A stretch of DNA of 32,000 nucleotides from Candidatus Thorarchaeota archaeon (GCA_048882505.1 JBHLRO010000002.1:270001-302000), one strand, 5' to 3'. Counted from the first letter of the stretch, positions 1 to 32,000 are shown. The notes: generated by a model not told the origin, from the sequence alone. Program-made: numbers and translations.

Positions 1-2
1 TT

Positions 3-875
3 ACAGATCGCAGATCAGGCGAATCCATGTTTTATTACTTCTTTGGAAAACCTGCAGACGAAATGAAGCAACCTGCACTAATTACGGCTGCCTTGAACAG
101 CATTGCACTGATGGTATCAGAAACAGCTGGGCGTCGTGGTGAATGGGATTTACGAAGCATTGATAATGGTAGTACGAAGATTATTTTGCGGAAAGGAAAT
201 CGGGTGGTTGGAATTCTTTACAGTCCAGTTGAAACAGAGACCCTAAGTAATCTCTTGAGCCAATTTGTCTACCAGTTTGAGGATCAATTTGAAAGCGCAA
301 TAAACGACTTCTCTAAGACGGGCCGAATTGGAGGGTTTGCTCAGGCAAAAGAACTGGTGAAGAAGGTCTTTAAACCGTACATTTTCGATATAGATACAGT
401 AAAAGACGACTTACGCCAAAAATTGTTAGCGTACGCGACAGAGACAAATCGATTAAACGAAAATCCGGAGGAAATTTTTCGCCAATATGCAAAAGAGAAC
501 ATTTCAGATCCAAAAACAAAGGAACTTTTATTATACGAGTTCACTACACCCCACAATCCTCGTCATAAATTTCTCTTAGATCTTAACATTAATCCCCGTT
601 CTTTGGCCAAACAACTGGAAGAAGAGACTGGTAAACCTTTATGTGAGTGTACGCTCCCCCCTCGTTATGTTCAAATACAGCGATTTGATGCATTGGGGAT
701 ACTCGATCTTCCTGAGGAATTGCGACCCACTGCCCGAGCGCTTTTCATTTCCGATGTTCTTTCTCCAGAGACTGCAGCTAAAATTACGAAGAGAGAACAG
801 GAATTTGAACATCAATCTTTAGAAGCGTTACGAAAACTGGGGTACGTGAAACGAATCTCGCCAACTCAGTCTTAA
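3..875 (+). CDS. Longin-like domain protein with C-terminal winged-helix-like region (5' truncated by window edge)
   Basis: The frame is open from base 3 (TDRRSGES-MFYYFFG), so the gene probably starts outside the window. The N-terminus follows the longin pattern (sG..lf..f / LITAALNSIALMVSE / SIDNGSTKIILRKGNRVVGILY / LSQFVYQFEDQF). The C-terminus ends in a wHTH-like SLEALRKLGYVKR. Confidence 0.65.
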   Translation, partial: TDRRSGESMFYYFFGKPADEMKQPALITAALNSIALMVSETAGRRGEWDLRSIDNGSTKIILRKGNRVVGILYSPVETETLSNLLSQFVYQFEDQFESAINDFSKTGRIGGFAQAKELVKKVFKPYIFDIDTVKDDLRQKLLAYATETNRLNENPEEIFRQYAKENISDPKTKELLLYEFTTPHNPRHKFLLDLNINPRSLAKQLEEETGKPLCECTLPPRYVQIQRFDALGILDLPEELRPTARALFISDVLSPETAAKITKREQEFEHQSLEALRKLGYVKRISPTQS

Positions 876-1197
876 AAAGCTAGAAATATGATCCGCTAAA
901 GCCAAAGAACCATGTATTCCGCCCCTAGGCCGTAATTCCAAGAATTTCCACCAAATCTGCAAAATATTATAAATCTACTAGATAATTTGCTATAAAGCCC
1001 AAAATGAAAGGAAAACAGACTCTACTTGGGCATTCCGCCATTTGAGAAGAAAAAAACTCCTAAAAATCACCTCTCTTTGATATACGGTGTGCAGTTGAGT
1101 GGAACGTACTTTTGGTAACACGTTATCAATTTTTCCAAGAATTCATGCCGAAAAATCGGTATTATAATTAAAAGGATAAACAAGCAGGTATAAGAAA

Positions 1198-1737
1198 ATG
1201 AGCGATGATAGACGATTATGGAAAATAGTGCTCGTGGGAGACGGAGCAGTTGGTAAAACCTCACTCCGAAAACGCTATTTAGGAGAAGGTTTCGAATCGG
1301 ATTACCTCTCGACCATGGGCGCCGATTTTGCTCTCTATGACACGACAATCGGGGCTACAGAAATTCGTTGGCAAATCTGGGACTTAGCAGGTCAGCCGGT
1401 CTTTGCTGATGTCGTCAAGGCCTATTATACTAAGATTTTCGGTGGAGTCTTAGTTTACGATGTCACCCGACGCCACACGTTCAAGAACAGCGAAAATTGG
1501 TTGAATGACCTCTGGACGAATTCCGGACGTGAACGAAAAGTCCCCGTGGTTCTCCTCGGGAACAAGATCGATCTCCGTGATGAAGAGGGTGCAGAAGCTA
1601 CATCCACTGATGAAGGGCAAGTCCTTGCAGATCGATTAGGTGTTCCCTTGATCGAAACTTCTGCAAAATCGGGAGCGGGCGTTCAGGCCGCCTTTGAAGA
1701 ATTAGGAAAGGCCATATTGAAGTATACTTCCGAATAG
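1198..1737 (+). CDS. Rab-like small GTPase
   Basis: G1 GDGAVGKT, switch I STMGADF, G3 WDLAGQ, G4 NKID, G5 ETSAK. RabF-like segments WQIW, YY and LVYDVT are present. No C-terminal cysteine. Confidence 0.92.
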   Translation: MSDDRRLWKIVLVGDGAVGKTSLRKRYLGEGFESDYLSTMGADFALYDTTIGATEIRWQIWDLAGQPVFADVVKAYYTKIFGGVLVYDVTRRHTFKNSENWLNDLWTNSGRERKVPVVLLGNKIDLRDEEGAEATSTDEGQVLADRLGVPLIETSAKSGAGVQAAFEELGKAILKYTSE

Positions 1738-1799
1738 ACGTTCCGCACATCAAGTCTCCACCTGCCTCTTTCCAACAAACATTATTGATTTAGGAAGAA

Positions 1800-2258
1800 T
1801 CATTCACGGCTGTAAAGATCTTTCAATTCTTTTGGAGTATAGAGAACTTCTTTTGCTTGCCGAGATTTTTCGACCAGGTCTCTTTTAAATAACTGATTTA
1901 AATGATCACTGATTGTACTCCGCTTTCTCCCCCGTAGATTCGCCAATTGATTGGCCGTCATCGCCTGGTTAGAGTCGACTAGTGTCTGATAGGTTTCCTT
2001 TAAATGTTCTTCAAGTCCTTCAAAATTCATCAGGAAATCTCCTGGATTTTGCTTGTTTTGGCTCGAAGAAACTCCAGGTATTTCTACAACGTGATAGACT
2101 GGCTCCTTTGATGGATCTGGTTGGATTCTTTCTTCTATGTTTGATATCCGGTGATCTAATAAGTTTATATCATCTTTAAGGGCTTTAACAATCGTTAGTA
2201 TCTGCTCCAGGGTTCTTTGAGCCTTTTCGCCTTTAGGGTTTTCGTTGTCATTCGACAC
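1800..2258 (-). CDS. Winged helix-turn-helix protein with N-terminal coiled coil (probable regulator)
   Basis: Heptad stretch LEQILTIVKALKDDINLLDHRISNIEERI. C-terminal MTANQLANLRGRKRSTISDHLNQLFKRDLVEK fits a wHTH. An AGGAGG ribosome-binding site lies upstream on the minus strand. Confidence 0.75.
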   Translation of the reverse strand: MSNDNENPKGEKAQRTLEQILTIVKALKDDINLLDHRISNIEERIQPDPSKEPVYHVVEIPGVSSSQNKQNPGDFLMNFEGLEEHLKETYQTLVDSNQAMTANQLANLRGRKRSTISDHLNQLFKRDLVEKSRQAKEVLYTPKELKDLYSRE

Positions 2259-3131
2259 TCAAATTTCCTCCTTGAGGCATTTACGTTCATTTTCGTGTTC
2301 CTTATATACTCACCTATTCCGGAAGATCGCACTCGAAATTCATTTGCTGTATTCTAGTTGAGAGCATATCCAATTCTTGGCTAAAATATGAGAATTTGCA
2401 TGAAAGCGTTCAAACGGTAAAATAATGTTTCATTACATTTTTAACCAGATATAGTCGTCATTTTCGAAGATTAAAAGCCTGCTATTATGGAATGAAGGGT
2501 AACTAGTTCTTTTTATGGAGTGGTTATTTACGAACAACCAGCCTGCCTCTTTAATTAAAGAGTTCCATTAATCCTCATCCTTTGATGAATTCTTGAATGG
2601 TAAATTACATCTAGGGGCACCAAATAAGGGACATCAAGGGTGTTACTTGTTCATATGGTTTTTTTTGCTCTGTTCACATTGATGTATTAGAAATCAGCAG
2701 TATGAATTTTGATTTTTGTAAAATCGATATAATATTTCCACAGAGGCCTCTCGTACCATCGCTGTTGAACAAATGATGTCCATGTAACTTTAAGTTAGTG
2801 TCGATTGTTGCTATAAATATATTGTTGATTTAATATCCTTTCCTAGGATTTCCACTCATCTCTGGCAATATCCTCGATTTATCTTGATGTGCAAACAAAC
2901 TAAGGCGGCTACGGCCCAATTGAGGTTCCAAAGAAGTATCTCTTGCTACTTAAAAGCAAAAGGTTTTAAGATGAAACAGGAGAAAATGGGAACCAGTAGG
3001 TGTGATGGCATTATTTCGGCTGTTAGGAATTAGATTTTTCTATAATCTGTTGCCCTAACTTATATTTGAGGTTGTCCTTGAAACACACCCTTGATCCCGT
3101 GATATATCCGTCTGAAAGAAGGATTTCAATC

Positions 3132-3479
3132 ATGTCTCATGAAGCAGGATACCTGTCACAGCAAGCGTTAGAAAGAGTAATTAATAGCGTCGGCAAACAT
3201 AAAGGTGTCTATGGAGCAGTATTGAGCGATACTGATGGTTTACCACTTCAAAGTAGTCTTCCTCCAGAAGATACCGAAAACGTAGCGGCACAAGTGGCGT
3301 CTTTGGTTGGTAGAATCCGTTATATTTCACAAGAAATCTCCCAGGAGGTTGCACGAAGTATTAGATTGGAACTCGAGGCGGGAGATGTTGAAATTATACC
3401 TGACTATGATTCTGAGATCATCATAATTGCCTTGGTGAAACGTGATAGCACCAAAATGTCATTAACCGCGAATCGATAG
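3132..3479 (+). CDS. Roadblock/LC7 domain protein
   Basis: KGVYGAVLSDTDGLPLQSSL is a roadblock signature. The ATG at 3132 is preferred over the track's TTG at 3066. Confidence 0.88.
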   Translation: MSHEAGYLSQQALERVINSVGKHKGVYGAVLSDTDGLPLQSSLPPEDTENVAAQVASLVGRIRYISQEISQEVARSIRLELEAGDVEIIPDYDSEIIIIALVKRDSTKMSLTANR

Positions 3480-3482
3480 AGA

Positions 3483-3812
3483 GTGATTGATCTAATGTCT
3501 TCAGATAAATATAGTATGCCTACCATTCTTCAAAATACCATCAAACGACTTGCAGCTCGCCGTGGGGTTAAGGGAATACTAGTATGTGATGAGGAAGGGC
3601 TTCCTCTCCAATCTAATCTTCCTCAATCTGATGCCGAACGCGTTTCAGCTCATGTAGCAGCTTTGGTAAAGAAGGTCAGAAGTGTCTCTGATGCTCTTGA
3701 ACATGGAAAGTTGCAAAGTGTTTATGTCGAAATGCCCCAATCTGAAATCATCATTACACCAGATGAAACAGCTGGCTTTACAATCGTAGTTTTAAAGGAA
3801 CGGGCTATTTAG
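3483..3812 (+). CDS. Roadblock/LC7 domain protein (dynein light chain roadblock-like)
   Basis: TIKRLAARRGVKGILVCDEEGLPLQSNL resembles DYNLRB [26 protein letters not shown]. It lies 3 bp after the previous gene and is its paralog. Confidence 0.9.
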   Translation: MIDLMSSDKYSMPTILQNTIKRLAARRGVKGILVCDEEGLPLQSNLPQSDAERVSAHVAALVKKVRSVSDALEHGKLQSVYVEMPQSEIIITPDETAGFTIVVLKERAI

Positions 3813-3926
3813 CTCTTATTCCTATGATAATTTATCTTCCACAATACAATTGGTGTTTGTTAGAATCTTTGTAGTTATTATCGATTTAATAAAGACTGTT
3901 ACCGGCATACTTCGAGAACGGAACTT

Positions 3927-4817
3927 ATGGCGATGAATTCCAATACTACCTCTCCCAAATACTGTGGATCTTGTGGAAAAGAACTATTGTCTGGTGCCGA
4001 TTTCTGTGCATACTGTGGAGCTCCAGTACCGAAACTAGGCCCCCAATCCCTTCATCAAATCCCTACATCTCCGTATTATGTCACGTCCAGGCCAACACTA
4101 AGCCCCACAGAACCACCTTTTCCTTTTTTGAAGCATTTTCAAGGAGTTATTCTTACCCCTCAAAGAGAAATGCCTATAATCACAGGAAGGCCGAATATAA
4201 AGCAGCCCCTGATTTTGAACTTGGTGATAGGAATTCTTGCAGGAGCTGCGATAGCTGTATTTTTGTCTAAAGCTTCTATGACATTTTATCCTGAATTTTA
4301 TCAATCTTTGGAACAGATGGGTTTACCTCTAACTTCTAGTTTTGATTTTGAATCATATATACTCTTTTCTTTTTTCATTGGCTCTTTAATTGGCCCCTTA
4401 ATATTCTGGTTGCTGAATAGCGGAATTCTCTACCTGATTTTAGTTGTAATGGCTCCTAATACACCTTCCCCACCCCGTAACTTCAGGACAACTGCAACCA
4501 TCGCAGGATGGGCATCGGTCCCCCAAATTGTTGGAGAAACATTTAACATCTTTTATAACTTGATATTTGTTCCAGAAACGAGCTTTGAATTCAGCGATTT
4601 CGAAGATATCCAAAATATTGCCCTACCTGTTGTTTCTGGACCTATCGAATGGGTGTCACTTGCGTTGGATGCTGGATTACTGATTTGGGGAGTTTTATTG
4701 GTATATTGGGCGCTGAAATCGATTTTTCCGCAAGGAAATCAACCAGTAGTTATCGCAGTCGGTTATATAGTGGCTCGCATAGCTATTTCAGTATTACTAT
4801 CAGGATTTATTTTATAA
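3927..4817 (+). CDS. Zinc-ribbon + Yip1-domain membrane protein
   Basis: N-terminal CGSC...CAYC double CxxC motif, a Pro-rich linker, about 5 hydrophobic helices, and a Yip1-like TIAGWASVPQIV motif. Confidence 0.78.
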   Translation: MAMNSNTTSPKYCGSCGKELLSGADFCAYCGAPVPKLGPQSLHQIPTSPYYVTSRPTLSPTEPPFPFLKHFQGVILTPQREMPIITGRPNIKQPLILNLVIGILAGAAIAVFLSKASMTFYPEFYQSLEQMGLPLTSSFDFESYILFSFFIGSLIGPLIFWLLNSGILYLILVVMAPNTPSPPRNFRTTATIAGWASVPQIVGETFNIFYNLIFVPETSFEFSDFEDIQNIALPVVSGPIEWVSLALDAGLLIWGVLLVYWALKSIFPQGNQPVVIAVGYIVARIAISVLLSGFIL

Positions 4818-4823
4818 TCGTGG

Positions 4824-5540
4824 TTATACTCCAACTAGCTGTCGTGAAGTATAATTAACCTTAAAATCGACCCATAACATATCATCAATCCGTCTAGAAG
4901 CGATTATCTCAAAGAATGGGGATTCGGAGAAATATTGGAAGGACTGGGAAAATTCGAAAATTGAGACTCCATTTCCAGCAATGACCGGGGCATAAGCTAT
5001 TTGAAGTTCATCTATCAACTTAAAAGACAGCATAGATCCATTGAGTCTTCCTCCACCTTCTAACATTAAACGATTCACCTTAAACTGATTTTTTAAGACC
5101 CTCAAAAGCAGAGAAAGGTCTACAAAGCGGTCGTCACCGCAATGAATGACTTGACATCCTACATCCTCGAGTTTTTGAACGTGTTTAGCCGAGCAATTAG
5201 ATGTAACGGCAATTAAAGTAGGAACTGCTGAATCATGAGTGATCACTCTAGCATCAAGGGGGATATTCCCTGTTGCACTGACAACAACGCGAATAGGCTG
5301 CCGTGATATTGGAGCCCCTAGTTTTTTTGGATCGACAACCAATTTGGAGTCATCCTGTCTAATTGTCTCACCACCAACCATAATTGCATCAGATTCCAGT
5401 CGTAGGAGATGCACCCTTTTCCAATCGTTCTTTGTCGAAAGTTTTGTGTCTCCCCCATCTGTTGCTAGTTTACCGTCCAGACTAGCGGCTGCTGAAAGTA
5501 TGACGTACGGGCGCCACTTCGGTGGTTTGTGTGAGGTCAT
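4824..5540 (-). CDS. arfC: RibD C-terminal-type pyrimidine reductase (2,5-diamino-6-ribosylamino-4(3H)-pyrimidinone 5'-phosphate reductase)
   Basis: RPYVILSAAASLDGKL, DAIMVGGETIRQDD and LMLEGGGRLN motifs of the RibD-C/dihydrofolate reductase-like family. Confidence 0.88.
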   Translation of the reverse strand: MTSHKPPKWRPYVILSAAASLDGKLATDGGDTKLSTKNDWKRVHLLRLESDAIMVGGETIRQDDSKLVVDPKKLGAPISRQPIRVVVSATGNIPLDARVITHDSAVPTLIAVTSNCSAKHVQKLEDVGCQVIHCGDDRFVDLSLLLRVLKNQFKVNRLMLEGGGRLNGSMLSFKLIDELQIAYAPVIAGNGVSIFEFSQSFQYFSESPFFEIIASRRIDDMLWVDFKVNYTSRQLVGV

Positions 5541-5778
5541 TATTTATCCACTGTCCATAACATGAGCTCTTATTGCCATTTCTACATATGTAAACTTGAA
5601 TGTCGCCACTAAGGCAAAATTTTTACCCAAAGCGAGTACGTGAACTGTTTTGAGCCACGTTGTTTGAGGAAGATCGCATACTCTTTGAATCAAACCACGA
5701 TATTTCCTCTTGAAAAGTACAATACCCATTTCATTAGTGTAATAAATTACATTGTCAGGGATTAATTACCCATAAATA

Positions 5779-5786
5779 TTTAAATA
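5779..5786 (+). promoter_or_regulatory. Putative TATA box (TTTAAATA)
   Basis: Located ~27 nt upstream of the start of the GC-rich structured block at 5812, matching archaeal TATA-to-TSS spacing. Inference only. Confidence 0.35.
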
Positions 5787-5811
5787 ACGTAATGCATTAC
5801 ATCATTACCTA

Positions 5812-5923
5812 GTGGGAAGTTCTTTCCTACACGGCCTACCCGGCATAGGTTTCCCGACTGACGGTCGGCGTGATACAGAACATCTGTATCGGAAAACAAA
5901 TTCCTCGAAGGAAGGTTTTCCAC
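5812..5923 (+). ncRNA. Candidate structured leader / ncRNA (five hairpins)
   Basis: Stems 5812-5819/5823-5830, 5833-5838/5846-5851, CCGAC/GTCGG (5854-5868), GATACAG/CTGTATC (5872-5890), and GGAAAAC/GTTTTCC (5891-5921) enclosing TTCCT/AGGAA. No family recognised. Confidence 0.45.
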
Positions 5924-5935
5924 CCTCATCAAAAC

Positions 5936-5941
5936 AGGAGG
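5936..5941 (+). promoter_or_regulatory. Shine-Dalgarno AGGAGG
   Basis: Lies 7 nt before the ATG at 5949. Confidence 0.7.
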
Positions 5942-5948
5942 TTAAACA

Positions 5949-6155
5949 ATGACAGTTGAAATAGAAGAAAATGTGGATCTGCACCATCAAGCAGAACGTG
6001 AGTTAGTTTGTCCGTTCTGTACAACTCATACGGTGTCCACCATCGTCAACCACAATACCCTACGCCTCAAGTGTAGTGAATGTGGCATGGATGCATTTGT
6101 GACCCGAGCTCCGAGAAAACTTTCTGATTTTATATCTCGCAGGCTGATTTCCTAA
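5949..6155 (+). CDS. Small C4 zinc-ribbon protein (Elf1-like spacing, unassigned)
   Basis: CPFC-17aa-CSEC motif and a strong Shine-Dalgarno sequence. Confidence 0.72.
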   Translation: MTVEIEENVDLHHQAERELVCPFCTTHTVSTIVNHNTLRLKCSECGMDAFVTRAPRKLSDFISRRLIS

Positions 6156-6230
6156 TCATTTAACGTGTGACTTAATCAAGGTTTTCGGGGAGGAATTGCT
6201 TGAGGGTAGAGAAATTCTCTCGCAGTAAAG

Positions 6231-6325
6231 TACCATGCGGCGTTCCGTAACTGACTCCCTTTTGTCTAAGGGGAGTGGATATTAAAGATAAAAGATGGAT
6301 CGCTCTATAAGAACGCCGCGTGGTA
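6231..6325. repeat. 15-bp inverted repeat enclosing an internal hairpin
   Basis: TACCATGCGGCGTTC (6231-6245) and GAACGCCGCGTGGTA (6311-6325) pair with one G-U wobble. The inner stem spans 6254-6262/6268-6276. Confidence 0.8.
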
Positions 6326-6342
6326 TAGGATCCACACTGATC

Positions 6343-7668
6343 TTATGCCTTTTCGGGGTCTCCTTTTAAACCAAGGATCTCTGCATACCCGTCCATATCC
6401 ATAAAACCATGACCACTGACGTTAAAAAGAATCGTTTTCTCCTCGTTTTCTTTTTTGCATTTTATTGCTTGGTCAATGGCACAAGCAATGCTATATGCAG
6501 ATTCAGGTGCAGGTAAGAAGCCTTCGGCTCGAACAAATTCCCTAGCTCGCTCAAACACGTATTTCTCTTCTGGTGGATATGCTACGGTATCAATATATCC
6601 ATGGTGTCTTAATAGACTCAGAATTGGAGCACATCCATGATATCGCAGACCGTCTCCTTTTATGGGTAGCATGGTTACTTGATGACCCAGCGTGTACATT
6701 TTAAGCATTGGAGTCATCTCGGCATGGTCAGCGAAATCATATTTGTACTCGCCTTGTAAATTGGGAGCTGTTTGGCTTTGAGCAGCAATGAACGTTATTT
6801 CTGCCTTTTTTGTGAGAACATCATGCAAAAAAGGAATAGCGATCCCTCCAAAGTTACTACCTCCGCCAAGGCATGAAATCACCATGTCGGGATACTCGCC
6901 CGCCATCTCAAACTGCTTTTTGGTCTCTAGCCCGATTATAGTCTGATGCATTAGGACGTGATTCAAAACTGAACCAAGGCAATACACCGCATCAGGGGAT
7001 TTCTTTGCCTCTTCAAGTCCCTCTGAGATGGCAATTCCCAGAGATCCGTTGTGGTTGGGGTTTTCCTCGTAGAGCTTGTTGCCGAATTCAGTTTTTTTAC
7101 TGGGTGAAGCATATACATCCGCTCCGTACAACTGCATAAATTTACGTCTTTGTTCTTTCCATCGATAAACTGCCCGGACCCAGAATACAGTACATTCTAA
7201 ATCATTCAGACTTGCAGCATAAGCGAGCGCATTTCCCCATTGTCCAGCCCCCGTTTCTGTTGTAAGTCTTCTAAATCCTTCTTTCTTGGCATAATAGGCT
7301 TGTGCTAGAGCTGTATTGACTTTATGGCTCCCTGTTGGGCTGAAAAATTCGGATTTAAAATAGAGCTTGGCTGGTGTTCCTAGTTTTGTTTCCAGATTTT
7401 TTGCGCGGAATAGAGGTCTGGGTCGACCAGCAGCCAAGAAAAGTTCTCGTATTCCATCAGGAATGTCAAACCATCGCTTATCTGACATTTCTTGGTCTAA
7501 ACATTCCTTTAAAAGCATATTTGGCAGATCCTTGACTCTTGAATACCCCTCTGGGGGATCTTTCGGTGGAGGAAGAGGTTCTGGTAAGTCTGGAACAATA
7601 TTATACCACTTGGTCGGCAATTCTTCAGCTTTAAGGATTAAGGCCCTACTTTTACTCATATTTTCCAC
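6343..7668 (-). CDS. trpB2: TrpB-like PLP enzyme (tryptophan synthase beta chain 2)
   Basis: KSEFFSPTGSHKVNTA (PLP lysine), TTETGAGQWG, GGGSNFGG, LRYHG and FNVSGHGFMD motifs. No trpA lies adjacent. Confidence 0.93.
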   Translation of the reverse strand: MENMSKSRALILKAEELPTKWYNIVPDLPEPLPPPKDPPEGYSRVKDLPNMLLKECLDQEMSDKRWFDIPDGIRELFLAAGRPRPLFRAKNLETKLGTPAKLYFKSEFFSPTGSHKVNTALAQAYYAKKEGFRRLTTETGAGQWGNALAYAASLNDLECTVFWVRAVYRWKEQRRKFMQLYGADVYASPSKKTEFGNKLYEENPNHNGSLGIAISEGLEEAKKSPDAVYCLGSVLNHVLMHQTIIGLETKKQFEMAGEYPDMVISCLGGGSNFGGIAIPFLHDVLTKKAEITFIAAQSQTAPNLQGEYKYDFADHAEMTPMLKMYTLGHQVTMLPIKGDGLRYHGCAPILSLLRHHGYIDTVAYPPEEKYVFERAREFVRAEGFLPAPESAYSIACAIDQAIKCKKENEEKTILFNVSGHGFMDMDGYAEILGLKGDPEKA

Positions 7669-7778
7669 TATCTGCTCTTGTTCAGTAAGAGATATTGATT
7701 CCTTATCTCTAAAGTGACCAAAATTTAATTATCTAAGATCACTGAGGATGAGATTTGATTGAGAATACTTAGGGGATT

Positions 7779-8996
7779 TCAACGATCGGTAAACACATCA
7801 TTGATGCGTTTTCCTGCCTCATTGATTTCCGACACTTCAAGAAATCCATAGGCAACTCGTACGTGGTTTTTTCCAATGCTGCCAAATTCCTGGCCTGGAA
7901 CGACCACGATTTGTGCATGTTTAAGAAGATATTCAGAAAACTCTGTTCCATCCATTCCTGTACCACTGACATCAGGAAATATGTAGAATGCTCCCTTTGG
8001 AGTATAAGTCAGTTCGATTCCGTCTATCGATGTAAACGCATTAATGGTGGCTAGTCTTCGCGCAGCCAACTCTTGTACCAAAGCTTCACGAATGGATGGG
8101 GGAGATTCCAAGGCTATTTTGGCAGCATACTGGGAGACCGTAGTCGTACATGCTGTATTGTGTTGATGGACAAGTAAGATGTGGGGAATTAACGTCCTTG
8201 GCCCAACAACATATCCAACTCGGAACCCGGTCATTGCATAGGTTTTGGAGAAAGATGAGACTACGAGCACATTTTCGGAAGAAAATTCGGAAGCGCAAGT
8301 ATGCTCATGCCCTTCATAGGTAATGAATTCATAGGATTCATCAGAAATGACAAGAATGCCTTTATCCGCGGCTGTTTCTACAATTGCTCGAATTTGGCTA
8401 CGATCCATGACACTTCCCGTTGGATTGTTTGGGAAGTTAAGAACCAAAGCTTTCGTCCGTGGGGTAATGGCCTCGTTGACTACATCGGGATCCAATTCAA
8501 ATTTACTGTTTGTTTCAATGGTACGGGTTTTCCCCCCAGCTAATCGGATGTGATTGGCAAAGTACCCGAATGCCGGGATAGGAATTAGTACCTCATCTCC
8601 AGGATTGATCAATGCGAGAAAAGTATCCATTAAGGCTTCCAAGGCTCCAGCAGTAACTACAAACTGATCAGGAGTATACGTAATGTGGTAAATATTGTGA
8701 TATTTCTTTACTAGTTGTTCTCGAAGTTCCCATATTCCTGCATTACTGCTATAACGGTGGGAAACTGGATCATCCAAAACCACCTTTAACTGCCCTATTA
8801 TGGCCTCAGGAACTGGGACATTTAAATTACCGAGACCAAACGATAGAATCTTACGTTTTACAGAAGGTGAAATCTCTCTTTCTAAATCAAAGAGCTTTCG
8901 CAATCCTGATGGCCGCATCTGATACATACGGTTGGCAATGCGGTTAATATCCAAGGATTTTTTTTCTGTGATCTGATCAGTCATACAGTCTGCCAT
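7779..8996 (-). CDS. Class I/II PLP-dependent aminotransferase (aspartate aminotransferase-like)
   Basis: LNFPNNPTG, ISDESY, SFSKTYAMTGFRVGY (PLP lysine) and PKGAFYIF motifs. Confidence 0.92.
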   Translation of the reverse strand: MADCMTDQITEKKSLDINRIANRMYQMRPSGLRKLFDLEREISPSVKRKILSFGLGNLNVPVPEAIIGQLKVVLDDPVSHRYSSNAGIWELREQLVKKYHNIYHITYTPDQFVVTAGALEALMDTFLALINPGDEVLIPIPAFGYFANHIRLAGGKTRTIETNSKFELDPDVVNEAITPRTKALVLNFPNNPTGSVMDRSQIRAIVETAADKGILVISDESYEFITYEGHEHTCASEFSSENVLVVSSFSKTYAMTGFRVGYVVGPRTLIPHILLVHQHNTACTTTVSQYAAKIALESPPSIREALVQELAARRLATINAFTSIDGIELTYTPKGAFYIFPDVSGTGMDGTEFSEYLLKHAQIVVVPGQEFGSIGKNHVRVAYGFLEVSEINEAGKRINDVFTDR

Positions 8997-9193
8997 CTAC
9001 TCCGATAAGTTAGCCATGCTATACTATATTAATCGAACAAAATGTATCTGGCCATTTAGGCACTGTACTATAAAGATAGGTCATTCTGTAGGTGGTGATT
9101 GTAAGAAATCACAAATAGCTTATCTTTTTTCTTCCTGACTTACTTCCAAATAACGCGCTGAAACGCCTAAGTTACAAAAAAGGGTCGTTAATA

Positions 9194-9808
9194 TTGACTT
9201 CAAATCCCGTACTTATTCTAGCCAGTAGGTCTCCAGCCCGAAAATCCCTTCTTTCCCAGCTTGCTATACCGTTTCGGGTCATTCCGAGTCAAATAAAAGA
9301 AGAATCTCTAGAGACTGACCCTAGGACATACCTACTCCAGCTTTCCTGCAAAAAAGCAGAAACAGTTGCGGCACAACAATTCACGGGGGAGTCAAGAAGA
9401 ATTTCCTCTGCCGTGATCGGGTGCGATACGATCGTGCTGGATACCAAAGGCCAAATGCTTGGAAAGCCAAAGAACCGTGTCGAAGCCAAGCAAATGCTAA
9501 CCCGACTTTCGGGACAGCGGCATAATGTCTTGACCGGGGTATGTATAGTTGTGTATCCCGGGGGAAAGCACTATCAGACCGTGGAATCCACGGAAGTTGA
9601 AATTCGTTACCTTTCGGACGAAGAGATACGACTTTACCTTGATAGCAATGAATGGCAAGGTAGAGCGGGTGCCTATGCAATCCAGGGTATGGGAGCAATG
9701 CTGGTAAAATCAATTTGTGGAGATTATTATAACGTGGTTGGATTGCCCATCAGTTGGATTTGGAAAACCCTCTGGGATTTATACGGAATGAAGCTTTTTA
9801 ATTCTTGA
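9194..9808 (+). CDS. maf: Maf family nucleoside triphosphate pyrophosphatase
   Basis: ILASRSPARK, GCDTIV...LGKP, LSGQRH, GRAGAYAIQG and NVVGLP motifs. TTG start. Confidence 0.92.
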   Translation: MTSNPVLILASRSPARKSLLSQLAIPFRVIPSQIKEESLETDPRTYLLQLSCKKAETVAAQQFTGESRRISSAVIGCDTIVLDTKGQMLGKPKNRVEAKQMLTRLSGQRHNVLTGVCIVVYPGGKHYQTVESTEVEIRYLSDEEIRLYLDSNEWQGRAGAYAIQGMGAMLVKSICGDYYNVVGLPISWIWKTLWDLYGMKLFNS

Positions 9809-9834
9809 TGATTAATTAATGAAGGCTAATATGG

Positions 9835-10113
9835 TTAGGCAGCTGGAGTAGAAAGAACATGGAAAAGAGAGGTGCGCATATCTTGAAAATTTGCGACTCT
9901 GCGTACGACTCCCAAGTTAATCAAACGCTTCAGAGCGTTTCGGATAGTTCTATCTGAATAGGAGCAACGTGTTTCAAGATCTCCCGAGGTAAGGGGGCCT
10001 TCTCGATGAAGAACTGTATAAACCTTCTTTGCACTAGGAGGAATGGGCAGCTGCTCTAACATGCCACTGAGATCAGTTTGAATGCGTTTTTCGACAAGTT
10101 CAGTTTGATTCAA
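9835..10113 (-). CDS. Small winged-helix DNA-binding protein
   Basis: PPSAKKVYTVLHREGPLTSGDLETRCSYSDRTIRNALKRLINLGVV fits a wHTH. Confidence 0.82.
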   Translation of the reverse strand: MNQTELVEKRIQTDLSGMLEQLPIPPSAKKVYTVLHREGPLTSGDLETRCSYSDRTIRNALKRLINLGVVRRVANFQDMRTSLFHVLSTPAA

Positions 10114-10160
10114 ATTAAATTTTCACCCAAAACACAATAATACTCGGATAAATTGCAGTG

Positions 10161-10181
10161 TGTTGGTCGTGGCGACCAACA
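10161..10181. promoter_or_regulatory. Perfect palindrome TGTTGGTCG-TGG-CGACCAACA (candidate operator or hairpin)
   Basis: 9-bp arms with a 3-nt spacer, 48-68 bp upstream of the wHTH gene, in the divergent region shared with the SRP RNA. Confidence 0.5.
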
Positions 10182-10290
10182 ACAACAACACTTAAAAAGT
10201 TAACTCCCTCCACATCCAGTGACCATATAATAGTTATATTATAGGGCCACTCCAAAAAGGTGTTAAACGCGCTCGATTTCCGAACATGAC

Positions 10291-10592
10291 GGAACAGTAG
10301 GCGGCCAGGGTAGCCTCCTGGCTATATCGGAAGGCTATAAGACGAGCGGAATCCCAGATTGAGGGATTGAATCAGTGTGAGGTTCCTTGGTATTTGTAAT
10401 GAGCGGCTCCCCGGACAGGTGGGCTCTTCCTGAGGCTCTTCTGGAGAGAAGAGCAAGAAAGGCAGATTAAACTGGGTCAGGGCCGGAAGGCAACAGCTCT
10501 AAGATCGCGGGTTTACGCTGTTCGGACTCGGGTCGTGAACAAAACCAAGTTCAGCCAATCATTCGTGGATGTCTCGAGATTTGGTCTGTTCC
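10291..10592 (+). ncRNA. ffs: Signal recognition particle (7S) RNA, archaeal long form
   Basis: Helix 1 GGAACAG/CTGTTCC closes 302 nt. Alu hairpin GCCAGG/CCTGGC has loop-loop complement TAGCCT (10311-10316)/AGGCTA (10332-10337). Helix 6 is GCTCTTCT-GGAG-AGAAGAGC (10435-10454). Helix 8 is CAGG-GCC-GGAA-GGC-AACAGC (10478-10497). Confidence 0.93.
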
Positions 10593-10627
10593 ACTAATAA
10601 AACCTTTCTTTGTCAGGTTGAAATGCG

Positions 10628-11119
10628 GTGTCACTTTCCAATAATACTGCAGGTTTTACAAAAAATCTCCGCGATGTTCTTCAGGATATCGTAAATTCGC
10701 TAAATGGAATTCATGCCGTAACCATCATAGATACAGATGGACTATTAATCGAGGAAATAAATTTAGAAGGAACCTTAGGGAAAGAAAGTAGTTTAATTCT
10801 CTGTTCCTTAGTAGCGGGGATAAACGCCAATATGGTAACGATTGGTCGGGAAATAGGGTCTTCGCCTTGGGTTTCGCTGACTTCCGAAAGCGAGAATTTT
10901 AAATTCTTCATTCGAGCAGTGGGTAGTATTGCTTTTCTCGGTGTGTTAACAGACCCTTATGTAGATATGGAGTTACTAAAACTGGTCATCGGCCCAGGCG
11001 TGAACTTAATACTCCAGATCTTGGAACAGCGCCAGTACCCGAAAAGCCGACCCGTGTTTTCGCTATCATCCCTCCATGTCTCTCAAGATAAGATCGATAG
11101 GATTCTCGAAATGTCATAA
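10628..11119 (+). CDS. Roadblock/LC7 (MglB-like) domain protein with C-terminal extension
   Basis: LNGIHAVTIIDTDGLLI followed by the alpha/beta roadblock pattern (FFIRAVGSIAFLGVLTD). Confidence 0.82.
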   Translation: MSLSNNTAGFTKNLRDVLQDIVNSLNGIHAVTIIDTDGLLIEEINLEGTLGKESSLILCSLVAGINANMVTIGREIGSSPWVSLTSESENFKFFIRAVGSIAFLGVLTDPYVDMELLKLVIGPGVNLILQILEQRQYPKSRPVFSLSSLHVSQDKIDRILEMS

Positions 11120-11131
11120 GAAGGTGAAATC

Positions 11132-11428
11132 ATGCGTGATTCACGAATACCTTGTCGTGAATGTAAGGATGGCACCCTCCATTGGAATAAGGAGGAGACG
11201 ATCTATGTTTGCACAAGATGCGGAGTTCAGGAAGACGCCCTCTCTACGTGGATAGAGGCGGCGGAACATCGTCAAAAAAAGCGGAAACGGAAACGTGAGA
11301 AAGAACGGCAGTGGGCCTTAGATGTATTAGGTATAAAGGACAAATTGGTTTCTTCAAAAAAAACCAAGAAGGAAAAAGAGTGGGAGGAGTTAATTGAAAA
11401 AATAAAGTTGATAGACTCGGAGTCTTAG
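11132..11428 (+). CDS. Small zinc-ribbon protein with basic helix
   Basis: CREC...CTRCG motif, a QKKRKRKREKER stretch and an AGGTGA ribosome-binding site upstream. Confidence 0.75.
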   Translation: MRDSRIPCRECKDGTLHWNKEETIYVCTRCGVQEDALSTWIEAAEHRQKKRKRKREKERQWALDVLGIKDKLVSSKKTKKEKEWEELIEKIKLIDSES

Positions 11429-11444
11429 TGCAAATACTTGGACT

Positions 11445-11476
11445 CGCCCTGTTTCGTCAAATTTATGAACAGGGCG
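11445..11476. repeat. Intergenic inverted repeat (9-bp arms)
   Basis: CGCCCTGTT (11445-11453) and AACAGGGCG (11468-11476) are perfect complements. Confidence 0.6.
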
Positions 11477-11499
11477 GTGAAGGGTTCTTTTCATAGATA

Positions 11500-12840
11500 T
11501 TGGATTGCATTATAATATTAACCCGGGTCATTCATTTGGGGATCAGATTAAACGCCGAACCTGAAAAAACCGAAGAAACAGAATTCTTCCTTGCACATAT
11601 TGTTTTTGATGAAGAAGCGGGACCCAGTTTAAAGTCATATCTTGCTCATCATCTCGAAATTCCTCGTATCATTCTGCAAGGAGTCACCACTACATTGTTT
11701 ACAATGGCAATAGGCGTTGGTGAACCTACTGGTGAGCCTGATACGGCAATAATCCCGATTAACGTGACTGGAATCCAAGGTAGGGTTTTAATTCACTCAT
11801 TTTCATTACCTGATCCCAGTGTACGTGGAAAAAATCGGATTGAAAGCCTCATGTTGTTTGTTCCTCGAATTCATCAAGACAAGCTTCTTCAACACTCACT
11901 ATCGTTTTCAAACATCCTTCAAGAAGCGATCCGGGATATCAAAACGCACGAAAACGGTAATAAAGCCGTGTACCCCTTAGAAAAGGTGTTCAATAACATA
12001 AAAAAGGTTATTTTAACACGAATCGATAATACCACACAGGATCGGATTTCCGAGGTATTGACAGAGAAAGAAAAAACTGTTATTGTATCTAATGGGACTA
12101 TCCGAGCATTTCACAATGTTTCATTGTCTCCTGAGATCATATCCTTGGTCAGTCAAATTTCTTCACTTCTACGTGATTGGGGTGAGGAGATAAAGACTTC
12201 CGGAACGTTTTTCGATACAATCCCTCTCGAAATTCATGCTAATACTTTGGATCAACAACAGTTTTATTTACTGGCAGTCGAAAATACCTTTATTTTAGCG
12301 TTTAGTTCAGGTAAGGGTCGACTCGGGAGTCTTTTCCGCATCTTTCGGGAAATAATCTGGGATCTAAACCTCCAAAGTTCCATGGTTCCAAGTACCATTG
12401 TCCCACGTTTTCGGATCCAGTTTCGAGATGCGTCCGAATTGTTTCCCAATGACCCATTCCTAGATAAAACTGTTGAGGTTCTAAAAAGTTTTCATCCTAT
12501 CATTACGGAAGTGTCTTTAATAAGATGTGCCTGCGAAAGCCGGACATTAGATATGCTGCGGACAACTACTCCTAACGGCGCTCATAGACATGCTTTAGTT
12601 TGCCAAATGTTTTCATTAATACATAATGTAGCTCGAATACTATCAAAGGATGCTCTAAGACAGCTGGTTCTATCACAGCATATCATGAATAGCCTCGTAC
12701 TGCGTGTGGCCCAAAATAGTGAAAAGAGTGCTAGTCTTTTTCTTGTGGGTGACTCCTCTCGTGGAGTGGGACTGCTGAAGTTGGTAAGTGAACAGCTCCT
12801 TGAAACGAAAATAACTTCAGAAAGTCAAGACTCTCGATAA
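11500..12840 (+). CDS. Folliculin/SMCR8-like longin (uDENN) protein with two putative C-terminal roadblock-like domains
   Basis: FFLAHIVFDEEAGP resembles FLCN LCHFCELHGP and SMCR8 ISEFSEQVGP. HSFSLPDPSVRGKNR resembles FLCN HTFFIKDSLARGFQR. The start is uncertain (TTG at 11500 or 11536). The C-terminal domain call is by alpha/beta pattern only. Confidence 0.62.
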   Translation: MDCIIILTRVIHLGIRLNAEPEKTEETEFFLAHIVFDEEAGPSLKSYLAHHLEIPRIILQGVTTTLFTMAIGVGEPTGEPDTAIIPINVTGIQGRVLIHSFSLPDPSVRGKNRIESLMLFVPRIHQDKLLQHSLSFSNILQEAIRDIKTHENGNKAVYPLEKVFNNIKKVILTRIDNTTQDRISEVLTEKEKTVIVSNGTIRAFHNVSLSPEIISLVSQISSLLRDWGEEIKTSGTFFDTIPLEIHANTLDQQQFYLLAVENTFILAFSSGKGRLGSLFRIFREIIWDLNLQSSMVPSTIVPRFRIQFRDASELFPNDPFLDKTVEVLKSFHPIITEVSLIRCACESRTLDMLRTTTPNGAHRHALVCQMFSLIHNVARILSKDALRQLVLSQHIMNSLVLRVAQNSEKSASLFLVGDSSRGVGLLKLVSEQLLETKITSESQDSR

Positions 12841-12844
12841 ACGG

Positions 12845-14257
12845 ATGATAAACAGAGGAATTTTCTTGGATCTAGCTGTCGATTTTCATGCGCACTCGAT
12901 TTTTGCAGGGGGTACACAATCATTGAAATTTACTCCAGAAAGAATCCAACCTAACAAGAAAAAGGCTCTTTCCCATCTTATGAATATTACGCAAACTATG
13001 CCGCTCAAAGGGATCGATATAATTGGAACAGGAGATTGTCAGTTTTCCTTTTGGAATGAGATCCTTAAGAAGGCGATGACAGAAGATCAACCAGGTTTTT
13101 TCTACCTCAATGAGAAAGATAAAACTCGATTTATACTCCAGACTGAGCTCATTTTTACTGCCCCAATTGGGCGTAGATCCAAAATAGTTCATATTGTTTT
13201 TCTGTTTCCCGATTTTTCTTGTGTTGAAGGCCTAAATCAATTTCTTAAAGAATGGGGGGTTAAATACCAGAAGATGGCACGTCCGTTCATTAAATGTGGA
13301 TCGATTGGAGATGTAGCAACTCGGATACATGCCATTCTGGACATAAATCCATTAGTGGAAGCTATTCCAGCACACATTATGACCCCTCAAGGCATATTCG
13401 GTTCAAACGTTCGTGTTAACCATTTGGCTGATTACTTTGGATCGGTTACGTCACGCTTACAGATATTTGAAACAGGTTTATCAGCGGATCCAAAGTTTTT
13501 GGGATTAATTCCAGAGCTTGACGATCGTGTTCTCATTTCGAGCTCTGATGCTCATTCTGGAGCCCTGCATCGAATGGGTCGTGAATATACTGTAGTATCC
13601 GCAGTAAAAAAAGATTACCGACATTTAATCCATTCATTACGGGAGAAAAACATCATTTACACGGCAGAATTTCCCCCCGAAGAAGGGAGATTTTTCTTGA
13701 CTGGTCACCGGAGCGGAAGGAAGAAGCCTGGATTACACGGAAAGGATGAGTGGTGCTGTTTTTCCCCCCAATATACTCCCCAAAACGATATTTGCCCGAT
13801 ATGCAATAAGACGCTCACAGTTGGAGTTTATCAACGGTGCATTGAAATAAGCAAAGTTCAGGGTGAAGAGAGAGATTTGGCTAGGGTAATTCCTACGCAG
13901 AAGTTTATTCGAATGGTGCCACTTGTGGAGATTATTGCGCATGTCCTCGGGGTCAAAACAAAAACAGCTAAATCGATTATTGACGTATATCATAAAATCG
14001 TCGACTACATTGGGCCTGAGCGTAATCTTTGGACTCTTCCTGCTGATGAAGTTCGGGGACTACTAAAAAACATAGAAAATCAAATCTCATCATCTCTACT
14101 GAATGCGATTCTTGAGGTAAAAAGAGGAAATTTCACATTCGTTCCATATGGTTTTGATGGAGTCTATGGCACTCTCCAAATTGGTAATAAAGGTAATTAC
14201 AACAAAGTAAATATTATACGAGCTACGAAATTGAAGCGATCTCAATTATTTAGATAG
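12845..14257 (+). CDS. endoQ: Endonuclease Q family (PHP-domain) DNA repair nuclease
   Basis: DFHAHS, GTGD, PAHIMTP, ETGLSAD, SDAHS, GRE, CPICNKTLTVGV, PLVEII and GFDGVYG motifs. Confidence 0.85.
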   Translation: MINRGIFLDLAVDFHAHSIFAGGTQSLKFTPERIQPNKKKALSHLMNITQTMPLKGIDIIGTGDCQFSFWNEILKKAMTEDQPGFFYLNEKDKTRFILQTELIFTAPIGRRSKIVHIVFLFPDFSCVEGLNQFLKEWGVKYQKMARPFIKCGSIGDVATRIHAILDINPLVEAIPAHIMTPQGIFGSNVRVNHLADYFGSVTSRLQIFETGLSADPKFLGLIPELDDRVLISSSDAHSGALHRMGREYTVVSAVKKDYRHLIHSLREKNIIYTAEFPPEEGRFFLTGHRSGRKKPGLHGKDEWCCFSPQYTPQNDICPICNKTLTVGVYQRCIEISKVQGEERDLARVIPTQKFIRMVPLVEIIAHVLGVKTKTAKSIIDVYHKIVDYIGPERNLWTLPADEVRGLLKNIENQISSSLLNAILEVKRGNFTFVPYGFDGVYGTLQIGNKGNYNKVNIIRATKLKRSQLFR

Positions 14258-15544
14258 ATGATTAAGGCGAACAAAATGGTTGCTGTGCCTGCAAGTGACC
14301 AAGAATGTTTACGTTGTAAGGGAGGGAAATTACTATGCGGATTAACTTATTGTCCCATTGTCTTAAAGATTAAGGCCCTGTCGCCAGTAAAAAAAATGTT
14401 ACCTGAAATGAAAAATGAATATTATGGCCCTAGTCCTCCTAGTTTATTTGTCGGACGATTTGGTTATCCTAAAGTATATGTCGGGCCAATGGCGGCGTTG
14501 GATCACGATAACATTCAGATCATAGATGAACCTGACCAATGGGGAACTAGTGTTACAATGGCTGAGGTTCTTAACTTTCGAGCAAAATTATTACGTTTTA
14601 TGGGAACAGAACCTCACAGAGTTACTGATGTCACCTCTCCCCCAAAAATGTTGGAGTTAACTCAAGAACAAGTACAAGCTTCGTCCCCAGTGGATTTAGA
14701 AATTAAATTTATGAAAAAACCAAAGATAGATTTAACCTTCACTAGAAATATCCAACCTATGGGTGCACGTGTTCAGATCGACACTTTGCAATTGGCATCA
14801 ACCCCAAAAATTGAACACAAAGTAGATCGTATTGTCCAGGATTCAGACCTAATAGCATTTTCTGCCGTCAATGAACTATATAAAGCACAAGCTACTGTTA
14901 CCCAGATTACACGTATTCTTTCTGCAGGCCTTCTTGGACTAAATAGGCAAAGACGTCTAGTACCGACACGTTGGAGCATTACAGCTGTTGACGATATGGT
15001 TGGTAATGATCTGAGGAAACAAATCAAAGACCATCCCCCTGTTCAAGACTATTTGGTCTATCATAATACATATTTGGATAATGATTTTTGGGTTCTTTTC
15101 ATACCGCGCGATGCTTGGTTTTTTGACTACCATGAGACATGGAAACAGAAAAGTGCATGGAATTTAACTGGACCAATGCCTCAAATTCTATCTGATACCG
15201 AAGGACCCAAGGGACGTACAACATATGCTAATAATACAGTAGGAGGGTATTATGCAGCGCGTCTAGCGGTTTTGGAAAAATTATGGCAAATACGGCGTAT
15301 TGCGTCTGTGGTAGTTTTTCGAGAAGTTGGATCCGGATATGCAATCCCTTTAGGCGTTTGGCAGGTTCGAGAGAATATGAGAACAGCATTAAAAAATGTC
15401 CCTGATCGTTTTGAAGATTTGAAAGCGGCTTTGCGATACATTGAGAGCCATTTAACAATTCCTATGCGTCGTTATGCGCGTCAAAGTCCATTGTTGCGCC
15501 AAAAACGTCTGACGGACTTCTTCAACTCTTCCAAGTTCCAATAA
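14258..15544 (+). CDS. nreA: Nre family DNA repair protein with C-terminal PIP box
   Basis: CLRCKGGKLLCGLTYCP Zn motif, PPSLFVGRFGYPKV, RRLVPTRWSITAVD and GGYYAARL motifs. PIP box QKRLTDFF at 15500-15523. Confidence 0.93.
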   Translation: MIKANKMVAVPASDQECLRCKGGKLLCGLTYCPIVLKIKALSPVKKMLPEMKNEYYGPSPPSLFVGRFGYPKVYVGPMAALDHDNIQIIDEPDQWGTSVTMAEVLNFRAKLLRFMGTEPHRVTDVTSPPKMLELTQEQVQASSPVDLEIKFMKKPKIDLTFTRNIQPMGARVQIDTLQLASTPKIEHKVDRIVQDSDLIAFSAVNELYKAQATVTQITRILSAGLLGLNRQRRLVPTRWSITAVDDMVGNDLRKQIKDHPPVQDYLVYHNTYLDNDFWVLFIPRDAWFFDYHETWKQKSAWNLTGPMPQILSDTEGPKGRTTYANNTVGGYYAARLAVLEKLWQIRRIASVVVFREVGSGYAIPLGVWQVRENMRTALKNVPDRFEDLKAALRYIESHLTIPMRRYARQSPLLRQKRLTDFFNSSKFQ

Positions 15545-15621
15545 ACTATCAGCAAGGTCTTTTACGTTCCAAGTTGTAACAAATTTTAAGATAATTTGAA
15601 AACGTAGGACACATAAGGCGG

Positions 15622-15984
15622 ATGCAAATGGTTTACCGACCATCAGTAACAGCGGCTGTGACACGCTATTACGTGTTTTCTGGGCTATTTCGAGAGGGAG
15701 ACGAGGATTTAACTTTTGAGGAGGTTGACGCTAACCTTATTGAAGTTGCACAAAACTCTACGCAACAATTTGCGGGAACTGCCAGAGCATTCGTGGTAGA
15801 GCTGGAGCAATTTGATGAGGAAAGTCATTTTGCAGAGATAATTATTGGATTTACGATTTGGCCCTTCAAAGATGACGATTCCGAGATTGTTCTCATCTTA
15901 GGCACTGTACGGGAGGAGCTCGAAAAGGTTGGATTTATTGAGGATGATGCTTATTATATTGGGGACGGACCCGACATTAGATGA
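15622..15984 (+). CDS. Hypothetical acidic protein
   Basis: 120-aa ORF filling the gap between nreA and the convergent isomerase gene. No motif recognised. Confidence 0.6.
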   Translation: MQMVYRPSVTAAVTRYYVFSGLFREGDEDLTFEEVDANLIEVAQNSTQQFAGTARAFVVELEQFDEESHFAEIIIGFTIWPFKDDDSEIVLILGTVREELEKVGFIEDDAYYIGDGPDIR

Positions 15985-16007
15985 TCCACATCTAGAAGAA
16001 ATGGAAT

Positions 16008-16967
16008 CTAGTTCGGATGTATTAAATGTTCATAATCTTTGATCTTATCCCCGTAGATCTGGTCAAAGATGAGAGAAACTGTTTGCGGTGGTATCAACCC
16101 CACCTCCGTCATATAGGCTGCGATGTGGCCACGGTCTATGGTCTCAAAAGCAGGGTTTTTAATCTTAATTCCCGCTGGAGCATCGTCTTTCCAGATTTCA
16201 AAAGGAGATCTCATCTCAATTTCGCTCAAACGCCCGATGCTAGTGGTTTGGTCGTATTTCAATAGCGAGGTACAAATATAGAGAGGGATATGCTCTTCTC
16301 TTGCAGCCAATGAGCAAAGACGGGAACCAATCTTGTTCAGAGCAACTCCTTCTACTGTGATTGCATCCGCCCCAAGAAAGACCATGTGCGGATTATATCG
16401 GTTCATGGCCCATCGCATTGCTGAATCAACGATATGGGTAACGTGGATATTGTTTTGCAGGAGTATTCGGGCGGTTTTTCTACCTTGAAATAGTGGTCGT
16501 GTTTCGGTGGTAATTACCTCAAAGTCCTTCCCTTGATTTGCCGCTTCCAAAAAAATGCCAACAGTAATAGAACTATGGCAGTGAGTGAAAACAACGGAGT
16601 TATCACGAATCCTTTCGGCCCCAAATTTGAATATCTTTTGCTTGGCAGACTCAATTAGCCCAATATAATGTTCTCCATATTCAATGGCTTCATCCTTCCC
16701 ATCAGTATAAACTCCCGTCATAACATACCTTAATCCATTTTTCAGTCCAGGTTCGGTTACTCTCACACTGCCAAGGTATTGTATAACTGATTCCAAATGG
16801 TCAAAAAGTTCTTTTCCATCCAGAGGAACCGTACTTGCATGCCGAGCAAATGCTTGTACCCCATAAATCGCTACATTCGTCGCTCCCTGAATGGTTAGGT
16901 TCTTGATCCGCGCCATCGTGTCTTTAAGGGCCTTAAATTCTGCTGTTTCTGGAAAAGAGTTTTTCAC
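16008..16967 (-). CDS. Ribose-1,5-bisphosphate isomerase (eIF2B alpha/beta/delta family)
   Basis: IQGA, FTHCHS (catalytic Cys), ETRPLFQG, GADAIT (catalytic Asp), NKIGS, EIEMR and NPAFE motifs. Confidence 0.85.
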   Translation of the reverse strand: MKNSFPETAEFKALKDTMARIKNLTIQGATNVAIYGVQAFARHASTVPLDGKELFDHLESVIQYLGSVRVTEPGLKNGLRYVMTGVYTDGKDEAIEYGEHYIGLIESAKQKIFKFGAERIRDNSVVFTHCHSSITVGIFLEAANQGKDFEVITTETRPLFQGRKTARILLQNNIHVTHIVDSAMRWAMNRYNPHMVFLGADAITVEGVALNKIGSRLCSLAAREEHIPLYICTSLLKYDQTTSIGRLSEIEMRSPFEIWKDDAPAGIKIKNPAFETIDRGHIAAYMTEVGLIPPQTVSLIFDQIYGDKIKDYEHLIHPN

Positions 16968-17187
16968 GCTGAATTCGTTCCGTACCTTTTTTTAGATTCC
17001 GAACTACTCATCAAATAGGCATTTTGAGTGATATCAATGCCATTATTTCAGATCAAGAGAGCGCTTTATTTGGATCATTTAAATAATCTTATTTTCAAAA
17101 CCTCCTCCAGTAATTTCATGATTGCACAAGACCATAATTGACCTTTTTTTTATGATGAGTAAGCCTAGATTAACAAGGTTCTGAATC

Positions 17188-18126
17188 ATGTCGAGTATTC
17201 TTAGAAGATTGTTTAAAGGAAAGCCAAAATCAGAGACAAGTCAAATTGTTATTATAGGATTAGATGGGGCTGGCAAAACTACGATTGTGAACCGCTTACT
17301 CCGTTCAGAGTTCATTCCTACAACTAGAACATTAGGGGTTAATTATCGTACAGTGAAATACCGACAAATAGAGTTTAATCTCGTGGATCTCGGGGGACAA
17401 CAAATTTACCGAAATTTGCTCTGGGATGCCTCCCTAGATAAAGCCAATGCAATTGTATTCGTCCTAGACAGCGCAGATATTCGTATTGCTGAAGCCTCGG
17501 ATGCTTTTTGGGATTCCATTAAACGGAACGAAAAGGCGCCCGTGTTATTCATCGCGAATAAGATAGATCTACCTGGGGCGCGTGCTTTTGAATTAATTGT
17601 CCAAGATTTGGATTTAACCCGTGCTACTCGTTCTACAAATAGACCCGTGGGCTTATTTCGTGTATCAGCAAAAACAGGGGAAAATTTCTATGATGCTTTC
17701 GATTGGCTCGCCGATGTTATCTCAGGAAAAGAATCAACATTTAAGTGCAAAGTCCGTCAAGTTATCCTTATCGACCTTGAATTCCGCAAAATTTATACTA
17801 CCAAGTTTGTATCGGTTAGTCCTGAGATTCTAGATGAGATAAATGCTGGACTCTCCGAAACAGTGTCAAGATTGGATGAAAACCCAGCTGGAATGGAGGT
17901 AGTAACCGCATCCGATTTGCAGTTGGTCATAGTGAAAAGCTATCCCTTGGTCGTGGGACTCATCATTGGATATTCGGATTCCGTAGTACGAGCAAAGCTA
18001 ATATCAGAGCGGATAATGAAGTCAGCTGCTCAACCGATAGAGATTGAACAGTTCTCGTCGGATATATTACGACGAATGTTTGAAAAACAATGGCCATTGG
18101 ATCTTTATAAAAAGCGATCTGCCTGA
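17188..18126 (+). CDS. Arf-like small GTPase with C-terminal longin/roadblock-like domain
   Basis: Amphipathic N-terminus MSSILRRLF, then GLDGAGKTT, DLGGQ, NKID and SAKTG motifs, followed by a ~130-aa alpha/beta extension. Confidence 0.85.
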   Translation: MSSILRRLFKGKPKSETSQIVIIGLDGAGKTTIVNRLLRSEFIPTTRTLGVNYRTVKYRQIEFNLVDLGGQQIYRNLLWDASLDKANAIVFVLDSADIRIAEASDAFWDSIKRNEKAPVLFIANKIDLPGARAFELIVQDLDLTRATRSTNRPVGLFRVSAKTGENFYDAFDWLADVISGKESTFKCKVRQVILIDLEFRKIYTTKFVSVSPEILDEINAGLSETVSRLDENPAGMEVVTASDLQLVIVKSYPLVVGLIIGYSDSVVRAKLISERIMKSAAQPIEIEQFSSDILRRMFEKQWPLDLYKKRSA

Positions 18127-18150
18127 TCGAAAATGAAGAGGATTTTATAA

Positions 18151-20472
18151 TCATAGATAGTCTTTCAAGCCAAGGACGTCTTTTCTTCCGATTTCCGACT
18201 TACCAAGCAGCTTTCGCTCTAGCTCTTGGAATCGTTTCTCAATTTCTGGTCCAGAACTGGCATGTACAATCTTTTTCGCAGCTTCAAAATGGTGCATTTC
18301 GATTGTTTCGATATTTAGATCGTCTCGAAGTGCAATCATCACAGCCTCACGGCAGATAGCTTCAATATCGGCACCAACATAGCTTTCAAGATCATCTGCC
18401 AACTGGCCCAAATTCACGTCCTTCCCTAACCGCATTTTACGTGTGTGGATTCGTAAGATTTTTTCACGTGAAGAGACATCTGGGGACTTAACCAACAGCA
18501 GCCGATCAAATCTACCTGGTCTTAGAAGGGCAGGGTCAATCATATCTGGTCGATTTGAGGCTGCTAACACTACCACATCTCTTAGATTCTCAAGACCATC
18601 TATCAATGACAGGATTTGATTTACTACGCTTTCCATTACATGACTTCCACCGCTAAAAACCCCTCGACGTGGAGCAATGGCATCTAGTTCATCGAGAAAT
18701 ATGATCGAAGGGCTAGCTTGTTTGGCCTTACGGAACACATCTCTTATGGCCTTTTCACTCTCACCCACCCACTTCGAAAGGAGCTCTGGGCCCCGAATTG
18801 CGATGAAGTTCGCCTGGCTTTCAGTGGCTACCGCCTTCGCCAATAAGGTTTTTCCAGTCCCAGGGGGGCCATATAAGAGAATTCCATGTGGTGGAGTGAC
18901 CCCATGCTTTTTAAAGATTTGGGGATATGTGATTGGCCACTCTACCGCCTCTTTCAGCTGTTGTTTCACGTCTTCAAGGCCGCCTATATCATCCCATCGG
19001 ATATTCGGTATTTCAAGTAATACCTCTCGCATGGCTGAGGGTTCAGTTATCTTTAATGCCTCATCAAAGTTTTCGTTGGATACTATTAACTTTGACAATA
19101 TTTCTGGGGTTAGAGGTTTATCAAAATCGATCTTAGGAAGGATTTTACGAAGAGTATGCATAGCAGCCTCTTTAGTCAGGGCAGCAAGATCAGCCCCAAC
19201 AAATCCATGCGTTTTGGACGCGTACTCTCTTAGGTCAACATCCTCAGCCAACGGCATTCCTCGCGTATGGACAAGAAGAACCTCGTACCGTCCGTTTTGA
19301 TCGGGTACCCCTATTTCTATCTCCCTATCAAAGCGCCCAGGTCTTCGGAGGGCAGGGTCAAGTGCATTAGGGCGATTAGTCGCCCCAATCACAATTACTT
19401 TGCCTCGACTCTTCAATCCATCCATTAATGCTAGAAGTTGTGCGACGACTCGGCGTTCAACCTCTCCAGTCACTTCCTCACGTTTGGCTGCTATCGAATC
19501 TAGTTCATCAATAAAAATGATGCTGGGGGCATCTTTTTCGGATTGTTTGAAGATCTCCCGAATACGTTGTTCGCTCTCTCCGTAAAATTTGCTCATTATT
19601 TCGGGGCCAGCAATGGATACGAAATTTACTCCAGATTCATTGGCCACAGCTTTAGCTAACAAGGTTTTTCCTGTCCCTGGGGGCCCGTGCAACAATACTC
19701 CTTTTGGCGGATCAATACCCAACCGCTCGAACAGTTCGGGGTGTTTCATCGGTAACTCAATCATCTCCCGTACGCGCTTAATCTCTTCTGAGAGACCTCC
19801 AATGTCTTCATAGGTTACACGTGGCAACATTCGAAGATCTTTGGGAGCCTCTTCAATGATCTCCACGGCTGTAGCTTCCCCTACCGTTACAATGCCATCA
19901 GGATCTGTAGATACGACTACCACCTTGATTTCCCCTAGACTTACTGGGCGAGAAGCGCCAAAGAATCTTGAAATAAAGTCATCCATCCCGGTACCTGAAC
20001 CCGTTCCTCCTGAAGGGGGAATCTTACGAATCTGTCCCATGATGACCAGGAGATCGCCACGCGATAACGGGTGATTCTGAAGACGTTCTTGGATGATCTC
20101 CGGTTTTACCAATAATCGTATGCGTTCCTCAGCAGGCGCAATCACAATTCGCCGTGCAATACGTTTTTTGATTGGTCTGACGCGAACAGTTTCTCCCAGA
20201 GACGTTCCTACATTTCCCCGAATCAAACCATCCATACGAATAATACGTTTCCCCCGATCTTCTTGGCGCCCTGGAATTACTAGGGCACCTGTTCTCCGCC
20301 CATTACCTGGGTCTTTGCTAATCTCTACGATATCGCCAGTCTCAAGATTGGATTCTCTCATGATCTTATAGTCAATCCGAACTAATCCTCGACCAACATC
20401 ACTCTGATTTGCCTCGGCGACCTTTAACAGGAGTAATTTACCATTACCTGACAAACGTTCCTCACTATCCAT
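18151..20472 (-). CDS. cdc48: CDC48/VCP (VAT) AAA+ ATPase
   Basis: N-domain followed by two AAA modules (GPPGTGKT twice; IIFIDELD and IIFLDELD Walker B; SRH motifs [10 protein letters not shown] and [10 protein letters not shown]). Confidence 0.97.
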
Positions 20473-20517
20473 AAGCGATAGTAGATCTTTCTACTAAGAT
20501 TGCCATAATTTATCTTT

Positions 20518-20536
20518 TAAATGGCCAGGCCATTTA
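20518..20536. promoter_or_regulatory. Perfect palindrome TAAATGGCC-A-GGCCATTTA upstream of cdc48
   Basis: 9-bp arms with a 1-nt spacer, 46-64 bp upstream of the cdc48 ATG, overlapping a TTTAAAA TATA-like motif on the minus strand. Confidence 0.55.
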
Positions 20537-20678
20537 TGACTTCATACACTTCCAACCATATTTTATGCCTTTTGGTAATCCGACTAGGACCTAGCATTAA
20601 AGAGATTCCTGATATGAGTACTTTCCTTTAAGGCCTATCTCCTTGATTGAAAATCCCATCTTAATCTATTGAGCAGTT

Positions 20679-21476
20679 TTATTTTTTGCCCTCAATCAAA
20701 CTTTGCAGATAGAGCTTTGCATCTTCAACCTCTTTTTTAATACCTTTTTGGCCTGATTTGGAGATTATAAGCTTGATTGCACCAGAAGTGGGGAATGATT
20801 TAATCCAGACATCATATTTTTCTCTTACCTGTTCCAAAAATGGTGCCAATAGGGATTCATCCGTAAAGGAGGTTGTATACTTAGTTTCGAAGTAACGGGC
20901 ATCTTGGGCTTTAATTAACGCAATGATATGGGGTTCTATGACTTTATACATCATCTCCATCTCCCGTGGAACGCCAGGTAGGCAATAAATACAAGTATTG
21001 AATGCACGGTGTTCAAAAAAGATACCTGGTGCAGTTCCTACTGAGTTTTCAATAGGTTCGGTTCCTTCGGGCAAAAATGCCATTTTTCTTCGTGCCTCCG
21101 TGATTTCTGCTGTTTTAACCAGGCGTAGGTCATACAACTCTTGATAGCGTTTGGTAACCATTTCCAATGCCTTTGAATTTAAGGCTATCCCGACATTTAA
21201 TGCCTTGGCTAGAAAAACAGCTGTAGAATCATCCCAAGTTGGACCTAAACCCCCGGTAATTATTATTATACGATAATCTTCTTTTAAGGCCTGATCTATC
21301 TCTTTTACAACCAATTTTTCGTCATCAGGTATCGTTACAATTTTTGTAACCACTATACCTATTCTTGTTAATTGATCTGCTAGAAATGATGCGTTAGAAT
21401 TAATGGTTTTTCCTAGTACCAATTCATTACCGATACTTAAGAGTAAACAAGTGAGTGAATTCATGTTATTGACCAT
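20679..21476 (-). CDS. CinA-like / molybdopterin-binding-domain protein
   Basis: SIGNELVLGKTINSNASFLA, ITGGLGPTWDD, NSVGTAPG and LPGVPREM motifs. No PncC C-terminal domain. Confidence 0.88.
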   Translation of the reverse strand: MVNNMNSLTCLLLSIGNELVLGKTINSNASFLADQLTRIGIVVTKIVTIPDDEKLVVKEIDQALKEDYRIIIITGGLGPTWDDSTAVFLAKALNVGIALNSKALEMVTKRYQELYDLRLVKTAEITEARRKMAFLPEGTEPIENSVGTAPGIFFEHRAFNTCIYCLPGVPREMEMMYKVIEPHIIALIKAQDARYFETKYTTSFTDESLLAPFLEQVREKYDVWIKSFPTSGAIKLIISKSGQKGIKKEVEDAKLYLQSLIEGKK

Positions 21477-21610
21477 TAAACATCTAGGTTTTAATAAATC
21501 TCGGGATTAGCGCTGTAAATTTTGGGACATAAGGGATATCCAACCTGGAATGGTTTCAAATTTACCTTATATCTTACACCCCGTAAAACAAGGGATTGGA
21601 ATTCAGAGAA

Positions 21611-23266
21611 TCAATAATTCCAGCCGGGCCCTCTAACTACTCGTCCTGGAGTCTTATTGGTATGTTTTCCGTTTTTCAGCACCTGTGTTCCGTTGACGAA
21701 TACATGAATCATGCCTGAGGCATACTTATGTGGATTTTCGTAGGTGGCATTATCGATTATCTTATTTGGATCAAAAACGGCGATATCTGCAAAGAATCCC
21801 TTTTTTAGAGCTCCTCTATCCTGAATTCTCAGATTCTTAGCTGGCTGTGAGGAGAGTTTTCTTATTGCTTCCTCCAGCGGGATTAGCTTTTCTTCACGAC
21901 AATAGTGCCCAAGCAATCTGGCCACATTCCCGTAAGCCCTTGGGTGAGGATTTGATTTTAGAAAGACTCCTTCCGAGGCAACACTAGCTGCATCGGATCC
22001 AAAAGACATGTAAGGAAGTTGGATCTTTTTCGCCACATTATCTTCTGACATCATGAAATAAATCGTTTCGACTCTACTGTCATCTTCAATAATCAAATCC
22101 ATTGCTGTTATGAGAGGGGAAGTCTCCCTATCTTTCGCTACTTGCGCTAATGTTTTTCCCGTTAAATTTTTAAGCTCATCGGATTTAAAAGAGATCAAAA
22201 ACATATTTTCAGGGCCAGATTCCAAGTACAAATTTTCCCAGTCATCAGTTTGTTCTTGCGCTTCTGTCATTATCCTTTTTCTTAAATCTGGATCTTTTAA
22301 CCTTTTAATGAATTCATCATGCCCTCCTTCATAAGTCCAAGGAGGAAAGGATGAGGATAATCCCGTAGCTCCTGCAGTATAAGTGTAACAATCAGTAGTA
22401 ATCTGCACCCCACTTTTTCTTGCATCATTGATTTTTCGGATTGCTGAATCCAATTTATGCCAATTATTCTTGCCAGCTGCCTTCAAATGATAAATTTCGG
22501 CCCTTATATTTGCCGCCTTTGCAATACTGATTAATTCATTAAGTGCTTCATGAAAATTAGCTCCTTCACTCCTAAGATGACTTATATACATCCCGTCATA
22601 TCTGGCTGCTACCTTACAAAGTTCTATTAATTCTTCTGTTTCCGCATAAAACGCAGGTGGATATATCAATGCAGAAGCAACTCCTAGAGCTCCCTCTCTC
22701 ATTGCTTGATCGACCAATTCTGACATTGCTTGCTGTTCATCCTCAGTTGGGTTTCGGTCTTCATATCCAAGTGTATGAATCCTGACGGTCGTTGCACCCA
22801 CAAATGATGCGACATTTGGTGTTACTCCTGCTTTTTCCAAATAATCCAGGTATTCTGATAAAGTCGTCCAAGAGATATCATATTTAATGTCCCCCTGTCG
22901 TTTGAGTGCCTCCTCTTTCATTTGATCATTTAAAGGTCCCATTGACCATCCTTCGCCGAAAACCTCGAGAGTAATTCCCTGTTTTATATCGCTTAATGAT
23001 CGACCGTCCTCAATTAGTGAATCACACGCCCAACTAAGCATATTAATGAATCCTGGCGTCACAGCCAGATTATTTGCATCGATTTCCTGCTCTGCATGTT
23101 CTTTTCCAAACGATCCTATTGCTCTGATACGATCACCCTTAATTGCTATATCTCCACGGAAAGGGGGCTTTCCACTACCATCGAATATGGTTCCGTTACG
23201 AATAATCAGATCACGAATTTCGATTTCTATCACCGCAACAATTGAATCTCTCAGGTATGTTGTCAC
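21611..23266 (-). CDS. N-acyl-D-amino-acid deacylase-like amidohydrolase
   Basis: IIRNGTIFDGSG, DIAIKGDRI, SHLRSEG, IYHLKAAG, FGSDA, HPRAYG and GFFADIAVFDP motifs. The start codon is uncertain. Confidence 0.87.
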   Translation of the reverse strand: MTTYLRDSIVAVIEIEIRDLIIRNGTIFDGSGKPPFRGDIAIKGDRIRAIGSFGKEHAEQEIDANNLAVTPGFINMLSWACDSLIEDGRSLSDIKQGITLEVFGEGWSMGPLNDQMKEEALKRQGDIKYDISWTTLSEYLDYLEKAGVTPNVASFVGATTVRIHTLGYEDRNPTEDEQQAMSELVDQAMREGALGVASALIYPPAFYAETEELIELCKVAARYDGMYISHLRSEGANFHEALNELISIAKAANIRAEIYHLKAAGKNNWHKLDSAIRKINDARKSGVQITTDCYTYTAGATGLSSSFPPWTYEGGHDEFIKRLKDPDLRKRIMTEAQEQTDDWENLYLESGPENMFLISFKSDELKNLTGKTLAQVAKDRETSPLITAMDLIIEDDSRVETIYFMMSEDNVAKKIQLPYMSFGSDAASVASEGVFLKSNPHPRAYGNVARLLGHYCREEKLIPLEEAIRKLSSQPAKNLRIQDRGALKKGFFADIAVFDPNKIIDNATYENPHKYASGMIHVFVNGTQVLKNGKHTNKTPGRVVRGPGWNY

Positions 23267-23351
23267 ATATAGTTTTCAACCTTATTCAGGACTTTCAAAT
23301 GATATGAATTTAAAAGGAACTATAATTTTATTGACCTAGATTCAATATTAA

Positions 23352-26300
23352 ATGCCCTTAATAAGCTGTAATTCGAATTTAGTGGAATTGGTGGTTATGT
23401 CATCAGATATAGGCATGAGTCACGTCTCAAAGGAGCAACTGCACGAGATTGGTGGATTGGCTACAGAACTAAGATCATTAGATCCTATGGTGCAAATTAT
23501 TTCTCCTCTTAATGAAGCGCAAAAGCTAGTAACTGAAATAGAAAGGTTAAGAAAAGACATGCCAAGCGCAGGCTTTTTCAAAAAGCGGGGTATCAAAAAA
23601 AATTTGGCTCAAAAAGAAGGGAAATATCGCGAACTTACTGAAAATTTGACAGAGAACTTATTAACTGGGTATCGAAAGATTTACTTCGATTTAGCAAACA
23701 ACATCAAAGAAATCGCCAAGTTTATTCCACAAGAGACCGACAATATCAGGGCTCTTCAAATTCCTAGTTTTAATCCTCAACAGATTCTGGCCTTCAGTGC
23801 CAACGTTCTGAAGACCCATAACCAGATTTCAGAGATTTTACGGGGAAAAAATATTGCGATCTTGGTGCATAATAGGGAGATCTTGGATCTTTATACCAAA
23901 TTCGTGGATTTTGATGAGGAAAAAGTCCAGGTAACCAGGAGGACGACAAAAAATGCGGTGCACGTTATGGGCGTCTCTGATTTGCTTGAGCTCTATAATC
24001 AACTCGAGACCGAAAGCGCCTATTTGAAACAGCGCCGAAAGGGAACTGAAGGTAAGATTCAGGTCGCAATCATCCAGATGTCTTCCGAACTTCAACAACA
24101 TCTCGACACTGTCACCTCGATCGGTTTGGCAAGTGCTTTGGGCGATAAAATTAACCTACTCAGGGATCAAGTTCAGGAAATTAAAACCAACGCTGAGGAC
24201 AGTAGCTCGGTTGAATCCTTAATACTATGGGAAAAGGGACTCAATGAACTCAACTCGGAATTCCTAAATTCTCTTAGAACATATGAAATCTCTTTAAAGG
24301 CTGAAACCGAAGAAAAAATAGGCCGAATTCTCCAAATCTCAGGTAAACAAGGTCTAGAATCTTCCCTAGCTTCTGCTCCAGAAATAAATGTTTCGACATC
24401 AGATCTTTCTGAAATTATCCGGGATATTGAAAAGCTCCGATCATGGCAGCAGAACCAGGTCTTGGCAACTAGGGACTTGATCAGCACTGCCGCCCTTATG
24501 AACGCAGGAAAGACAATCAAGGCCATGATGATACCTATTCCAGAAGAATTTGCCAAAGAACTCCGTATAATTGATAAAGAAGCAAAAAAAGCACAGGATA
24601 TGTCATCCTGGATGGGTCTTGTTCAACGATACTTCGATCTCATGGCGATGTTAGCTGATGCCTGCCAACAGTATTTCTATCGGCTTCTGGAGAATCCGTA
24701 TATTCAAGAAGCCATTAACGTTAGTGAGGGCCCTCAGATTCCTATCATCCGTGACCTTAAGGATCTCGCTCCTAGTGAATTGGTTGCGAAAGCCCGCGAG
24801 ATTAAGGACTGGGAAACCCGCCTGGTTGCATTTTTTTCCAAACCTGCTCAGCAGAGTCTACGACAAACCCTTCTCAATTTGTTCGACTCTCGAGAAAGCC
24901 TCCAAAAGTTGTTATCGGAACCAACAATACAACAAATTGAGACACAGCGGAAACAAAAGAGTATGGAGGATAAAGAAATACGAGAACTCGTTCGAGAGAT
25001 AGATGTCTTGACTCGGCTCAATGCCACTATCCGAAATGAGATCTTGTCTGCGATTGATGCTGAGATAAATCCAATATACAATCAACTTACAATCCTAGAA
25101 ACCATACCTCCTAAATTAAAAGCTCATGTTCCCGTCTTGGCATTAGACGATTTGAAGGCACTCCGAGACGATATCACCATCGCAGCTGAAGAGGGTCTTC
25201 CCCAACTCTTGGATGAGTATGAAAAAATACCTGTCTGGAAATACAAAATAGCCACTCGGATCCGTGAGAATCTCAAATCGATCCCCTTTCCCCTAATTCC
25301 TATTGAAACCCGTTTCGATCTTCGTGAAAAGCGGAATGAGATTATAGGTACTATCGATCAGTTGTCAGAAGATGGAAACATGGAGGCCATGATCCAAGAA
25401 TATATTGGATTTCTTAGAACTATTGAGGAATATAAGAATGAAATCTTGGTAGAATTAAAGAAACAGATTGAAAATTTAGAGGAGGTGGATAAACGTTTAT
25501 ATCGATTGTTGAAATCACGTAGGACCTCCCCTACATTTTCCACGGAAAGAGAATTTGATGTTCTCGATTACTCTGAAGCCTTAACAGAGTATTGGCAGTT
25601 AAATGCTTATATAGAACGGCGTGTGGCCACTTTAACTGAACAGATGGAACGGGAGATTCATAGCCACATTCAAGATTATTCCAAGCTGTCCCCTCAGTAT
25701 GCTGAATTCTTTGAGGAACCTATTTCCCTTATGCAGGAGAGAACGGAGGAAATCAAGACGCATAAGGACATAGTGCAGCTGGTTAACATTTATGAGAGCT
25801 ATTCATTAGAATCATTACAATTAGCGAAAAATTCCTTAGCAAAACTACATCAGAATCTCCACAATTGGCTGCGGGTCAGTCTTCCAAGAATAAACGAGAT
25901 TACACCTGTCGATCCAGCTGTTTTCGCGGCAGAGAGAAAAATAGCAGATTTCGAGGTCGAAGATGTCTCACATGAACGCTTGGCAAATAAACTAAGACAA
26001 TTGATCTTTTTGTATGATACAGAAATAGTTGCTGTTCTTCTGGCGCAAGCGGTCGTTGAATCTAGGAAAATTCTGAAAAATGTCAATGATTTGAAAGATA
26101 TGGGAATATCTATCATCAGCCATGTTGGCGGTTACATTGAACGTTTCTCCCAAGTACTTGTTAAAAACCAGGAAGATGTTCACATCAAGGAGATTACCGA
26201 GGTTTTCACAGAGATTGACAACCTCCAAAACGATCCAGCTGCGTGCAGGGAGATTCGATCCATGGGTGATCAAATCATTCAAAGTATCGATATCGCGATT

Positions 26301-26909
26301 AACTACCTCAATCAATATCATAATCGAAACTTACGCCAAGATAATCGGTTGGATTTTTCCGCTATCAGTATGTTTCAGAAATTATCAACTATTACTCACG
26401 TGGGACAACTTACCGAGGCTTTAATTCGTTTGAATCAAGTTTCAAGACAGGTGAGCGATACTATTAAGGTTGTGGAAGCAGACCGCTCAATTGCTCTTCA
26501 GGCTGAACTGAGCAAGTTGAAATACTACTCTAGTATTCAAGAAGTCTTTTCTCAATTTCCTGAGGAATCTTCAGATTCAATCTACCCTCTTTCTGAGCTC
26601 ATCAAGGCAAGAAAGGAACTTACACATTCTCAAAGTTTGAAACGGATTTTAGAACTGCTCCCCTTTATTGACCAAAAGCGTGTGGAATGGATCAAGGTAT
26701 CAAACCAATTGAATCGTTGGCATCGAGCCATTAGGATGTTTCGTCCTCGATATGTACCCACCGAAAACCCAGAGGAGAATCTTAGGCAGTACAAAGACGT
26801 CAAAAAGAAAATTAAGGAGACATACCCCCAAAACAACGTGATTCAAGCCTATTTATCCCTTGTAATGAGGCTATTTATTGAAAATAAGACTAGCATTAAT
26901 TTAGATTAG
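23352..26909 (+). CDS. Large all-alpha helical-repeat / coiled-coil protein, unknown function
   Basis: 1185-aa ORF rich in E/L/I/K/R, with helices punctuated by Pro/Gly and no enzyme motif. The true start may be the Met at 23397 or later. Confidence 0.8.
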   Translation: MPLISCNSNLVELVVMSSDIGMSHVSKEQLHEIGGLATELRSLDPMVQIISPLNEAQKLVTEIERLRKDMPSAGFFKKRGIKKNLAQKEGKYRELTENLTENLLTGYRKIYFDLANNIKEIAKFIPQETDNIRALQIPSFNPQQILAFSANVLKTHNQISEILRGKNIAILVHNREILDLYTKFVDFDEEKVQVTRRTTKNAVHVMGVSDLLELYNQLETESAYLKQRRKGTEGKIQVAIIQMSSELQQHLDTVTSIGLASALGDKINLLRDQVQEIKTNAEDSSSVESLILWEKGLNELNSEFLNSLRTYEISLKAETEEKIGRILQISGKQGLESSLASAPEINVSTSDLSEIIRDIEKLRSWQQNQVLATRDLISTAALMNAGKTIKAMMIPIPEEFAKELRIIDKEAKKAQDMSSWMGLVQRYFDLMAMLADACQQYFYRLLENPYIQEAINVSEGPQIPIIRDLKDLAPSELVAKAREIKDWETRLVAFFSKPAQQSLRQTLLNLFDSRESLQKLLSEPTIQQIETQRKQKSMEDKEIRELVREIDVLTRLNATIRNEILSAIDAEINPIYNQLTILETIPPKLKAHVPVLALDDLKALRDDITIAAEEGLPQLLDEYEKIPVWKYKIATRIRENLKSIPFPLIPIETRFDLREKRNEIIGTIDQLSEDGNMEAMIQEYIGFLRTIEEYKNEILVELKKQIENLEEVDKRLYRLLKSRRTSPTFSTEREFDVLDYSEALTEYWQLNAYIERRVATLTEQMEREIHSHIQDYSKLSPQYAEFFEEPISLMQERTEEIKTHKDIVQLVNIYESYSLESLQLAKNSLAKLHQNLHNWLRVSLPRINEITPVDPAVFAAERKIADFEVEDVSHERLANKLRQLIFLYDTEIVAVLLAQAVVESRKILKNVNDLKDMGISIISHVGGYIERFSQVLVKNQEDVHIKEITEVFTEIDNLQNDPAACREIRSMGDQIIQSIDIAINYLNQYHNRNLRQDNRLDFSAISMFQKLSTITHVGQLTEALIRLNQVSRQVSDTIKVVEADRSIALQAELSKLKYYSSIQEVFSQFPEESSDSIYPLSELIKARKELTHSQSLKRILELLPFIDQKRVEWIKVSNQLNRWHRAIRMFRPRYVPTENPEENLRQYKDVKKKIKETYPQNNVIQAYLSLVMRLFIENKTSINLD

Positions 26910-26931
26910 ACCTTGTCAAGGTAGGTGAACT

Positions 26932-28329
26932 GTGATGGCATTAGAAGGAATAGAATCTGAAATATTTGCAATAGGAATTGGTGAATGCGGTAGTAACCTG
27001 CTTGGAAGTTATTTAGCTCGATCGAACCGCGGAGAGCTTCCACATCGGATACGAGAGTATTTGATTATGAACACGGATCGTGGAGACCTATTAAAAGCAC
27101 GTAAGAAGTATTCAATTTCCTCAAAGAGAACGCTTCTCTATTCTGATGCCGAAATCGGCGTTGGCGGAAAATTCGCTGCTGGCTACGAGGCCGTTCTAAA
27201 CTCGGAAGATATCATTCTCAACCAGCTCCAATCGCTTGGTTATGAGGGTATTTCTGGATTCATCCTTTTGACATCGTTTGGAGGGGGTACTGGCTGTGGG
27301 GGAACTCCTGCTTTAATTCGATTACTTCGCAAACGATTTGCCGAACAGGAGAAAAGGAAAATATTTATCTACGTCTTTGGAGTTCTACCTTTTCTAAATC
27401 AGTCATCAGAAGCTGTTAATAGTGTTTGGGCGTTATCCAAACTCCTACGCCTGCAATTAGAGAAAGATAATATGGGTCCAGATCTCATCCTCCTGCTTTC
27501 CAATCGAACAATGCTTGAGCGTGTTCTAAGTATGCAACGGGGAGAAGCCGTTGATTTGTTAAGTCGTCAGACCGGAGAGGATCTCGCAAATCTATCTACT
27601 CCAAAAGTATCTACGCCCATACAGACCACCTCCCCTTTGGCCGGGATTTTGGGAGGTGTAAATTCAAATCAAATACCTCATATGGAAGAGGCTTTTGTCG
27701 AGTTAGTAAATCCCTTGGCCTTGGAGTCTATCGCGGAGATGTTATCACCTGGAGTACCTGAAGCAGGTAAAGAAGTACTTCCAACCACTGATATTGGAGA
27801 CTTCGCTCTAAAACTCGATAGTGTGGTTGTCCCTGCCATGTTTGATGATCTTGCAATCTTTCCTGAGGTTGGTGGAGTTGGTTCACAGCTATCAACGGCT
27901 GTTGAATATACAGCGGGTCATGGCAGTTTAACGGAAATGGGTACTAATCCATCGGCTTCATCAGTTTTTTCTGTACTCTCTGGACCACGTGAGATTGCTC
28001 GTGTGGAATTTGATCCCCTACTTAAAAAAGCGCTATCACCTTTCCTTGCCAAAGGGGCCAGTATTTCTCCCACTTATTGTGCCTATGATGATGATGACGC
28101 AAGGGCATCTTTACTCTTGCTTTTTGGGCTTCCTCGGATCCCAGAACTTTATGATATTTTGCAGGAAGCTAAAGCACTGATCGATCTCCATAGCGGCAGC
28201 TCGGAACTCAAACAACATTGGTTTCAAAGATCGAAAGGTACCACAAAGGGTGAACTAGTTTCTGCAGTAGATGATTTAGAAAAGCTTTTCGGCTATTATA
28301 TTACTCCTGACCAAGGAAATCTCGAATGA
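26932..28329 (+). CDS. Tubulin/FtsZ superfamily GTPase (divergent CetZ/tubulin-like)
   Basis: T1 IGIGECGSN (26980), MNTD, T3 GVGG, signature GGGTGCG (27280-27300), GVLP, LLSN, T7-like TTDIGDF (27784-27804) and GLPRIPEL. An AGGTGA ribosome-binding site lies upstream. Confidence 0.88.
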   Translation: MMALEGIESEIFAIGIGECGSNLLGSYLARSNRGELPHRIREYLIMNTDRGDLLKARKKYSISSKRTLLYSDAEIGVGGKFAAGYEAVLNSEDIILNQLQSLGYEGISGFILLTSFGGGTGCGGTPALIRLLRKRFAEQEKRKIFIYVFGVLPFLNQSSEAVNSVWALSKLLRLQLEKDNMGPDLILLLSNRTMLERVLSMQRGEAVDLLSRQTGEDLANLSTPKVSTPIQTTSPLAGILGGVNSNQIPHMEEAFVELVNPLALESIAEMLSPGVPEAGKEVLPTTDIGDFALKLDSVVVPAMFDDLAIFPEVGGVGSQLSTAVEYTAGHGSLTEMGTNPSASSVFSVLSGPREIARVEFDPLLKKALSPFLAKGASISPTYCAYDDDDARASLLLLFGLPRIPELYDILQEAKALIDLHSGSSELKQHWFQRSKGTTKGELVSAVDDLEKLFGYYITPDQGNLE

Positions 28330-28333
28330 TTAA

Positions 28334-29410
28334 GTGGATGCATACAAGTTGGACGAAAATCACCAACAAGGAAAGGATAAATCTACATCCTCCTCTATAA
28401 CCCCGTCAACCTCTGATTTCGAATCTCAACAATTAATCAGATACCCTGAGTTTTGGAATTCCCGTGGAAACATCGGTGAAAAAATTAACATTATTACGGG
28501 GTTAGTTCTTCTTCTGCTCCGACTAGTTACGACACTTATCCAGTACGTAGGAGAATCCAATACAATTCCTAAATCGACACGCAGTGAGATCAAACTGGTT
28601 GAAGATTATGTTCACCAATTGTTGGTACAACCCGTTTCAGGGCTTGAACTGCTCGAAAAGATAGAATCACTTGAAAACGAGCTAAAAAGAATCCAGGAGA
28701 CATTTATCGAAAACACAACCAAGGCATCTGCCCATGTAGAAGCTACTACACCAACCGATAGTAATGAGATTGGGATTTTTCTCAGGAAACCGCGAACAAT
28801 AGACAAATGGGGTATCATTGAATCGATCGAATCGTTAATCAGCTCATATTCTGCTTTATCACATTTGGGTTTTCCGAACTACTATCTTGAGGCCTGTAAG
28901 GATCTTCTATACTATGAGATTCAATCCCAATACTCCCGTTCCGACGATTCTGAAATTTTACAAATTCCTACTGCTCACTTACGAACCATCATCAGTAAAT
29001 TGCTGCGTGAAGCTCCGTCTGCTCGATTGCTTCAGAATCTAAAAAAAATGTTTCCTGACCTTCAGGAAACCGAAGTCGTACCCTCAGATTTGGATCAGAT
29101 TCGTGCTATTATTTCGCGCTATTATATTGGCATTTCGCAGTTTTTGAAAGAGGAAAGAACCTTGCAAGATTCCCAACGTGCTTCACGAATTCTTCTTCAA
29201 AATTTCAATCTTGGAGGAGGTGATCTTGAATCACGTATTCCGAATGTGTCGTTTAATGTCGCTAAGGATATTTATGCCGACATCGAACGGGCAACTGGAA
29301 ATGATTTTAAGCAATACATTCTTTCTGAGACTTTAGTGATGATTAGCAGATTGAACGACTCCCTTCTTCATAACAAGCGCTACATTGAATTACTTCGCCG
29401 ACTTAAATAA
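28334..29410 (+). CDS. Hypothetical helical protein, co-oriented 4 bp after the tubulin-like gene
   Basis: 358-aa ORF with a Ser/Thr-rich N-terminus, one long hydrophobic helix (INIITGLVLLLLRLVTTLIQYV) and coiled-coil-like segments. Confidence 0.72.
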   Translation: MDAYKLDENHQQGKDKSTSSSITPSTSDFESQQLIRYPEFWNSRGNIGEKINIITGLVLLLLRLVTTLIQYVGESNTIPKSTRSEIKLVEDYVHQLLVQPVSGLELLEKIESLENELKRIQETFIENTTKASAHVEATTPTDSNEIGIFLRKPRTIDKWGIIESIESLISSYSALSHLGFPNYYLEACKDLLYYEIQSQYSRSDDSEILQIPTAHLRTIISKLLREAPSARLLQNLKKMFPDLQETEVVPSDLDQIRAIISRYYIGISQFLKEERTLQDSQRASRILLQNFNLGGGDLESRIPNVSFNVAKDIYADIERATGNDFKQYILSETLVMISRLNDSLLHNKRYIELLRRLK

Positions 29411-29712
29411 ATGTCATTTTAGTAGTGAATAATCATTTACTCTCGGCTTGTGATTGGTTAATTTAGGAGAAAGAGGTTTCCCTATAATAGCAGAATACAA
29501 AATTATATTTATTGGGTAGATTTCTTATATCAAGACCGTGATATTGAAATTACTAAGAACCTGAGCAAAAACCACCTCTTGACGCTTACGGACGATTTCC
29601 TCTACAGATGTAAACCTTCCGTACAAGGAGCAAATCCGAAAGGTTCTTTTAGGATTGTAAAGTATAATGAATTCCAGACTTCAAAGCAACATTTATGGCG
29701 TGAGGTTCGGTC

Positions 29713-30471
29713 ATGGGAATCGAAGCAGGTATTAAATCAATAGAAGAAATGACAGTTGCGATTATAGACGCTATTCGGCAAATCCAAAATACGTCCCACC
29801 AGAATCTTAGTATTGAAACAATCCAGAGTGTGGAACAACTCCCTATTCTACTTAGAACTCTTCAAAGTTCCTTGGATGAATTTCAAAATACATTCACAGG
29901 TGCCACTGAAGAGACAAAAAAAGATCTCAAGTTTATCAAGGTGAGCTACCTTGAAGATGTCGTTGGACCAATCCGTAAACTCGCTCAAGAGATCGAAGCT
30001 ACCGTCACAGGCTCTACCGGGCAGATTAAAAATCTTTACGAAGTGAGTGTGAGTAATTTTGTCCCAATTTCTGATAAGCTCGAAATCATCGAGGGCCGAT
30101 TGAACGCATTAATCGAAAACCAAACTGATCAACTGGCTGCCGTGGCAGATCTTCGTGATCGTGTACATGCAATTATTCAAGTCGAGTTAGTTGCCTTAAA
30201 AGATCGCATTACCATATATCTGGAAGCGAGTGTAAATGAACTGAAAACCTCAGTGACCGAGCGGCTGGCCATGCAAGATGAATCATTGAACAAATTAACA
30301 AATATTATAACCCAATTAACCCAAACGATTGCAGCCCTCCCTGATTTATTAAGCCAGGCAATTAACAATGCTGTGGAGGAAAAGGTTGTTGCAGAACTGG
30401 CCTCAATGAAAAACGACGTTAGAAAAATGACAGCTTTTATCATAAAAACTCAACGAGACAAAGAATCATAG
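29713..30471 (+). CDS. Coiled-coil / amphipathic-helix protein, unknown function
   Basis: 252-aa ORF with continuous heptad-like hydrophobic periodicity and a GAGGT ribosome-binding site upstream. Confidence 0.72.
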   Translation: MGIEAGIKSIEEMTVAIIDAIRQIQNTSHQNLSIETIQSVEQLPILLRTLQSSLDEFQNTFTGATEETKKDLKFIKVSYLEDVVGPIRKLAQEIEATVTGSTGQIKNLYEVSVSNFVPISDKLEIIEGRLNALIENQTDQLAAVADLRDRVHAIIQVELVALKDRITIYLEASVNELKTSVTERLAMQDESLNKLTNIITQLTQTIAALPDLLSQAINNAVEEKVVAELASMKNDVRKMTAFIIKTQRDKES

Positions 30472-30506
30472 GTAAATGGAGCGTCTAGTCAAGTGTGATA
30501 GATCGT

Positions 30507-31268
30507 TTAGATCGTTATTCGCTCGAAGTTATAGGCATCGAACATACCTTTTTGGGTTAAATACCTAAATACAGTCAAAATTTGGCCACCTCGATCTTCC
30601 CCGAACCGTTCCAAACAATCTTTGAACGAAATCATACTGTTCTTGTCCGACATCGCCTCGATCAAATCATCAAACTCCTCAGGGGTGATATCGGATAATC
30701 GTTCTTGGAATGGTGGAAAGTCTCGGTAAAAAGAATACAGTTTCCCCGCAAAGGGGGTTATTTCAAAGAGTAACGTTGTTGGGTATTTGAGATATACATT
30801 CAGAGGATCAAATTGATCATGTAGAATTAGACTCATTTTATCGCGGAAAAACCAAGCCGAGATTAGAGCTCCAATACCAGAGAAGGCTCCTTTACGGAAG
30901 ATAGGGTCACCAAGTTCTTCAGCATAAATTTCTTCTATTTCACGAACAAATGTCCGTAGGTCATAACGTATCTTTAATTCATCACGTTCTTTGTTATCTT
31001 TATCGAAGACAACAATTGCAATGGCCTTGATCCGTACACCTTCCTCCAAAACCATTTCCGCCCCCTCCGCATCCTTCTCGCCGAATTCAATACCCTTTAG
31101 TGACGATTCTGACATTACTTCCTTCCCAAACGTAGTTAATGCCATGATTAGCGATCCCACCATGTCTTGGTCCTGTTCAGTTGCGCCAAAGGACTGGTTA
31201 TAGAGAGTGAACCCCTCATCTGTGATTAAGTAGAAAGCATTCAGGCGTACCATTAGATCGCAGCTCAT
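30507..31268 (-). CDS. Longin-like domain protein with C-terminal winged-helix-like region
   Basis: LNAFYLITDEGFTLYNQSF / DMVGSLIMALTTFGKEV / LKGIEFGE / IKAIAIV / LRTFVREIEEIY is a typical longin pattern. The C-terminal ILTVFRYLTQKGMF resembles a wHTH. Confidence 0.75.
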   Translation of the reverse strand: MSCDLMVRLNAFYLITDEGFTLYNQSFGATEQDQDMVGSLIMALTTFGKEVMSESSLKGIEFGEKDAEGAEMVLEEGVRIKAIAIVVFDKDNKERDELKIRYDLRTFVREIEEIYAEELGDPIFRKGAFSGIGALISAWFFRDKMSLILHDQFDPLNVYLKYPTTLLFEITPFAGKLYSFYRDFPPFQERLSDITPEEFDDLIEAMSDKNSMISFKDCLERFGEDRGGQILTVFRYLTQKGMFDAYNFERITI

Positions 31269-31338
31269 GAATGAAAGTTTAATTCAGTTTAGAGAAGTAT
31301 CTTCAGCTTATTAAAAAATTGCCATTCACGCGATCCTA

Positions 31339-32000
31339 ATGATAACCACGGCTTATATCCTCGCTGCTGGTAAGGGGGTTCGATTGTACCCGTTTTCTAA
31401 GGTATATCCGAAATCACTACTCCCATTGATTAATCGGCCGATCCTATTTCATTCTATTGAAAGACTTCTAAAAGCCGGAATCATTAATATAGGTATTGTA
31501 GTTCCTACTGAAAGCGCCCAGATCATATCACAAGTTCAAGGAACCTTTCCTGATCTTGAAGTCACATGGATAGTTCAAAAAACGCCACTAGGTACAGCAA
31601 ATGCAGTTATCCAGGTTGAAAAGCATCTAAAAGACGAAAATTTCATTGTAATTGCCGGAGATTCACTTTTCTCTGTCTCCTTTTTACAAACGTTAAGTAA
31701 AGTACATTTGGATGACCAAAATTGGATCACGCTTTCCCTTGAAAAAATGGATTTTGAACTTATGAGGTACTCCTCGACAGTAGATTATCGAGATGGACGT
31801 ATTTGCGGAGTACGTGAAAAACCTCAAACCTTCGATGACACATTCAGTGATCTGAACTCTGCAGCGTGCTACGCTTTTTCTCATTCGATTTTCCCATATT
31901 TGAAACGTGCTCGAAAATCCACACGCAATGAATACGAACTTACATCAGTAATAAATGAGATCATACGAGGCGCTCATCCCGTTGGGGGTGTTAAAACAGA
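31339..32000 (+). CDS. Sugar-phosphate nucleotidyltransferase (RmlA/GlmU family), 3' truncated by window edge; missing from the ORF track
   Basis: Translated by hand: MITTAYILAAGKGVRLYPFSKVYPKSLLPLINRP...QKTPLGTANA...AGD...VREKP...RNEYELT. There is no stop before the window end. Confidence 0.9.
   Translation, partial: MITTAYILAAGKGVRLYPFSKVYPKSLLPLINRPILFHSIERLLKAGIINIGIVVPTESAQIISQVQGTFPDLEVTWIVQKTPLGTANAVIQVEKHLKDENFIVIAGDSLFSVSFLQTLSKVHLDDQNWITLSLEKMDFELMRYSSTVDYRDGRICGVREKPQTFDDTFSDLNSAACYAFSHSIFPYLKRARKSTRNEYELTSVINEIIRGAHPVGGVKT

Follow-up and report, generated by a model that had tools for sequence, protein, structure and literature searches.

In the BtubA/BtubB and TubZ systems, the genes for a tubulin-superfamily polymer share their operon with that for a dedicated non-enzymatic partner, BtubC and TubR, respectively, a logic that the three-gene locus analysed here appears to share. 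BtubC is all-helical, as are both proteins encoded beside the GTPase in our locus; a sequence or fold relation of these two to BtubC or TubR was not found, centromere-like repeats are absent, and the locus differs from BtubABC and TubZR in combining one GTPase with a very large and a smaller partner. FtsZ with ZipA or SepF is possibly analogous, in that our smaller partner runs from a hydrophobic helix near the N-terminus through a linker to a globular domain at the C-terminus; however, it has no homology to ZipA or SepF, and its helix is transmembrane-like in Hodarchaeales only. We know of no CetZ genes with fixed partner genes.

Work on the Asgard cytoskeleton has so far dealt with lokiactin, FtsZ and rare true tubulins, the latter present in about 1% of Asgard genomes in one study (PMC13394414). 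OdinTubulin, a true tubulin relative, is an Asgard tubulin-superfamily protein whose gene has coiled-coil proteins encoded upstream and downstream; these two neighbours were reported to be genome-specific (PMC9871819, PMC8956254), whereas those of our trio are conserved across many families. An Asgard-only, CetZ-like group was named Asg.Tub in 2023 (Santana-Molina, del Saz-Navarro and Devos, Front Microbiol, PMC9871819); it comprised four sequences, its position in the phylogeny, either CetZ-like or at the base of the tubulins, was regarded as unstable, and the genes adjoining it were described as unknown and coiled-coil-rich. A review of CetZ places Asgard proteins among the "non-canonical" members of the tubulin superfamily (PMC9856176). 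We know of no experimental work on Asg.Tub, and a full-text search for the name yields PMC9871819 alone.

Layout of the three-gene locus

The window, i.e., the whole stretch of 32,000 nt that was analysed, comes from a Hodarchaeales (Asgard) archaeon and carries at 23352–29410 three co-oriented ORFs, hereafter BIG, TUB and SML, separated by gaps of 22 and 4 nt:

21611–23266, − strand: amidohydrolase gene, the divergent left neighbour
23267–23396, + strand: upstream intergenic region, common to BIG and the divergent amidohydrolase gene
23352–26909, + strand: longest ORF of BIG, 1185 aa (residue numbering follows this ORF)
23397–26909, + strand: BIG, the large all-helical partner, 1170 aa from the likely ATG at 23397
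26932–28329, + strand: TUB, an Asg.Tub-type tubulin/FtsZ-superfamily GTPase, 465 aa from GTG 26932
28334–29410, + strand: SML, the small helical partner, 358 aa from GTG 28334
29411–29712, + strand: downstream gap of 302 nt, with the next gene on the right from 29713

The ORF coordinates agree with the initial annotation, which had described three co-oriented genes with 22- and 4-nt gaps, a divergent gene on the left and a gap of about 300 bp on the right. It had also seen no ftsZ-cluster genes nearby, and we found no division-cluster genes near the trio among the neighbours annotated; apart from the amidohydrolase gene, these encode CDC48, a MoCF-biosynthesis domain protein, an Arf-like GTPase, an eIF-2B-family protein and a nucleotidyl transferase. 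BIG probably starts at Met16 of the longest ORF, since its homologues are ~1170 aa long, M16 hardly varies among them and the Atlas record starts there. TUB probably starts at ATG 26935 (464 aa), and SML has an alternative start at TTG 28349 that gives 353 aa, the length on record. An A/T-rich TTTAAAAG box at ~23309–23316 and a GGTGG directly 5′ of ATG 23397 can be read, by eye, as a putative promoter and ribosome-binding site; no repeats were found in the upstream region. A T-rich stretch lies immediately 3′ of the SML stop codon, and the transcription unit probably ends in this downstream gap. The listed sequencing runs that contain the operon or the GTPase gene are DNA only, from sediment metagenomes.

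The GTPase and its place in the superfamily

The middle gene encodes what its sequence identifies as a divergent tubulin/FtsZ-superfamily GTPase. TUB matches the Pfam family PF00091 (Tubulin) over residues 10–173 with E 3.3e-16 and 60.6 bits (cut-off 33), and a whole-genome PF00091 scan recovered it again (63.1 bits) together with one other match in the genome. It has a T1-like motif, GIGECGSN, at residues 15–22 and a G-box, GGGTGCGG, at residues 117–124, which corresponds to the signature GGGTG[S/T/A]G with an invariant Cys122 in place of the usual Ser/Thr/Ala. Residues G15, G17, G20, N22, G118–G123, D287 and D290 are invariant across 41 family members, the two aspartates belonging to a T7-like motif, PTTDIGDF, with the family form TTD(I/L)(G/A)D(F/Y). 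This motif is a putative T7 loop by its likeness to the FtsZ motif, the HMM alignments to solved structures reaching only residues ~12–200. A variable insert occupies residues ~205–250.

When the family profile is compared with solved structures, the nearest relatives over the N-terminal GTPase domain are CetZ proteins (4b46, 1.2e-15; 3zid, 1.7e-11; 4b45, 4.3e-10), followed by tubulins and FtsZ at ~1e-6, the match to tubulins being limited to residues ~71–200 (E ~1e-6); an Atlas feature search ranked a CetZ cluster first. However, the CetZ match covers only residues ~12–175, and the CetZ_C domain (PF21011) gave no match in TUB at E up to 1 and none in the whole genome at E up to 10, with the control positive in Haloferax and Methanosarcina. 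Because this domain was not found, TUB is not a canonical CetZ; the initial label of a "CetZ/tubulin-like GTPase" was correct as to the tubulin superfamily, given the PF00091 match, and too specific as to CetZ. A Pfam scan found no tubulin C-terminal family in TUB, which appears to lack full-length similarity to eukaryote-type tubulins (alpha/beta/gamma, Atub, OdinTubulin).

Sequence comparison places TUB in the Asg.Tub clade. The C-terminal alignment of PWI48967.1 (Heimdallarchaeia B3-JM-08) published in PMC9871819 is almost identical to TUB, including PTTDIGDFALKLDSVVVPAMFDDL, and TUB shares 52–84% identity with proteins that carry Hodarchaeales, Heimdallarchaeota and Thorarchaeota labels, LC_3 among them. 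When 1.84 billion representatives were searched with TUB, only three 50% clusters with full-length matches were prominent (E 1.8e-163, 8.6e-96 and 9.8e-21), after which the next full-length matches fall to ~1e-9. The names that the sources give to relatives of TUB are all Asgard, with a 30%-identity outlier (P0237) carrying no taxon, and Asg.Tub appears to be restricted to Asgard archaea and to stand apart from the other subfamilies.

The conserved trio and its helical partners

The survey of Asgard genomes for the three-gene order, which the initial annotation had suggested, was run here, and the order is kept: BIG–TUB–SML occurs in 19 of 21 loci that represent at least nine Asgard families, an arrangement far beyond chance. 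Adjacent genes overlap by as much as 73 nt or lie as far as 67 nt apart (longest-ORF coordinates). The remaining two loci hold a paralogous BIG2–TUB2 pair without an adjacent SML gene; no SML homologue was found beside this pair, where an upstream 311-aa ORF is unrelated. An additional trio is present at P0232, a 43%-identity relative, and neither partner is present at the outlier P0237, so the GTPase fold is able to exist alone. Across families the trio contains the only common genes, the flanks being conserved only within families, and Hodarchaeales and Thorarchaeota-type loci encode homologous BIG and homologous SML proteins. Compared with the copy in the window, members from other families are 39–58% identical for TUB, 16–24% for BIG and 20–26% for SML; a conserved GTPase with faster-changing partners is what polymers and the proteins that bind them typically show. 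The GTPase tree recovers the family clades, which fits mainly vertical inheritance.

A scan of the phylum detected the trio GTPase system in 115 of 301 sampled genomes, including nearly all of those in several families (19/20 in the window's own family, 66/76 in f11 and 15/19 in f17), which makes it far commoner than true tubulins. Genomes of f11 have three PF00091 matches each and those of f14, which is without the trio, have two, so the trio is additional to those other matches; in f11, a Thorarchaeota-type family, we take the other two to be FtsZ1 and FtsZ2. The trio co-exists with other, presumably FtsZ, PF00091 genes, a difference from FtsZ with its membrane tethers. What is new beyond PMC9871819 is the conserved three-gene order and the homology of the neighbours across lineages. 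The system had initially been annotated as a candidate undescribed one, which does not hold for the GTPase family, already named Asg.Tub in that study, and does hold for the conserved trio, which is unreported there; of the "dedicated filament system" initially proposed, a dedicated module around a tubulin-superfamily GTPase is supported by the gene order conserved across Asgard lineages.

BIG, whose family ranges from 900 to 1200 aa, was modelled by AF2 (mean pLDDT 81.8, pTM 0.39) as all helix, with many helices of ~40 residues. The parts common to the Thorarchaeota homologues are N-terminal (~23–365) and C-terminal (~616–1185); the conservation profile is highest in the block 1051–1170, and the least conserved residues, ~391–630, include a Hodarchaeales-specific insert. 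No consistent Pfam family was found in 36 BIG members (one stray HTH_11, E 0.028, 1/36). Both BIG and SML gave chance-level rows only against NCBIfam, nothing below E 0.75 when their sequence profiles were compared with the PDB, and no relation to each other. Structural candidates for BIG were rejected: the best Foldseek matches in the PDB were dynein heavy chains (E 0.025, TM about 0.1), the VIA matches were all three-helix bundles whose best Z of 10.6 is below the meaningful level for helical proteins, and the AFDB clusters returned an Ebh GA-module, LPXTG surface rods and spectrin beta at E 3e-5 to 1e-2 with TM ≤0.16. The top Atlas row is an 897-aa Thorarchaeota cluster, probably of the same family. 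A search for internal repeats by hhalign over 861 window pairs gave two matches from overlapping windows, which represent one repeat pair (~244–315 vs. ~379–445, with a marginal probability of 69%); a regular sequence repeat in BIG is not supported. The "helical-repeat rod" of the initial annotation is therefore retained as all-helical in the AF2 model and weakly supported as a repeat or rod, considering the pTM of 0.39, TM ≤0.16 and one marginal pair.

SML family members are roughly 300–360 aa long. According to AF2, residues 1–37 are disordered and residues 44–128 form a helical bundle, the first helix of which is hydrophobic, followed by a short low-confidence linker and a compact helical C-terminal domain (~145–358, pLDDT >90), which is the conserved family core and carries the motifs LLREAPSARLLQNL and GGGDLESRIPNVSF. 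The 19-residue window 51–69 has a Kyte–Doolittle mean of 2.24, and the hydrophobic helix scores at least 1.6 in 43 of 61 family members; outside Hodarchaeales it scores 1.0–1.6, with conserved Asn residues, and it is transmembrane-like in Hodarchaeales only. No consistent Pfam family was found in the SML members searched. Matches from Foldseek in the PDB (best E 0.12) and from VIA-align over 48,161 chains (best Z 8.8, generic helical bundles only, residues 40–132 or 272–350) were rejected. The AFDB clusters gave two uncharacterised proteins, 36% and 15% identical, which are probably same-family relatives; the Atlas gave TM ≤0.31 by shape and, for residues 145–358 searched by features, no usable match. 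Since the C-terminal domain was folded only within the whole protein, we do not claim its fold as new. Complex prediction of TUB with SML (38–358), from our own alignments, scored 0.00 in both runs, without controls, and is evidence neither way. Of the "adaptor or anchor" initially proposed for this protein, a helical partner is what we found; the anchor, like the rod, is weakly supported, its hydropathy being transmembrane-like only in Hodarchaeales.

A candidate filament system and its alternatives

The same order across distant Asgard lineages suggests that the trio is probably an uncharacterised filament system. We consider it rather probable that a single operon encodes an Asgard-specific, dedicated system of this kind, with TUB as the tubulin-superfamily polymer and the two helical proteins as accessory factors. 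This reading draws on what the sequences show, namely a GTPase domain with its motifs, helical partners, tight spacing and a phylum-wide gene order; that TUB polymerises, that the proteins bind each other, what each partner does and that the system acts in cell architecture are what we infer. Most likely, judging by its sequence, Asg.Tub binds GTP and polymerises head to tail, and hydrolysis would be triggered by the acidic T7-like loop residues of the next subunit, by analogy with FtsZ, CetZ and tubulin. Both helical proteins may be obligate accessory factors of this polymer, with BIG, at 900–1200 aa, as an elongated scaffold or cross-linker and SML as an adaptor working via its conserved C-terminal helical domain; these two roles are guesses because neither protein has a recognisable family or fold. 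The system would serve cell architecture and not division, since f11 genomes carry Asg.Tub plus two other PF00091 matches. A bolder version, in which the trio is an ancient, vertically inherited cytoskeletal machine for architecture (cell shape, protrusions or internal organisation) and not division, with a giant scaffold and a small adaptor of unseen folds, is possible but somewhat doubtful. The trio is a defined three-protein system from close archaeal relatives of eukaryotes, its two conserved partners match no family searched, and it might uncover a new mode in which a tubulin-like polymer is organised. If the bolder version is true, the trio would join FtsZ and CetZ as the third tubulin-family system of archaea and would be the first of them to have obligate partners encoded with it.

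It is conceivable, albeit unlikely, that the trio is a membrane-remodelling or tethered system, in which the N-terminal hydrophobic helix of SML anchors the polymer in a ZipA-like manner and the system shapes membranes or protrusions. The hydropathy of window 51–69 (mean 2.24, at least 1.6 in 43/61) and its location between a disordered N-terminus and a linker with a globular domain speak for this, but the helix scores 1.0–1.6 and has conserved Asn residues outside Hodarchaeales, AF2 packs it in a bundle, and neither ESCRT-III/Snf7 nor any other membrane gene is conserved beside the trio. By analogy with gamma-tubulin and GCP, TUB could also be a regulatory or capping subunit held by BIG in a non-filament GTPase complex, which we regard as improbable. 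An all-helical protein of 900–1200 aa with its C-terminal block best conserved would suit such a complex, and gamma-tubulin chains are among the weak TUB matches over a longer stretch (residues 71–200, E ~3e-6). Nevertheless, none of the 36 BIG members matched a GCP or Spc97/98 Pfam family at E up to 0.1, and no GCP chain is among the Foldseek and VIA matches listed, although a likeness of a single domain could escape a comparison made with the whole model (pTM 0.39). With one other PF00091 match, this genome offers no other tubulin to nucleate, and the conserved acidic T7-like motif favours self-activating polymer contacts.

Tubulin-like GTPases with dedicated partners segregate plasmid and phage DNA in bacteria, which is the point in favour of a mobile-element module or one for DNA segregation of the TubZRC-like, type III partition kind. 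We find this the least credible of the alternatives: Pfam gave no consistent DNA-binding family in BIG or SML, no iterons, centromere-like repeats or significant tandem arrays were found around the operon, no integrase or other mobile-element gene is among the neighbours scanned, and the trio sits amid housekeeping genes, in 19/20 genomes of its own family, with a tree that follows the family clades. Adjacency might also reflect co-regulation without physical interaction, the three proteins acting separately, and the much faster evolution of BIG and SML relative to the GTPase is compatible with that. Such an explanation seems very improbable to us, given that fixed adjacency of this sort is hard to keep in operon evolution without functional coupling; the order and the tight or overlapping spacing have been kept even though the partners are ~16–26% identical and all other flanks change.

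The locus and its Asg.Tub gene

The three genes considered here encode a large helical protein (BIG), a GTPase of the tubulin/FtsZ type and a small helical protein (SML). They lie in an archaeal assembly of 4.3 Mb with a completeness of 94.6%, of which the window covers bases 270001-302000 of contig C2.

The three genes and their left neighbour
21611-23266, minus strand: amidohydrolase, left neighbour of the trio
23352-26909, plus strand: BIG, longest ORF, 1185 aa
26932-28329, plus strand: GTPase, ORF of 465 aa
28334-29410, plus strand: SML, ORF of 358 aa

The ORF list confirmed the layout described in the initial annotation, i.e., three co-oriented genes with gaps of 22 nt (BIG to GTPase) and 4 nt (GTPase to SML), a divergent gene on the left and a gap of about 300 nt on the right. 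Farther left of the amidohydrolase are genes for a MoCF-biosynthesis domain protein, CDC48, an Arf-like GTPase and an eIF-2B-family protein; on the right, a 302-nt gap is followed by a 252-aa helical protein and a nucleotidyl transferase. Annotation of these neighbours in the window found nothing like a division cluster, in agreement with the claimed absence of ftsZ-cluster genes nearby. BIG probably starts at Met16 (ATG 23397, with GGTGG just before it), because its homologues are about 1170 aa long, M16 is conserved almost without exception and the Atlas record also starts there; the GTPase probably starts at ATG 26935.

Two neighbours deserve mention in their own right. The 252-aa protein (29713-30471, plus strand) gives weak Pfam matches of the apolipoprotein type (E 7e-4, well short of the cut-off) and is kept in place only in the window's own family (loci L037, L038, L053 and L054); its position may reflect a lineage-specific association or mere local synteny. 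The Arf-family small GTPase (17188-18126, plus strand; PF00025, E 3.5e-35) is extended at its C-terminus by about 130 aa; congeners keep a homologous ORF in this position, some 5 kb upstream of their trio. A related ORF of 179 aa is found at 1198-1737 (plus strand).

The middle gene matches PF00091, the Tubulin/FtsZ GTPase domain, beyond the curated cut-off (E 3.3e-16). With a 41-sequence family profile, the closest solved structures are CetZ proteins (4b46, 1.2e-15; 3zid, 1.7e-11; 4b45, 4.3e-10), followed by tubulins, FtsZ and TubZ at 1e-6 to 1e-5, and all structure-database matches are confined to the N-terminal domain. A CetZ_C domain was detected neither in the protein nor anywhere in the window's genome. 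Three motifs are invariant in the family alignment, namely GIGECGSN, GGGTGCGG and TTD(I/L)(G/A)D(F/Y). The last, with D287 and D290 invariant, resembles the FtsZ motif, and we tentatively read it as the T7 loop, whose role is to trigger hydrolysis in the adjacent subunit. A search through all of 1.84 billion representatives returned three full-length clusters (E 1.8e-163, 8.6e-96 and 9.8e-21), with the next at about 1e-9, which shows a family that is, as far as sequence goes, tight and isolated. The source-given names of close homologues are all Asgard (Hodarchaeales, Heimdallarchaeota, Thorarchaeota and “Lokiarchaeota”).

A “novel CetZ-like group in Asgardarchaeota”, Asg.Tub, was named by Santana-Molina et al. 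2023 (PMC9871819), who found its phylogenetic position unstable, between CetZ and tubulins, and its gene context to be unknown genes, mostly with coiled-coil regions. The window's GTPase agrees almost residue for residue with the four-sequence C-terminal alignment in their supplement, an agreement that identifies it, on sequence grounds, as Asg.Tub. Our literature search found no further paper using this name and no experimental studies on the family; a CetZ review places Asgard proteins among the non-canonical members of the tubulin superfamily (PMC9856176). The system had been annotated as a candidate undescribed one. The GTPase family, however, was already named and its unusual neighbours mentioned in one sentence (PMC9871819), whereas the conserved trio is not in the searchable literature. 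New with respect to the literature searched are the phylum-wide trio, the homology of both partners between lineages and the finding that neither falls into a known family.

Conservation and spread of the trio

The GTPase family is present in 115 of the 301 genomes of our phylum sample. It is nearly universal in the window's own family (19/20) and in families f11 (Thorarchaeota-type, 66/76), f17 (15/19), f19 (4/4) and f20 (5/5), and was not found in the sampled genomes of f3 (0/29), f14 (0/68), f4 (0/11) or f7 (0/11). Gene order was analysed in 21 loci (18 regions from 9 GTPase-bearing families, two Thorarchaeota-type contigs and the window), searched with profiles of all three proteins. The three-gene order, whose recurrence in Asgard genomes had been proposed as a check, was found across many families: 19 of the 21 loci have BIG, GTPase and SML in that order on a single strand, with adjacent genes overlapping by as much as 73 nt or standing up to 67 nt apart. 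On the Thorarchaeota-type contigs the GTPase gene has a counterpart of each partner beside it, and these are true homologues of the window's partners (BLASTP 2e-25 and 5e-24). When all flanking ORFs were clustered, only the three trio genes were shared between families, the other neighbours being family-specific.

The remaining two loci hold a paralogous pair in congeners. Its GTPase and BIG share 54% and 21% identity, respectively, with the primary copies; such a second pair occurs in some genomes of the window's genus, and the window's genome has one copy only.

Paralogous pairs (BIG-like protein of ~1140 aa and GTPase of ~444 aa, no adjacent SML)
L039:9420-14180, genome G256
L040:5560-10331, genome G136

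In the GTPase tree the sequences group by family, and the paralog branches as sister to the primary copies found in the window's order (support 100/99), which points to vertical inheritance with duplication inside that order. A GTPase relative with 43% identity (P0232) is located in a trio, and an outlier with 30% identity (P0237) is not. The latter, at L056:7001-9149, follows dihydroorotate dehydrogenase genes and is close to SMC/ScpA; no BIG was found at this locus, and an overlapping 262-aa ORF has no detectable relation to SML. With this locus the limit of the trio's distribution is reached.

In f11 loci, a divergent gene for a WD40 beta-propeller protein of 626-656 aa lies directly upstream of BIG, where the window has the amidohydrolase; it is kept only within f11.

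WD40 genes in f11 loci
L004:3185-5065
L005:3080-5050
L043:4151-6103
L044:3984-5918
L045:13486-15456

The helical partners

Neither partner belongs to a Pfam or NCBIfam family, none being consistent across 36 BIG and 61 SML members, and neither profile matched any PDB sequence below E 0.75. The two are unrelated to each other. The AlphaFold2 model of BIG from the family alignment (mean pLDDT 81.8, pTM 0.39) is wholly helical, and many of its helices span some 40 residues; BIG can fairly be described as a predicted elongated multi-bundle helical protein. The “helical-repeat rod” of the initial annotation goes further than the results bear out: profile self-comparison gave a single marginal internal repeat, and fold searches matched rod-like surface proteins and spectrin at TM ≤0.16 only. 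Matches to three-helix bundles (Z ≤10.6) were generic and are not meaningful for helical proteins. Conservation in BIG peaks at residues 1051-1170 and is lowest at 391-630, a region that includes an insert missing from the Thorarchaeota form of about 900 aa. In a complete congener genome (G241, L053:6903-8882) the BIG ORF has only 659 aa, possibly through a split or a frameshift of the gene.

The SML model (mean pLDDT 77.9) has a disordered N-terminus, a helical bundle at 44-128 and a compact helical C-terminal domain at about 145-358 (pLDDT >90), with no convincing match in fold searches. This C-terminal domain is the conserved core of the family; shorter homologues of 293-305 aa retain it.

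A candidate polymer with dedicated partners

Beside the observed GTPase domain and motifs, helical partners, gene spacing and conserved order stands a proposal that we consider moderately probable: one operon would encode a GTP-driven Asg.Tub polymer and two obligate accessory proteins. Asg.Tub would polymerise, driven by GTP, and be bound both by BIG, as a large scaffold or cross-linker, and by SML, as an adaptor; the trio may serve cell architecture. It resembles known tubulin-superfamily systems with dedicated partners. Across families, identity to the window copies is 39-58% for the GTPase, 16-24% for BIG and 20-26% for SML (within the genus, 83%, 65% and 43%), and a slow nucleotide-binding subunit with fast-evolving partners is the usual look of a polymer with its binding proteins. 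A non-filament, GCP-like complex seems improbable to us, and co-regulation of the three genes without binding of their products quite improbable.

A variant that is tethered to, or remodels, membranes is rather unlikely. The initial annotation had proposed SML as an adaptor or anchor. In the window its first helix is very hydrophobic (a Kyte-Doolittle value of 2.24 across 19 residues), as it is in other Hodarchaeales, but outside that order the helix reaches only 1.0-1.6 and has conserved Asn residues; a membrane anchor is therefore possible in the Hodarchaeales lineage and is not a family feature. To a DNA partition or mobile module we give almost no weight: no DNA-binding domains were found in the partners and no iterons around the operon, and the trio's gene context is housekeeping and its inheritance apparently vertical, so this reading has no support. 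Widespread among Asgard archaea and clearly delimited, the trio lends itself to direct testing; it has no demonstrated link with proteins of eukaryotes.

In the window's genus, high-quality genomes contain two or three PF00091 matches, which we assume to be one FtsZ and Asg.Tub, with or without the paralog. Thorarchaeota-type (f11) genomes have three, presumably two FtsZ and Asg.Tub, versus two in f14 genomes, which lack the trio; in Thorarchaeota-type genomes the trio is therefore additional to the presumed division proteins. The genomes compared gave no clean pattern of compensation between the trio and other PF00091 genes. Congeners up to 99% complete have two matches, and most other sampled Asgard families two besides any Asg.Tub. 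The window's genome likewise has only two, Asg.Tub and C15:12508-12981; the latter we take to be FtsZ, and one FtsZ paralogue would then be missing. Adjacent pairs of PF00091 matches in two other genomes (G304:C1:877765-879658 and G145:C52:9085-11038; E 1e-53 to 1e-58, ORFs of 429-440 aa) look like true tubulin operons of the AtubA/AtubB type.
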